Of a stretch of 64,000 nucleotides of DNA, positions 1 to 64,000 are shown one piece after another. The notes under the pieces were generated by a model, which was given only the letters and a program-made list of their open reading frames with translations, ran no database searches and was not told the DNA's origin. Made by a program: the position numbers and the translations under genes. The stretch covers positions 8,990,001 through 9,054,000 of the forward strand of contig OX597814.1 in the NCBI GenBank assembly GCA_951406725.2. The letters are read 5' to 3'. This DNA comes from Octopus vulgaris. Taxonomy: Eukaryota. How positions within the stretch are numbered: the stretch's first letter is position 1; each line of letters begins with the position of its first letter.

Positions 1-59
1 TTAACATTCAGAATGTGTCTCAGACATCTCTGATGGAAGTGTTCAAAGAGCTTTACAAA

Positions 60-850
60 ACATTTGTAAAGGGTCCATGTCTCACATGAGTAAAGGAGCG
101 ATGTCAGCACACATGCACGGTACACAGCAATTTATGCTCGCTTTGTGATGCCATGCTGGGACCAGACATGAGACTGAGGAGACCAGAAGGAATCAGTTGT
201 TCTCTGCAGCCTGAAAGGTATTTCCTCATCCAGGGAGCAAAAACGGCTGAATGTGCTGCCCAGGCAGACAAACTTGTTTACCACTTTCAGAATTGTTCCT
301 TCAACCAAGATAGCTGATTCCACACATGGATTACCTGGTGCAGGCTGCAACATTACAACAACCTTGTTCAGTCTAATGCCTTCAACAAGCATAAGTACGA
401 TTCATAAGTATTTGGATGTCATTCACTGTATTAGTGACTAAGTCACAGTCGTCTGCATAAAGGCAGTCATGAATAAGAGACTGGAAAACTTTTGAATTGG
501 CAGCAAACCAGTGCAGATTAATGAGGCAGCCAGAAAACCAATACCTAACATATATTCCCAAAGAGTTAACCTTTGTAAAAGAATGAGTAAAAGAGGCAAC
601 AAAATACAAAGAAAAGAGAGTTGCTTGACACCATTCTCTACAGGAATTGGTCCAGCCATGCCATTACCAACATTGACCTCCACCCCATCATGAAATGATT
701 TAGTTATAGATATAAAGCGATCCAGATATTCAAGTTTGCCAAGTATTTTCCATAGAAAGACTCTACTCACAGTATCAAAGGCTTTGGTTAAATCAATGAC
801 TACCTGGACAAGATCCATATTCTACTCATAACACTTCTCCTGCATCTGTC
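60..850 (-). mobile_element. Degenerate RTE-clade LINE fragment (reverse transcriptase)
   Basis: Frameshifted ORFs 438..818, 382..609 and 132..392 carry RT motifs IDLTKAFDTV, ENGVKQ, LYADD and KFVCLGS. Confidence 0.85.
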
Positions 851-959
851 TCTCAACAGTTCACAGGTTCTACAATTGTTAAGTGCAGGAGAAAATATTC
901 TTTGTGTGCGATGATTGAGTTTTGTACAAAAAGTACTAAAATGTGCAGAAAACAGACTC

Positions 960-1825
960 CTTCAAATGCTCTGGGAGAATCCTTAGAAGTCTGTTGCTGA
1001 GGCAGCCAAGTTAGCAGCAGAGGAGGAAGTTCTGAAAGTGTGGTTGCTAGATTAAATATAGGCTGGGCAAAGTTCAGAGAGATTCTAGTTTTGTTAGTAA
1101 TTAAGGGCCTCTCCATCAGAGTGAAAGGCAGATTGTATGATGCTTGTGTGTGTACAGCTATTTTACATGACAGTGAAATATGGGCTTTGACTACATAGAA
1201 CTTGCAAATGCTTGAAAGAGATGAAGCAAGCACGCTCCACTGGATGAGTAACGTCAGTGTGCATGCACAACAGAGCGTAAATGGTTTAAGAGGAAAACTG
1301 GGTGTAAGAGGCATCGGATGTTGTGGACAAGAGAGAGGACTGTGCTGGTTTATGTGATGCATATGGATGAGGACAGTTGTGTAAAGAAGTGCCAAGCTCT
1401 AATTGTGGAAGGTACCTGTGGGAAGGGTAGATCCAGGAAGACATGGGACAAAGTGATGAGAAGGGATCTTCAGATGCTGGGCCTCACTTGGAAATGACAA
1501 TGGACCGAGTGTTGTGGTGATTTGCTGTACTTGAGAAGAAGTGTCAGGCTTAGTGACATCACTGACTTCCACACATACAGGCTTGTCATTTATAGGTGCT
1601 GGTACCACATGAAATGCATTTGTGCCAGTGTTGTTTAAATGCACCCATGCTGGTGACATATATATATATATAGCACACCCAACATACTCTGTAAAGTGGC
1701 TGGCATTAGTAAGGGGATCCAACTGTAGAAACAATACCACAACAGATAATTTGGAGTCTGGACAGCTCCCTGACAGGCCAACAGCTGTCAAACCACCTAA
1801 TCCAAACTAGCATGATGCTGATGAT
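960..1825 (+). mobile_element. Degenerate 3' part of RTE LINE
   Basis: Similar to the 3' halves of RTE copies at 21565-23990 and 26640-30180 (gtgaaaggcagattgtatgatgc, gtggaaggtacctgtgggaagggtagatccaggaagacatggga); ends in a gatgctgatgat tail. Confidence 0.8.
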
Positions 1826-2449
1826 ATATACATACATCCAATGAACATGCTCATACATGAAAAAAGGACAAATTAATCAATAAGAACTCTGAAATTATCC
1901 TTCTGTACAATTATAAACTAAAACGTTCTTTAATAAGATTTGAAATAAATTATATAAGAAATCCCATTTAACACTGAAGCCCTATTTGTATCAAAGCATT
2001 CCTTAACATAAGCAGATGGCTTGTAAGGACAAGTTAGACTACTGGTATGCATGCTTGTTAAAAGAATTGTAATAATTTGTATAAGTCAATTATAATCACC
2101 TAAAGAGATCATTCACATTAACAAGTAAACATTATTAATGTTTGCAAATGTGTCAAGATGATTATGATGACTCACATACATGGTGTATGTCAAGGAATTG
2201 TAATAATTTGTATAAGTTGGTTATAATCACATATAAAGAATAACTAGTGAGTAAACAGTGTTGTCTGAAGGATTGTCAGAATGATTTGTAAAAATTTGTG
2301 CAAGTATAATGCTGCAGTAATTGCAGTAATTATCTGAAAGGTCCAAAGTTAATCAAATAATGGTAGTACAATGTTTGACGGAAAGTGAAGAGAAGGCATT
2401 TGTCTCCAAAATCTAGGAAATAGATATAAAATTTTCAGAAAGAGAGTTA

Positions 2450-2900
2450 AATTTATCCTCTGGGGAAAAGCACTTGTAATACATTGGGTATTCCCTACTA
2501 CAGATATATTAAGAAATTTGAAACCTTTCACATGTGCTATTTGAACAACACATGCAACATAAAATGGCAAGATAAGACATCCAGTGCCAAAATCTTAGAA
2601 AAATGTGATGTCACCAGTATCCAAAGCATGCTAATGAGTAGGACATGTTCAAGTGAAAGATGACTGCATTCCGAAAATTCTTCTGTATGGTCAGCAATTG
2701 GAGGGATAGTGCAACAAAGGAAGACCTGTCCTTAGGTATAAGGACAAGCTGAAGCTATCACTAAAAGCTCTACTGCTTAACTTGACATCTTGAGAATGTC
2801 ATTGCCTAGATCGGTCTGTATGGCATAAAATGTGTCACAATGCATCCAAACAATCCGAGTTGAAGAAGAAAGAACAATAGAAGAACTATATCCTGCCACC
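2450..2900 (+). mobile_element. Old RTE LINE C-terminal fragment
   Basis: Translates with frameshifts to KKFETFHMCYL..IKWQDK..GHVQVKDDCIPKILLYGQ..RPVLRYKDKLK, typical of the RTE post-RT region. Confidence 0.65.
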
Positions 2901-3427
2901 AATAAACTCATTTGCCCAATCCTAGGCAAAACCAAAATCATCAATGTCCCCATTACGATTTCATTGCAAAATCCATCCCTCGACTCAAATTACATTCATG
3001 TATCCATTGCAAATAGATGCATAATCTTTGTACCCCACCCTTTCTTTCTCTTACTCTATTTAAGTCCCCTCTTTCAAACACTCAAACGTCGAAACTGATG
3101 GGAACGACCATCACCATTAGGGTTGTCTTTGTTTTGTTGCTGTTATTATTGTTGAAACTATTATTATGATTTTGTTTTTGTATTTGTGTCACTGTAAAAA
3201 TATGCTTGGCCTGGCATCTTATGAACTGATTGGTGGAAAGAAGTAGGCTAGGTATACCTGAGGAGACTCAAAGAAATCTGACTGTGCTTAAATGCATTCC
3301 ATTTGAGGAAGTACCAACACACAGCTGTTGCTGAATCGTATTTGTCTGTCTAGTATAAGCTTATATAATAATAAATAAATGTAAAATCAGCAGCTTAAGG
3401 CTAGCATCTGGTACAGAAACTAATGTC

Positions 3428-4990
3428 AATCTATCTATCCGCTCAGTCGAAGTCGACTCTCGGTTACTCGATCGATCAATGTTCTCCAGCAAGTTCTTGG
3501 TCGACCTCTTCCTCTCTTGCCACTGACCATTCCAAGCATGATGTCCTTCTCTAGGGATTTTCTCCGCATAATATGACCAAAATATACCAATCTATTCTTG
3601 GTGATCCTAGCTTCTAGCGACAGTTTCGGCCTGATCTGGTTAAGAACTTCTCCATTGGTGAGCCTCGCTGTCCATGGAATCTGTAAAAGTCTTCTCTAAC
3701 ACCAAAGCTCGAATGCATTAATTCTCTTCTGGTCAGCTTTCTTTAGTGTCCAGGTTTCGCATTCATATTTTGCTATTGGGAAAACGATTGCATTGACCAA
3801 TCTGCATTTGGTAGCGAGGTTAATGTCTCTACTCTTCCAGACCCTGCTCATGCTGAGCATTGCCTCTCTGCCTAGTACTATCCGCTGCCTTATTTCTGGA
3901 GTGCAGTCACCATCTCGATTTACTTTGGAGCCAAGGAAGATGAAATCCTCAACCACTTCGATCTCTTCATTATCGATCTTGATGCTGGTGTTTGTTGTGG
4001 CTGCTGTTGACATCATCTTCGTTTTCTTGACAGCCCAAATTTCTCACTCTCTTTCTTGACTAGCAGGATAAGATTCTCTAGAGCCTTATTATTTTCTACT
4101 AGCAGGGTTGTATCATCTGCATAGCGAAGATTATTAATATTTCTTCCTCCAATCTTCACTCCAATGCTGTTATCCTCCAGGCCTGCATTCCTCTTGACCT
4201 TTTTAGCATATATGTTGAAGACTGCTGGTGACAGGATGCAACCTTGCTGAGTGCCTTTTCCAATCTCAAACCAATCAGTGTCGCCATATGGTGTCCGTAC
4301 TGTAGCCTCTTGATTTCGATAGAGTGATCTAATAAGCTGGACAAGGTATAACGGTGTTCCCATTTCCTCCAGACATTTCCATAAGTTGTCATGATCAATG
4401 CTGTCAAAGGCTTTGGAGTAATCGATGAAACACATGTACAGCTTCTTTTGGTATTCTCTTGCCGTTTCCATAATCCACCGTAGGTTGGCGATGTGATTGC
4501 GGGTGCCTCTTCCCTTTCTGAAACCAGCTTGCACTCTCAATAGTTGTGTTCAGGCGCTTCTGGATGATTTTAAGAATTTTACTTACATGGGGGATCAGGG
4601 TGATGGTACGGTAGTTTGCGCAGTCCTTGGTGTCTCTTTTCTGTGGTATTGGGATGAAAACTGACCTCTTCCATTCCCTTGGCCACTTACAGGTTCTCCA
4701 TATTCGTTGGCAAAGTGATGTTAGTGTTTTGGCTTGAGTAATTCTAGTGGTATGCAATCAGTACCTGGGGCTTTTCAGGTGGGTAGCTGTTTCATTGCCC
4801 ATACCACCTCATCCTCCAGGATGTCTGGCTCCAGTTCCAGTGGCTTCTCTTCTGCCTGCTCATAGAGGTTGTTCCCTGCATACATTTGTTCAGTGTACTC
4901 TTTCCATCTTTTTCTGATCCTTTCTTGGTCATGCAGTTCTTCACCATTTCTCCCATGGATGGTTGCTTGTCTGGCCATGAATGCGGTACG
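3428..4990 (-). mobile_element. 5'-truncated RTE/BovB-like LINE
   Basis: ORFs 4775..5020, 4404..4757, 4013..4540 and 3696..4016 give QAGFRKGRGT, FIDYSKAFD, QGCILSP, LRYADD, FIFLGS and INAFELWC; short (GATA)n-like tail near 3430. Confidence 0.9.
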
Positions 4991-5137
4991 GGTCTTACTA
5001 TTAAAGAGTATCATTTCCATCTTCGGGTTCTTAATTATTATTTATATACATATGTGGGTGTGTGTGTGTATGTATGTATGTATGTATGTATGTATGTATG
5101 TATGTATGTATGTATCTATCTATATATATATATATAA

Positions 5138-7174
5138 ATCATCATCATCATTATCATCATTTAACGTCCGTTTTCCATGCTAGCATGGGTTGGACGGTTC
5201 GACCGGGGTCTTGTAAGCCATGGAGGCTGCACCAGGCTCCAGTCTAATCTGGCAGTGTTTCTACAGCTGGATGTCCTTCCTAACACCAACCACTCCGTGA
5301 GTGTAGTGGGTGTTTTTTGTGTGCCACCAGCACAGGGGCCAGAGAAGGCTGGCAAACGGCCACGATCGGTTGGTGCTTTTACATGTCACCGACACGGACG
5401 CCAATCAGGCGATGCTAGTATCTGCCATGTTCGGATAGTGCTTTTTACGTGTCACTAGTATGGGTGTCTTAACTACAATTACCGTTCAAATTTTTTGATG
5501 TTGACGAACTTGACTCAACAGGTCTCCACAAGAACAGCGGGTCATTCTACGATCCAAGGTTAGCACAGCAGGCCATCCTGCAAGCCATGAACTCACTTAA
5601 TTCGTCGGGTCTTCGAAGTCACAGCATGTCTCCAGAGGTCTCGGTCTTTCGTCATAGCCTCTGTGAGGCTCAAAGTATGAAGGTCATGCGTCACCACCTC
5701 GTCCCATGTCTTTCTGGGTCTACCTCTACCCCGGATTCCTTCAACAGTTTGGGAGTGGTACTTCTTCACACATCTCTCCTCATCCATCCATAGTACATTA
5801 CCATACCAAGGCAAACATCTCTTCTGCATGCCACATCCAATGCTTCTTATGTCCAACATTTCTCTCGGGACGCTTACACTCTATCATGCATGGACACTGA
5901 CATTACACATCCAGTGGATCATGCTAGCTTCATTTCTTTTGAGCCTATGCATATCCTCAACAGTCACAGCCCATGTTTCACTGCTGTGAAGAATGGCAGT
6001 TCGCATACATGCATCGTACAATCTACCTTTCACTCTGAGCGAGAGACCCTTTGTCGCCATTAGGGGGAGAAGCTTCCTAAACTTTGCCCAAGCTATTCTT
6101 ATTCTAGTGGTGACACTCTCTGAGCATCCATCCCTGCTACTAACTTGGTCACCTAGGTAACGAAAGCTGTCAACTACTTCTAGTTTCTCCCCAAGGAGTG
6201 TAATGGAATCTATTTTCTGAGTATCAATGGTGTCTATTGTTCCTGTGCATCTGCCGCACACGAAAGCTATCTTCTCGGTTAATTTTCCTTTGATATTGCT
6301 GCACCTCTTATGTGTCCATAGCTTACACTGGGTACATCCTATGGAGTTTCTACCTACACATTTTCTACAGATCGAGGAGGGCCACCTACCTGAAGGGTGC
6401 GTGATGTGTTCACCTTCCTACTTACCAGAACTTTAGTCTTTGCTACATTGACTCTAAGGCCTTTTGATTCTAAACCTAGCTTCTACACACGAAATTTCTT
6501 CTCTAGTTCCAGTAGCGATTCTGCTACAAGGGCTAGGTCATCAGCATAGAGGAGCTCCCAGGGACAACCCATCTTAAATTCCTCTGTTATTGCCTTGAGG
6601 ACTATGATGAATAGAAGGGGGCTGAGGGCTGAGCCTTGGTGGACACCAACTTCTACCCTGAATTCTTCACTGTACTCATTGCCAATTCTAACCTTACTAC
6701 TAGCCTCTCTGTAGAGAACTTGTACAGCCCTTATTAACCATTCGTCAATCTCCAGTTTCCGCACTGACCACCAGATAAGGGATCGAGGGACCCTGTCAAA
6801 AGCTTTCTCCAAGTCCACAAAAGCTAAGTATAGGGGCTTATCTTTGGTTAGGTATTTCTCCTGCAGTTGTCGAACCATGAATATGGCATCAGTGGTGCTT
6901 CTGCCAGGCACAAAACCAAACTGCATCTCATCTAGGCTAACTCTCTCTCTAATTAGTTGGGCTATGACCCTCTCCGTGACCTTTATTACCTGATCCAGCA
7001 GTTTGATACCCCTGTAGTTATTTCTATCTAGAGCATCACCTTTACCCTTGTAGCAGTTGACTATGGTGCTGCTACGCCAGTCATTGGGTATGACTCCATC
7101 TTGAACCACTTGGTTTACAATGCGGGTGACTAGGCTGTAGCCCACACCACCAGATGTTTTAAGCATCTCAGCAG

Positions 7175-7175
<1 letters not shown>
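5138..7175 (-). mobile_element. 5'-truncated RTE LINE with (GAT)n tail
   Basis: ORFs 6483..7166 (FVDLEKAFDRV, GVHQGSALSP, LYADD), 5884..6261 and 5593..5859 (RGRGRPRKTW); tail reads catcatcat on + at about 5138-5160. Confidence 0.92.
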
Positions 7176-7226
<51 letters not shown>

Positions 7227-7261
7227 GTATGCATATATATATGTGTGTGTATGTATATATA

Positions 7262-8818
7262 TCTCTTATTATAAAAGGCAGATTTTATCTGCCTCCCTTT
7301 GGGAGTTATAGAAATCTACAATATAGGATTTCTTCAATTACAATTTACCTAGCATTTTTAAGAGTAGAATGCATCGCGTCATGCCAGGTCTAGTTTTTAA
7401 AATTTAAACTCCAATTAAGCAAAATTTACAGAAAACTCACATTCTGGTGTGTGTGTCAAATGCTTTTCTTAGTCTGGTTTACACCACACGCAAACGCACA
7501 CACACAGTGTGCAACGAATAAAATGAAAGTAAATAGCGACAGAGTGATTTGAGGAAGACTAAACTGAAAGTATTTAAACCACTACTCAAAAAATAAAAAA
7601 ACACAGCAAACAGAAACAAATAAATACATAACCATTTACTCCTCACACAATTTCTTCAATTAGAATTTACCTAAGATTTTTCAGAGTACTTCAGTGGGTG
7701 ATGCTATAAAAAATTTCTTTCAATTTTACCACCAATTAAGACAAAATTCGAGAAAACTCAATATTTTAACATATCACTCCGAAAGCATTGATGTACATGT
7801 GTGCGTGCGTGAGTGTGTGTGTGTCATTCCTCACACACACGCATACACATACAACTACATACAACTACATACACATACAACTACATACAAACACGTGTGT
7901 GTTTGTTATTAGTAAAAAAGGCGCCAAAACTCAACTCACTTATCATTCCAACACATTTGCAAAGACACACGGACGGACAGAAAAGGTAAATTGGTTTTTA
8001 TTTTACTCTGTATATATTTTATTATATAATATTATATATAGATATATGTATATATAATTGCAGTATGAAACAGTGTTTATGTATAAACAGACGACACTTA
8101 TATATAGTTACCAAGCCGCCTGAATTTACCTATTCATATTTAAATGAGAATATCAGAGCAAATCTCTTTAGTACATTCGTGAAAACATGTATTATACTTC
8201 GTAAACACTTCAACTACAGTTTTGTACAAAAATCGAAGTGTAATTTTAATTCCGTGAATTATGGGAGATTTTTTTCCGAAATTTGTTCCTATTGTGTTTT
8301 CAAAATTTGTAATTCTGACAAAAAATGGATACGAATTTCATTATATCAAGCAGCGAGTCAGAATTCGAAGGATTTTCTACTGAAGACCTTCATAAATCTA
8401 ACTCTATGACTGAAAAAAAAAGCATCTTTATATAAGAGTGAAGTTGTGTGTCTGTCTCCTACGATTTAGATTCCTAACTACTCCCACATTTTGCGGTGCA
8501 GTTTAACAAAAATCGGGTATCTTATAGTCGTGATTCATATCGAGCCCTTCTGGGTATTAGCGTGCTCTACGCTGAGTCTACGATTTAAAAAAAATTTACC
8601 ATCATATTTTTCCATTTTAATGCATTTTTTTCGCTTTTATATAAGGGAAGTAACTCTCTAAAAATATCTACGATGTGTCAACGATTTAAAAAAAAATTTA
8701 CCTTAATTTTTTTTCAATTTTTAATGCATTTTTTTGCTATTTTTTGGCTATAACTCTCTAAAAATGCTTATATAGTTATTTCCCTTACAACCCGAGCAAC
8801 GCCGGGCGATACTGCTAA
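7262..8818 (+). mobile_element. Non-autonomous Helitron-like element, possibly composite with a second 5' end at 8424
   Basis: A|TC start at 7262 (second tctttatataagagtgaagttgtgtgtctgtc at 8424); subterminal GC hairpin cccgagcaacgccggg at 8791-8806, then CTAA|T; no TSD. Confidence 0.7.
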
Positions 8819-8897
8819 TATATATATATATATATGTATATATATGTATATATATATACATATATATATATATATGTATATATATGTATATATATAT

Positions 8898-9060
8898 ACA
8901 TCATCATCATCATCATCGTTTAGCGTCCGTTTTCCATGCTAGCATGGGTTGGACGGGTCAACTGGGGTCTGTGAAGCTGGAAGGCTTCGTCAGGCCCAGT
9001 CAGATCTGGCAGTGTTTCTACGGCTGGATGCCCTTCCTAACGCCAACCACTCCGCGAGTG
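8898..9060 (-). mobile_element. RTE 3'-end fragment
   Basis: catcatcat-cgtttagcgtccgttttccatgctagcatgggttggacgg terminus shared with other RTE copies. Confidence 0.8.
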
Positions 9061-9113
9061 GTTGTATATATATGTATATATATATGTATATATATGTATA
9101 TATATATACATAT

Positions 9114-9560
9114 ATTGCAGATGTGCTACCAGTGCCGGTGGCATGTCAAAACTCTGCTTGTGAAGACCCGTTGAGGCAAGTGAGGATCAGAATCGAAATC
9201 GATCAATGGAAATTGCAGATGTGTTACCAGTGCCGGTGGCATGTAAGAGAACTTTCCGTTTCGCGACCGTTGCCAGCACCGCCCCGTTTCGTGTCCGTTG
9301 CCAGCCTCGCCTGGCACATAAAAAGCACAATCCGTTCGTGGCCGTTTGCCAGCTCTGTCTGGCACCAGTGCGGGTGGCACGTAAAAAGCACCCACTACAC
9401 TCACGGAGTGGTTGGCGTTAGGAAGGGCATCCAGCCGTAGAAACACTGCCAGATTTGACTGGGCCTGATGAAGCCTTCTGGCTTCACAGACCCCAGTAGA
9501 ACCGTCCAACCCATGCTAGCATGGAAAGTGGACGCTAAACGATGATGATGATGATGATGA
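9114..9560 (+). mobile_element. RTE 3'-UTR fragment with (GAT)n tail
   Basis: ggcgttaggaagggcatccagccgtagaaac...ggacgctaaacgatgatgatg; reverse-complement match to 14645-15115. Confidence 0.85.
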
Positions 9561-9700
9561 TATATATATATATATGTATATATATGTATATATATATACA
9601 TATATATATATATATGTATATATATGTATATATATATACATATATATATATATGTATATATATGTATATATATATACATATATATATATGTATATATATG

Positions 9701-9746
<46 letters not shown>

Positions 9747-9850
9747 CATATATATATATATGTATATATATGTATATATATATACATATATATATATGTA
9801 TATATAGATCAATAAATGGTGGGGTTGTGTTGACCGCACGTGGAGAAATG

Positions 9851-11033
9851 ATAAGTAAGGAAAAATTTTTTAAAAATGCAGAATGCTCAAATGAAAGAAA
9901 ATTTTAATAAAATGAGAAATTGATAAAATATATAAATATATGTTTATTCAACCGGTTTTCGTCATTGTATGACTTGTCAAGAATATTTATGTTTTAAAAG
10001 TTTTTTAAAAATTAGAAAGGGGAAAAAAGGGGAATTGCATTGTTTTTTGTAAAAGAATAATGATAAAAATGTACAAAAATTAAAAAATAAGTTCTCCGAT
10101 ACATTGCGAGTTCGTTGTGTATCTTGAGTTTTATGGTTGTTTACGATAAAATTACCTTGAGGTGTTAAGATCCAAAGGGATTAAGAGCATGTGTTGTGTT
10201 GTGTTGTTAAATTCAGCATGTTTGCAGGACAGGAAGTAGTAGTAATTGTGGTCCTGGTTCTTCAGTTCCTGTGTTGTGAGTAAGGGGAGACAACTCTTTT
10301 GAGTTCTTCAATAAAACCCAAATTATAAAACTATCATTTTAGCTTCATTTGCATTATCTTTTTTATATAATTGCTTGATAACTTAACTTTCAGATTTTAA
10401 CACTTTATTTATATTATTTTCTAATAATATAAATCTGCATAGACAATTGCATTTCAAATTCTCATATCATTTATAATAAAAATGATAGTAATAACAACAA
10501 TAGTAAAAATGATATTTAAAGAATATAAGTTTTAGCTTGAAGTGATGAATGCATGGTATCTTTATATATTTGTGTTAGTCCATCCATGAAGAGTGAGGTA
10601 GAGAAAGGAAGTTTGATCAACGAGGAGTTTGCATATTAAGTTGTGTTTGGAATTTTTCAATAAAGAGATTCTCCTTGTTAATTCTCTCCTGTGTGGTGAT
10701 CCCGTCTTTACATTGGTAGAAGGGGAATATATAGAATTTGGGGTTTAAGTCTTTAGCACATGAGTCTAAGTGGTCACTCAGTGGAATTTGTCGGTATTCC
10801 GGGAGATTTATTTGTTCTTTATGCACCGTTACTCGTTTACGTAACGGGAGACTCGTTTGTCCAACATAATTATGTTGGCAACCAGCGCATGTGAGAACGT
10901 AGATAAGGTTCTCGGAGGAACAGGAGAAGTTAGTCTTGATTTTAAACTTCGTACCTTGTTTGAAGGTAAATTCAGAGCCTTCAAGTAGAAAGGGGCAGGT
11001 ACCACAGTTTGAGCGTGCACATTTTTTTACTGT
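9851..11033 (-). repeat. Inverted copy of the PLE 3' end (GIY-YIG domain plus 3'UTR)
   Basis: Near-identical reverse complement of 13366-14550; ORF 10617..11120 repeats the C-terminus of ORF 11682..13781. Confidence 0.95.
9945..9985 (-). ncRNA. Variant minimal hammerhead-like motif (copy in inverted arm)
   Basis: Reverse complement of 14415-14455. Confidence 0.55.
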
Positions 11034-11681
11034 GCACCGATTAGAACCTTCAAGAACCTCCCATACACTAGAAATTATCCCCCCCTCAAGGCTCCCCTCC
11101 CTCACACTAATAACAAACAAGGCATCCTACCCACACCGATACATATAAGACCCACCCAACGAACCCCCTATAGTCCACCCATCCAACAACCACATTCCTA
11201 CCACATCTCCTACAGATCTCCAAACCCTCACATCCCACACGAACCCAATCACCACAACTACATACCCCCCTACATCCCCCCATACAATCTACCAGACACA
11301 CACCCACAAACCCATCGCATTTCTCACAAATCCTTACACCATCGCATCCCATACCAACACAAATACGACAACTACCTACCCCCTCCAACCTCCCCACCCA
11401 AAAACACTCCTACACATACAACCAGAACTTTAACAAAGAATACACCCCTTACCTCAACAACCATTTTTTAGACAGAGGGGAAAAATACAAACACCACCGC
11501 TAACACAGACCCAAAATAAGAAAACAAAAATTATAAACCTCTCCAGCAAAACACTGACACCAACCCAAATCAACATCCTAGCAAGAGGTTTGAAATTCAC
11601 ACCCACCCCAAGAACACCCAACCCCCGGAGGTCAAGGATGACGTTTCTGAATTCTGCAGAAAACTTCGCCTAACAGAAGCT

Positions 11682-13781
11682 TTGACAGATATCAACAATG
11701 GGGACGATTCATTGATCAGAAATAAAAGCAACTTCCTACCACCAAAAGGGAGAAATAAAACACTGGACGATTTCTGTAAACACATCCAGAGTCTCCCCTT
11801 TACCCCAAGCAAAACCAAGGTAAAATCCAATTTCAGTAAGGAAGAATGGGAAAACCTACGTGACATACAACTGGATAAAAACCTCACCATCAAAGAAGCG
11901 GACAAAGGGAGTGCTGTGGTCCTTATGGACACGGAATTTTATAAACACCTAGTGTTCTCCATGCTTAACAATAACATTTTCTATGAGGTTATTAACAACT
12001 ACAAACAGCAAAAAACAATCAGAAACCTCACCACACTCATACGCCAACACGGTCAGGGACTCACAGAAAAAGAAAGGGATTATATCACCATTTTCAAATG
12101 CAAGCCCAGCCTTTTTTATGGCCTTCCTAAAATCCATAAAAACAAATACATCACCGAAGCCTGCAAACTCTCCACTGACATCCACATCAACATCAAAGCA
12201 CCGGAGGACCTAAAACTAAGGCCCATCGTGGCTGGTACCTCCTGTGAAACACACCGCCTGAGTAACTTTCTAGACATCCTTTTGAAACCTTTCCTTACCC
12301 ACATCAAAAGTTTCATTAGGGATGATCTGGACATGCTCAAACACCTCCCGAAAACAGTTAACGAGGAGGCACTCCTGGTATCCTTTGATGTCATCAACCT
12401 CTACACCAACATTCCACATGAGTATGGTATAGAGGCAATTGACTTCTGGCTAGAAAAACACCCAGAGACATTCCCTGACCGCATTAACAAGTCTTTTATT
12501 ACAGAATCTCTTAAGTTCATTCTGACAAACAATTTTTTTCTCTTCGACGACACACACTACCGTCAAAAATGTGGCATTGCGATGGGTACCAAGGCTGCAC
12601 CAGTCCTTGCGAACCTCATAATGGGTTACTTCGAACTGTCACTCTATGAAATATCAAGCCAGAAATTTGGACATGTTTTCCACACCTACCTAATGGAAAA
12701 CTGGAAAAGGTATTTAGATGATTGTTTCATCATATGGAAAGAACCTTATGAAAAACTCCTGGAATTCAAAACCATACTAAACAACATACATCCCAACATC
12801 CAATTCACTATGGAATTAAGCAAACATCATCTCCCATTCCTTGATCTCCTAATTATAAAAACACCTAAGAACCAAATCATAACAGACATCTACCACAAAC
12901 TTACAGACTCACAACAATACCTCCTCTTTAGTTCATGCCACCCAAAACACACCAAGACAAATATCCCATTCAATTTAGCTAAAAGGGTATGCACCATTGT
13001 CTCGGATCCAAAAACACGAGAAATACGCCTTCAAGACCTCAAAAAAACACTATTACAACGTCAATATCCCTCCACCCTTATAGAGTATGGAATAAAACGC
13101 GCCAAAGAACTAGACAACACTACACTGAAAACCACCCAACCTAACACCACACACAACCTCAAAATACTTCCATACATTTCCACCCACAACCCCAAAAATA
13201 TCGAAGCATACACCACAATCATACAAAACCTCAGTCTACTGTCAACAGACCCAAAAATGAAAAACATTATAAATACACACAAAATCCTCAAATGCAAAAG
13301 GCAACACAAATCTTTAAAAAAACTCTTGACAAATGCCAAACTTCACACACCACATCCACCCCCAACAGTAAAAAAATGTGCACGCTCAAACTGTGGTACC
13401 TGCCCCTTTCTACTTGAAGGCTCTGAATTTACCTTCAAACAAGGTACGAAGTTTAAAATCAAGACTAACTTCTCCTGTTCCTCCGAGAACCTTATCTACG
13501 TTCTCACATGCGCTGGTTGCCAACATAATTATGTTGGACAAACGAGTCTCCCGTTACGTAAACGAGTAACGGTGCATAAAGAACAAATAAATCTCCCGGA
13601 ATACCGACAAATTCCACTGAGTGACCACTTAGACTCATGTGCTAAAGACTTAAACCCCAAATTCTATATATTCCCCTTCTACCAATGTAAAGACGGGATC
13701 ACCACACAGGAGAGAATTAACAAGGAGAATCTCTTTATTGAAAAATTCCAAACACAACTTAATATGCAAACTCCTCGTTGA
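11682..13781 (+). CDS. PLE reverse transcriptase / GIY-YIG endonuclease; the real N-terminus lies upstream across a frameshift near 11612-11616
   Basis: Motifs IKEADKGSAVV, FYGLPKIHK, LRPIV, SFDVINLYTNIP, GIAMGT, RYLDD, LPFLD, C-x4-C-x2-C, NLIYVLTC..YVGQT..LRKR..H; upstream frame reads IINLSSKTLT..ILARGLKFTPTP. Confidence 0.93.
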   Translation: MTDINNGDDSLIRNKSNFLPPKGRNKTLDDFCKHIQSLPFTPSKTKVKSNFSKEEWENLRDIQLDKNLTIKEADKGSAVVLMDTEFYKHLVFSMLNNNIFYEVINNYKQQKTIRNLTTLIRQHGQGLTEKERDYITIFKCKPSLFYGLPKIHKNKYITEACKLSTDIHINIKAPEDLKLRPIVAGTSCETHRLSNFLDILLKPFLTHIKSFIRDDLDMLKHLPKTVNEEALLVSFDVINLYTNIPHEYGIEAIDFWLEKHPETFPDRINKSFITESLKFILTNNFFLFDDTHYRQKCGIAMGTKAAPVLANLIMGYFELSLYEISSQKFGHVFHTYLMENWKRYLDDCFIIWKEPYEKLLEFKTILNNIHPNIQFTMELSKHHLPFLDLLIIKTPKNQIITDIYHKLTDSQQYLLFSSCHPKHTKTNIPFNLAKRVCTIVSDPKTREIRLQDLKKTLLQRQYPSTLIEYGIKRAKELDNTTLKTTQPNTTHNLKILPYISTHNPKNIEAYTTIIQNLSLLSTDPKMKNIINTHKILKCKRQHKSLKKLLTNAKLHTPHPPPTVKKCARSNCGTCPFLLEGSEFTFKQGTKFKIKTNFSCSSENLIYVLTCAGCQHNYVGQTSLPLRKRVTVHKEQINLPEYRQIPLSDHLDSCAKDLNPKFYIFPFYQCKDGITTQERINKENLFIEKFQTQLNMQTPR

Positions 13782-14414
13782 TCAAACTTCCTTTCTCTAC
13801 CTCACTCTTCATGGATGGACTAACACAAATATATAAAGATACCATGCATTCATCACTTCAAGCTAAAACTTATATTCTTTAAATATCATTTTTACTATTG
13901 TTGTTATTACTATCATTTTTATTATAAATGATATGAGAATTTGAAATGCAATTGTCTATGCAGATTTATATTATTAGAAAATAATATAAATAAAGTGTTA
14001 AAATCTGAAAGTTAAGTTATCAAGCAATTATATAAAAAAGATAATGCAAATGAAGCTAAAATGATAGTTTTATAATTTGGGTTTTATTGAAGAACTCAAA
14101 AGAGTTGTCTCCCCTTACTCACAACACAGGAACTGAAGAACCAGGACCACAATTACTACTACTTCCTGTCCTGCAAACATGCTGAATTTAACAACACAAC
14201 ACAACACATGCTCTTAATCCCTTTGGATCTTAACACCTCAAGGTAATTTTTTCGTAAACAACCATAAAACTCAAGATACACAACGAACTCGCAATATATC
14301 GGAGAACTTATTTTTTAATTTTTGTACATTTTTATCATTATTCTTTTACAAAAAACAATGCAATTCCCCTTTTTTCCCCTTTCTAATTTTTAAAAAAACT
14401 TCTTAAAACATAAA

Positions 14415-14455
14415 TATTCTTGACAAGTCATACAATGACGAAAACCGGTTGAATA
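14415..14455 (+). ncRNA. Variant minimal hammerhead-like motif in PLE 3'UTR
   Basis: tattc-TTGACAA-gtca-tacaa-tgac-GAAA-accggtt-gaata: stem I tattc/gaata, stem II gtca/tgac, palindromic stem III, non-canonical core. Confidence 0.55.
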
Positions 14456-14560
14456 AACATATATTTATATATTTTATCAATTTCTCATTTTATTAAAATT
14501 TTCTTTCATTTGAGCATTCTGCATTTTTAAAAAAATTTTTCCTTCCTTATGCATATATAT

Positions 14561-14640
<80 letters not shown>

Positions 14641-14644
14641 TTAT

Positions 14645-15197
14645 ACATCATCATCATCATCATCATCATCGTTTAGCGTCCGTTTTCCATGCTAGCATGG
14701 GTTGGACGGTTCTACTGGGGTCTGTGAAGCCAGCAGGCTTCATCAGGCTCAATCAAATCTGGCAGTGTTTCTACGGCTGGATGCCCTTCCTAACGCCAAC
14801 CACTCCGTGAGTGTAGTGGGTGCTTTTTACGTGCCACCCGCACAGGTGCCAGACAGTGCTGGCAAACGGCCACGAACGGATGGTGCTTTTTATGTGTCAC
14901 CGGCACAAGGGCCAGGCGAGGCTGGCAACGGACACGAAACGGGGCGGTGCTGGCAACGGTCGCGAAACGGAAGGTTCTCTTACATGCCACCGGCACTGGT
15001 AACACATCTGCAATTTCCATTGATCGATTTCCATTCTGATCCTCACTTGCCTCAACGGGTCTTCACAAGTAGAGTATCGACATGCCACCGGCACTGGTAA
15101 CACATCTGCAATTTCCATTGATCGATTTTGATTCTGATCCTCACTTGCCTCAACAGGTCTTCACAAGTAGAGTTTTGTGTCCCAAGAAGGGAAGGTA
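14645..15197 (-). mobile_element. RTE 3'-UTR fragment with internal duplication of about 110 bp
   Basis: Same terminus as other RTE copies; catgccaccggcactggtaacacatctgc...tcttcacaagtagagt occurs twice. Confidence 0.85.
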
Positions 15198-16487
15198 TAC
15201 GTCCACTGATATTTAAATATATATATATAGGTACTGCGAATGTTTACATACACATCAAACGTGAATGTATATATGTTTGTTGTTACACAGGAGTATACAT
15301 ATGGATGTGTAGATGTGAATATAATTTTCCTAGTTTGTTGGTGAGAGATTAAATAGGAATATAATGGTAATGTAACAATATTAGACTTCTTACGATGTGA
15401 TGTTATCTGTATAAGTTATAAGGTGTTATTTTGATTATATATCTTAGAATATTAGCATATTTTGACTTTTTACAATTAATTTCTTATAATTTAATTAATA
15501 AAAACCTCTGTTAACTTAGTATATATGTATTTATACGTCTTTTGATAGACAAACATAAACGGGTATTTTGTATTTTATAATTTAGTAAATATTTGAATAG
15601 AAACATAGTGGTAATGATATAGACATTTTTAGTTCTAAGATATTTTGTTTACGAAAAATACGGTGTTATTTTAATTATGTACCTTATGATAAATTACATT
15701 CTCCATCTAGGTATAATTATATGTATGATTGCATATACGGATTTATGGACATATGTGAGTGGATCTGTTTGTAAGCATTTATGTGTGTGTATAGGTGGGA
15801 TAGTACCTCTTATGTTATTTATGATTTGGTTGTGTATGTGGGTATGTGTGTGTGTGTGTGTAAACATGTGACTATGTCTGTATGTGCGCACGTTTGTGAG
15901 TGTACGTGTGTATGTTTCCTAGCTAACTAACCATAAAATATCTATTGTAATTCAAATTTAAAAGTATAGGCCAATTGAATGCATCTGTGGAAATTAATAC
16001 CATGTAAACAGAAGAATTTGACTGATTGCATATATATGCAGATATCTATTTGCCTTGAATAATACTATGGTGGTATTTATTGGTCTTCAGTGTTGCTACT
16101 ATATTGTTAATTGTGCGATATATGTATTGTTTTATTAGTAATGATGTTATTAGTAGTAAGAATATTGATATTGATAACATTATTGTTATTGATAACGGTA
16201 TTGGTATTAACATTATTGACTTTTTGTAAAGTAACACAAATTAATATAATGAACTGTTTACTATATATGTCTGCATTAAGTATGAATATATCTGTTGCAA
16301 TTTCTTAATATTGGTTGAGGAACTGTAACATTCAATATAGAACATTATTATGTTTATTGATATATATTGATTTGTATTATTTATATTATTATGTATATGT
16401 ATATGTGTATATATATAAGGATATGAGTATATATGCACTCATATTTATATGTAAATGATTTTTGGGTATGTACTCATACTTACATTA

Positions 16488-16605
16488 GAATCTCCGAAGA
16501 GGCCGTAAGATATTTTTGTTAATGTCTCATTTATACCTGCAATATATGGCTAATATAGGTTAAATGAGACATACTTATCTGCATGGCCGAAACAGCTGTC
16601 AGTTA
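16488..16605 (+). ncRNA. Hammerhead-like motif with long stem II (end of a non-coding PLE remnant at about 15230-16795)
   Basis: CCGAAGA-ggcc...ggcc-GAAAC-agct-GTC; internal 12-bp hairpin atgtctcattta/taaatgagacat; one core substitution versus CUGANGA and a weak stem I. Confidence 0.65.
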
Positions 16606-16949
16606 TAATGTATATGTATTTTTATATCTTTTTATATTTATTTAGTTATATCTCATTATAATGATTGTAATTATTGTACTGTATTAATGTCTAATCTTAA
16701 TGCTCTTGTGTAGTGTTTTAATAAAGTATGTGATTCGGTATTATCTGATAGTTGATGAATGATTTAGATATATTTCTCCATTTTCTTATTTTGTATATAT
16801 ATATGTGTATATATATATATATAATTAATTAATAAGGGTGAGAGAATTAGATACTAATTTAATAGTATATTTATTCAACACCAAGTGGCCTAGTGCTCCG
16901 AGAAACCTGGATTATTATAATATTTTATAACATATTATAATATTTTTAC

Positions 16950-17409
16950 AAAATAAATATAAGAGAGTGGTCACTATATTGCTCACTCTAGCACCAGTTA
17001 ATCCAAAAGGTTTCAACCACGAAAATACATGTTTCCCATGAAAGTCAGTACGATTGTTAGCTCACACGGACAGGGCAAATAAAAAATAACAAAAATACAG
17101 ATTATTTTGGGACAATTGTTTCGCTATTAATGAATTAAATGTAATTTTACTTACAAAAAAAATCCATTTGTAGCTCGTCAGCCAAAACTAGCTACAAATG
17201 GATTTTTTTTGTAAGTAAAATTACATTTAATTCATTAATAGCGAAACAATTGTCCCAAAATAATCTGTATTTTTGTTATTTTTTATTTGCCCTGTCCGTG
17301 TGAGCTAACAATCGTACTGACTTTCATGGGAAACATGTATTTTCGTGGTTGAAACCTTTTGGATTAACTGGTGCTAGAGTGAGCAATATAGTGACCACTC
17401 TCTTATATT

Positions 17410-17415
<6 letters not shown>
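16950..17415. repeat. Long palindrome, 225-bp arms with 16-nt spacer
   Basis: 16950-17174 is the reverse complement of 17191-17415; spacer tcgtcagccaaaacta. Confidence 0.95.
17105..17187 (-). ncRNA. Canonical type I hammerhead ribozyme motif
   Basis: Minus strand: ttttgg-CTGACGA-gcta-(44 nt)-tagc-GAAAC-aatt-GTC-ccaaaa; all core positions present; predicted cut between 17111 and 17110. Confidence 0.85.
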
Positions 17416-17467
<52 letters not shown>

Positions 17468-17564
17468 GTATGTATATATATATAACGTCAATCCAAACAT
17501 GAAAACACAGCAACGCGAGGATGTGGAACAAGTATAGTTCAGGAAAGGAAAGAAAGAAAGAGGA

Positions 17565-17598
17565 TTTAACGTTTCGAGCGGAGCTCTTCGTCAGAAAC
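17565..17598 (-). ncRNA. Minimal PLE-type hammerhead motif
   Basis: ttt-CTGACGA-a-gagc-tcc-gctc-GAAACGTT-aaa; palindromic AACGTT in place of stem III. Confidence 0.75.
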
Positions 17599-17949
17599 AG
17601 AAAGAGGAAAGGTCCAAGGAAGGGAAGATGGAGAAAGAAAATCGCTAATGATATACATGCGGTCACATATTGACTGACCAGAAGGGAATGGGTGAAGAAA
17701 AAGTTCTTTCAAAGACAGGAGAGTACAAGAGAAGGAGGTATGTGTGGGTATGTGCATGCGTGCAGATCTGTGTGTGTGTGTGTGAGTGTAATGATAGTGT
17801 GTGTGTGGCTGTGGCTGTGGCTTTTTATCTATGTGTGGTGGGCTTTGTATAGTTTAAGGTCATAAGAAGAATTTATAGTAGGTGTGGCTGCCTGTTGTGT
17901 GTCTACCTACACATGTGCTTAGGAGAATGGTCAGTGAAAGGTACTGGTA

Positions 17950-19110
17950 GTTAGAAGTATGTGTGTGTGCGTGTATGTATATGTAGTGTGTGTGTGTTTT
18001 GTTTGCAGTGTGTGTAGGTATGTATATGTGTGTATGAGTGTATGCGTAGGGGTTGTGTGTGGGGAGTAAATGTACTTTACTCTGTGTGTGTGTGTGCTTG
18101 TATGTGCGTTGTATACATGAATGTATAATTGTATGTGTGTATATATTAGTGTGTGCTCTGTGTGTATGGGAGGTATGTGTGGGTTCATTTGCGTGTGCGT
18201 GTGTGTATGTATGTGCATGTAGTTGTGTGTGCAGGTATGTGTGTGTGCATGTGTGGGTATGTAGGTGTATATACGTGTATGTGTGGGGTTGTGAGTGTTA
18301 GGTAAGTGTGCATTCATGTGCGTGTGTACATGCGTATGTGTGCACATGCTTGTGCATTCATGTGTGTGTGTCTGTGTCTATATGTGTATGCCTATGTGTA
18401 TGCGTCTGTGTGTGAATGCATATATTGTCAATGTATGTGTATGTGAATTTGTGGGTGTTTGGGGTTTGTGTAGGTGTAATGTGCGTACCTGTGTGTATGC
18501 ACGTGCGTGTGCTTGTATGCATGTGCTTACATGTATGTATGTGTATGTGCGTGTGTGTTTGTGCCCATGTGTGTATAATTGTGTGTATGTGTATTGTGTG
18601 TATGGACGTATATGTGCAAATCTGTGCTAGTGTGTGTGTGTGTACATACATGTGTATATGTGTGTGCGTGTGTGTATGTGCATGAGTGCATGTGTATATG
18701 TGCGTGCGTGTGTATATGTGTATGTGAACATGGAAATGTGTGTCGGGTTGTGTGCATTTTTTGTGTGTATGTGCGTGTGCTTGAGTATGTGGTTGTATGT
18801 GGTTGTGTGTACGTTTATATGTGTGTGTGTATAAAGGTATGTGTCTGTGTGTGCGTGGGGTTGTGTGGGATAAGTATCTGTGCATTCCTGTGCATGTGTA
18901 TGTGTGTGTGTACGTTTGTGCACATGTGTGTGTGTACGCGCATATGTGTGTGTGCACGTGGGTCTATGTGGGTGTGTGTGTATGTATGTGTGTGTGGAAG
19001 TATGTGTGTGTATATGTGCATGTATGTATGTTGTATGTGTGTGGTGTGTGGGAGGTATATGTGCATTCATGGATATGTACGTATGTGTATGTATGTGTGC
19101 GTGTATATAG
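17950..19110. repeat. Degenerate (TG)n/(TATG)n low-complexity tract
   Basis: Directly visible; source of many spurious H/T and C/V ORFs. Confidence 0.9.
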
Positions 19111-19674
19111 AAATAAAAACAATAATTTATAAAAATAATAAATTATAAACAACAAAAAACAAAAATTATAAAAACAATAAAATATAAAAAAGGTTGAAAG
19201 GAGATAAGGAAGTTAATGCAATGTAAAGGCACAATTACAAGTAAAAAAGAAGAATGAGAAAAGAAATTAAGTTGCTTGTTGCGGGAGGTGTAGAGGCAGT
19301 CACTAGGAGGAGGGGTTGTGTTTAGTCCGTGGGGGATAGTTGTCTTTAAATTAAAGATATGGTGCTGTTCCAAGCGGAGTCTTGAGTGTGGGGATCCGTG
19401 GTGTACAGCAAGGCCAAAGACAGAGATGTTAGAGGGGGAATGGTTGGTCAAGCAGAAGTGACGGGCGACGGGAGTGTTCAAACATAGCCGAACATCCCTT
19501 AAGTGTTTGGTGAACCGGTCAGCCAGTTGGTGGCCCGTCTGACCTACATAGAGTTTCCCACAGAGGTTGCATTTAATGTAGTATTTGAGGCTAGAAGAAG
19601 TACAAGAAAAGGAAATTCTAATGTGCACAGTTTGCTGGTTAGAACCTGTGATAGAAGACCGCTTTACCGGTCAC

Positions 19675-20578
19675 TCTTTGCAAAACCTGTCCCTGTTTGG
19701 ATTATCCTTGTACAGAGCCCATCTGGGCTCCCATTTGCGCCATGAACAGGGATTAATATTCTCTCTTCGCTCCTTTGCATCACATGGGCTCAACTCTCCT
19801 CCCCTCTTTCTCTAACCTCTTCCCCTCCCTCCTACTCCCTCCCACCCACCTCTCTTGCTCTGACTCCTACTTCACTTCACTCCTACTCTCTTTCTCTCTT
19901 CTCTCATACCAATCTTCCCCTTCCCCCTTCATCGTCAACCCTCCCCCATAAGTCCACCCCACCCCTACATATTCCTATCCCACCTTCCCTATCCTTCCTA
20001 TCCCATCCCTTACACCCTCTCCCACATACCCTCTGCCTACCCACATACCCCAACTCTGCCCCAACCCTCAGCCTAACCCACACCCCACCTGCGCTTTCCC
20101 CACTATTGCCTTCCCCACCTCCCAACACCATCATACCACACAACACATCACATCACAACACACCACCACACACACACCAGCACTGACCAATTCCCATCCC
20201 CACACTTTCACACCTACACATACACACACACACACACACGTCAAGATCACCAGCCCTCTTTCACATGCACATACGTACTCTCTTACAGACACGCGCACCT
20301 TCGTTTTAGGATCACTACTATTTTGTTATCTCCCTTACTTCTTAGCTCTCATGTCTGACCCTTCTGTCCAGCATTCGCCATGATAGATCGGTAGCCATTA
20401 CACACATTTTTTGTCTCTCCTTATTTCTCTCCTTGTTTCTTTCTCTGTTTCTTTCAGTGGAAGAGCGCAGGCTCGAAACGTTAAAGACTTTTTCACTTCC
20501 CGAGTGTTATACTAATACATCTGTTTGTTTTCTACACCACCTGTCTTCGTCTTTTGTTTTTTTCGCAAACTCTCCCTA
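19675..20578 (+). mobile_element. PLE 3' fragment from a different family
   Basis: LQNLSLFGLSL..LRHEQGLIFSLRSFASHGLNS matches the GIY-YIG C-terminus; pyrimidine/CA-rich UTR; hammerhead-like motif at 20451. Confidence 0.7.
20451..20487 (+). ncRNA. Degenerate minimal hammerhead-like motif
   Basis: cttt-CAGTGGA-a-gagc-gcag-gctc-GAAACGTT-aaag; stems intact, core mutated. Confidence 0.55.
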
Positions 20579-20599
20579 TATATATATATATATATAATC

Positions 20600-20970
20600 A
20601 CAGGAGTGGCTGTGTGGTAAGTAACTTGCTTAACAACCACATGGTTCCGGGTTCAGTCCCACTGCATGGCATCTTGGGCAAATGTCTTCTGCTATAGCCT
20701 CGGGCAGAGTGGATTTGGTAGACGGAAACTTAAAGAAGCCTGTCGTATATATGTATATATGTATATGTTTGTGTGTCTGTGTTTGTCTCCCTAACATTGC
20801 TTGACAACCAATGCTGGTGTGTTTACATCCCCGTCACTTAGTGGTTTGGCAAAAGAGACCGATAGAATAAGTACTGGGCTTACAAAGAATAAGTCCCGGG
20901 GTCGATTTGCTTGACTAAAGGCAGTGCTCCAGCATGGCCACAGTCAAAGGACTGAAACAAGTAAAAGAGA
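20600..20970 (+). mobile_element. tRNA-derived SINE (type A)
   Basis: A-box-like tggctgtgtggta, B-box-like gggttcagtccc, body with internal (TG)n, A-rich end. Confidence 0.8.
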
Positions 20971-20994
20971 AAGAGAGAGAGATATATACACACA

Positions 20995-21510
20995 TACAAT
21001 AACCACAAAGAATGTACAGAATCTAGACTGTCTGTCAAATGGCTGGTGGGGATCCTTAGAAGTAGTAGATAGTTTCCATTACAGTGGCAACCAAGTGGAG
21101 GAGGAAATTCTAAAAGCATGGTTGCTAGAATAAGAACAGGCTGGTCAAAGTTCAGAGAGCTGCTACCTCAGGGTGAAAGATAGACTGTATGATACTTATG
21201 AATGTACTGCTATGTTACTTAGCAGTGAGACCTAGTCTGTGACTGCAGATGACATGCAAGTGTTTGAAAGAAATGAAACCAGTATTTTCCACCAGACAGG
21301 GAAGAGGAAGTGGAAATGATTTAAGAGAAAAATTGAGTGTAAGAGGCATCAGTTGTAGTTTGTAAGAGAGATGACTGTTCTGGAATGGTCATGTAGTGTG
21401 TAATGGATGAAAACAGCTACATATAGAAGTGCTGATCTCTGATTGTGGATGGCACCTGTAGAAGGGGCAGACACAGGAAGATGTGGGACAAAGTGGTGAG
21501 AAAAGAACTT
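20995..21510 (+). mobile_element. Degenerate RTE fragment
   Basis: ttagaagtagtagatagtttcc..gttgctagaataagaacaggctggtcaaagttcagagagc matches neighbouring RTE copies. Confidence 0.75.
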
Positions 21511-21564
21511 TTAGAAGAGCCATTTTTTTTTTAGAAGCTCATTTTCTTAGAATTCTTATTTATG

Positions 21565-23988
21565 ATTTAGGGACATCCTCATTGAGAAATTTGATGAAAG
21601 GGAGGAGGATGTACAGACTTGTGACATAGAAGGTAACTGGAAATTCCTGCAATGCAGCTTACTGAGCGCCACAGACCAAATCTGCGGCTGGTGCAAAGTC
21701 CCTTCCAGACCTAGGGTGGTGGAATAATACTGCAGACAGGGCCATTAGAGCAATGAGATATGCCTGGAAAACCTGTAAGTTGTGATGACATAGGAGGGAA
21801 ATGTGTCTGCATGGATGATGGTGCACTTGCTTTTAATGATTCTGCAAAAAAAAAAAGGCTTGGAGATGCCATTATGAAAGACTACTGAATGTGGAGAATG
21901 AAAGGGAGGAGGAGAGCCTGCCAAATGTTGACCCAGTAGAGGGACCAGCTACCCAAATCGACAGCACCCTGGTACATAAAGCAATTAAGGATATGAAATC
22001 AGGAAAAGCACCCAGCCCATCAGCAATCACTGCTGAGATGCTTAAAATATCTGGTGGTGTGGGCTATGGCTTAGTCACCCGCATTGTAAACCAGGTAGTT
22101 CATGAAGGAGCCATACCCAATGACTGGTGTAGCAGCACCATAGTCAACTGCTACAAAAGTAAAGGTGATGCTTTAGATAGAAATAATTACAGGGGTATCA
22201 AATTGCTGGATCAGGTGCTTGAAGGTCATACCCAACATATTAGGGAGAGAGTTAGCCTAGATGAGATGCAGTTTGGTTTTGTGCCAGGCAGAAGCACCAC
22301 TGATGTTATATTTCTGGTAAGGCAACTGCAGGAGAAATACCTAGCCAAAGATAAACCTCTTTTGTTGACTTGGAGAAAGCTCCTGATCCCTTATCTGATG
22401 GGTGATGTGGAAACTAGGGATAGATGAGTGGTTAGTAAGAGTTGTACAGGACCTGCACAGGGATACTGTCAGTAAATTGGGCGTTGGCAATGAATATAGT
22501 GAAGAATTCAGCACAGAAGTAGGGGTTCACCAAGGATCAGTCCTCAGCCCCCTTTATTCATTATAGTTAACCAGGCAATAACAGGCGAATTCAAGACAGG
22601 CTGCCCCTGGAATCACCTCTATGCTGATGACCTTGCTCTCATAGCTGAATCACTACCACAACTAGAGAAGAAATTTCAGGTGTGGAAGCAAAGTCTAGAA
22701 TTGAAGGGTCATAGAGTCAATCTAGCAAAAACCAAAGTCCTAGAAAAAGGTGTAGGTAGAAACTCCATAAGATGTACTCAGTGTAAGCTATGGACACATA
22801 AGAGGTACAGCAATATCAAAGGAAGGTTAACTGAGAAGATAGTATTTGTGTGCGGCAGATGCGCAGAGCAATAAACCCCAAATATATTCAGAAAACAGAG
22901 TCCATCACATGCAAGGGGGAGAAACTAGAAGTTGTTGATAGCTTCAGCTGCCTAAGTGATCAAGTTAGTAGTGAGGGTGGATGCTCTGAGAGTGTTGCCA
23001 CCAGAATATGAAGAGTCTGGGCTAAGTTCAGAAAGCTCCTACCTCTACTGGTGACAAAGGACTCTTGCTCAGAGGGAAAGATAGACTGTATGATGTATGT
23101 GTATGAATGGCCATGCTACATGGCAGTGAAACATGGGCCATGACTGTTAAGAACAAACATAGGCTTGAAAGAAATGAAGCTAGCATGATCTGCTGGATGT
23201 GTAAAGTCAGTGAGCATACACGACAGAGTGTAAGCGCCCTGAGAGAAATGTTTGACATAAGAAGCATCGGATGTGGTGTGCAAGCGAGACGTTTGTGCTG
23301 GTATGGTCATGTACTACAGATGGATAAGGAGAGATGTGTGAAGAAGTGTCACACCCTAACAGTGGAGGGTACTTGTGGAAGAGGTAGACCCAGGAAGACA
23401 TGGGATGAAGTGGTGAAGCAAGACCTCCGAACATTGGGCCTCACAGAGGCAATGACGAAAGACTGAGACCTCTGGAGATACACAGTGATTGAGAAGACCT
23501 GGCATAGAAAGTGAGATCACAGCGATAGTCTATACCAGTGTCACAATACCAGCCCATTTAAAAAGTACCTTTCAATCGTCGAGTGACATGCTGCATTTGA
23601 GAAGACCTATTGAGTCAAATAAAATCAAAATCAAAATGGAAATTGTAGTTGTGGGCGATGCTGGTGGCATGTAATAAGCACCATTCAAGTGTGGGTCAAT
23701 GCCAATTCCATCTGACTGGCTCCACATGCTGGTGGCATGCAAAAAGCACCATCCGAACATGTGGTCAATACCAGTGCTGCCTGACAGGCTCCCTTGCCAG
23801 AGGCACATAAAAAGCACCCACTATACTCTAGGAATTGTTGGCGTTAGGAAGGGCATCCAACTGTAGAAACCTTACCAGATGAAATTGGAGCCTAGGGCAG
23901 CCTCCTGGTTTGCCAGTCCCCAGTTAAACCATCCAACCCACGCTAGCTTGGACAACAGATGTTAAACGATGATGATGATGATGATGAT
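21565..23988 (+). mobile_element. 5'-truncated RTE LINE
   Basis: ORFs 21891..22427, 22680..22874 and 23107..23466; 3'UTR and (GAT)n tail at 23968-23988. Confidence 0.92.
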
Positions 23989-23989
23989 A

Positions 23990-24995
23990 TGCATCAATCT
24001 TATTGGAATTCTCATTTTTGCTAGTCTTATTTTTCTTAGTCCTCTGACTTTTGTAAGAAGACACATTTTTCTAAAAGTTCTTACTTTTATAAGAAGATTG
24101 ATATTTGTTAGAACTGCCACTTTTGCCAGAATTCTGATTCTTGTCAGAAAACCCTCCTTCGTAAAAAAAAAAGACACATTTTTGTTAGAATTCTTGGTTT
24201 TCTTAGAAATCCCATGCATCATACATGACAAATATTTTTGGAACACTTTTTAATGTTAGGGGTCCCATTTTATTTTAAGGAGCTCTAATTTTGTAAGAAG
24301 TCTCATTTTTGGCACTTCACAACAATGAGATTTCTAAAAAATGAGACATCAAACAATGTTCGACTTCTAAAAAAATTAGGAATTCTAAAGTTATAAAAAG
24401 ATGGGACATAAACAGAAGTCAGGATAGTTACCAACAATGATACCTTTAAAATCTGAGACATCTAATAAAATTAAGACTTGCAACAAAAATGAGATTTCTA
24501 ACAAAAATGAGACAATTAACAAAATTAGGACTTCACACAAAAATGAGACCTCTGACAAAAGTGAAAAAATGAGACTACTAAAAAATAAAACATGAGACTT
24601 CAGACAGAATTTGAACTACTGAGAATAATATAACTTGTAAAAAAAACAATAAGAATTCAAACAAAATTTTGACTTAACAAAACTGAAAATTTTAACAAAA
24701 ATGAGATTTCTACAAACATGAGACTTCTAACAAAATTAGGACAAAATGAGACTTATAAAATAAATGATAGTTCTAAAGAATTTAGGACATCTCACAGAAA
24801 TAAAACTTCTGAAAACATTGAGATATCTAACAAAATTAAGACTTCTAACAAAAATGAGACTAGAACGAAGTTAGGACATTCAACAAAAATGAAACATCTA
24901 AAAAACAGAGACTTTGAGAGAAAAATACAGACTTACATAAATGAAACTTCTCAGGAAAGCGAGACTTCAAAGAAAAATAAGACTTCAGCAAAAAT
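23990..24995. repeat. Degenerate 18-bp satellite (consensus about acaaaaatgagacttcta) with an orientation switch near 24315
   Basis: tagaagtctcatttt units on the left, aaaatgagacttcta units on the right. Confidence 0.8.
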
Positions 24996-25129
24996 GGTAG
25001 TTGCCTCTCTCTCTCCTGGGACAAATGCAATTAGCTTACCTGCCTTTCATTTTGATTCCAAATTTGTCAACAAATTACTTGGTAATTTCTATGGATGTGT
25101 CGACTTGGAAAGAGAAAGCTAATGGGCTG

Positions 25130-26230
25130 TACATATGTGCCTGTTCCATATGTGTGTGAATGTGTGTGTGTGCGGGCTTGATTTTGTCAGTGTGTGTGAG
25201 TGCTTGTTCTTGTGTGTGTGCCTGTTTGTCTTGTATATGTATGTGTGTGTGTGATTGCTTGTTCTTGTCTATGTGTGTGCTTGTCTTGTGTGTGTGTGTG
25301 TGTGTGTGTGTTTGTTCTTGTTTGTGTGTGTGTGTGAGTATTTGTTCTTGTCTGTGTGCGTGCTTGACTTTTGTTTGTGTGTGTGTGTGTGAGTGCTTGT
25401 TCTTGTCTGTGTGTGTGTGTGAGTGTTCGTTCTTGTCTGTGTGCATGCTTGTCTTGTGTGTGTGTGTGTGCGTGTGCGTGTGTATGTGTGCTTGTTCTTG
25501 TCTGTGTGTGTGTGTGAGTGTTTGTTCTTGTCTGTGTGTATGCTTGTCTTGTGTGTGTGCGTGTGTGCATGAGTGTGTGTGTGAGTGCTTGTTCTTGTGT
25601 GTGTGTGTGTTTGTCTTGTGTATGTGTGTGTGCATGAGTGTGTGTGTGAGTGCTTGTTCTTGTGTGTGTGTGTGTTTGTCTTGTGTATGTGTGTGTGCAT
25701 GAGTGTGTGTGTGAGTGCTTGTTATTGTCTGTGTGCATGCTTGTCTTGTGTGTGTGTATGTGTGTGTGTTTGTTCTTTTCTGAGTTCACGCTTGTCCTGT
25801 GTGTGTGTGTGTGTGTGTGAATATTTGTTCTTGTCTGTCTGCGTGCTTGTCTTTTGTCTTGTGTCTGTGTGTGTTTGTGTGTGTGAATACTTGTTCTTGT
25901 CTGTGTGCATGCTTGTCTGTGTGTGTGTGTGTGTGTGAGTGTGTGTGTGTGAGTGTGTGTGTGTGAGTGAGTGCTTGTTCCTGTTTGTGTGTTTGTATAA
26001 GTTTGTGTGCGTGCTTGTTCTTGTCTGTGTGCGTGCTTGTTTTGTGTCTTTGTGTGTGTGTGTGTGTGTGTTTGTCTTGTGTATGTGTGTGTGCATGAGT
26101 GTGTGTGTGAGTGCTTGTTCTTGTGTGTGTGTGTGTTTGTCTTGTGTATGTGTGTGTGCATGAGTGTGTGTGTGCGTGCTTGTTTTGTGTCTTTGTGTGT
26201 GTGTACTTGTTCTTGTGTATGGGCGTGCTT
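25130..26230. repeat. Compound (TG)n minisatellite (gagtgcttgttcttgt units)
   Basis: Directly visible. Confidence 0.9.
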
Positions 26231-26639
26231 CTTACTCTCTTCTCTCACCTGAAACCCCCTGCCTCACTGGTGATATCCCCTATCATACCTGCAATCTCCT
26301 CTCCCTCTCCTGGGTCTAATGCCTCTACTTTAGCTGCCTGCCGTCCTATTCTAACATTGACATTCTGATATCTATATTCTCCTTTTTCTATCTTTACTGA
26401 TTTACTTACTTATATCTGCAATACCAGTAATGCTTAAATTCATGGCTTTTCAATGTCCATTATGCTTCTACTTTCAATGCCGCTGACACTTTCTCCTAAC
26501 CCCAGTACGTGGCAACAATCTTAATACGCTTGAATGTTTGAATGATGACAGGTCAAAATTGAGAACAAGTGTAGCACGTCTATCAAATGAACACGGAAAC
26601 CTTCTTCTTTTTAGGCCCTGAATAACATCTCTCCTCCCC

Positions 26640-29600
26640 ATGGCTCCTCCCACATTCCTTCCCAGTTTTTGGAGTTGTCACTGTCAATGTTGGCACATTG
26701 AAAGGTACCTCTAGTGAGATTGTAGAGCTGCTTGAATGAAGGCATATTGATGTATGCTGAATACATCAGGTGAGGTGGAGAGGTGTTTCAGCCTCACAGG
26801 CAAGGCACATATGTATAAAATCTTCTGGGAATAACAGTGATGGAGTAGGGTGTGTGGGCATACTCCTTGCAAAGAAATGGGTGGATAAGGTCATAGATGT
26901 AGTCAGGGTGTGTGATAGAGTGCTTAAGCTCAGGCTAATCCTGCAGAACAGTATAGCTACAATTATCTCTGCCTACACCCCACGAGTGGGCCTACCAAAT
27001 GAACAGAAGGACCACTCTTATGAGATCCTTCTATAAGCTACCTCAAAGACAAGTGGCAATGACATCATCTTTGTGGCTGGAGATCTTAATGGGCATGTCG
27101 GACAGCAATCCGGTATCTTCTATAGTGTCCACGGTAGCTATGGTATTGGCACCCAAAACGATGAAGGAACTAGGCTACTGGAGTTCTGTGATGCACGCAA
27201 CCTATTATTCTGCAACCTATAAATCATATGACTCTGCTAGCCAGATTGATTTCATTCTCATAAGACAGCAGGATACATGGCTGCTCTTAAATACAAAGAC
27301 CCTCCCTGGTGAAGAATGTACCCACTAACATAGACAAGTTATTTGTGACTTTAGACTCAAGGCAAGAAGGATGCCAAGAAGCAGACCCAACCAAAAAAGA
27401 AGGATTTGAAAGCTAAAGAACCCTTCACATGGTCAGAGATTTAGGGACATCCTCATCAAGAAATTTGAGGAGAGAGAGAGAGAGAGGAGCTACAGACATC
27501 GACATAGAAGGTAGATGGAAATTCCTACAGGACAGCTTACTGAGTGCTACAGACCAAATAGATGGTGCAAAGTCCCTTCCAGACCTAGGGTAATGTGGGG
27601 GTGGAATAATATAGTAGACAAGGCTATTTGAGCAAAGAAACCGGCCTGAAAAGCTGATAAGAGTGGGGCTAGCAGGAAACTGTACTAGATATGCTGAAGT
27701 GAGGCTGGGCAACAGGTATACATAGCCAAGGATGAAGCAGAAGAGAAGAAGTTTGCCAATGTCCAGCAATGTGAGGACCAAAGAACTGAAGTATTTCAGA
27801 TTACAAGACAGTGTGTGAGAGAAAATTGTGATGTCACAGGAGAAAAATGTGTCTGCATGGATGATGGTGCACTTGATTTTAATGATTTTCAAAAGAAAAA
27901 GGCTTGGAGAAGCCATTACAAAAGGCTGCTGAATGTGGAGAATCAATGGGAGTAGGAGAGCCTGCTAAACGGTGACCCAATTCAGGGACCAGCTACCCGA
28001 ATAAACAGCACCTTGGTAGATAAAGCAATTAAGGATATGAAGTCAAGAAAAGCCCCTGGCCCAACAGGAATCACTGCTGAGATGCTTAAATATGTGGTGG
28101 TATGTGTTATGGCCCAGTAACTTGTATTGTAAACCAGGTAGTTCATAATGGAGTCATACCCAATGACTGGTGTAACAGCACCATAGTCAACTTCTATAAA
28201 GGTGAAGGTGATACTTTAGATAGAAATAACTACAGGGGTATCAAATTATTGGATCAGGTGATGAAGGTCATGAAGAGGGTTATAGCTCAACTAATTAGGG
28301 AGAAAGTCTTTTTAGATGAGACATAGTTCAATTTTGTCCCAGATAGAAGCAGCACTGATGCTATATTTCTGGTGAGGCCACTGTAGAAGAAGTACCTAGC
28401 CAAAGATAAACCCCTATACTTGGCTTTTGTTGACTTGGAGAAAGCCTTTGACAGGATCCCCCAATCCCTTATCTGGTGGGCGACACAGAAACTGGGGATT
28501 GATGAGTTGTTAATAGGAGCTGTACAGGCCTTAACCGGAGATGCCATCAGTAAGGTAAAGGTTGGCAATGAATATAGTGAAGAATTCAGCATAGAAGTAA
28601 GGGTTCATCAAGGATCAAGTCCCTAGCTCCCTCTTGTTCATCATAGTTCTCCAGGCAATAACAGAGGAATTCAAGACAGGCTGCCCCTAGGAGCTCCTCT
28701 ATGCTGATGACCTTGCTCTAATAGCTGAGGTACTGCCAGAATTAGTGATGAAGTTCAGGGTGTGAACACAAGGTCTAGAATTGAAGAACCTTAGAGTCAA
28801 TCTAGCAAAAACCAAAGTCTTTGTAAGTAGGAAGGCTGTTAAATCACAAACCTCTTCAGGTAGATAGCCCTGTTCAATCTGTGGAAAAGACATGGGTAGA
28901 AATTCTGAAATTCTATACAATGTACCCGGTGTAAGCTATGGACACATAAGAGGTGCAGCAATATCAAAGGAAGGTTAACTGGGAAGATAGATTTTGTGTG
29001 TGGAAGATGCACAGGTGCAATACACACTGAAGATGTACAGAAAACAGACTCTGTCACATGCCAGTGGGAAAAACTAGAAGTAGGTGACCAAGTCAATAGT
29101 GGAGGTGGATGCTCTGAGAGTGTAGCTGCTAGAATAAGAATAGCTAGGGCAAAGTTCAGAGAGCTCCTACCTCTGCTGATAACAAAGGACCTCTCACTCA
29201 GAGTGAAAGGCAGACTGTACGACACCTGTATGTGAACAGCCATGCTGTATGGCCGTGAAACATGGCCAGTAACTGCTGAAGACATGTGTAGGCTTGAAAG
29301 AAATGAAGCTAGTATGCTCCACTGGATGTGTAATGTCAGTGTGCATACATGTCAGAGTGTGAGCACCCTGAGAGAAAGGCTGAACATAAGAAGCATCAGA
29401 TGTGGTGTGCAAGAGAAACGACTGTGCTGGTATGGTCATGTGTTACATATAGATGAGGACAGCTGTGTGAATAAGTGTCACACCCTAATAATGGTGGGAA
29501 CCTGTGAAAGAGGGAGACCCAAGAAAACCTATTATGATGTGGTGAAGCATGACTTTCGAATGTTGGGCCTCATAGAGGCAATGACTAGTGACCGGGACCT

Positions 29601-30180
29601 TTGGAGATATGCTGTGCTTGAGAAGACCCAGAAAGCCAAGTGAGATCATAGCTGTGACTGATGCCAGTGTCCCATAACTCACCCATTTAAAAGTACCCTT
29701 CAATCGTTGGGCAATATTTTGTGCTTGAGAAAACCTGTTGAGTCAAGTGAAATCGTAGTCATGACCAATTCCAGTGCCACTTGACTGGCACCTGTACTGG
29801 TGACATGTAAAAAGCATTGTTTGAGCACAATCGATGGCAGTGCTGGCTGACTGGCTCCTGAGCTGATGGCATGTAAATAGCGCCATTCAAGTATGACCAA
29901 TGCCAGTGCTGCCTGATTGGCATTCATGCTCACGACATGTAAAAAGCACTATTCAAGCATGGTCAATGCCAGTGCTGCCTGACAGGCCCCCATACTGGTG
30001 GCATGTAAAAAGCCCCCACCACACTCTCAACGTAGTTAGCATTAGGAAGGGTATCCAGCTGTAGAAATATTGCCAGATCAGTTTGGAGCCTGGTGCAGCC
30101 TCCTGGCTTGCCAGTCCTCAGTTAAACCATCCAACCCATGCCCGCATTGAAAGCAGACATTAAACAATGATGATGATGAT
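26640..30180 (+). mobile_element. Near full-length, decayed RTE LINE (APE plus RT)
   Basis: VVTVNVGTLKG, GVGCVGILL, IISAYTP, AGDLNGHVG, QIDFIL (APE); FVDLEKAFD, LYADD (RT); many stops; (GAT)n tail near 30168-30180. Confidence 0.92.
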
Positions 30181-30338
30181 ATAATTTTGGACATTTAACA
30201 AAAACGATACATCTGAAAAAATGAAATTTCAAACAATGTTTGGACTACTGAGAAAAACGTGACTCCTAAAAACAATGGGATTTTGAACCAAAAAGGAGAC
30301 TGTTAACATACATGAGAAGTCTAATAAAAATGAGAACT

Positions 30339-30600
30339 GGATGTATCAAACAACAAACTTTTTAAGACATTTATGAGTGGATGAGAGCCAAGGACCATGA
30401 CCTAACACCAACAGATTGTTTGAAAAGGCTAACAATTGCTCAGGTGTGCAAGGGGGTCCTGAAATCATGGAACGATGAGAAAATGGAAGTAGAAGTAAAA
30501 TCTTTTTCAAAAATGTGGCATCAGTAATGCATTAGGTGGCACAGAAGATGACATTCTGTCTGAAGATAGTGACACTTTGGGCAGTATTAATGGCCCTGAT
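30339..30600 (+). mobile_element. pogo/Tigger-like DNA transposase remnant
   Basis: Translates (frameshifted) to DVSNNKLFK..YEWM..HDLTPT..KR.TIAQVC..VLKSW....VKSF.KCGISNALGGTEDDIL, characteristic of a pogo DDE C-terminus. Confidence 0.65.
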
Positions 30601-30707
30601 GATTACTACGGCTTTGGGGCTATGGTGACTGCGTTTGGTTTTAGGATTTGAAGAGTGAAATATTATTTCCCTTATACTCATATGTTTAATATTTGCACAC
30701 TTATAAA

Positions 30708-30910
30708 GCAGTGAGCTGGCAGAAACGTTAGCGTGCCAGGTGAAATGCCTAGTGGTATTTCATCTGTCTTTATGTTCTGAGTTCAAATTCCACCAAGGCC
30801 TTGACTTTGCCTTTCATCCTTTCAGGGTTGATAAATTAAGTACCAATTGCATACTGGGGTCAATCTAATTGACTAGCTCCCTCCCCAAAATTTTGGCCTT
30901 GTACCTAGAG
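30708..30910 (+). mobile_element. tRNA-derived SINE (type B)
   Basis: gagctggcagaaacgttagc..gagttcaaattcc..tttgcctttcatcctttcagggttgataaattaagtacc; related copies at 37578, 49797, 57900 and 58145. Confidence 0.8.
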
Positions 30911-31159
30911 GAGAAGAGAAAAGTATTTTATGATTTTGGTAGTATTGTATGTAGACTTATACAGTACTTTCTTCTTGTCCCAGACAAAGGAAAATCTAGA
31001 CTCCACAACAGGAAAATTTATTTTGAGAAATACAGAATAACATTTTATTCCACAGTTACACTTTGTAAAAATACCACATGAACATGACATCTCAAATAGA
31101 ACAAAATGAAAATAAAGATTATAGTAAAATCTCCTCAATAAAAAACATTTCAATCATAA

Positions 31160-33250
31160 AATCCTGAAAGAAGTTAGGACTTTCAATAAAATATGAGACT
31201 TCTAAAGAATGAGACTTTTAATGAGATTAGGACTTTTAAGAAATATGAGACTACTATAATGACAATTCTCACAAAAATGAAACTACCCACTAAAGTGAGA
31301 TTTCTTACAAAAATGAGACTTTTAACAAAAACGAGACATTTCACAAAAATTATACTTCTGAAAATATTGACAATTCATCATCATCATCATCGTTTAACGT
31401 CCGTTTTCCATGCTAGGATGGGTTGGATGGTTCAACTGGGGTCTGGGAAGCCAGAAAGCTGCACCAGGCCCAGTCTGATCTGGCAAAGTTTCTACGGCTG
31501 GATGCCCTTCCTAATGCCAACCACTCCGTGAGTGTAGTGGGTGCTTTTTACATGCCACTTGCACAGGCTGGTAAACGGCCATGATCAGATGGTGCTTTTT
31601 ACGTGGCACCGGCACGGAGGCCAGACGGGGCTGGCAACGGCCACGATCGGATGGTGCTTTTTACGTGCCACCGGCACGGAGGCCAGTCAGGGCGGTGCTG
31701 GCAACGGCCACATTAAACTTTTAACATAAATGAGACTTCCAACAAAAATGAAACTTGTAACCAAAACGGGACTTCAAACTAAAATGGGTTGTGAAGCAAA
31801 AATGGTACTTCTGTAAAATGAGAATGGAACTTTTTCATACAATGAGATGTCTAAGAAAAATGGATTTGCTCATAAGAATGAGATTGCTAACAAAATGAGA
31901 CCTGTAACAAAAATGGGACAACTAACAAAAATAAGAACTCTTAGAAAATTGGGTCTTCTTACAAAGGTTAGATTTCTGACAGAAATGGGACTTCTAAGGA
32001 GGATGAGACTTTTAACGAAATTAGAACTTCTGACAAAAATGAGACTTTTGACAATGTTAGAACTTCTAATAAAAATGAGACTTGTAATAAATATGTGACT
32101 TCTAAAGAATATGAGACTCTAACAAAACTGAGTCTTCTAACACAAATGAAACATCTAAGAAAATTAGGATTTTTAACAGAAAAAAAACTTGTAATAAAAT
32201 TGAAACATCTAACACAAATGTGACCTGTAACAAAAACTGGGCATTTTACAATAATTGAAGCTTTCAACAAAATGGGACTTTTTATTACAATGAGACTTCT
32301 AACAAAATTAGGACTTCAAACAATGAGACTTCTAACAAAAGGGAAACTGCCAACAAAAGGGAGACTTCCAACAATAATGAGACTTGTAACACAAATGAGA
32401 TTTCTAAAAATGAGATTTGTAAGAAAAATGGCTCTTCCCAGAAGAATGAGATATTTAACAAAAATGAGGCTTTTTCTAAAAATGGGACTTCAAACAACAA
32501 TGATAGTTGAAACAAAAATCATACTTTTATAAAAATGAGAATTCTGAAACAAATGGGTCTCCAAATGAAATTGGATTTTCAAGCAAAAATGAAATCACTA
32601 ACAAAATTGTGACGTCTAACAAAGATGAAACTGTTCACAGAATGAGAATTCTAACAAAAATCGGTCTCTATATATCAATGAGACTACTAACAAAATGAGA
32701 CCTGTAAGAAAATGGGACTACGAACACAAATAAGAATTCTTAGAACACTTGGTCTTCTTAAAAAGATCGGATTTTGGACAAAAATGGGACTTCTAATGTG
32801 AAGAAAACTTGAAAGAAAAAAGAGATTTCTAACAAAAATGAGCCTTCTTAAATATGAGACATCTAACCAGTATAAGACTTATAATAAAATTAGAGCTTGT
32901 AACAAAAATGAGACTTCTAACACAAATGAGATTTCAGAGAAAATTAGGACTTCTAAGGAAAATGATGCTTCTAACACAAATGAGATTTCAGAGAAAATTA
33001 GGACTTCTAAGGAAAATGATACTTCTAACACAAATGAGATTTCAGAGAAAATTAGGACTTCTAAGGAAAATGATACTTCTAACACAAATGAGATTTCAGA
33101 GAAAATTAGGACTTCTAAGGAAAATGATACTTCTAACACAAATGAGATTTCAGAGAAAATTAGGACTTCTAAGGAAAATGATACTTCTAACAAAACCTAG
33201 ACCTTTAACAAAAACTGGACTTCTATCAAAATGGGAATTCCAACAATGGA
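31160..33250 (+). repeat. 18-bp satellite, interrupted by an RTE 3' fragment (31375-31713), with homogeneous 54-bp higher-order repeats at about 32905-33190
   Basis: cttctaacacaaatgagatttcagagaaaattaggacttctaaggaaaatgata repeated about 5 times. Confidence 0.85.
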
Positions 33251-33436
33251 AAAATAAGTACCATACTTTAAAACAGTAAGTACTGAGGTTGATTCACTTG
33301 ACTAAAAATTCTTCAAGGCAGTGCTGCTCCAGCATGGACAGAGAGTAGCGATGAAACAAACTGAAGATATTTGAATATTGTAATTCTTATTTCTATACCA
33401 AATAATTTGAACAGAATTAAAATGGTAAATTCTTAC

Positions 33437-33682
33437 CTGTACTGATGGCAGGAATTGCAACTGATGTATAAGACTTTTCTTCAAGAACTGCCAAACAATT
33501 TCGAACAGCTCTTGAAAGGTAATCCATTTCCTGATCCCTTCCATTATTCCAAACGGGTCCAACAGTATGAATGATAGTCTTGCATTTGAGTTTACCAGCA
33601 TTAGTTGACACTACTTCTCCAGGTTTCAGTTCACTCCTTTCTTCCATAATCGTGTTAGATTCAGTTTGAATTTCAAACCCAC
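33437..33682 (-). CDS. PARP14: Exon of PARP14-like gene: second part of macrodomain
   Basis: ttgcag acceptor and g|gtaaga donor; encodes GFEIQTES..GEVVSTNAGKLKCKTIIHTVGPVW..LSRAVRNCL..SVAIPAISTG; joins the upstream exon in phase 1. The symbol is a family-level inference. Confidence 0.85.
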
Positions 33683-33804
33683 CTGCAAAGATATTTGCCT
33701 TGTTATGTTCCTGTTTAATACATGTTAATACTACTACTACTACAACAACTAATACTAACTACTACTACTACTACTACTACATCATCGTCGTCGCCGTCGC
33801 CATT

Positions 33805-34332
33805 ACCATCATCATTTAACGTCCGTTTTCCATGCTGGCACGGGTTGGACAGTTCGACCGGGGTCTGGGAAGCCAAGAGGCTGCATCAGGCTCCAATCTG
33901 ACATGGCAATGTTTCTACAGCTGGATGCCCTTCCTAACGCCAACCATTCTGAGAGTGTAGTGGATGCTTTTTATGTGCCACCAGCACAGGAGCCAGTCAA
34001 GGCAGTGCTGGCATCAGCCACATTCGGATGGTGCTTTTTATGTGCCACCAGCACAGGAGCCAGTCAGAGCGAGGGGGCTGGCATCAATCATATTCGGATG
34101 GTGCTTTTTACGTGTCACTGGCACAGGGAGCCAGTCAGGTGGCGCTGGCATCAGCCACAATTACAATTTCCATTTGATTTTGGTTTTGATGTACTTGACT
34201 CAATAGGTCTCCTCAAACATGGCATGTCGCCCTACGATCCAAGGTACTTTTTGAGTGTGCTGGTTATGCAACACTGGTGTAGGCTACAGCTGTGATCTCA
34301 CTTTATTTGCCGGGTCTTCTCAGTCACAGCAT
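33805..34332 (-). mobile_element. RTE 3' fragment
   Basis: Shared RTE terminus and 3'UTR sub-repeats (ttcggatggtgcttttta). Confidence 0.8.
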
Positions 34333-34349
34333 ATATAATAAATATATCT

Positions 34350-34633
34350 AGGTACGGAAGCAAGGTCTAGAATCAAAGGGTCTTAGAGTAAACCTAGCAA
34401 AAACCAAACTCTCAGTAAGTAGGAAGGTAGACAAATCACAAATTCCTTCAGGATCTGTAGAAAAGGCATTGCTAAAAACTCCATAAGATGTACCTGGTGT
34501 AAGCTATGGACATATAAGAGGGGCAGCAATATCAGAGGAAGGTCAACAGGGAAAATAGCTTCTGCATGTGGAAGATGCACAGGTACAATAAGATGTACAG
34601 AAAACAGATTCCATCGTGCCAGGGGGAAAAACT
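34350..34633 (+). mobile_element. RTE internal fragment
   Basis: ggtctagaatcaaagggtcttagagtaaacctagcaaaaaccaaa matches copies near 22690 and 28770. Confidence 0.75.
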
Positions 34634-34793
34634 ATTGTTCCTGTTTAATATGTGTTATATATAATACGTATCATCATCGTCGTTTCACATCCACTTTCCA
34701 TGCTGGCATGGGTTGGACAGTTTGACTGAGGACTGGCGAGCCAGATGGCTGCACCAGGCTCCGAAATGATATATTAACATATTATGTTTTATA

Positions 34794-34813
34794 TCTATCT
34801 ATATATAAATGAG

Positions 34814-34874
<61 letters not shown>

Positions 34875-35905
34875 ATGTGTTCCATATACAATTGAAAACT
34901 AAGTTGCTGATTTTGACATATGAGGTATTAAATGATTCACTAATCTTTTGGCTACCAAATAAACATTATTTTCATTTACATATTTGCATTACAAAAATTT
35001 GACATGATAATCTTTTCTATAACTCAACTATCATAAACATTTTATGCCACAATGACAATGAAGTCACATTTTCTATATGAGTGGTGTACCTCAAAAGACA
35101 TCCATTTCTCTATAGGTTATGGGGAAATACAGTCACTCACTCTCTCTCTTTCTCCCATGTAATATGCACACATATATACAAAAAAGACGTATGCATATGT
35201 ATTTATGTACGTTTATATGAAAGATAATGAGTGTGCACACATGTATGTGTGAGAGAGACAGAGAGAAAGAGAGAGAGAAACCGAGTGAGTGCCACTTACA
35301 CATATATGCAAAATATCATGCATGACAAAACACACCTTCACTCATTCACTCCCAGTGTTTTACTTCTGTCTGATGTTTCATCCATGTGTAGAATTGTAAA
35401 TGTAAAAAATATCAGACAACTACCAGAAAACCCAACATGCTAGAAACAACGTCCATTTCATATATATGTTCATACATCTTTTACTGTCTGCTCTCACTTC
35501 AAAGCAAATGTCATCTTTTCACTCCACTTTCTCTTTCATTTTCTGCTACTTTAAAAGTATAAAGAGATAAAAAAATTCTTAAAGAAATTAACGAATGCAT
35601 TTGAGAACTGAGTTGCCAATTTTAAAGGATTCAGTACTCTTTTGGCTAACAAATAAACTTTATTTTCAGTTAAATATTTGATTAAAAAAATAAAGATTAA
35701 GATTATAATCTTTCGATAAGTAAACTTTCATAAATGACATTTTATGCCATAGTGATGGTCACATTTTCTGTATGAGTGTGTACCTTAAAAGCAATCCATT
35801 TCTGTACATGTTACGAGGAAACACACCACCCACTTTCACTCTCACATGCACATACACATACAAAAAAGAAGTATGCATATGTATATATGTACATATATAT
35901 GAAAG

Positions 35906-35943
<38 letters not shown>

Positions 35944-36305
35944 AAGAGCAAGTAAGTGCCACAAACAAAAAATAGATAGATGACAACACATGCCTTCACT
36001 CACTCTCTCATGCACATGCACACATAAATACACATCCATTTCACATACACATACATACATCTTTCACTTTCTCCTCTCTTTCACTTTCTGCTCACACTTC
36101 AAAGCAAATATCACCTTTTCACTTTCTAATCCTACTTCAAAGCAAACATTGCCTTTTCACTTTCTCCTCTCTTCAAAGCATAAAGAAATAAAAAAATTTT
36201 ATGGAAATTAACAAGCAATCATATGATTCCATATGGTAGACCATAGGATTGAATTGACAACTTTCCTGCTTCAAACAAAAGAATATCATAAAATAACTTC
36301 CTTTG

Positions 36306-36350
<45 letters not shown>

Positions 36351-37491
36351 GCAACACTTCTCTATGAATTATGTTTGTTCTTGTTATGTGCACACGCAAA
36401 ATTACAGCTCAAATCCAATTGAAATCACCTTTTTATATTCTTTAATTCGTGTTTGTGATGACTATTTAAAAACCTGATCTTTGATATGCACTTAAAAGGA
36501 AGTTCTCCCAGAAATCCTATCCTTTACCTGTTGTTTCTAGCATGTCCAAGGTGACATTTGTGTCCCCCACCCCCACCTGATTTTTTTTTTTTTTAATTAT
36601 TCCAATCGTTATGTTTTCAATACAGGAAATTAGTCTTTCACCCAAAAATATGTTCTCAGTATTATAATTTTCTCCCTTCCCACACAAATTTCTTCATTTT
36701 TTACTTTTTCGAAATTCTTTATTTGGTTATCCACAGCCAAAGCAAACAGAGAGTATGAATCTTTAAGAATTTTCTTTTTGCTGAAAGAAACACTAAAATC
36801 TCCTTCCCAAACATCCACCCATCACCTCACTACTTTCAAAAAGCTACAACCTCCCAATGTTTCACTTTTAGCCTTTTAGAAAGCAGGGAAATTTAATGTT
36901 GTTCACCAGTTGTTTCTAGCATGTTGGGTTTTCTGGTAGTTGTCTGATATTTTTTACATTTACAATTCTACACATGGATGAAATATCAGACAGAAGTGAA
37001 ACACTGGGTGTCTTTAGCTTTTTGAAAGTGGGTAGGTGATTGGTGGGCAAGGTGAGAGAATGTTGAATGTTGAATGTTTAAGATAAAAATTAAACTTTAA
37101 AAAAAAAACAGATTTCCCAGATTCATAATCTCTGTATCTTTCTACATGGAAAATAAGAAATTAAAAAAGTTACAAATTAAGAAAGTGCAGTGGGGATGGA
37201 GATGGTGGGGGGAATTAAAATTCTGAAAACTCGATTTCAGGGCAAAATCATATTAACCTTCTTTTATACAATGACACAATACATTGTTTGTGCTCTTTCT
37301 TAAGAACAGAGAGCGCTTTCATGCAAACCCATGCAGATTGTAACCTTCCCCGACCATTATTTTTAAACAAACAATAACTTTCATTACACCAGTAATCCAG
37401 TTCACTATATAACAGTCCCATAAGAAAGGAACAAATAATACAATGTGGCTGTATATCCTGACACCCGGGCAACACCGGGATGCATTGCTAG
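34794..37491 (+). mobile_element. Non-autonomous Helitron-like element
   Basis: A|TCTATCTATATATAAA-(TG)n start; hairpin cccgggcaacaccggg at 37464-37479, then CTAG|T at 37488-37492; internal direct and inverted duplications. Confidence 0.72.
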
Positions 37492-37526
37492 TACATATAT
37501 CATAATAAATAAATATATATTTTTTA

Positions 37527-37568
<42 letters not shown>

Positions 37569-37577
37569 CATATTATA

Positions 37578-37782
37578 AGGCAGCAAACTGGCAGCATCAT
37601 TAGCATGATGGATGAAATTCTTAGCAGTAATTTGTCTGTTGTTACATTCTGAGTTTAAATTCTGCCAAGGTTCACTTTACCTTTTATGCTTTCAGAGTCG
37701 ATAAATTAAGTACCAGTGAAACACTTAGGTCGATGTCATCGACTCATTCCCTCCCCCAAATTCCAGATGTTGTGCTTGTAGT
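37578..37782 (+). mobile_element. tRNA-derived SINE (type B)
   Basis: Similar to 30708-30910; preceded by (TTA)n. Confidence 0.75.
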
Positions 37783-37784
37783 AG

Positions 37785-38202
37785 GGCCGATGCCAGTACC
37801 CCCTGACTGACTCCCATGCCAGTGGCATGCAAAAAACACCATCCAAACATGGCCAGTGCCGGTACCCACTGACTGGCCCCTGTGCTGGTGGCACATAAGA
37901 AGCATCATCTGAACATCGCCTATGCCAGTGCCCCCTGATTGGCCCATGCCGGTGGCACGTAAAAGGCACTGTCTGAATATGACTGATGCTAGGCCTGCCT
38001 GACTGGCTTCTGTGCCAGTGGAACATATAAGGTGCCCCCTACACTCTCGGGGTGGTTGGTGTTAGGAAGGGTATCCAGCTGTAGAAACTTTGCCAGATCA
38101 GACTGAATGCTGGTGCAGTCACTGGCTCTCCAGATCTCAGTCAAATGGTCCAATCCATGCGAGCAGGGAAAACAGACATTAAACGATGATGATGATGATG
38201 AT
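37785..38202 (+). mobile_element. RTE 3'UTR fragment with (GAT)n tail
   Basis: gttaggaagggtatccagctgtagaaac..cattaaacgatgatgatg. Confidence 0.8.
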
Positions 38203-38668
38203 ATCATTTAAAATATTCATATTATATATTACCTCTATGTATGTATGTATGTATGTATGTATGTATGTATGTATGTATGTATGTATGTATGTATGTATAT
38301 ATGTATGTATGTATGTATGTAAATAGATATATATACACACACATACAGACATACCAACATATCCAGTGCAAAATTATAAATAACATGAAGATGAGGTGAA
38401 GAAAGGAAAATAGATATAAAAGTCATTTACATTTCAAACATACACTCTTCTTCAAGAAAAACAGAAAATGGAACATAAAATATAGAGAGAAAAAAAACGA
38501 ACATGTCTGAATTGGACTGTCACTGTAAGCTGAAATGACCAGAGGAGGAAGAGGTTGCTAAAGGCATAAGTGGCAAGGGGGATAACTGTGAAACTTTTAC
38601 CGATGGGTGTGTGAGCACGAACATCAATGCATGACATGTGTGTATTATAAGCTGTATATTTGTGTGTC

Positions 38669-38704
<36 letters not shown>

Positions 38705-39048
38705 AGGCTATGTGACACGTGTGTGTGTACATTAAACTATTACGTGCATATATACTGTATGCATGGTTATGTGTGTGGCTGTGTGTGAACATGTGTGTGC
38801 GTGAGTCCTTGTTTTCTGTTTATATGTTCATACATTTGGGCTTATGAAGCTATTATGTGTGTGTATATCTTGTGTGTGTGTTAAGTGTGTGAAACTGGAT
38901 AGAGGTGTTTGGTGGAAGATGGGTGGGGAAAGTGGTAGGTATTGGGAAGTGTAGGTGTGTTATGATATGTTAGTTAGTTAGTTAATTTGGCTCAAAAGCA
39001 AATAGCAAGGCCATGTAGGGGGACATGGAGTTAAGTACAGGGTGGTGT

Positions 39049-41934
39049 TCATGAAAAGAGTTCCGGCCACTTGAGGTCCAGGGAGGCTTTGAACAAAGCG
39101 GTCGTCGGCATCTTCACTATCTCATCTGGCAGCTTGTTCCACAGATCCGCAACCCGGACGGAGAAAGCTCCTCTCCTTCGATTGAGATGAAATCGTCGCA
39201 GGTAGAGCTTTTCGGAATGACCCCGCAGCCGACGCTCTGGAGCAGGAGTGAAGAACAGCTCTTTCAAGAGGTTACACTTTCCGCTTATGATGTTGTGGGC
39301 GAGAATGAGATCACCACGGCGGCGGCGTTTTTCAAGAGAATAAAGGTCGAGCGTCCTCAGCCTTTCTTCGTAGGACAAATTTTTGAGACCATGAACCATG
39401 CGGGTCGCCAGCTTCTGGACTCTTTCGAGATGCTGTATGTCTTTGAGGAGATAAGGAGAAGAGGCTTGAATCCCATACTCCAATATGGGTCTCACCAGCA
39501 TGACATAGAGTGGTAGGAATATGGCTGCTGTGAGCATTCCGAATGACCGTCGAATCAAGAACAGAATTCTGCGTGCTTTGTTGGCAGCATGGACGCACTG
39601 GGCTGAAGGCGAAAAGGAGGAATCCACCAAGATATCCAGGTCCTTTACCTGATCGGTCCTCTCCAGCAGCAGACGACCCGGCTCGAAATCAAGTTAAGTT
39701 GCAGGAGTAGAGCCGACAGGCAGATGACAGCACTTTGACACGTTCAGACACAGGTCCCAATCGTTAGACCACTTCCAAATTTGGTGGAGGCATCGACGAA
39801 GATCCTCTATATTACCGCGAGGAGCGACCTGTTTGATATCGTCAGCAAATAGAAGGGTGTGTTGCATGAGGTCGTCGGGCAAGTCATTTATGAAGACTAA
39901 GAACAACAAGGGCCCAAGCACTGAACCTTGAGGCACGCCACTGCTCGCACTGGAGACGTCGGACCGCGAACCATTAACTTGGACTTGGAAGGAGCGATCT
40001 GAGAGGAAGGCACCAACCCATCGTACAATATCCGGATGGAAACTATATGCTTGAAGCTTGACAAGTAATAGGCGGTGGTTTACCGAGTCAAAAGCTTTGG
40101 CAAAGTCCAATAAAACGATGTCAACAGCATCACTATCATCGAGGATGCGCGTCACCAATTCTTCCATTACTAGTAAGTTGGTCAAGCATGATCTCTTCGG
40201 CACGAAGCCGTGTTGGGAATCAGAGATAGAGGCTGTGTTTAGGAGGTGGAGCATCATACTTTTATTAAGGATGGTTTCGAACGTCTTGCTGATTATTGAT
40301 GTAAGGGAAACCGGTCGGTAGTTAAGCGGGTCTTCGCGGCTCCCTTTCTTGAAAATTGGGCAGATTATCGCTGTTCTCCAGTCTGCAGGTATAACACCCA
40401 TCGCCAATGACATATTGAATAGTCGTGTTAAGGGCTCGCAGATGACCGGAGCCAACGCTTTGATAACCCGTGGGTGTATGCCGTCAGGGCCGTGACCCTT
40501 GTTGACATCGAGGCCTTGAATAACACGTTTGACTTCGTCCCGCGTGATGACCAATCGAAGCATTGGAGGTACCGATTTAACAAATGGAGGGGGTTCACGA
40601 CCATCATCTTGCTTGAAAATAGTTGAAAAGGCTTCGGCAAATAACTGACTCTGTTGATAAGGGTCCTCAATCGATACGCCTGTTGAGTCTACCAACGTTG
40701 CAATCTGGTTGTTCAAGCGGGAATTCCGCTGGACATGGGCAAAGACGATTTTTGGATTGCTACTGGCATTTGCCGCGATTTTGTATTCATAACTGCAGCG
40801 TTCTTTCTTTTCAATTTTCACGGCTCGGTCTCGTTGAGTTTTGTACACCTCAAAAGCTGCAGTCGAATCCAGACTTTTGAATTCAGCCCAAGCAATATCT
40901 CTGAGTCGACGTTCTCGTTTAACCTTCGTCACCCAGGGCTTGTGTTTCTTCCTCTTGAGAAGCCCAACGGGAACTGCCTGGTCAGTCAAACAGATTACAT
41001 ATGCTTTGAGGGATGACCATAGTTCGTCAACTGAGGACAACATTATCAGGGATCGCCAGTCCAGAAGCGTGGAAGCCTCGGTTAGAATTTCAAGATTAAT
41101 TGCAGAGAAGACTCTACGTGGCAGCGAAGTAGTCGTGGGCGTAGAAAAAGTTGTGTGCATGACGAACTTCAGGACCGCATGATCACTCTTGGCAAGAGGG
41201 GCGCACACAGATACGTCTGACACTGATCTTGGATAGTGGGAGAATACCAGATCTAGCATAGATGGCTGCTGCCCAGACCGATGCCTTGTCGGATATTCAA
41301 CATGTTGCGATAGAAAACAATCTTCAGCCACGTCAAGAAGGGCCTGGCCGAACCGGGAAGATGTTGTACAAATTGATGCGGGCCAATCGATCGTGGGAGC
41401 GTTGAAGTCTCCTAGTACCAAACAGTCATGCGAAGCTGAAACGAATCTTATCGCCTCGAGTAAATGAGCATCGTCCTGGGGGTCGGCAAGAGGCGGCCTG
41501 TAGACAGCCAACACGGGCAGGCAAAACTCAGATAGGCTCAGCTTGCAATAGACGGCATTGAATTTTGTTGTAGGTTGAGCATTAGCGGGTAGAATACCGC
41601 TGGACGGTTTGTGCTCAGACTTAACATACACAGCAACACCTCCACCTCGCCTTTTTCCTCTGTCACATCTGAAAAGGACGTAGCCCTGCAGGTGGATTTC
41701 TGAGTCCTTTACTACTGGAGTCAGCCAAATCTCGGTGATAGCTATCACATCAGGGGAGTCACGTATGGCCAGTGTAAATAGTTCACTGAACTTTGGGAAT
41801 AAGGAGCACGAGTTGGTGTAGACGATGCTGAGCTGTGAAGTCTGAGGGGCGGGAGTTGGGGAACAAGCAGAATAAAGGGTATCAGAGATAGCATCGTTGA
41901 CGGGGGTATCAACTTCTCTTCGATTTGCCCTCAC
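39049..41934 (-). pseudogene. LINE ORF2 (APE endonuclease plus RT) with one in-frame TAA at 39694-39696
   Basis: ORFs 39694..41934 and 39049..39630 are in the same frame; YTN, ITEIW, GGGV, YRPP, GDFN, SDH; GPDGIHP, NYRPVSLTS, DFAKAFDSV, GVPQGSVLGP, FADD; RRRGDLI, LRGH. Confidence 0.9.
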
Positions 41935-43046
41935 ATCACTTTCCCTGTCAGCACTACAGCATGGGACCAGAGGTAGGACTTGATTATCTGTCCATCTTGG
42001 ATTCGTAAACCCTTCTCTCCTATTTGTTTCCTCATCTTTAGCTCGGATATTGGATTTCTCCGGCGAATTCTCTCTCTTAGTGAGTACTCCTCGCGAAAAC
42101 CCATATTGGGGTCCTCCCAGGCATGCGTCTGAGCTCTGTTCAGAAAGACTGAAGCCTCCCGATCGGAGGAAAAGATTACCCTTATTGGGCGTGGTCTAGT
42201 ATCTGAGGTTGGGTTCGCTTGGAATCTTCCTAGCCGAGCGACCTTATGGACACTGACATTTTCGTTCACAGAGAACAATTCTCCAACTAAAATGGAAACA
42301 AAATTAATGTCATCTTTTAGGCGGTTTATGCCTGTATCACAGGTGGATTCAGCTCTACCGTAAATTATTGCTGATCTTGAGTGGGCAAAATGTTCTCTAC
42401 TATGAGCTGCGGTATTCGATTCTTCATTGGAAGATTTCGAAAGGGTGGTTTCATAGCCATCGGACTTATGTCGGCCTGTGGGGTCGATCGGAATCGGTTT
42501 GGGGGAGCACCACTCCCCAGATGAACTCACATCGAGATCGTTCAGAATTGGTTGAGCAACGGCATTAATGGGAAGGACAGGTGAGGGAGAATCCAAACAG
42601 ATTTTATCGTGATCAGGTTTCATAGCTAAATCTGACCCACTGGAGTTTTGACTACGTTTCTTCTTCTGGGGAGAACAACGGTCTTCAGGTGGGTTTGAGT
42701 CTACGCTCCTCAAATTAGGTTGGGGAACCTCCGGGACCGAAAAGGCAGGTGAGGAAGAATCCGCACAGGAACGATCATGTGCAGAAACGACCGCCGGTTC
42801 CTTCGCCTTCTTTGGCCGCTTCGATTCTGTTCCCTTCGGTTTGGACGTCTCCTGGGAAGAAATCAAGGGTGACTCTGCGTCAACAGGAGACTGTTTATTC
42901 AGTAAAAGAGCAACAACAGACTTTAGGTGCTCGACCTCTTGTTTGAGCAACAGCAACTGCTCGTTGAGCTGACTATTGGTAGGACCATCATCTTGATGAG
43001 AAGCCCTTCTTGCAGATCTCAGTTTCGATCCGTAGGTAGCTGACAT
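41931..43046 (-). CDS. LINE ORF1 protein (371 aa)
   Basis: ATG start, N-terminal coiled-coil-like segment, C-terminal RSAIIYG..ES / RLGR..RPRPIRVIF / S..ER..R motifs typical of CR1/L2-group ORF1. Confidence 0.82.
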   Translation of the reverse strand: MSATYGSKLRSARRASHQDDGPTNSQLNEQLLLLKQEVEHLKSVVALLLNKQSPVDAESPLISSQETSKPKGTESKRPKKAKEPAVVSAHDRSCADSSSPAFSVPEVPQPNLRSVDSNPPEDRCSPQKKKRSQNSSGSDLAMKPDHDKICLDSPSPVLPINAVAQPILNDLDVSSSGEWCSPKPIPIDPTGRHKSDGYETTLSKSSNEESNTAAHSREHFAHSRSAIIYGRAESTCDTGINRLKDDINFVSILVGELFSVNENVSVHKVARLGRFQANPTSDTRPRPIRVIFSSDREASVFLNRAQTHAWEDPNMGFREEYSLRERIRRRNPISELKMRKQIGEKGLRIQDGQIIKSYLWSHAVVLTGKVM

Positions 43047-44689
43047 GATGGATGGTTGACTAAAAACAATCTTCTACGGGCTCTAGGACAAATCGGAGTT
43101 AAATCAGGAACAAAAAACAGGTGCAATCCTTGTAGGAGTAGGCAACAGCAGACAAAATCTGAGAGAGTTTGGGCTGAGCCGAATCACAATCCAAGATTGA
43201 AAGCAGACGGTGCACGAGTCGGGAACCCTTCCTAATTGTCTGAAGTAGCTTTAGGATAAGGGATAGTATGTCCAACTTTAGAATATTGATATGCATGTAA
43301 CATGTTCCACACGATTAAATATCATTTGACGTGCCATTTAGTACTCCAATAATTGCATCTGCGCATGTTTGTATATGTGTGAATACTGTGTTTATGTGCG
43401 AGAAGGCACATGTTTTTGTCTATCGTTAATTCAGATTATTAATTTTTACTTTTTTCACGTTTTTCCCTTTTAAAGTATTCCTCGGTGTCATCGTCAACTT
43501 GAAAGTTTCTAATTGTAGCGATAGTAGTAACAGCAGCAAGTTCTGATAGCAGCAGTAGCATGAAGAACGATCGGTCAAAGAGAGTTCAAATTGTCCGCAA
43601 CAGTGTTGATGGAATTTACGAACAGTGACTTTGACTTTGAGAAAAATCAAAGGAGGGGCCGACTATAAACAGTACTTGTGAATAGAGTCATGTACGAGCA
43701 GAGCGAAACTATAAATAGCATTTTTTCTTTTCTTTACTTTTTTCCTTCTTATTCACCACGTTTTTTTTGTTTTTTTTTTCCCTCTTATTCTTCACGTGTT
43801 TAATAATGTGATTGCAATAAAGGCATGTCTGCATATATCGGGTAGTCAAAAAGAAAATAAATGATAGCTGGTGTTTACGTCCATACTTTTAGCGTGCATT
43901 TAATTGTGTTGTTACAATAAAGGCATTTTACATAATCTGATACTCAAGGAAGAGGTGACGGCAAAATGTTCGCACAAAAAATGGAGATATTTATGATTCT
44001 AAACTTTTTGTCCCAAACTGTAGGTTTGGAACTCTTTAACTTATTTTGAGAGAAATTCAAATTACTCACAGAAAATAGTAGATCTTCCAGTAATTACAGT
44101 TGTTTATCAGTAATCCTGCTGGGTTGTATTTGTTTTTCTGTGTCTTCTGTGTCTTTGGCCGCTGACAGGTCAGGAGCAGCGAAAACACTTCAGCCTCAGC
44201 TGAAGGCTGGAACTATATGTGTGGAACTATATAGTTGCTGTTATAAGCGTGCGGATGGGTAGCATGAGGGGAGGGTGGGTGCTATTGTGGGCGAAGGAAG
44301 AGGAGAAGGTGTGAGTGCGTGTGGATGTGTGTACATACTGTTTGAATGTGTTGGTGGGTGTGTGGTGTTGGGTAATGAGTTCAACGGTGTAGAGTAGGTG
44401 TGTGTGTGGGTGGGTAGATGTTCAGGGGACACTGGGAATGTAAAAGGTGGATGGCATGAAGGAGGGTTTGAAATGAAAAGGGATGGAGAATTTAGACTGT
44501 AAGAGAAATGAGTGGTGTGGAATGGAGTGTAACAGAAGAAGAGATCAGCATTGCATCAGACATAAGTTTCTTTAAATGGAATGTAACAGTGATGACATTA
44601 TTTATAATTATCCAGATTTTGGGGACTGGTCAGTGATCAAGTGTCTCAAAATCTATAAACTCTGAGTGTTACACAAATAGAAATCACCC

Positions 44690-45040
44690 CGTCCTTCCTG
44701 TAGCCAATTGCCACATGTTTCCAAATGAGGGAATACTCCCCCATGGTCAGACACATTTTTCATGGAAGACCGAAAATGACACAACATCACTTGTGTGATG
44801 GTGATGTTCATTTACAACCATCGTGTGCTGTCAACACCTGGCTACTCACCCTCATACACACACACACACATATATATGTATGTATACACGATGAGCTTCT
44901 TTCAGTTTCTATCAACGAAACCCACTCCTAAGGCTTTGGCCAACCACTGACCTATAACAGAAGACACTTGTCCAAAATGCTGTGAGTGGAATTGAACCTG
45001 AAACCACGTGATCAGGAAGCAAGCTTCTCATCCACACTTG
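44690..45040 (-). mobile_element. tRNA-derived SINE (type A-related)
   Basis: Minus strand gtgtggatgagaagcttgcttcc..ggttcaattccac..ttggacaagtgtcttctgttatag resembles the head of the SINE at 20600. Confidence 0.7.
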
Positions 45041-45083
45041 GATCTAAAAAGAAACATTAACTATAAAAAATGGTATTACTAAC

Positions 45084-46619
45084 CTTTCTGCACAATGGCT
45101 GCAGCAACCCCTCCCTTATAACTCAGTCTGCCATTTGCAGCATTAACAATAGCAGCTGTGTCCAGAGTCGTGATGTCACCTTCCCTCAACACTATTTCAC
45201 AGTTCTTATACACAAAATTAAGTATTTCTTCTGTTTCATTTCCTAAAGCTAGATTTAATGATATTATGCTCTCAGATTTCTTCTGCATTTCACACAAGAA
45301 ATTGTTTCCTTCTTCACTTTCCAGAAATTCTTGAAATCCAAACATTTCAAAGTTTACTTCTTTTGAACTGATATCTTTTCTTAAATTTTCTATAAATGTT
45401 TCCATTTTCCTAATTTGGTTTTGTGTTCCTTCCAGGTGTAACTTATTATCTTTGAGACACACATTCTTTATTTTATTTTTCTCACCAAAGTCATTGATTT
45501 CCTGTTCTATGAACTCTTTAAGAAAGAGGAAATGTTCAAGAGGCATCGATATATAAGATTCGTAAATTAAAGATTGCTCAAAGTCATCAATTTTGCTTTT
45601 TATATCATTAACTACAGCATCAACAGCAACAATAGAATTTTCACCAATAAAACAGAAATCTGGAAACTCTTCTTTTAGACTTTCAACAAATGTCAGCCAC
45701 TTTCCATGATTTGGAGTATCCTTAATTTTGTCCACAAAATCCAGTGTATTGGCAACAAAAGTTTCTTTCATGATTTCTTCCAGAAGTGAAAGATGTGTTT
45801 TATCACTTGCATAAAGTATTACTGAATCACCATCACCCGTTTCCCATGAACCAATACATTTCTTGTTTCTCAGTTTTTCATCAAGATATTCTTTCACTGA
45901 TTTTTTATTTATGATTATTCCAGTATTTAAAGGCAAACACAATTCAGATTTTACAATTGACCGAAGAATTTCATACATATTCTTTTGACAATTAGTTACT
46001 TCGGAATATTGGCCTTCAAAAATAACTTTGTTACTTTCTGCTGTAACTTTTAGACCTTCAAATTGTCCTTCTGCCTGCTCAAAAAATCCGAGACCAGATA
46101 GAATACGTCTTTCATGAATATTTAAATCATCCTCACATTCCATTCTAAGATTATCCAAAAGTCTTTTTTTCATTTTAATTACATTACTTTTATCAAATCC
46201 CAGAATATGAGCTTTATGATATCGGAAATCAAAATAAAAATACATATCATCATCTTCACTTTTAAATGTTCTAACAATGTCTTCAAAAATTTCATCTGGA
46301 ACATCAAGAGTTTCAACAGTAATGGAATTTAATAAATCTTTCAAACATTTTTCAATTTGCTCAGAATATTCTTCAGAATATTTTAATTTCAGTGTATTAA
46401 TCTTGGAATCTTCCCAAAGAACTTCAGCCAAAGTCTTTAATTGGTCATTAACTTCAGTTCTATGTTTCTTTAAAAAGGTCAGATGGAACTTGGAAGGTAG
46501 TAAATAGTCATGGACTTGATGTCTTGAAATGGTATTTTCTTCAGATGGTTTCCAGAATGGTTGAACATCTAACTTCACATTTTGCAGTCGATGTCGTCTT
46601 CTACAAACGTCCAGCACAA
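45084..46619 (-). CDS. PARP14: Large (1536 nt) exon of PARP14-like gene: RRM end, KH-like repeats, start of macrodomain
   Basis: Open 524-aa frame; polypyrimidine-ttttag acceptor at 46621-46620; donor g|gttagt at 45083; ends IVLREGDITTLDTAAIVNAANGRLSYKGGVAAAIVQKG. The symbol is a family-level inference from domain order. Confidence 0.88.
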
Positions 46620-46824
46620 CTAAAATTATGGAAAAGTAAAAAGATAAAATCATTTCATTGGTGAGGGATTAGGGGTGAGCTGGGGAGTTCAGTGGGTAAA
46701 GACAGAAAAGTATTTGAAGACAGTTATATGTTATTATTATAATACATTAGCAAAAACAAAAAAATATAATCAACATTTAACTGATACTAAGTAAACACTA
46801 TCTCTATTAATGATAATAAATACT

Positions 46825-48782
46825 AGAAACATCACAGGAATGGTTTCAAATTTTGGCACAAGGCCAGCGATTTCAGGAGGCTGGCTAAGTCAATTACATC
46901 AACCCCAGTGCTCAACTGGTACTTCTTTTATTGACCATAAACATCACTGGAATTTTGGTTTCAAATTTTGGCACAAGGCCAGCAATTTCAGGAGAGTGGC
47001 AAAGTCAATTACATCAACCCCAGTGCTCAACTGGTACTTATTTTATTGACCATAAACATCACTGGAATTTTGGTTTCAAATTTTGGCACAAGGCCAGCAA
47101 TTTCAGGAGTGTGGCTAAGTCAATTACATCAACCCCAGTGCTCAACTGGTACTTATTTTATTGACCATAAACATCACTGGAATGTTGGTTTCAAATTTTG
47201 GCACAAGGCCAGCAATTTCAGGAGAGTGGCAAGTCAATTACATCAACCCCAGTGCTCAACTGGTACTTATTTTATTGACCATAAACATCACTGGAATTTT
47301 GGTTTCAAATTTTGGCACAAGGCCAGCAATTTCAGGAGAGTGGCTAAGTCAATTACATCAACCCCAGTCCTCAACTGGCACTTATTTTATTGACCATAAA
47401 CATCACTGGAATTTTGGTTTCAAATTTTGGCACAAGGCCAGCAATTTCAGGAGAGTGGCTAAGTCAATTACATCAACCCCAGTCCTCAACTGGCACTTAT
47501 TTTATTGACCATAAACATCACTGGAATGTTGGTTTCAAATTTTGGCACAAGGCCAGCAATTTCAGGAGAGTGGCTAAGTCAATTACATCAACCCCAGTGC
47601 TCAACTGGTACTTATTTTATTGACCATAAACATCACTGGAATGTTGGTTTCAAATTTTGGCACAAGGCCAGCAATTTCAGGAGAGTGGCTAAGTCAATTA
47701 CATCAACCCCAGTGCTCAACTGGTACTTATTTTATTGACCATAAACATCACTGGAATTTTGGTTTCAAATTTTGGCACAAGGCTAGCAATTTCAGGAGAG
47801 TGGCTAAGTCAATTACATCAACCCCAGTGCTCAACTGGCACTTATTTTATTGACCATAAACATCACTGGAATTTTGGTTTCAAATTTTGGCACAAGGCTA
47901 GCAATTTCAGGAGAGTGTCTAAGTCAATTACATCAACCCCAGTCCTCAACTGGTACTTATTTTATTGACCATAAACATCACTGGAATTTTGGTTTCAAAT
48001 TTTGGCACAAGGCTAGCAATTTCAGGAGAGTGGCTAAGTCAATTACATCAACCCCAGTGATCAACTGGTACTTATTTTATTGACCATAAACATCACTGGA
48101 ATTTTGGTTTCAAATTTTGGCACAAGGCTAGCAATTTCAGGAGAGTGGCTAAGTCAATTACATCAACCCCAGTGCTCAACTGGTACTTATTTTATTGACC
48201 ATAAACATCACTGGAATGTTGGTTTCAAATTTTGGCACAAGGCCAGCAATTTCAGGAGAGTGGCTAAGTCAATTACATCAACCCCAGTGCTCAACTGGTA
48301 CTTATTTTATTGACCATAAACATCACTGGAATGTTGGTTTCAAATTTTGGCACAACGCCACCAACTTCTTGAGAGTGACGAAGTCAATTACATCAACCCC
48401 AGCGCTCAACTGGTACTTATTTCATTGACCATAAACATTGGTTTCAAATTTTGGCACAAGGCCAGCAATTTCAGGAGAGTGGCTAAGTCAATTACATCAA
48501 CCCCAGTGCTCAACTGGTACTTATTTTATTGACCATAAACATCACTGGAATGTTGGTTTCAAATTTTGGCACAAGGCCAGCAATTTCAGGAGAGTGTCTA
48601 AGTCAATTACATCAACCCCAGTGCTCAACTGGTACTTATTTTATTGACCATAAACATCATTGGAATTTTGGTTTCAAATTTTGGCACAAGGCCAGCAATT
48701 TCAGGAGAGTGGCAAAGTCAATTACATCAACCCCAGTACTTAACTGGTACTTATTTTGTTGACCATAAACATCACAGGAATA
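46825..48782. repeat. Tandem array of about 17 units of 115 bp, derived from a SINE 3' half
   Basis: Unit starts 46931, 47046, 47161 ... 48759; contains ttggcacaaggccagcaattt..caattacatcaaccccagtgctcaactggtacttattttattgacc, the reverse complement of the type B SINE tail. Confidence 0.92.
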
Positions 48783-49124
48783 TTAAAACATTATCACAGT
48801 AAGATTCATTATAGCAATATGAACGCTTACATACTATCGTAATCATCATCATTTAAGATCCATTGTCCATGCTGGCATGTGTTGAACTGTTTCAACAGAT
48901 CTGTCAAAGTGGAGAGCTGCTCCAGGCATCAGTCTGATATGACAAGCTTTCTACAGTTGGATGTCCTTCCTAATACCAACCACTTTACAGAGTGTGTTGG
49001 ATGCTTTTATGTGGCACCCCACAAACACTTATTCAAGGCACCCCATGGGTGCTTTTATGATGTTATTATTATTATTGAGGCGTTGTGCTTCCAGTAGAAA
49101 GGCTAATTATCATTATTATTATTA

Positions 49125-49493
49125 TGAGAGAGCAGTGCATACCATCAAAGTGACACTGGGGTAAAATATACAAAGCCCAGTATACTCATCATGACTACCT
49201 GTCTGATAAGGGTACACCAGGCACATGCATCACAACTATATGTTCGTGACATGGACGATAATCCCTCACAACACATAGCTATGATGCTCCCCCACTACTT
49301 CTGCTCATGATCAGAGATGCACATATCGTCAGCCACTAAGGGACATGCTCGACTGGTTAAGGTCAAACAACTAACAAGCAAATCAGTGGTATTGAGCAGA
49401 ATATTTGCTGCACAAAACAATGTACATGATAACACTTCCAATCAGTTAAGATCAGAAGCCACGAGAGACACTGCCTGGTACTGCATCAGGGCA
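49125..49493. mobile_element. Non-coding interspersed repeat flanked by (TTA)n (internally deleted copy)
   Basis: Same termini as 55268-55821 (gagagagcagtgcat...ctgcatcagggca). Confidence 0.7.
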
Positions 49494-49754
49494 TTATTAT
49501 TATTATTATTATCATTATTATTATTATTATTATTATTATCATTATTATTATTATTATCATTATTATTATTATTATTATTATTATCATTATTATTATTATT
49601 ATCATTATTATTATTATCATTATTATTATTATTATTATCATTATTATTATTATTATTATGATTATTATTATTATTATTATTATTATTATACGTTTGACTT
49701 TTGCTTTACATTTGCACAAGCTGGCTTCAGACACCTCAAGAGACAACTTCCAAC

Positions 49755-49797
<43 letters not shown>

Positions 49798-50095
49798 GGC
49801 AGTGAGATGGCAGAATTGTTAGCACACCGGACAAAATGCTTGTTCTGAGTTCAAATTCCGCTGAGGTCAATTTTATCTTTCATTCTTTCAAGGTTGATAA
49901 TATAAGTACCAGTTGAACACTGGGGTCAATGTGATGGACTCATCCTCATCTCCCCAGAAGTGCCTTTGTGGCAAAAATTTGAAATTATCATTATTATCAT
50001 TATCATTATTATTATTATCATCATCATTATTATTATTATTATTATTGTCATTATTATTATTATGATTATTATTATTATTATTATTGTCATTATTA

Positions 50096-50141
<46 letters not shown>

Positions 50142-50188
50142 CATTATTATTATTATTATTATTATTATTGTTATCATCATTATTATTA

Positions 50189-50240
<52 letters not shown>

Positions 50241-50280
50241 CATCGTTATTATTATTATTATTATTATTAATATTATTATT
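49493..50280. repeat. (TTA/TCA)n microsatellite field with an embedded type B SINE (49797-49985)
   Basis: Directly visible. Confidence 0.9.
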
Positions 50281-50999
50281 GGCTTCACACATGGAATCCA
50301 CGTCTGAATCATCGCTGGTGAGTTTCCTCTAATTGTGTTTATCTTTTGCCATTTTTTTGGCTGCTGAAATTATTAACTAATTTTTGGCAGACGTATCCAA
50401 GTGTCTTCTAGAAGAGATTCATCCTGTTTTAATTACAGAATGGGATTTCTGCCCATTCCAAAATCTTTCCTGGATATATTTTCAATGTATTCCTTTCCAC
50501 AACATGGCCAGTACTCTTCTAAATAGTGTTTGTAGGAGAAAATGTATTTGTTTCCACATGTTCAAGAGACCCATGGTGAAGTAGTCAACCAAGCATTGAT
50601 GTTGTCAGTTCCTTTGACTTTTGCAAAGAACCTACGGACAATAACACCACCACCACCACCACCAACCCCACCACCACCAATATTGCCAACAACTGAAGTA
50701 AGACCATTGACACCAGTATGACCTGTGACATCTCCAACAACAACAACAATAACAAAATTAACAAGAACAACATGCACAACAATTATATTAGTAACGAAAC
50801 CAGCAGTAGCAACAACAACAATAATATTCTAACCATCAGCAGCAGTATCAGCATCAAACTTCACCTAAGAAAACTCTGACCAGATTGGAGTGCTTGCTTT
50901 TCCGATTCTTCTTGAAGGTTCAGGTTCCACTGGTCAGAAAATCCATCTTTTGTCACCTGTTACACTATGGTGGGATTGGGATGCCATCCTTAATGATGT

Positions 51000-51580
51000 G
51001 ACAGCACACTTTGAGACTGTCACACCTACACAAATACCTAGATCACTGAGTTTATGTGGGTGACAATGATGAAAATAAGGGTGACATGGTGTGGGTGTCC
51101 TACGTGTGACATGTCCTTCTGCAGCTCATCTCATTAGCAGAGCAGTAGTCATGGGTCAAGCATAGAGCTAGGGTCAGCATTTGGCATCTAGAATGTTGTT
51201 AGGCACTCATTGCATTGTACCAGATGCACAAAATCATTAGCTGGAAAGTAACCCAAGATTTCTATTGGGGATTAGTTGAGGGTGTGAATGAGGATGGCCT
51301 AGGATTGAATCTAGGCTTCAATGAGAACAGTCTGAGTAGTTTCTTTCAGAGGAACTTTGGGTTGAAGATTATGGACAGTTTCCAAAAGTCTTTGGTATAG
51401 CAGTGCTACAGAGGGGCACTGCCCTTTCGAGACAAGCTATTCAGGCATGGAAGTGCCAACAGTCAAATCTATTTGAGATGCTTGCAGGGGGATGAAACCG
51501 TCTTGCATTCAGTGTCCGTGCATTAGAGAGTTGTGGGAGTGTGTGGAGCAGCTGTTGCTGCATGCAAGATGAATTCAACT
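51000..51580 (+). mobile_element. Tx1/L1-like ORF2 C-terminal remnant
   Basis: YRGALPFRDKLFRHG....LRC.QGDETVLH..QCPCIRELW resembles the zinc-finger region downstream of L1/Tx1 RT. Confidence 0.55.
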
Positions 51581-54500
51581 GTCTGGTATTTTGCATGGGA
51601 TATGAGCAGTTCCCATGAGCACTATCTTTTGAATTTCTGCCATTTTTGGATTTCCTGATATCTGAGTTAGGTAGCAATCAGCCCCTTTTGCTATCATTCC
51701 CAGGGCACCTATAACAACATGTATTGTTTTAGTCTTCAGGTTCCACATTTTGCTGATTTCTATTTCCAGATCTTTATATTTGCTCAGTTTCTGGTAGGTC
51801 TTGACAGATACGTTTATATCAATTGGGACAGTAATATCAATGAGGAGGCATGTTCTTTGTCTGAAGTCTTTCAATATGATGTCTGGCCTATTTGCATCTA
51901 TCTTTCTGTCAGTGTGAATGGTGAAGTTCCAGAGGAGTGAGATGTGGTCATTTTCAAGCACTGGAGGTGGTTTGTGTTCCCACCAGTTTTTATCATGGGG
52001 CAAATCCAGGCTTTTGCAAATTACCCAGTGAATATATTGTGCAGCTCTATCACGCCTGTTGAGGTACTCTGTAGGCGCAAGAAGACTGCACTTGGAGATA
52101 ACATGATCAATGGTTTCATTTTGTTGTTGACATACACAACATGTTGGACTACTGCTGTTCTTTAATATGTTGGTCTGGTAGTTCCTTGTAGGTAGGCATT
52201 GATCTTGAGCTGCTATGATAAACCCTTCTGTTTCAGATTTTAAGCCAGAAGTCATTAACCATTGATGGGTCAGGGCTTTGTCAACATCTGCATTATTCGC
52301 TCTCTTTGGGTATTTGCCATAGAGAGGTTTTTCTTGCCATTTATCATTCAGAATATCTAAGGCCGCAGTTTTAGCACGGGTTTTCATGCGCTTAGCTTTT
52401 TCTGTGCTTGTTTCTTGTATGTCTATCTCTAATTCCGGAATTTGTTGTTTTCGGAATTCACTTAGATATTCCTTTGCCTGTTTTGTTACTGAGTATGATG
52501 CTTTCTTGTTTTCATGTTTTGAGACAACTTTTAACATCCAGTCCTCAGACTTTTTCAGGTAGGTGTCTAGGCCAATGGTAGCAATCTTCATTGTTATTGC
52601 CAGTTGTTAAAGTCCACAGCCTCCCTCTTTTCTTGGCAGATAAAGTCGTTCTGTATCTGCCTTAGGGTGGTGCATTCTATGCACTGTCAACAGTTTTCGT
52701 ATTTTTCTGTTAAGATTACATATTTCAGTAATTGACCAGTTAACGATATTGAAACTGTAAGTCACGACTGATATGGCTAAAGCATTGATCGCTTCGATGC
52801 TGTTTCTCGCATTCAGCTGTCTTGAGTATTGCTCTTACTCTGCGATAACATTCTCTCCTGATCCTTTCCTTCATCACTGAATGCCTTATTTCGTCCCCTT
52901 CAATTACCCCTAGGTACTTGTAGCTCTCCGCTGTGTCTAACTCTTTTATGACATTCTGCTGGTCAAGGTTAACGTTAGATGTTTCTGTCATTTTTCCTTT
53001 GATAAAGGTAGCTTTTGCACATTTATTGAGGCCAAATTGCATTCTGATGTCATCACTGAATTGTTTAACAATCGTTAGTAAGCCCTTGAGTTGTTGGTCA
53101 TTTTTTGCAAAGAGCTTTAAATCATCCCTGTAAATGAGATGATTTATATTTTTATCCAACATTTTATATCTGTACTGTGCGTCATTGAGCAATTTTGAGA
53201 GAGGTATTAAGGCTAAACAAAAGAGGAGTGGTGATAGTGAGTCGCCCTGGAAAATGCCACATGAAATTTTTACATCACCAGCATTTAGAGATTCATCGTC
53301 ACTGTTCAAAGTTAGTATGGTTCTCCATGATCTCATACTTACAGACAAAAAGTTTTGCAGAGTAGGTGCTATTTTATACATTTCCAGGCATTTATTAATC
53401 CAGCTATGTGGTAGGCTATAAAAACCTTTTTATATAGTCTATCCAGGCTATTGTCAAGTTTTTGTGTCGTTCGTGACAATCTTCTAAGATCATCTTATTG
53501 ACGAGCATCTGATCTTTACAACCATAAGACCCATGTTTACATCCTTTCTGTTCATTAGGGAATATGCTGCTGTCTATTAAAAAACTATAGGTATATTCCG
53601 TCAGGACAGATGTTAGCGTTTTATACATAGTTGTTAAGCTGGTTATGTTTACATCCTTTCTGTTCATTAGGGAATATGCTGCTGTCTATTAAAAAACTAT
53701 AGGTATATTCCGTCAGGACAGATGTTAGCGTTTTATACATAGTTGTTAAGCTGGTTATGGGTCTATAGTTTTTTGGTTCATTTATTTCTTCACTTTTTGG
53801 AAGCAGGAATGTTAACCCATTAACTAGCTAAGGAGGCATCCTACTAGGGTGTTGCAAAACATCATTGTAAAGTTCTGTTTGCAGTTCATGGCTCTCTGGG
53901 AAGGCATTCAACCAGAAGTTAGGAATTCTATCCTTTCCTGGAGACTTCCATTTGCTTGACCGCCTGAGAGCAGATCTTATATCTTCTACCTTGACACCCT
54001 CCCACTTTTGTTCCTCTAAGGAGTACAAGTCCATATATATTATATCAAGCCAAGGGGCCATTTTGTTGTGTTTTTTCTTCTGCACAAATTTTATTCCAAA
54101 ATCCCTGCACTTTTTCTTTTGATGGTACAGACTTTACAGTAACTGGTGTTTTCCCTATCTTCCTGTAAACATTTTTGGGGTTATTTTTGAACATGTTGTC
54201 TTTGAAGAATCTAACATGCTTTTCATACCTCGCTATGTGGGCAGCTTTAGCAGATAGCTTTTGCTTGATGGTTTACATATATATTTTCTTTAATTTTCCT
54301 TGATGGTTTAAATATTATATATTTTGTTTAATTTTTGGGTTATTGTAGGTTTGGTAGTCTTGTCAACCTTAAGGTTTTTCAAACATTCAATGTCAGACCT
54401 AAGTAGTTTAAATTGTTGTTGGATACGCGTTTACCAAGAAGGCTTTTTGTGGGAATGTTGCCGTTTTCTAATCTTTTCACCACATAGAATCGTTGAGATG

Positions 54501-55200
54501 TTCGCGGATGCATAATACAGGTGGTTGAGATCTGTGATATTAACATCATCATCATCATCATCATCGTTTAGCGTCCGCTTTCCATGCTAGCATGGGTTGG
54601 ACGGTTCAACTGGGGTCTGGGAAGCCAGAAGGCTGCACCAGGCCCAGTCAGATCTGGCAATGTTTCTACAGCTTGATGCCCTTCCTAATACCAACCACTC
54701 TGTGAGTGTAGTGGGTGCTTTTACGTGCCAGACGAGGCTGGGAAATGGCCACTATCGGATGGTGCTTTTTACATGCCACCGGCACGGGGGCCAGGCGAGG
54801 CTGGCAATGGCCACGATCGGATGGTGCTTTTTACGTGCCACCGGCACAAGGCCAGTTGGGGCGGCGCTGGCAACAGCCATGTTCGGATGGTTCTCTTATG
54901 TACCACCGGCACTGATATCACAGCTACAAATTCCATTGATGTTGATTGATTTCGATTTGGCAGTTTTACCAATTATTTTCATGTTTTGATTAGAGCTGCG
55001 GATTTTTGGGAGTGTATCGCGTTCATCCATACTGGTTTCTTTAATTTTCAGCCATTCAATCATGATTTGATTTTTTAGTTCACGTAGTTCTGTTGGGTCA
55101 ATATTTATGTGACTATCTTCATCTATTTGATGTTCATCTGTCTTAGTGTTTATGATTGGTTCAGGAAGCATTTCACTTTGCCTATCACTTATACTAACTT
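51580..55200 (-). mobile_element. R4/Dong-clade non-LTR retrotransposon (RT, CCHC, restriction-like endonuclease), decayed; interrupted by an RTE fragment at 54543-54955
   Basis: WKSPGKD..NFW, EQKGC, AWIDY, GIFQGDSLSPLLF, YRDD, YKYLG; AAQDQ, C-x2-C-x8-H-x4-C, RPDII, IDITVP, KLSKYKDL. Confidence 0.88.
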
Positions 55201-55267
55201 ATACTAACTGTGTATTTTTCTTCTTCTTCTTCTTCTTCTTCTTCTTCTTTTCATTATTATTATTAAG

Positions 55268-55821
55268 TGAGAGAGCAGTGCATGCCATCAAAGTGACACT
55301 GGGATAAAATATACGAAGCCCAGTATACACATCATGACTACCCGTCTGATAAGGGTACACTAGGGATATTCATCACAACCATATGTGCGTGACATGGTGA
55401 TCTCATATCAAAATAAACAGCACATGACCTTGCAGGTGGGGCCCAGTTAGAATTTTCCTCTGGTTGAGTAATCCATCCCACTCAAAATGTCCCTGAATAA
55501 GGGTTGTTTAAGGATGTTGAACGAACCACCCATGTTTACAAAGGTGAATTATCCAAACCACAAAAGAATTCCTCTCAACACATGGCTATGATGGTCCCCC
55601 ACTACTTCTGCTCATGATAAGAGATGCACACATTGTCAGCCACTAAGGGACATGCTCGACTGGTTAAGGTCAAACAACTGACAAGCAATTCTGTGGTATT
55701 GAGCAGATTATTTGCTGTAGCCCATCTTTTATACCAAGACAAAACAATGTACATGATAACACTTCCAATCAGTTAAGATCAGAAGCCATGACAGACACTG
55801 CCTGGTACTGCATCAGGGCAT
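55268..55821. mobile_element. Non-coding interspersed repeat flanked by (TTA)n (longer copy)
   Basis: Homologous to 49125-49493 with about 190 extra internal bases. Confidence 0.7.
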
Positions 55822-55825
55822 TATA

Positions 55826-55864
<39 letters not shown>

Positions 55865-56410
55865 TTCATTAGCATCTTCCTTTAATTCTATTTCTTGCCG
55901 AGTGTATTCTGACACCGAAGGTAGAGAAACTCACTGTATATATTGGTAAGCCATTAAAATAAACACACTAGATTGTTCATTTACAAAGTCATGTGATAGA
56001 GAAAAAGGGGAAGAAAGACATAGAGAAAGATAAAAAAGTAAACAAAGAAAATAATGGGGAAAAAAGTAAAGAAAATTCACAGCAACAATGCTCTCCTCAA
56101 TATGTGTGACCAGGTACCAGTTAAGACAATCTTTTGCACTTCCTGCATGGATGATAAGCCAGGGATCATTCTTAAATAATTTTCAGTTCCTGTTTTGATC
56201 ATTCCAAGTGCTCCTACAATCACTGGTATTGTAGCCATCTTGAGATGCCACATCTTTTTGATTTCAATCAGCAGATCTTTATATTTTCTGAGTTTATCAA
56301 ATTCTTTTGCTGAGACATCATAGTCACAATGTACGCTCACATCAATCAATAAACAGACTTTATTGTTTTGGTCTTTCACAGCAATATCTGGCTTATTTGC
56401 CTTGATGTGT
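55865..56410 (-). mobile_element. R4/Dong-type 3' end (RLE domain plus 3'UTR) abutting (TAA)n
   Basis: ORF 56077..56379 LLIDVSV..KLRKYKDLLIEIKKMWHLK..IPVIVGALG. Confidence 0.82.
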
Positions 56411-56499
56411 GAGTGTGTTGATGTGAGTCATGAGCTTTATTGTATTTCATTTTTGTTTATCCTTTTTGTATTTGGGGTTTTCCCTCATTATTACTGCAT

Positions 56500-57560
56500 G
56501 TTGTAAATGCAACTATGTCTGTGGAATCAGGGTTTGAATCTATGAAAGTATTTGGGTTTGAAGCAGATAAAAAGCGGGAGGTTGAGGAAAAGCTTCGTTG
56601 GAAGAGCTTTTGGGTGTTGTGTTCCATGTTCTCTGTTTTTGGCTGTGAGTAGAAAGCTCACAAGTGGCCAGTCTCCCCACACAAGTGTCACAGTAGATTT
56701 CTACTTCTTCCTCTCCTAGAAGGCAAAAGAGGTCTGGGGTCTTATGGATTGCACCTGGTTTAATGTGCACCTTCACACTGATCCCAGATTTATTTTCCTG
56801 CAGGGCCCTTTTCACTTCCAGTAGGCTATTACTCCCATTCAAATCAATACATGCTAAAATCCACCTTAAATTGACATCAGGTAGAACAGCCGTGATGTTT
56901 ATGTGCTCCATTATCTTCTCTAAATAGGATGGGTGGAGTACATACTTTTTGCTCTGACAAAGAACCATGGAGTGTTTGGCAACCAGAGTTTCAGTCTTGA
57001 AAAGCACTGAAGTATCCTCAAACTGTTTCCCCCTTGAGATATGTTGAATGCCTGGCATTATGTCTTTCAGTGCACCTTGCACATCTGCTTACCTAGCTGT
57101 CTCCTGCCGCCTTGTGCTTATAGAAATACATTTATGCATAACTGTTCTTTTTTTCTTTTTTTTGTCATTTCTGCCAACACCTTCGGCAGGATGGCAATGT
57201 CTACCTGCGTATTTCCCAGACTTGTCCATTTAGTTGCTTCATCCATGCAACTGCCCCTTCAAAGAATATTCATTTCAATTAGCTCAGTGATTTTTGCAGC
57301 CATTGCTGTGAATGTATTGTTGTTGTTAATGTTCTTGTTGCTATTCAGAATTTTATTCGTTGTAGTGGTAGAGACGGAGGAGTAGGCTGAGGTCAAATTC
57401 ATAGACTTGTTAATGTTGCTGATTGCCATCCTTGTTATGTTCCTGTTAAGTGCAGGTAATTCAGCTTCAGCTGTTATGTTGCCAAATCTGCTGTTGCCGA
57501 TTGTTGTCTTAGTGCTATTTTGGTCCACCGAACTTTGAACTTTGTGGGTACTCACCTCTC
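56500..57560 (-). mobile_element. Possible decayed LINE ORF1/gag-like fragment
   Basis: ORFs 57259..57555 (N/T-rich) and 56540..57082; weak resemblance to the minus strand of 50380-50600; no decisive motif. Confidence 0.35.
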
Positions 57561-57899
57561 ATTCTATTTTTACACTGAAGGCAGGTGGCACTACCACATC
57601 TCTCTTTCAGAGTTACCTCTTACTTTCTATCTCATGTCTTTCAGCAAAGCTGGCTTTAACATGTTTGGTTTTAAAATTAATTTTTTAGAAACAAAATAAA
57701 TATTTTCATTTTTCAGATTTGAGTTCTAAAAAGGGCACAAACAGCAAAACAAATCAAACCAATGCAATGCTGGTAGTTTTGACAGACATTTTATAAAAAT
57801 GATAAGCAATAAACAACTTTTGGAGACAATATTTTAAGGGCAGAAACATGAGCCAACAAAACTATGCATTCTGTTAAAATGAATAATCATCATCATCAT

Positions 57900-58107
57900 T
57901 TCTACTTTAGGCACAAGGCCTGAAATGGGTGGGGGCAGTTGATTACATCAACCCAGGTACACAAATGGTAATTGATTTATCGACCCCTGAAAGGATGACA
58001 GGTAAAGCTGGCCTCAGTGGAATTTGAACTCAGAACGTAAAGATGGACAAAATACTGCTAAACATTTTTCTCAGTGTGTTAACGATTCTGCCAGCTCACC
58101 TCCTTAC

Positions 58108-58142
<35 letters not shown>

Positions 58143-58350
58143 TATCCTTTCTATTATAGGCTTGAAATTTTGGGGGAAGGGGTAAGCAAATTATATTGAC
58201 CCCAGTGCATAACTGGTACTTATTTCATCAACCCCAAAAGGATAAATGATAAAATTAACCTTGGCTGAATTTGAACTCAAAATGTAGAGACAGGCAAAAT
58301 ACTGCTAACCATTTTGTGCATCATGCTAACAATTCTGGCAGCTAGCCAAC
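57900..58350 (-). mobile_element. Two tandem type B SINE copies separated by (TAA)n
   Basis: Both contain gaatttgaactca..aaatactgctaa..aattctg.cagct, the reverse complement of the SINE head. Confidence 0.75.
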
Positions 58351-58399
58351 TTAATAATGATGGTGGTGGTGGTGATAAATTGAAATAACAAGAGGTGAA

Positions 58400-59828
58400 A
58401 TGTCAATATTACATGAACCAATCTGTAGAAAGAAGAAATGCTTTCAGCAAAAGAAACATTGCAACAAAATCTCAAAAAATACAAAGATTTTAGAGAAGAA
58501 ACAAATTTTACAAACAAAGTAAACTGTTCACATCCAATGCGAAAACATTCTACAGAGAAATAAGGAAGGAGAAAATAAGCTTTGAAGATCCCCCTACCAT
58601 GGGAGAAGTTTAAAAGTTCTGGAAAAATATCTAGAATGATGAAAAGAGTTACAATTAAAATGCAGACTGGATTAGACACAGAAGGATCATACCAAAATTT
58701 ACCAGAACAAGCATGGGAAGACAATAGCAGACCTAAGGATGACACTCATGAAAGCCCATAAGTGGAAATCCCCTGGTAATGGTATGGTACCAAATTTCTG
58801 ACTTGTCTTGCTCTTATGCGCACAGGAAGAGTTAGTCCAGATATTCAATAAAATTATGAGAGATTCTGCAAAAACACCTGACTGGTTAGCAAGAGGTATT
58901 ACTTACCTTCTCCTGAAGAATAATGGAACCAACTTTCCCCAAGACTATCCACCCATGACATGTATAAAATTTTAACATCCATCCTCATGGAGAAAAACAT
59001 ACAAATTTATGGAACAGAATGATATTTTCCCCACTGAACAAAAAGGGTGCCGACAAGGCTCATATGGATGCAAAGACCAACTCTTAATGAATAGCATGGC
59101 CCTTGAGGAACTGTCATAGCAAATGCAGAAATATCAGTTCTGCATGGATTGATTATAAAAAAGGCCTTTGACAGCATGCTGCATTCATGGATCTTGAAAT
59201 CGCTGGATATCTTCCAAATTTCTCCTGTGATTTCACATTTCCTGAAGCACAACATGTCAATGTGGAATACAAATCTCCAGTTATACCACTCTGATGGAGT
59301 ACTGACCACAAAAGATATTAATATCAACTGTAGCATTTTCCAAGGTGACTCACTTTCATTCTTAATTTTCTGCATAGCCCCAATACTCATTACAAATGAA
59401 TTCAACAGAACAGGGTATGAATATTAAATTGGGAACAAGAAAACAAGTCATCTATTTTATGTGGATGACTTAAAACTCTGTGGCAAAGATGATAATGAGC
59501 TTGAAGGACTGCTACATACTGTGAAAGCATTTAGTGATGACATCAGGATGGAACTTGGTTTTGATAAGTGTGCCAAGGTCACTTTCCAGAAAGGAAAACT
59601 GAAGACCTCACATTCAGTGGAGTTGGATGTTGCCACAGTCATAGAAGAACTCGAGCAGGAACAGACAAATACCTTGGAATAAATGAGGGTTCTGGCATTC
59701 AGCATGCAAGAATGAAAGAGAAGGAATGGTAAAGGTGAGTTCAAGCAGTCCTAAAATCCAAGTTAAATGCAAATAACAAAGTGTTAGCTATGAAATCCTT
59801 AGCAGTTCCTGTTGTTATTTATAGTTTC
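58400..59828 (+). mobile_element. R4/Dong-type RT fragment
   Basis: WKSPG, EQKGC, KKAFDS..HSWI, IFQGDSLS, YVDDLKL, FGFDKCA-like motifs with frameshifts. Confidence 0.82.
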
Positions 59829-59839
59829 GGATCAATTAT

Positions 59840-60960
59840 CATTTGCCTATCATGGTCTGGTAAAGATCGGATTGTGGATTTATTACCACGCCATGCCTCT
59901 GCCACTCACGCCTAATGAATGGCTTTTGTCCCTCCATGTCTAAGATCATAGGCCTCAGCTCTGACAATGCAACAATTGTGTTTCGCATTGTAGAATTGGT
60001 TGAGCGCCACTCTCACTACAAGCACATCGGTCATAATGTTTTTTCTAAAAGCCTCGTCTAACTTTACTAGCTCTGCTTCTACTCATTTTCTTTCTACTGC
60101 TAATCCTTTGCTAAACGTTATCAATTCTACACTAACTGCCCTTTTCAGGGTGAACAACCATTTATTGCTGGCAATTGACCCTTGCAATACCCACTTAATT
60201 AGTTCGCTAATCCATTCTCTGAAATCTCTGCACATCAGCAATGAAGTGTTCAGCTTCCAATACCTGAGACCCTGTCTGTGAAGTCAACTGTACAGATCCC
60301 GAATTTGTGGTCTGTGCAGTCAACTACTTTAATATTGTCGATAACCTATACTATCCCTATCTCCTTCTCTACCCTATCTAGATACGATCTGGAAGACCCA
60401 GTGCCATACTGGCACATCAGTGAAATTCACTTGATACCTGTCAGATATTTGAAATTATTTGAGCAGATTTGTGAGGCTGTTTCACCCTCCTATCTGCTAA
60501 ACCCACACAGTCCCACTGTACATTTAAAATCCCATTCACATCTCCCACTAACACTAAAGAGTGGGATGTTTCCAGGAAAGTTTCTAGATGCCTGAAGAAA
60601 TCTGGTCATCCCACCCCTGTCGGGAAACAAGCCTGACAGTATGTCCTTCATTGCTGATCTTATCCAGCACCATTGACTTATCTTCCAGGTCCAGGAAAAC
60701 GGTCAGTATCACAAGATCCAGATTTTTTCAAAGCAACACAGCCACTCCACTCCTTGCTTCCAGATGAATTGGAGATGCATACACCTCATAGTCATCGTGA
60801 ATGGGTTGAAAGTCTTATGATTCAGATATTCTGGTTTCATTAATGGTCACCACATCAACATTCAGTGCCCTGAGGTTGTTGAGCAGGAGACTCTGCTTCT
60901 GCAGTGACCCCAAGTCACATGCATTCACAGTGACTATTCTGAATGTGACAATATTGTTGG
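59840..60960 (-). mobile_element. Tx1/L1-like APE endonuclease region, decayed
   Basis: Minus strand reads FRIVTVNACDLGS....LLLNNLRALNVDVVTINETR, an APE N-terminal pattern. Confidence 0.55.
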
Positions 60961-60996
60961 GAGAATAATAGGAATGAAAAAAACTTACCTGGTTTT

Positions 60997-61138
60997 TAAC
61001 ATTATTTACATTTGACAGATATTTGTCCTCATCTTGTTTGTTGTTAACATAACGTTTCGGCTGATATACCCTCCAGCCTTCATCAGGTGTCTTGGGGAAA
61101 TTTCAAACCTGGGTTCTCATTCCTGAGGTGTTTTTCGA

Positions 61139-61171
<33 letters not shown>

Positions 61172-62003
61172 GAGTGTTCAGGTCACTGCTTGGAATCGAA
61201 CTTGGAATCTTGAGGTTAAACACTACACTCTTAAACACTATGCCATATGCCCATGGGCAATTATGGAGTGAATTTTAGGGCTTATAAATCTAATATTTTC
61301 CTTAATACCGGTTCCCATATGCTGCTCATATCTGCCCTTGGTCTGCTTCAGAGGTTGTTGTGTCCTAGCATATGTGCTGCTTCTTTTAGTTTTCATATTT
61401 TCCAGTGGCATTCTCTGTGTATTATTTTAGCTTCATCCCAAAGGGGGAGGTGGTCTCTATTTTTCCATACATAATCAACTATACCTGATTTATCAATATC
61501 TCCTCATGTCACAGCTTTGCGATGTTCGTCTACCCTTATTTTGAGGGAGTGGCATGTTTCATATTTGTATAACCTACCACAGCTACATGGGATGGAGTAC
61601 ACGCAGTCTTTGATCATATTCTCTTCTATTGGTGGTTTTACTCGAAGGAGATATTTGCAAAGTGTTGTATTACTCTTGAACACTGTCCTGATGTCATATG
61701 GGTCACACATCTTTTGTATCTTTCCGGAGAGGCTTTTCACATAGGGTAGACAAACTGTGGACAGTTTATCGGTTTCATCCTCTCTCTTCTTCATAATTGG
61801 AGTGGATAGTATATAGTTTTGGGGTAGTTGTTGCTTAACAGATTGTTATTGAGCTTGATCATTTCTTCGTGGAGTGTATCAGGATCACTACTTATATTCT
61901 TTGCACAATGTTTTAGGCACTGAGCAATCCCTTTCTTTACACTGTATGGATGGTGAGAATTGAAGTTGAGGTATCGTTCAGTAAAGGTCAGCTTGTGGTA
62001 TAC
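60997..62003 (-). mobile_element. PLE 3' fragment (left arm of inverted pair)
   Basis: ORF 61504..61794 CLPYVK..CVYSIPCSCGRLY..ET...L..RV.EH; homologous to 62165-63212. Confidence 0.88.
61046..61091 (-). ncRNA. Minimal PLE-type hammerhead motif
   Basis: acac-CTGATGA-a-ggctg-gagggtatat-cagcc-GAAACGTT-atgt. Confidence 0.75.
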
Positions 62004-62908
62004 ACATCTTTATACTCTGGCCCCACCAGGAATATGTCCAAGTGCTGTTAGATCATGTGAACTCAATAACGCCATCCATACAGTTCACAAGGGAAAACGA
62101 AAAAGACAATCAGCTAGCATTCCTGGACGCATTAATAACACACACCAAGTATGGATTCAGGACATCCGTATACCGCAAGCCGACCTTCACTGGACGATAC
62201 CTCAACTTCAATTCCCACCATCCATACAGTGTAAAGAGAAGGATTACTCAGTGCCTAAAACATTGTGCAAAGAATATAAGTAGCGATCATGATACACACC
62301 ACGAAGAAATGATCAAGCTCAATAACAATCTATTAAGCAACAACAACCCCAAAACATACTATCCACTCCAATTCTGAAGAAAAGAGAGGATGAAATCAAT
62401 AAACTGTCTGCAGTCTGTCTACCCTATGTGAAAAGCCTCTCCGAAAAGATACAAAAGATATGCAGCCCATATGATATCATAACAGTATTCAAGAGTAATA
62501 CAACACTTCTCAAAACCACCAATAGAAGAGAATATGACTAAGAATTGTGTGTACTCCATCCCATGCAACTGTAGTAGGTTATACAAAGGCGAAACATGCC
62601 GCCCCCTCAAAATAAGGGTTGAGGAACATCGCAAAGCTGTGACATGAGGAGATATTGATAAATCGGGTATAGCTGATCATGTATGGAAACATGGAAACCA
62701 CCGCCCCCTGTGGGATGAAGCTAAAATAATAGACAGAGAATGCGACTGGAAAATATGAAAACTAAAAGAAGCAGCACATATGCTAGGACACAACAACCTC
62801 CTAAGCAGACCAAGTGCAGATATGAGCAGCATATGGGAACCGGCATTAAAGAAGGATAGGGAAATATTAGATTTATAAGCCCTAAAATTCACTCCATAAT
62901 TGCCCCAG

Positions 62909-62981
62909 GGCATATGGTGTAGTGGTTAAGAGCGTGGGCTATTAACCCCAAGATTCCGAGTTCGATTCCAAGCAGTGACCT
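62909..62981 (+). other. tRNA-like cassette (Pol III A/B boxes) inside the PLE 3'UTR; decayed mirror copy at 61180-61252
   Basis: tggtgtagtggttaagagcg (A box/D arm), ggg-ctattaa-ccc anticodon-like arm, gagttcgattcc (B box); acceptor stem does not pair. Confidence 0.7.
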
Positions 62982-63119
62982 GAACACCACCACCACCACT
63001 ACTATTATTATTACTACTACTAATAATAATAATGATAATAATAATATCAACAATAATAATAATAATAATATAGAAAAAATACCTTAGGAATGAGAACCCA
63101 GTTTTAAAATTTCCGCAAG

Positions 63120-63162
63120 ACACCTGAAGAAGGCTGGAGGGTATATCAGCCGAAACGTGTTA
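63120..63162 (+). ncRNA. Minimal PLE-type hammerhead motif with a 3-nt deletion near the cut site
   Basis: acac-CTGAAGA-a-ggctg-gagggtatat-cagcc-GAAACG-tgtt. Confidence 0.6.
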
Positions 63163-63649
63163 ACAAGAAACAAGATGAGGACAAATATCCGTTGAATGTA
63201 AATAATTTAAATAATGTACAGAATTCCTCATCTCTTAAATATAGGGCAGGTTGTCTCCCCCTATCCTCACCCCAATGGATTGGGTTGTTTGCTCCAGCAA
63301 ATTACCAAATATTCTCTTGGTGATAATTCTTTGAAAACTTCCTGTGGAAATAGGGTTTTTAGCTGTTTGTTGTTTGAACGATATGCATGTGTGTAGGTAG
63401 GGAGATTGTGGGTGTAACAAAATGTTCTTCTGTTATGTTGGTATGTAATTCATGAGACCTGCATTTTTGAGTTAATTGCTATCTACTTTGTAATGGTGCT
63501 GTCTTTACTTTGTAATTGCTGCTGCTGCAACTCCTGCTGTTGTTGTTGTGTGTGGTGTTGTTGATTGAGGATGTCCTCTCAACTTGCCCCAAACCAATAT
63601 GAGTTGTGGTGACATGATGAGGTTACAAAAGTGCTGCATTGGAAAGTGT

Positions 63650-64000
63650 GAGGAAAGTTTGGGTTAGAGAGAAGCAAAACATGGTACAAACAGAAACCAC
63701 AGAGAATCACAGAGTCAGAGACCTGTAAAATCTTGTGGGATTTTTCAATGCAGAATGGGCCAAGTGCTTGAGTACAACAAGCCAGGCCTGGTCGTTGTGG
63801 ACAAGGTGAACCACATGTGCTCTATAACTGATGTTGCATACGCATTTGACCCACAATTAGTTAGGTGAACAAGTAGACAATCCTCTTAAATGTGCTTGAC
63901 CGTGAAAGATGGAGATAATTCTAATTATTATTGGGGCCCTGGGGACAGTATCAGAAGATATTAAGAGGAAATGAGGACAGAGCGCCGAGTAGAGCTGTTA
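63650..64000 (+). mobile_element. Decayed RLE-domain fragment (R4-like)
   Basis: KILWDF..NKPGLVVVDK....ITDVA.AFD..IIIGALGTV. Confidence 0.6.

Follow-up and report, generated by a model that had tools for sequence, protein, structure and literature searches.

The closest described systems are the Neptune and Hydra groups of PLEs, the metazoan non-LTR retrozymes and the Anolis Poseidon element PAc. A CX2-5CxxC linker is given for Neptune and Nematis by Craig et al. 2021 (PMC8557442); the Hydra features described there are a CxCX5C linker, CxxC and CxH motifs around the E and N of the EN, and a (TA)n target. Non-LTR retrozymes are defined by sequence in PMC7229834 and in Li et al. 2026 (bioRxiv 10.64898/2026.07.22.740005). 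Their mobilisation by PLEs was put forward in the same two sources, by Cervera and de la Pena 2020 and by Li, Clavereau and Pollet 2026, and the enzyme that moves animal retrozymes has so far been proposed only. PAc inserts in vitro without need of ribozyme catalysis, and a tail arising from two internal RT start sites is termed unique to PLEs (Frangieh et al. 2024, PMC11167929). Insertion of PLEs beside older PLE copies is known (PMC6765202). Among hammerhead cores, U4C has lower activity in vitro, yet allows viroid infectivity (PMC3088659); the U3-A8 variant is known from PLE hammerheads (PMC4209133).

The locus described here lies at 9810-20580 of the window (the whole 64,000-nt stretch of Octopus vulgaris DNA that was analysed) and holds members of five families, A to E. 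Shared with the Neptune and Hydra PLEs of Craig et al. 2021 (PMC8557442) are the C-terminal GIY-YIG, (TA)n targeting, the CX2-5CxxC linker (A, E), the CxCX5C, CxxC and CxH motifs (B), and inverted 5'-truncated copies with a tail at one end. B exceeds the <3 kb given for Hydra in that source: its 3' non-coding part alone measures ~2.6 kb, and its tail is ~175 nt where 30-40 bp are described. Like metazoan non-LTR retrozymes (PMC7229834; bioRxiv 10.64898/2026.07.22.740005), C is a tandem repeat that is non-coding and low in GC (32%), each unit having one type I hammerhead; its unit of 536 nt compares with a typical size of about 300 and, in Li et al., a range of 51-972. What ties C to PLEs is of another kind: an insertion footprint, made up of inverted arms, a TA target and ends that pair a tailed with an untailed one, where both retrozyme papers use co-occurrence and pLTR homology. 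RNA cleavage and circles are demonstrated for the published retrozymes and predicted for C. With PAc (PMC11167929) the stack would share two internal RT start sites that define the tail and cutting of both strands at AT-rich DNA; PAc differs in belonging to another clade, in being autonomous and in its short tail. Compared with known hammerheads, helix II of B and C is long (about 50-90 nt) and the palindromes are 8-nt.

Organization of the locus

All six hammerhead-like motifs listed in an earlier note on 9810-20580 are present at their sites, with the palindromes given for them. They belong to five insertions, two of the motifs being arms of one inverted PLE (A); the earlier count of about five different PLE ends is borne out as five insertions of five PLE-system families. 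A TA run adjoins every outer 3' end in the window, in keeping with the idea of stacking by repeated (TA)n targeting. B, C and D are joined end to end through common TA runs. Clades of all families are assigned by motif.

A relaxed descriptor detects four of the six motifs and misses those of B and E, which have deviating cores or stems. Dinucleotide shuffles of 9810-20580 gave 1 descriptor match in 200, a density below that of the locus. The Infernal-type scan that had been suggested as a check matched no Rfam hammerhead model in the window, either at the gathering score or at E<=10. The top Rfam matches were rejected as chance miRNA-like hairpins on the C inversion and the TA runs. Exact ribozyme patterns of 17-21 nt recur genome-wide, which shows the motifs to be conserved among copies: 469 matches for A (pattern spanning core-helix II), 77 + 54 for B and 817 for C, with 0 for each reversed control. 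The DNA-search candidate figures (1113, 1809, 1876, 5433, 5483) were rejected as copy numbers, the exact patterns giving 469, 131 and 817. Ribozyme-bearing copies of A and B number roughly 130-470; C has ~200 insertions, extrapolated from 26 loci per 100 units.

Family C

Elsewhere in the genome, C forms head-to-tail arrays of a 536-nt unit, 32% GC, with one canonical type I hammerhead per unit. Arrays of near-identical units occur on many chromosomes; the first 100 exact ribozyme patterns represent 26 loci on chromosome 1. No open frame >69 aa is present in the unit. C has at least two tandem complete type I hammerhead units, is non-coding and has GC <45%, and on the sequence definition cited above it is classified as a non-LTR retrozyme, the sole non-autonomous member of the stack. 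Several such members had been supposed; the supposition holds for C and fails for B, D and E, which are 5'-truncated ends of coding PLEs.

Unit positions are numbered from the predicted cleavage site. The copy in the window has less than one unit per arm. The main arm (16820-17193, minus strand) consists of positions 454-536 followed by 1-291 and bears the tailed end; its 3' end meets that of B, tail to tail, in a common TA run at 16797-16819. The inverted arm (17187-17415, plus strand) consists of positions 469-536 followed by 1-161, bears the untailed end and lacks the first half of the ribozyme core; it accounts for a seventh half motif without core at 17243 (plus strand). A TA run at 17416-17484 is common to this untailed end and the 3' end of D. 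The hammerhead motif (17104-17188, minus strand) has a canonical CUGACGA core, a 7-bp helix I, a long helix II, the palindrome ACAATTGT / ACAAUUGU and a GUC site.

The 3' ends of C lie at two fixed internal sites, ~161 and ~291 nt past the predicted cleavage site and not at the cleavage site itself, 130 nt apart. Selection by similarity gave 21 insertions: 8 have a single arm and 13 are inverted, each of the 13 having its ends at ~291 and ~161. A further 25 chromosome-1 insertions, taken in position order, comprise 17 inverted and 8 single-armed copies; the two-site rule is obeyed by 17/17. In every inverted insertion (30/30) the arms stand back to back and each kind of end occurs once. Terminal ends pass the TA-run test in 33 of 34 cases, random positions in 5%. 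Insertions hold 1-15 units, and the two outer ends are constant whatever the array length. As judged from these copies, the footprint of C corresponds to the tail signature of PLEs, with a longer tail.

The relatives of C are two families, C2 and C3. C2 (493-nt arrays) obeys the two-end rule as well, its tail measuring 100 nt, in 6/6 inverted copies with both ends visible; all 78 units counted, over loci that overlap, have a U4C core. In the C clan, helix I of the ribozyme covaries at 6/6 pairs, among four sequences only.

Fourteen runs guessed to be RNA contain the C unit, and contigs of the four examined cover 27-29 of 29 unit bins. In the same four runs the adjoining B stretch is covered widely (X1), sparsely (X2, X6) or not at all (X10), contig depth being unable to rank expression. 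X10 also shows a 536-nt back-joint, which tandem DNA would produce just as a circle would. In a read-around test by shared variants, variants common to units of one array are mosaic (L037, L179).

In a literature search by title and abstract opening, no publication was found on these families or on retrozymes with a tail footprint. C is a new, very young retrozyme family and a good test substrate: it offers two exactly mapped priming sites and a candidate enzyme clade (Hydra) for a direct in vitro priming test. The cluster itself is of little importance; retrozyme C is its useful part.

Families A, B, D and E

Family A is an EN+ PLE, Neptune-type by its linker motif, with copies 98-100% identical. 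It consists of a main arm (11035-14549, plus strand), ending untailed at a (TA)n tract (14553-14645), and an inverted 5'-truncated arm (9807-11033, minus strand), which ends with a ~45-nt PLE tail (9807-9851) beside a (TA)n-type tract (9560-9806). The inverted repeat is 1033 nt long with 100% complementary arms. This form, main arm plus inverted 5'-truncated arm plus a 45-nt tail at one end only, is the textbook one. Structural traits of EN+ PLEs present in A are the pLTR or partial tandem, the inverted truncated copy, the one-end tail and a hammerhead in the pLTR. An open frame of 753 aa (11520-13781, plus strand) encodes RT, linker and GIY-YIG. RT matches Pfam RVT_1 above cut-off (E 1e-7), GIY-YIG falls below the Pfam cut-off (E 0.0016), and the linker is C-X4-C-xx-C (CARSNCGTC). 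Hammerhead motifs lie in the main arm (14415-14455, plus strand, palindrome AACCGGTT) and in the inverted copy (9945-9985, minus strand, U3-A8 core UUGACAA, palindrome AACCGGTT / AACCGGUU). Relative to a longer copy (L254), the window's A is missing its first ~1.65 kb, a part that contains the 5' pLTR and an upstream frame of 339 aa, and is therefore unlikely to be a source of enzyme.

Family B (15196-16796, plus strand) is the 3' part of a ~2.6-kb 3' non-coding region of a coding PLE. It is non-coding in the window; longer copies continue upstream into an RT + GIY-YIG frame, and B was rejected as a retrozyme on that ground. The longer copies carry the Hydra motifs CxCX5C linker, CxxC and CxH, with CSLC and CIH around the E and N of the EN, and (TA)n at the ends. 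The linker reads CNCRNRNQC in L166 and L251; its first Cys pair is altered in other copies. A DKT motif is present only in the B-related family L250, the B copies compared being truncated before the motif position. Some B copies bear a further 175-nt tail. By its linker and EN motifs B is assigned as a truncated coding Hydra-type PLE. The hammerhead motif (16482-16612, plus strand) has a long helix II, the core CCGAAGA (U4C), the palindrome ACAGCTGT / ACAGCUGU and a GUC site.

The two remaining families, D and E, are old, their best other copies being 83-90% identical, and abundant, with 8 and 7 insertions, respectively, in the 600 kb sampled. D (17485-19658, minus strand) is 5'-truncated, with a GIY-YIG frame at 19143-19658 and a CA-rich 3' region; the frame is linked to the 3' region of D in other copies. 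E (19659-20578, plus strand) is likewise 5'-truncated, ends at a TA run (20579-20596) and has RT and EN upstream in copy L186. The linker of an E-type copy (L184), CSRPLCRTC, fits CX2-5CxxC; the truncated frame of D does not reach the linker. E, and putatively D, are assigned as old truncated Neptune-type PLEs. D and E meet head to head at 19658/19659, where a TA run is absent. Their minimal hammerhead motifs lie at 17564-17598 (D, minus strand, CUGACGA plus an extra A, ACGU palindrome) and 20451-20486 (E, plus strand, ACGT palindrome, A6U and U4A core). B, D and E were rejected as non-LTR retrozymes on finding coding copies.

Ribozyme cores and folding

The type I core consensus (C3-U4-G5-A6-N7-G8-A9, G12-A13-A14-A15.1, U16.1-H17) is matched by C and by the window's D. 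The other cores depart from it: A by U3-A8 together with G17 or an extra A in GAAA, B by U4C, E by U4A and A6U. Helix II is long in B and C, short in A, D and E. The A core is the U3-A8 variant in 17/17 copies examined and must in addition have either an extra A within GAAA or a G at the site of cleavage. In the E family the core is mostly CUGU[G/A/U]GAA (A6U); the window's E, with U4A as well, is probably an inactive ribozyme. U4C recurs in young B, in C2 and in most D copies of the grid described below (6/7 D-type cores examined). Such family-wide U4C, and the A6U of E, were not met in the hammerhead literature compared, as far as those sources extend.

In B the U4C core CCGAAGA has 77 exact matches genome-wide and the canonical CUGAAGA 54. 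The copies nearest to that in the window have U4C and U4 prevails among the more diverged, so the U4C lineage appears to have kept spreading. The spread of families with deviant cores fits the insertion of PAc without ribozyme catalysis. Recurrent U4C cores are natural test cases for the need of cleavage by PLE hammerheads.

Single-strand folding gives modest support to C (z -2.7), weak support to B (z -1.6) and nothing for the minimal motifs of A, D and E, as expected of dimer-type motifs. Folded as a circle, the C unit reaches -150.8 kcal/mol, against -104 +/- 6 for shuffles.

Proposed mode of insertion and candidate enzyme

The stack is probably the product of five independent insertions into TA runs, four from coding PLE families and one of a 536-nt protein-free retrozyme, likely copied in trans by a Hydra-type enzyme. 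Its observed basis is the identity of the families, the structure of their copies, the fixed 3' ends and the TA targets; the steps that follow are proposed from these. A PLE endonuclease would cut both strands at (TA)n. At each broken end, reverse transcription would start from a different one of two set sites within the element RNA, and the resulting arms would stand back to back, one end tailed and the other untailed. In the case of C, the template would be multimeric or circular RNA derived from hammerhead cleavage, and an insertion would so receive 1-15 units. TA would remain on both sides of each insertion and offer later elements a target next to the earlier ones. D and E, the old families, would have come first and the young A, B and C later.

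C is likely copied in trans by a Hydra-type Penelope enzyme. Hydra-type PLEs of the genome (B, a sister family of B, L248, L250, L176, L256) have a ribozyme with long helix II and mostly an ACAnnTGT-type helix III; an extended helix III is common to them and C. L250 has an open frame of 847 aa for an intact Hydra-type protein. Tails measure 130 nt in C, 175 nt in B and 45 nt in A, B being in the range of C and A outside it. A search for an autonomous PLE with C-like sequence gave none, nor any Hydra-type PLE with nucleotide homology to C beyond short motifs, and none of 25 chromosome-1 C insertions has a PLE frame adjoining the 5' junction.

One C3 copy (L199; 1 of 30 C3 loci) stands head to head with a truncated Hydra-type frame, with no TA run between them; the junction could be a deletion between neighbours.

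A wider reading joins these points, and it is offered tentatively, as a possibility somewhat short of even. Hydra-clade enzymes would carry the whole long-helix-II retrozyme clan (C, C2, C3). A dimeric enzyme would prime both ends of the cut TA run, one per fixed RNA site, and each arm would be copied around a separate RNA circle, which would allow two different RNAs per insertion. The spread of U4C in three unrelated families would reflect protein-assisted or dispensable cleavage in vivo. Candidates for two-RNA insertions under such a scheme are C3 with the Hydra frame in L199, and D with E in the window.

Mobilisation of C by A, or by another Neptune-type enzyme, is unlikely. A is young and abundant, has intact RT-EN frames and targets (TA)n too, and Neptune and Poseidon are the most widespread PLE groups in the Li et al. 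sample with retrozyme-PLE co-occurrence (bioRxiv 10.64898/2026.07.22.740005); against this, no detectable sequence is common to C and the 3' region of A, the tails are 130 and 45 nt, and the ribozyme architecture is another. The earlier proposal that the adjacent PLE enzyme may have mobilised the non-coding members finds no support: the A copy of the window is the one without its first 1.65 kb, and the ribozyme type of C matches Hydra-type PLEs instead. A Hydra-type enzyme is favoured over Neptune-type A for C.

Growth of C arrays from single inserted monomers by local unequal crossing-over, without a multimeric or circular RNA template, is less likely still. Such growth corresponds to the satellite-birth model discussed by Li et al. 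(bioRxiv 10.64898/2026.07.22.740005), and some variants are confined to adjacent units (L037, L179, L181), as after local duplication or conversion. However, inverted insertions often have more than one unit in each arm (e.g. L266, L276), most arrays have units that are 96-100% identical from one chromosome to another, many window-like copies have <2 units, too little for easy expansion, and arrays retain both outer ends at any length. Copying from multimeric or circular RNA remains the preferred explanation.

Density of insertions

A grid of 60 stretches of 10 kb holds 29 insertions, at most 3 insertions and 2 families per stretch; 5-6 long-helix motifs bring the total to 34-35. The grid covers 600 kb with an incomplete ten-family panel, and a larger census could shift the estimate. 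Its count used a ribozyme-only query and left out four low-complexity AT-rich 'B' matches. Five insertions per 10.8 kb are 8-10-fold the grid density (Poisson P 2-5e-4), in a window picked for its appearance. About 54-126 such stretches are expected by chance in 2.8 Gb; the pile-up is therefore likely a rare chance stack and not a special locus, that is, a rare but expected outcome of known element kinds and not a functional ribozyme cluster. Of the hotspot claimed by the earlier note, the high local count stands, and it fits the chance tail.

It is improbable that open chromatin or a special DNA structure makes the locus a true insertion hotspot, or that a cluster of jointly acting ribozymes, e.g. 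cutting a host or read-through transcript, has been retained here: the count exceeds the grid maximum and three rare young families lie within 7.6 kb, but stacks of this kind are expected by chance, a single further insertion of the ten-family panel lies in the other 53 kb of the window, the motifs lie on both strands with differing helix III palindromes, so that cross-family dimers are not predicted, the E core is broken, and the B and D families are mostly U4C.

Insertion count correlates with TA-run count in the grid (Spearman 0.43), a partly circular measure, each insertion being flanked by TA. Enrichment for other families in the flanks of copies elsewhere is only 0.7-3.2-fold, and nesting alone is therefore a weak force. 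The closeness of the three rare young families is the most unusual feature of the stack.

Junctions between different elements

In L199, a genomic locus of the retrozyme family C3, an arm of C3 stands head to head with the 5'-truncated frame of a Hydra-type PLE (L199:2219-2230). The TA run is absent at this joint, which is possibly a single insertion built from two different RNAs. In the window, the coding PLE families D and E meet head to head without a TA run at 19658-19659; their endonucleases are about 50% identical. The D/E joint reflects either one insertion made from two RNAs or the loss of DNA between adjacent elements. At L027:2050-2090, about 30 nt of the 3' region of the PLE family B lie directly on the 5' end of a copy of the retrozyme C2 and share its orientation, an arrangement expected from a template switch.

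One of eight single-armed copies of retrozyme C on chromosome 1 starts exactly at the predicted cleavage site (L272:3901). Such a start would be given by a self-cleaved linear template, and may be of chance origin.

Further retrozyme families

C2. Tandem retrozyme with a 493-nt unit, present in L228, L219-L247 and at L027:2085-2445. Young, and 61% identical to C across part of the unit. The predicted hammerhead has a fixed U4C substitution in the core and a GUA site, and its helix II has a U-U pair at the base. The tail is 100 nt long.

Retrozyme with a 359-nt unit, a further family, located at L096:2210-4610 (G000:C1:20002210-20004610). Inverted array, with two full units on one strand and five on the opposite strand. 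The predicted hammerhead has a canonical core and ACCGGT in helix III.

Coding PLE frames

The Hydra-type insertion in L250 is inverted, contains an open RT-EN frame of 847 aa at L250:2182-4722 (-) and bears its own predicted hammerhead with a long helix II (ACACGTGT). The encoded protein is a candidate for in vitro work.

The longer copy of family A (L254) has frames of 339 aa and 753 aa, with a C/A-rich stretch of about 500 nt between them that contains stop codons in each of the three frames. This spacer, near-identical in L254, L255 and the window copy, may represent an intron, a frameshift or a two-frame design.

An inverted PLE insertion at window 60991-63211, with RT- and EN-like frames, carries a sixth predicted hammerhead family (CTGATGAA/CTGAAGAA, ACGT) on both arms. 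Six insertions with this family were found in the 600-kb genome grid sample.

Other features of the window

The repeats flanking A (9114-9561 and 14646-15195) are abundant, mutually inverted copies with 96-97% identity, pointing away from the TA run entered by A. The open frames at 45079-46668 (-) and 33417-33758 (-), with the motifs AIVNAAN and SVAIPAISTG, are putative exons of a PARP14-like host gene encoding macro domains. A tandem repeat with a 115-nt unit, 17 copies and 95% identity occupies 46827-48781.

Follow-up and report, generated by a model that had tools for sequence, protein, structure and literature searches.

Metazoan non-LTR retrozymes are dispersed tandem repeats with a low GC content and no long open reading frame (ORF), in which each unit carries one type I hammerhead ribozyme with a 2-bp helix III and a palindromic tetraloop (PMC7229834; 10.64898/2026.07.22.740005). 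Insertions of EN+ Penelope-like elements (PLEs), in turn, are characterized by a head-to-head inverted, 5'-truncated copy, a tail at one end only, partial tandems, microsatellite targets, and a hammerhead, which in PLEs is located within the terminal repeat (PMC3846280, PMC8557442). How PLEs form inverted and tailed insertions was stated as an open question in PMC8557442, and self-priming has been proposed for inverted Penelope junctions in PMC3846280. The biochemical system closest to these insertions is PAc (Anolis Poseidon), a protein that cuts and extends both strands of an AT-rich target, with synthesis initiating at two internal positions in the RNA, one on either side of the tail (PMC11167929). 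According to the same source, unprocessed RNA that is largely uncleaved by the ribozyme is the main template, ribozyme mutants still insert, and the start site shows no difference between the top strand and the bottom strand, a result based on bulk data and not on the pairing within individual molecules; the two starts are not tied there to the two arms of inverted insertions.

The insertion described here is located in a 64-kb stretch of DNA that was analyzed at its full length (the window). It can be compared with these systems as follows. (i) It shares with metazoan non-LTR retrozymes the dispersed tandem repeats with one type I hammerhead per unit, the low GC content, the lack of a long ORF, and the 2-bp helix III with a palindromic tetraloop. 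In contrast, its unit measures 536 bp, compared to the 150- to 450-bp repeats quoted in PMC7229834, and its stem II comprises some 52 nt. Neither of the two retrozyme main texts describes inverted arms or a pair of fixed ends; the word "inverted" does not occur in the main text of PMC7229834 and occurs once, in a reference title, in that of 10.64898/2026.07.22.740005. (ii) The head-to-head inverted copy, the one-sided tail, the partial tandems, the microsatellite target, and the hammerhead are shared with EN+ PLE insertions (PMC3846280, PMC8557442), which differ in that the present repeat has no ORF and a tail of 130 nt instead of 30 to 40 nt. (iii) As with PAc, there would be two internal starts that bracket the tail, both target strands would be extended, the target is AT rich, and the template would be largely uncleaved by the ribozyme; unlike in PAc, the proposed start sites are AU rich and 130 nt apart (PMC11167929).

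The two arms of the insertion (16950-17175 and 17190-17415) pair over 226 bp with no mismatch, leaving an unpaired core of 14 nt (17176-17189). This is the palindrome with 225-bp arms and a 16-nt spacer that was reported in the preliminary description, where the 1-nt overlap 17175/17190 had been counted as spacer. That account of the palindrome was accurate, and its boundaries have to be revised, since the element is 130 bp longer (16820-16949). The whole insertion corresponds to 16820-17415, with a (TA)n tract abutting each end. When nt 1 of the 536-bp unit is set to window position 17190, the insertion consists of monomer nt 1-371 on the minus strand (17190->16820), head to head with nt 16-241 on the plus strand (17190->17415), and each arm holds less than one monomer unit. 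The features are as follows.

16792..16819, no strand: (TA)n-type target tract, left
16820..17190, minus strand: long arm, nt 1-371, in hammerhead sense; its outer 3' end is the fixed end nt 371; 100% identical to a natural monomer of tandem array L016
16820..16949, minus strand: 130-nt one-sided extension ("tail"), nt 242-371, between both fixed ends
17105..17187, minus strand: type I hammerhead, with stem I (17187-17182/17110-17105), CTGACGA (17181-17175), stem II (17174-17123), GAAA (17122-17119), stem III with CAATTG, and the predicted cut 17111/17110
17176..17189, no strand: unpaired centre; inversion junction at 17190, 1 nt common to both arms
17190..17415, plus strand: short inverted arm, nt 16-241; its outer 3' end lies at nt 241, the second fixed end of the family
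17416..17484, no strand: (TA)n target tract, right

The complete minus-strand hammerhead that had been reported at 17105-17187 is the sole match found when both strands of the window were searched with the complete type I descriptor. Its elements follow in the order TTTTGG-CTGACGA-stem II-GAAA-CAATTG-TC-CCAAAA, where TTTTGG and CCAAAA form stem I, and stem III consists of 2 bp with the palindromic CAATTG, followed by GTC and the predicted cut after 17111. It combines the CUGANGA, GAAA, and UH core with three stems, as is typical of type I. The second arm was correctly said to hold a partial ribozyme: it starts at nt 16 and is devoid of CTGACG and of the 5' strand of stem I. A comparison with Rfam gave no hits at the gathering threshold, and none of 34 weak hits was to a hammerhead family; sub-threshold hits to microRNA (miRNA) families were rejected, as they reflect only the perfect hairpin. 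Over 135 loci, the columns of the catalytic core are nearly invariant, with N7 taking all four bases, and two-sided changes were observed at three stem I pairs and one stem II pair (11 variants, which represent few independent events). In the folding ensemble, the pair probability of helix III was 0.0 for the monomer, even in its native tandem context, and hammerhead motifs of such a kind have been reported to need dimers (PMC4209133). The ribozyme is likely to act in the source RNA, where it would process multimers, and not in making the inversion. The ORF scan detected no ORF of at least 120 amino acids overlapping the element; of seven long ORFs scanned, four contain retroelement domains and three had no match, and no host gene was established at the locus. 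The locus is one ordinary recent copy of a known kind of element, namely, of the non-LTR retrozyme type.

When the arm was searched against its own genome (2.8 Gb), at least 40 full-length matches of 100% identity were retrieved from many contigs, many of them at a 536-bp spacing. The arm belongs to a tandem unit of 536 bp, arrays of which reach 12 or more units, and 2,146 exact matches to the hammerhead pattern are present in the genome. The family shows (i) tandem repeats whose units each carry a type I hammerhead, (ii) no protein-coding capacity, the loci checked having no PLE ORF directly joined to the repeat, and (iii) dispersed and recently mobile copies, as seen in the at least 40 perfect copies and in 811 plus 302 end junctions. 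A divergent hammerhead motif that was considered a candidate for the autonomous partner turned out to represent a second noncoding subfamily, about 75% identical, in which the core is kept and stem I has changed compensatorily. A tblastn search of the fetched loci with the PLE protein of the window retrieved only separate PLE fragments nearby, none of them contiguous with the repeat, and no sequence link of a reverse transcriptase (RT) and GIY-YIG domain to the repeat was found among the loci checked (the best 40 candidates per search). Since no autonomous partner was found, we infer the involvement of a Penelope-type enzyme. Among open-access main texts, we found no paper that deals with the 536-bp family or with the paired use of ends in retrozymes.

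Two further observations concern individual copies. At three places on the contig of the window (C1), the loci L035, L090, and L092 share an identical junction and flank and are one older insertion, indicating duplication after insertion. Among the variants of loci L031 to L244, read on the RNA-sense strand, 31 of 66 inherited ones are A/G and 10 of 66 are C/T, compared to 47/175 and 45/175 for variants confined to a single locus. Polarization with the divergent subfamily resulted in 12 A>G, 4 T>C, 7 G>A, and 5 C>T changes, and 18 were ambiguous. This skew in sequence variants may hint at A-to-I editing carried through retrotransposition or at selection for G-U pairs.

To define the outer ends, exact junctions between an end and (TA)n were retrieved genome-wide (811 at nt 371 and 302 at nt 241), and the first 100 of each were sampled. 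A number of results emerged from these data. (i) Inverted insertions account for 68 of the 100 nt-371 insertions and 75 of the 100 nt-241 insertions. The remaining 32 and 25, respectively, have a single arm; in some of them, a very short stretch of the second arm is left. (ii) Among the 63 independent inverted insertions of the nt-371 set, the other end was at nt 225 to 244 in 57, at nt 185, 211, and 259 in three, off the stretch in three, and at nt 371 in none. Conversely, the 75 inverted insertions of the nt-241 set had their other end at nt 365 to 376 (68 cases), 332 to 358 (5 cases), or 216 (1 case, L181, which is the one possible 241/241 pair) or ran off the stretch (1 case). (iii) The same two ends recur in the subfamily of about 75% identity. 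Inversion is the norm of the family, with one arm nearly always ending near nt 241 and the other near nt 371. An inverted, 5'-truncated copy with a one-sided tail, i.e., the architecture described for PLEs (PMC8557442, PMC3846280), is present in the inverted insertions, and capture-recapture gives an estimate of roughly 900 to 1,300 inverted insertions of the 536-bp family genome-wide. As a separate observation, a similar pyrimidine-rich CTTAT motif precedes both fixed ends (ACTCTCTTAT at nt ~222-241, window 16950-16969, and CACCCTTAT at nt ~348-371, window 16820-16843); it is kept in the 75%-identical subfamily and is a candidate start signal for the enzyme.

The inner junctions of both samples were pooled into 123 distinct junctions, and 119 insertions could be sized, the four that run off the stretch being left out of the length tests. 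Dropped before counting were L090 and L092 as duplicates of L035; L047, L128, L076, and L203, with complex or internal-palindrome alignments; L181; and 13 junctions common to both samples. Of the 119 sized insertions, 50 have arms of which neither includes the other, and 15 have arms with no common sequence; simple fold-back cannot make the insertions with non-nested arms. The inner ends lie within 30 nt of each other in 39/123 cases, compared to 14.3 expected by permutation; the present locus, with inner ends at nt 16 and nt 1 and a 1-nt overlap, is such a near-symmetric case. In the 80 insertions with at least 50 overlapping columns, the two arms differ at 47 of 13,320 positions (0.35%) and at 5 of 741 diagnostic columns. 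Different insertions, in comparison, show 3.6% mismatch, and 39% at diagnostic columns; 13 rare variants are present on both arms. This sharing of alleles fits fold-back, sister transcripts of one source locus, and gene conversion equally well. As for the joins, 61 of the 123 have a microhomology of 1 to 7 nt, 21 are blunt, 26 contain inserts of 1 to 5 nt, and 14 contain longer inserts, several of which copy adjacent sequence. Long inserts that repeat adjacent sequence resemble products of polymerase theta end joining. In L1 twin priming, two target-primed cDNAs, which copy non-overlapping segments, are joined with microhomology to form an inversion; in contrast, the arms of the present family usually overlap, and their inner ends show no clustering at the site of the other primer.

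We consider it probable (at about 0.6) that the arms were made by a Penelope-type RT-endonuclease that used a single RNA as template and the two strands of a cleaved (TA)n tract as primers. In this reaction, the enzyme would cut (TA)n and prime both target strands, with starts at the two fixed internal sites, nt 241 and nt 371, of one RNA molecule. Both target 3' ends would be extended toward the RNA 5' end, with a multimer or a circle serving as template, the polymerase that trails would displace the leading cDNA, both cDNAs would often halt at the same template break, and the two cDNA ends would subsequently be joined by end-joining repair. At 17190, both cDNAs would have halted no more than 15 nt apart, just past the hammerhead, so that the catalytic core was kept in one arm only. 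Weighing against this reading are the single-arm insertions, the possible 241/241 pair (L181), the lack of a strand difference in start site in the bulk data of PMC11167929, and the missing autonomous partner. More generally, and with odds that we place slightly below even, Penelope-type integration may be a two-primer reaction on a single RNA in which one enzyme complex has to use each start once, one per target strand, and the cDNAs tend to run up to a common break in the template, a multimer or a circle.

The importance of these data lies in the statistics of the family and not in the locus, and they constitute a useful test of Penelope integration models, for which the 536-bp family offers a clean description of inverted integration. 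The pairing of ends 241 and 371, the sharing of alleles, the non-nested arms, and the shared stop are quantitative predictions for the in vitro system of PMC11167929. If true, two-primer synthesis on one RNA would account jointly for the tail, for the presence of an inverted arm, and for junction palindromes that are nearly symmetric, and it would replace the published self-priming idea, and the 536-nt RNA would be a minimal substrate for its proof.

In a general form of self-priming, which we regard as unlikely though worth serious consideration, the cDNA folds back anywhere and copies itself, the second end is set by the endonuclease at the other fixed site, and deletions at the centre produce non-nested arms. 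The alleles common to both arms are in line with this proposal, as is the excess of near-symmetric junctions, several of which are at short palindromic words (AGCT, ACATGT), and the capacity of centre deletions after fold-back to yield non-nested arms counts against the preferred two-primer reading. However, the 50 non-nested insertions and the 15 with disjoint arms include some that are 100% identical to the monomer (L056, L075), and blunt joins with zero spacer occur (L109). Moreover, fold-back predicts a same-unit offset of one sign, whereas the offset observed is symmetric about zero (15/12/10), the near-symmetric cases comprising 15 with the impossible and 10 with the possible sign. The geometry of the family hence argues against the self-priming offered in PMC3846280.

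Twin priming could also have taken place on two separate RNAs in an enzyme dimer, both derived from the same source locus. The PAc protein is a predicted dimer (PMC11167929), the lengths of the arms correlate (Spearman 0.40), and there is a weak excess of equal lengths (6 of 40 long pairs versus 2.3 expected; P = 0.02). Although several subfamilies coexist, the two arms show no diagnostic mismatch in 75 of 80 insertions and a single one in each of the other five; in addition, two RNAs leave the shared stopping position without explanation. We therefore judge this alternative to be improbable, and the two-primer reaction on one RNA remains our preferred reading.

The preliminary description proposed that the hammerhead structure triggered template switching or self-priming at stem II and that the hairpin acts as a ribozyme switch. 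It placed the fold-back at the start of stem II, in tagcta; the position is right, and the word itself was created by the junction, the native monomer reading GAGCTA. A snap-back at this junction would involve 3/4 bp with a mismatch beside the 3' end and is not predicted by DNA folding. Three loci genome-wide turn here, and L102 turns at nt 536/1. Nevertheless, the mapping of breakpoints in sister copies, which had been suggested as a check, showed inner ends spread across the whole monomer, an outcome that the description itself had named as refuting: both inner ends fall into the 5' part of the hammerhead (nt 527-30) in only 3 of 123 junctions, this locus included, and arm ends at nt 1 to 21 number 6, compared to 10.2 calculated from the flanking density (P = 0.93), so that there is no enrichment at the start of stem II. 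Likewise, the three loci found genome-wide with the pattern in which both arms reach the start of stem II within 30 nt, including this one, compare with about 3 to 6 expected, as calculated by hand from a per-position rate of 0.67 to 1.13 per 123, 900 to 1,300 insertions, and the 73 of 135 loci that have the allele of the pattern. An apparent hot spot at nt 1, suggested by BLAST splitting, was gone after exact junction mapping. The predicted cut site is passed by 75/119 short-site arms and 65/119 long-site arms, i.e., by more than half, which is in line with an unprocessed main template (PMC11167929). Because sister copies turn at many other positions, the ribozyme is most likely at the tip of the palindrome by chance. 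The preliminary description was right in recognizing a retro-insertion of Penelope type that has an inverted arm and a conserved hammerhead; a causative role of the ribozyme is very unlikely.

The switch fares no better. The minus-strand transcript is predicted to form a 226-bp duplex of -409 kcal/mol, compared to -10 kcal/mol for the hammerhead fold and -19 kcal/mol for the local optimum, and the two states are hence far from the comparable stability that a switch demands; the duplex is predicted to inactivate the ribozyme rather than to switch it. In this transcript, the antisense arm is made first, and the plus-strand transcript contains no hammerhead core, so that neither strand is predicted to cleave. 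It is plausible that the RNA would serve as a double-stranded RNA (dsRNA) substrate, as would any such hairpin if transcribed. Among the runs listed with the sequence, none is on record as RNA, and several may be RNA.

Some data relate to the cut site itself. Arm ends at nt 77 to 85 were slightly overrepresented (11 versus 4.6; P = 0.014, one of 12 tests), which hints that cleaved RNA may sometimes be the template. A hot spot at the cut site was not established; a genome-wide search for a clean run-off at nt 81 gave only four matches, two of them real; the four consist of two one-base deletions, one run-off into (TA)n, and one jump skipping the hammerhead. The jump is found in L313 (1235-1665), where the cDNA passed from nt 81, the predicted cut, to about nt 13 with deletion of the hammerhead, and L314 ends exactly at nt 81.

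We give next to no credence to a library or assembly fold-back artefact: the exact junction is bridged by none of the contigs listed from four independent runs and no piece spans the stretch, gaps that are uninformative for a young and probably polymorphic insertion, but each arm ends at a family-specific site of its own, next to a different, unrelated flank, whereas a read fold-back would mirror the flank as well, contigs from independent runs carry joints matching other inversion junctions (individually weak, with sides of less than 30 letters), and older, diverged copies show the same architecture.

The window contains several other repeats. At 46827-48781 and 45079-46668, 17 copies of a 115-bp unit with a 95% match are found beside a 529-codon open frame without a Pfam match. 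A young PLE is located at 9806-14550, with a 753-amino-acid RT frame (11520-13781; Pfam RVT_1) and a GIY-YIG-like end. Its 3' part is repeated in inverted orientation over 1,033 nt without a mismatch, and both ends of the element are in (TA)n; the inverted arm extends about 50 nt beyond the direct arm, corresponding to the same kind of one-sided tail. Its 3' region contains a hammerhead-like CTGAAGA near 14134, with CAAA in place of the expected GAAA. An older inverted PLE remnant at ~60990-63240 has a minimal hammerhead in each arm (61086 on the minus strand and 63124 on the plus strand), and its right arm appears to be about 35 nt longer at the outer end. The left flank of the insertion contains, near plus-strand position 16494, a degenerate hammerhead. 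The minus strand of 17485-19670 holds the 3' remnant of another PLE, with a GIY-YIG-like frame (19143-19670) and a minimal hammerhead at 17594, which ends at the right (TA)n tract (17416-17484); this (TA)n tract beside the insertion appears to be a landing site that PLEs have used repeatedly.

Follow-up and report, generated by a model that had tools for sequence, protein, structure and literature searches.

The window, by which we mean the whole 64,000-nucleotide stretch of Octopus vulgaris DNA analysed (contig OX597814.1, assembly GCA_951406725.2), contains an old head-to-head insertion of a Penelope-like element (PLE), whose tRNA-derived head may well be the element's own Pol III promoter for both a short and a full-length RNA (probability about 0.5). 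The cassette in which this head is found is the pseudo-LTR (pLTR) of an abundant Penelope-like family and not a passenger of a 3′UTR.

The insertion consists of two arms, the left on the minus strand (62003 to about 60997) and the right on the plus strand (about 62004 to 63244), which are 84% identical over 1,068 aligned columns. As the original prediction had it, this is an inverted PLE pair in which both arms run from the GIY-YIG end through a tRNA-like stretch and a microsatellite to a hammerhead. The ORF stop precedes the tRNA-like head, which carries both A and B boxes; the microsatellite is (AAT/ACT/ACC)n and the hammerhead a minimal one. The features are:

62004–62878, plus strand: right arm, 5′-truncated and broken PLE ORF with RT thumb, linker and GIY-YIG-type endonuclease (CxC..H..H), recognized by homology to P0003 and L141
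62901–62912, plus strand: leader and short palindrome TGCCC-NN-GGGCA, the site of most family 5′ ends and fold-back junctions
62908–62980, plus strand: tRNA-derived head, by sequence and alignment, with A box 62915–62925 and B box 62958–62969; top match tRNA-Arg
62986–63070, plus strand: (ACC/ACT/AAT)n microsatellite, the 5′UTR of the next ORF, of widely varying length among copies
63090–63244, plus strand: ORF start (ATG at 63090), the first ~50 codons overlapping hammerhead and tail, with a homologous N-terminus in P0003
63102–63105, plus strand: T4 run, by arm and family comparison a private mutation of the right arm
63119–63161, plus strand: minimal type I hammerhead, core 63124–63130, cleavage triplet deleted
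63215–63244, plus strand: PLE 'tail' of ~30 nt, in the right arm only, its final bases lost to deletion
61282–62003, minus strand: left arm, shorter broken 3′ part of the ORF by alignment, stop at 61284–61282
61180–61252, minus strand: left-arm tRNA-derived head, A box 61245–61235, B box 61203–61192
61137–61175, minus strand: left-arm (AAT)n
60997–61120, minus strand: left-arm ORF start (ATG at 61120) and hammerhead (core 61086–61080, predicted cut 61051/61050), without tail
60985–60995, plus strand: left copy of a likely target-site duplication (TSD), the right copy being deleted in the window

The right-arm ORF shares 46% identity with residues 553–844 of an intact relative, P0003, and 81% with the 569-aa frame of the genomic copy L141. 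Its TAA stop (62876–62878, mirrored in the left arm) stands 29 nt upstream of the head, the +1 of which falls at 62908 in the right arm and 61252 in the left; the left A box is more decayed than the right. Both window arms are dead. The ORF start of the right arm already meets a stop at codon 6, and both hammerheads are damaged, the right one lacking the GTT of its cleavage site and the left one carrying a stem I mismatch beside that site. At two of three subfamily markers, one of them a CpG site, the two arms are mismatched. The T4 run of the right arm, against T3 in the left, had been read at the outset as a possible Pol III stop ahead of the ribozyme. The run is real, but it comes with a stop codon and only 15 of 125 cassettes contain any T4, and a role for it is not supported.

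The right copy of the TSD survives, at 10 of 11 bases, in a nearby duplicate (L122). The segment 60985–63244 plus flank recurs twice on the same contig (L002, G000:C1:7926867-7929962; L003, G000:C1:8946562-8949657), with heads 100% and 99% identical to that of the window, as either segmental duplications or assembly duplicates. Window duplicates were excluded from the hammerhead- and head-anchored counts given below; the 62 ORF-anchored copies include a duplicate as well as the window arms themselves. The pair itself appears to be inserted in an older element (~59830–60990, minus strand, and beyond 63245), a frame of which (60818–60960) resembles what we take to be the start of an APE endonuclease; Pfam gave this assignment in the interrupted element no support. 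A decayed LINE reverse transcriptase fragment lies at 58400–59830 (plus strand; RVT_1 E = 5e-4), and another abundant short repeat, with 84 segments among the fetched loci, has two copies at 57910–58106 and 58150–58353, after AAT/ATC tracts.

Across the 2.8-Gb genome (227 contigs), the 34-nt hammerhead core had 2,676 exact matches and a 23-nt head motif 2,086, while the reversed controls had 0 each. Given that 16 of the 130 hammerheads in loci not selected by the 34-nt motif match it exactly, we roughly estimate the family at 20,000 copies. Of the 62 distinct ORF-anchored copies that have the stop region, 59 carry the head after the ORF stop and the other 3 are rearranged there. The cassette is therefore fixed in the family, which excludes a one-off SINE insertion, the case in which most copies were expected to lack it. 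A distant PLE query brought up 30 loci, each of them from the same family and none from a PLE family that could serve as a control, and no relatives of the family were found in viral contigs.

The cassette had originally been placed in the 3′UTR of the element. It does follow the ORF stop, but it is also the pLTR, and its hammerhead and tail are coding, as they lie within the first ~50 codons. In natural copies, an ATG ~34 nt ahead of the hammerhead core opens a frame that spans ribozyme and tail before reaching the conserved PLE N-terminus; L266, L267 and L270 read in this way, and L265 does likewise with breaks. This N-terminus is 43% identical to that of the intact 847-aa P0003 over 155 columns. 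When the 5′ part of the ORF was used as a query, the tail was found in register ~97 nt upstream, continuing into the ORF, at 18 of 30 loci. Partial tandems with the order ORF, stop, head, (AAT)n, ATG, hammerhead and ORF were recovered (L225/L260, L238, L265 and L269). In these the cassette directly precedes the ORF, a position that supports, among the roles first suggested for it, that of driving a following tandem unit. The element unit measures ~2.5 kb: 29 nt separate the ORF stop from the head, after which come (AAT)n, the ATG, hammerhead, tail and the remaining ORF.

The family has the features of an EN+ PLE of the Penelope/Poseidon type, namely an RT, a C-terminal GIY-YIG endonuclease with CCHH, and a tandem-derived pLTR with hammerhead and ORF start. 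The RT domain matched RVT_1 in L141 with E = 2.7e-6 and 27.7 bits, below the cut-off of 29.6, and in P0003, a 55% identical relative, with 43 bits. The endonuclease motif CVY..CxC..YKG..E..H..H is present in the window arm and in L141; Pfam GIY-YIG passes only in P0069, a 40% relative, with E = 0.23 in P0003 and no match in L141. Judged by eye, the linker is without the extra zinc-finger motif that passages of PMC8557442 give for Neptune and Nematis. Among 58 head-to-head pairs, the tail was on exactly one arm in 51, on none in 7 and on both in 0, and the outer flanks matched over at least 12 nt in 37 of 83 pairs versus 2 of 83 after shuffling. Inverted pair, tail and TSD are ordinary features of PLE insertions, as described in sections of PMC8557442 and PMC3846280.

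The two arms of a pair in the fetched loci share subfamily markers more than by chance (18/18, 43/48 and 59/72, versus 9.4, 27.2 and 43.0 by chance), which argues that both mostly come from one template or source. Many copies, L253 and L048 among them, start inside (AAT)n, as do a good number of the 32 headless arms described below, and some copies are inserted in such a tract belonging to another copy. The microsatellite may serve as a joining site and as a target for self-insertion; PAc is reported in PMC11167929 to cut ATT. In L270, L241, L239 and L262, 5′ pieces of the ORF of varied length are fused directly to the head or to the hammerhead unit. These joins are scattered rather than at a single terminator, which suggests template jumps.

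Neither the tRNA-like head nor the hammerhead was called by ARAGORN or Rfam (gathering and E-value thresholds), and five Rfam matches with E of 4.6–6.6 were dismissed as chance. The tRNA origin of the head is judged from its A and B boxes and from its alignment to the genome's own tRNA genes: against 35 distinct tRNA sequences of the same genome, the top three matches were tRNA-Arg (best z 7.7), and tRNA-Cys trailed them only slightly. The commonest letters of the A and B boxes in the family fit the consensus. A second tRNA-like half, considered for the GGTTCGAAAT stretch ahead of the hammerhead, was rejected (best z 2.6).

The hammerhead of the family is of the minimal type I, with the CUGANGA/GAAA core, G10.1-C11.1, a palindromic helix III region and the cleavage triplet. 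In 94 copies not picked by motif, CUGANGA was present in 79 and the full core plus cleavage site in 21; cofold prediction of a hammerhead pair did not yield an active dimer. Minimal type I hammerheads of metazoan PLEs, as they appear in parts of PMC4209133, share with it the short helix I, the extra base between 9 and 10.1, G10.1-C11.1 and the palindromic helix III region (AACGTT). Nothing of substance differs from those parts, and the octopus ribozyme additionally codes N-terminal residues of the ORF. Its free position N7 is T in 65, A in 27 and C in 2 of the 94 copies, which gives Asp or Glu in the ORF and thus dual coding; P0003 retains a similar peptide, TPDDG..PKRCV.

We analysed where copies end at their 5′ side in a hammerhead-anchored sample. 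From the first 100 matches listed, 90 were taken, each on contig 1, and 5 of these were dropped (the window pair and its duplicates). Among the matches listed, the 85 remaining arms comprised 32 without an aligned head, 17 that start within the head, 29 that start at its 5′ edge and 7 that extend 43–588 nt upstream. Accordingly, 29 of 36 head-reaching arms in this listed set stop at the 5′ edge of the head, versus 1.5–2.2 expected from the truncation rate upstream or within the head, and arms of this kind retain up to 7 leader bases. In a set of 61 solo arms whose head start is intact, 46 end no more than 7 nt from +1 and show no long fold-back, 14 are long fold-backs through the TGCCC-NN-GGGCA palindrome and 1 retains at least 8 genomic leader bases. 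Exact junctions counted genome-wide numbered 188 for fold-backs versus 129 for ORF-linked copies, and the fold-back junctions retain the 2-nt spacer of the palindrome. The retained leader and spacer suggest that the template began a few bases before +1, ~13–14 nt ahead of the A box, and we infer a Pol III transcript from the head with its start at about −6/−7 relative to +1. A start ~13–14 nt before the A box suits Pol III geometry. An RNase P cut at +1 was also considered and is disfavoured, since leader bases and spacer are retained. Of the ORF-5′-anchored copies that reach the head start, 4 of 5 run on upstream and 1 stops, suggesting that many long templates were multimers or circles or had started further upstream.

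In RNA-seq data (three runs of one study, ~6% of each, from an organism that may differ), depth stepped up two- to threefold at the head and 301–382 reads per run stopped fitting at −7, while the strands were equal and no start peak was seen. This pattern reflects how the copies are built as they lie within read-through transcripts, and it carries no information about Pol III.

The sense strand of the element is poor in T4 runs. Over its 2.5–2.8 kb, the column-commonest letters contain none with any of 8 reference copies, against 5.0 expected from composition (Poisson P = 0.007), whereas A4 runs number 31 against 33 expected. Per copy, 91 T4 runs were observed versus 419 expected, a count in which the copies are not independent, and the 42 open frames of natural copies hold 7 T4 versus 41 and 0 T5 versus 6 under synonymous shuffling. 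With the family's own codon use, the codon-aware probability of finding none was 0.05–0.07 on the three lowest frames and 0.08–0.76 on the other five; with composition-weighted codons it was ≤0.02 on 6 of 8 references. G4 runs are also low (0–1 versus 3.2 expected; 8 versus 22), A5 runs number 93 versus 139 expected, and copy L141 by itself is not depleted (3 T4 versus 3.1 expected). Eight other PLE relatives from metagenome contigs, which are T-richer (0.25–0.32 versus 0.22) and come from other organisms, had a normal 50 T4 runs versus 47.8 expected, and the LINE fragment of the window, a one-copy control, had 8 in 1,430 nt versus 4.7. T4 or longer runs occur within 40 nt downstream of 24 of 30 tRNA genes of this genome. 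Overall, the T4 depletion test is modest.

We hold it tentatively, at somewhat less than an even chance, that an autonomous coding element has replaced its Pol II promoter with a Pol III promoter of tRNA origin and rid its 2.5-kb ORF of TTTT, with Pol III making the genomic RNA and perhaps the mRNA, and with the terminal repeat amounting to a built-in SINE. Most likely a tRNA-Arg-derived sequence would have been captured into the pLTR and would then have taken over as promoter. Pol III would initiate ~6–7 nt before the head and, in the absence of a terminator, could traverse the ORF as far as the following repeat. Reverse transcription by the PLE protein would then begin at two sites close to the tail, as in Anolis PAc, for which passages of PMC11167929 describe an ORF that starts in the hammerhead and internal starts of reverse transcription at two sites bounding the tail. 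A start in the first repeat would leave 250–400 nt to the RNA 5′ end and produce a solo pLTR, to which snap-back at the 5′ palindrome, presumably frequent, would add a mirror arm; a start in the second repeat would produce long 5′-truncated copies such as the window arms. Protein would be made from uncut RNA, because the hammerhead cut lies 3′ of the one ATG from which the conserved N-terminus can be read, so that cleavage would take this ATG away. Cap-independent translation by self-cleavage, as presented in part of PMC13725137, offers no simple fit, as the cut is downstream of the ATG. The location of the Penelope promoter in the pLTR, given in an excerpt of PMC2377424, counts in favour of a Pol III head. 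Counting against it, rotifer PLEs with a Pol II-type promoter motif have palindromes at the pLTR 5′ end, according to a section of PMC3846280, and Pol III is deemed too weakly processive for autonomous elements in passages of PMC10886601.

The strongest alternative, which we regard as unlikely though well worth weighing, limits Pol III to short RNAs from the head that template only solo pLTRs, a built-in SINE, with the full-length template and mRNA supplied by Pol II read-through of tandems or host genes. This would explain both the peak of 5′ ends and the long copies that extend past the head in 4 of 5 cases, would yield a capped mRNA and has a precedent in the composite pLTR promoters reported in part of PMC2377424. 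It leaves the absence of T4 over 2.5 kb unexplained, as only the first ~350 nt need be terminator-free.

A weaker alternative, improbable in our judgement, treats the head as what is left of a tRNA SINE that was captured and does not act as a promoter, the pile-up of 5′ ends being due to RT drop-off or self-priming at the palindrome, to a Pol II start or to a processing site, and the T4 gap to chance. The long fold-backs at the palindrome fit such an origin, as do the palindromic pLTR 5′ ends in the relevant passages of PMC3846280, the low number of G homopolymer runs and the lack of a tRNA call by ARAGORN and Rfam. Yet three-quarters of the solo arms, the 46 of 61 noted above, end close to +1 and lack a long fold-back; a hairpin of 5 bp offers little resistance, and structure would presumably be expected to halt RT on the 3′ side of the head. 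The agreement of the A and B boxes with the consensus and the T4 gap also weigh against it.

That the short copies form a separate SINE or Sm-alpha-like retrozyme lineage with a borrowed PLE tail, the window cassette being a SINE insertion, is very improbable and already largely refuted by the presence of the cassette in nearly all ORF-anchored copies and by the following comparison of solo and ORF-linked copies. Stand-alone copies from head to hammerhead, which the original prediction suggested looking for, are present in bulk. Among the hammerhead-anchored matches listed they outnumber ORF-linked ones by 29 to 7, and they resemble head-body-tail SINEs, with an A/B-box tRNA-derived head at their 5′ end. 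However, they are colinear with the pLTR and ORF start and do not constitute a non-coding lineage apart from an autonomous partner. No variant separates linked from solo cassettes (10 columns, lowest P = 0.054), and three haplotypes are common to both, accounting for 12, 9 and 8 of 37 ORF-linked and 32, 21 and 14 of 88 solo cassettes. These shared haplotypes indicate that the short copies are solo pLTRs and not a separate SINE lineage. At 30 loci examined, copies were single or head-to-head, with a direct second hammerhead unit only in L048 and a doubled head in L044; the non-coding head-to-tail hammerhead arrays of non-LTR retrozymes and Sm-alpha were not found at these loci. Nor did we find evidence for the Sm-alpha-like tandem retrozyme or primer roles initially proposed for the cassette.

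The preferred reading, with a Pol III promoter in the head, sets the octopus family beside several known systems. Penelope/Poseidon PLEs, as described in parts of PMC11167929 (PAc), PMC2377424 (D. virilis Penelope) and PMC3846280 (Adineta Pen2a), share with it the RT and C-terminal GIY-YIG domain, a pLTR in which the ORF starts and whose hammerhead cuts 3′ of the ATG, the 30–40-nt tail at one end, the inverted 5′-truncated arm, the TSD and a promoter in the pLTR. Their described promoters are of Pol II type (TATA-less internal with an intron, or TATA/Inr-like), whereas the octopus family has an A/B-box head and an ORF without T4. Schistosome Sm-alpha/Sj-alpha, going by passages of PMC6765202 and PMC4918200, likewise place a type I hammerhead after a tRNA-type Pol III promoter, but are non-coding tandem repeats with a canonical hammerhead, while the octopus unit provides an autonomous element with its terminal repeat and ORF start and lies dispersed or head-to-head. 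The TRIMp3 elements Cassandra, Helenus and Ajax, in the sections of PMC10886601 that treat them, share a small-RNA-derived Pol III promoter in the terminal repeat and a proposed origin by SINE insertion. They are non-autonomous LTR elements of 0.3–1.3 kb, in contrast to the autonomous 2.5-kb octopus PLE, and their autonomous partners must, according to the same sections, use Pol II. The octopus element is a variant of PLE in which the terminal repeat is headed by a tRNA-type promoter sequence.

A full-text literature search, with most matches judged by their listing, found no PLE with a tRNA-derived pLTR promoter and no Pol III-transcribed autonomous retrotransposon. Ohshima and Okada reportedly described tRNA-derived octopus SINEs in 1994, in a paper cited by PMC4758252. 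Some of these SINEs are reported to be of Arg origin, and one of them may be the octopus solo pLTR under a SINE name. The sequence may already be in the repeat library of PMC13282606, in Repbase, in Dfam or in the 1994 octopus SINE paper; the words 'hammerhead' and 'ribozyme' are absent from the portion of PMC13282606 covered, as are 'tRNA', 'promoter' and 'octopus' from that of bioRxiv 10.64898/2026.07.22.740005.

Pol III ordinarily makes only short non-coding RNAs. If correct, its reading of a whole PLE ORF would break the rule, stated in passages of PMC10886601, that autonomous retrotransposons need Pol II, and would raise the question of how an uncapped RNA is translated. An internal promoter would also solve the problem of promoter regeneration noted for Penelope in part of PMC2377424, and a terminal repeat acting as a built-in SINE would show a direct route from a PLE pLTR to SINE-retrozymes of the Sm-alpha type. 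From the sharp 5′ ends across thousands of copies, both where the RNA starts and where fold-back occurs during PLE integration can be mapped in a testable way, and some annotated octopus 'SINEs' may be solo pLTRs.
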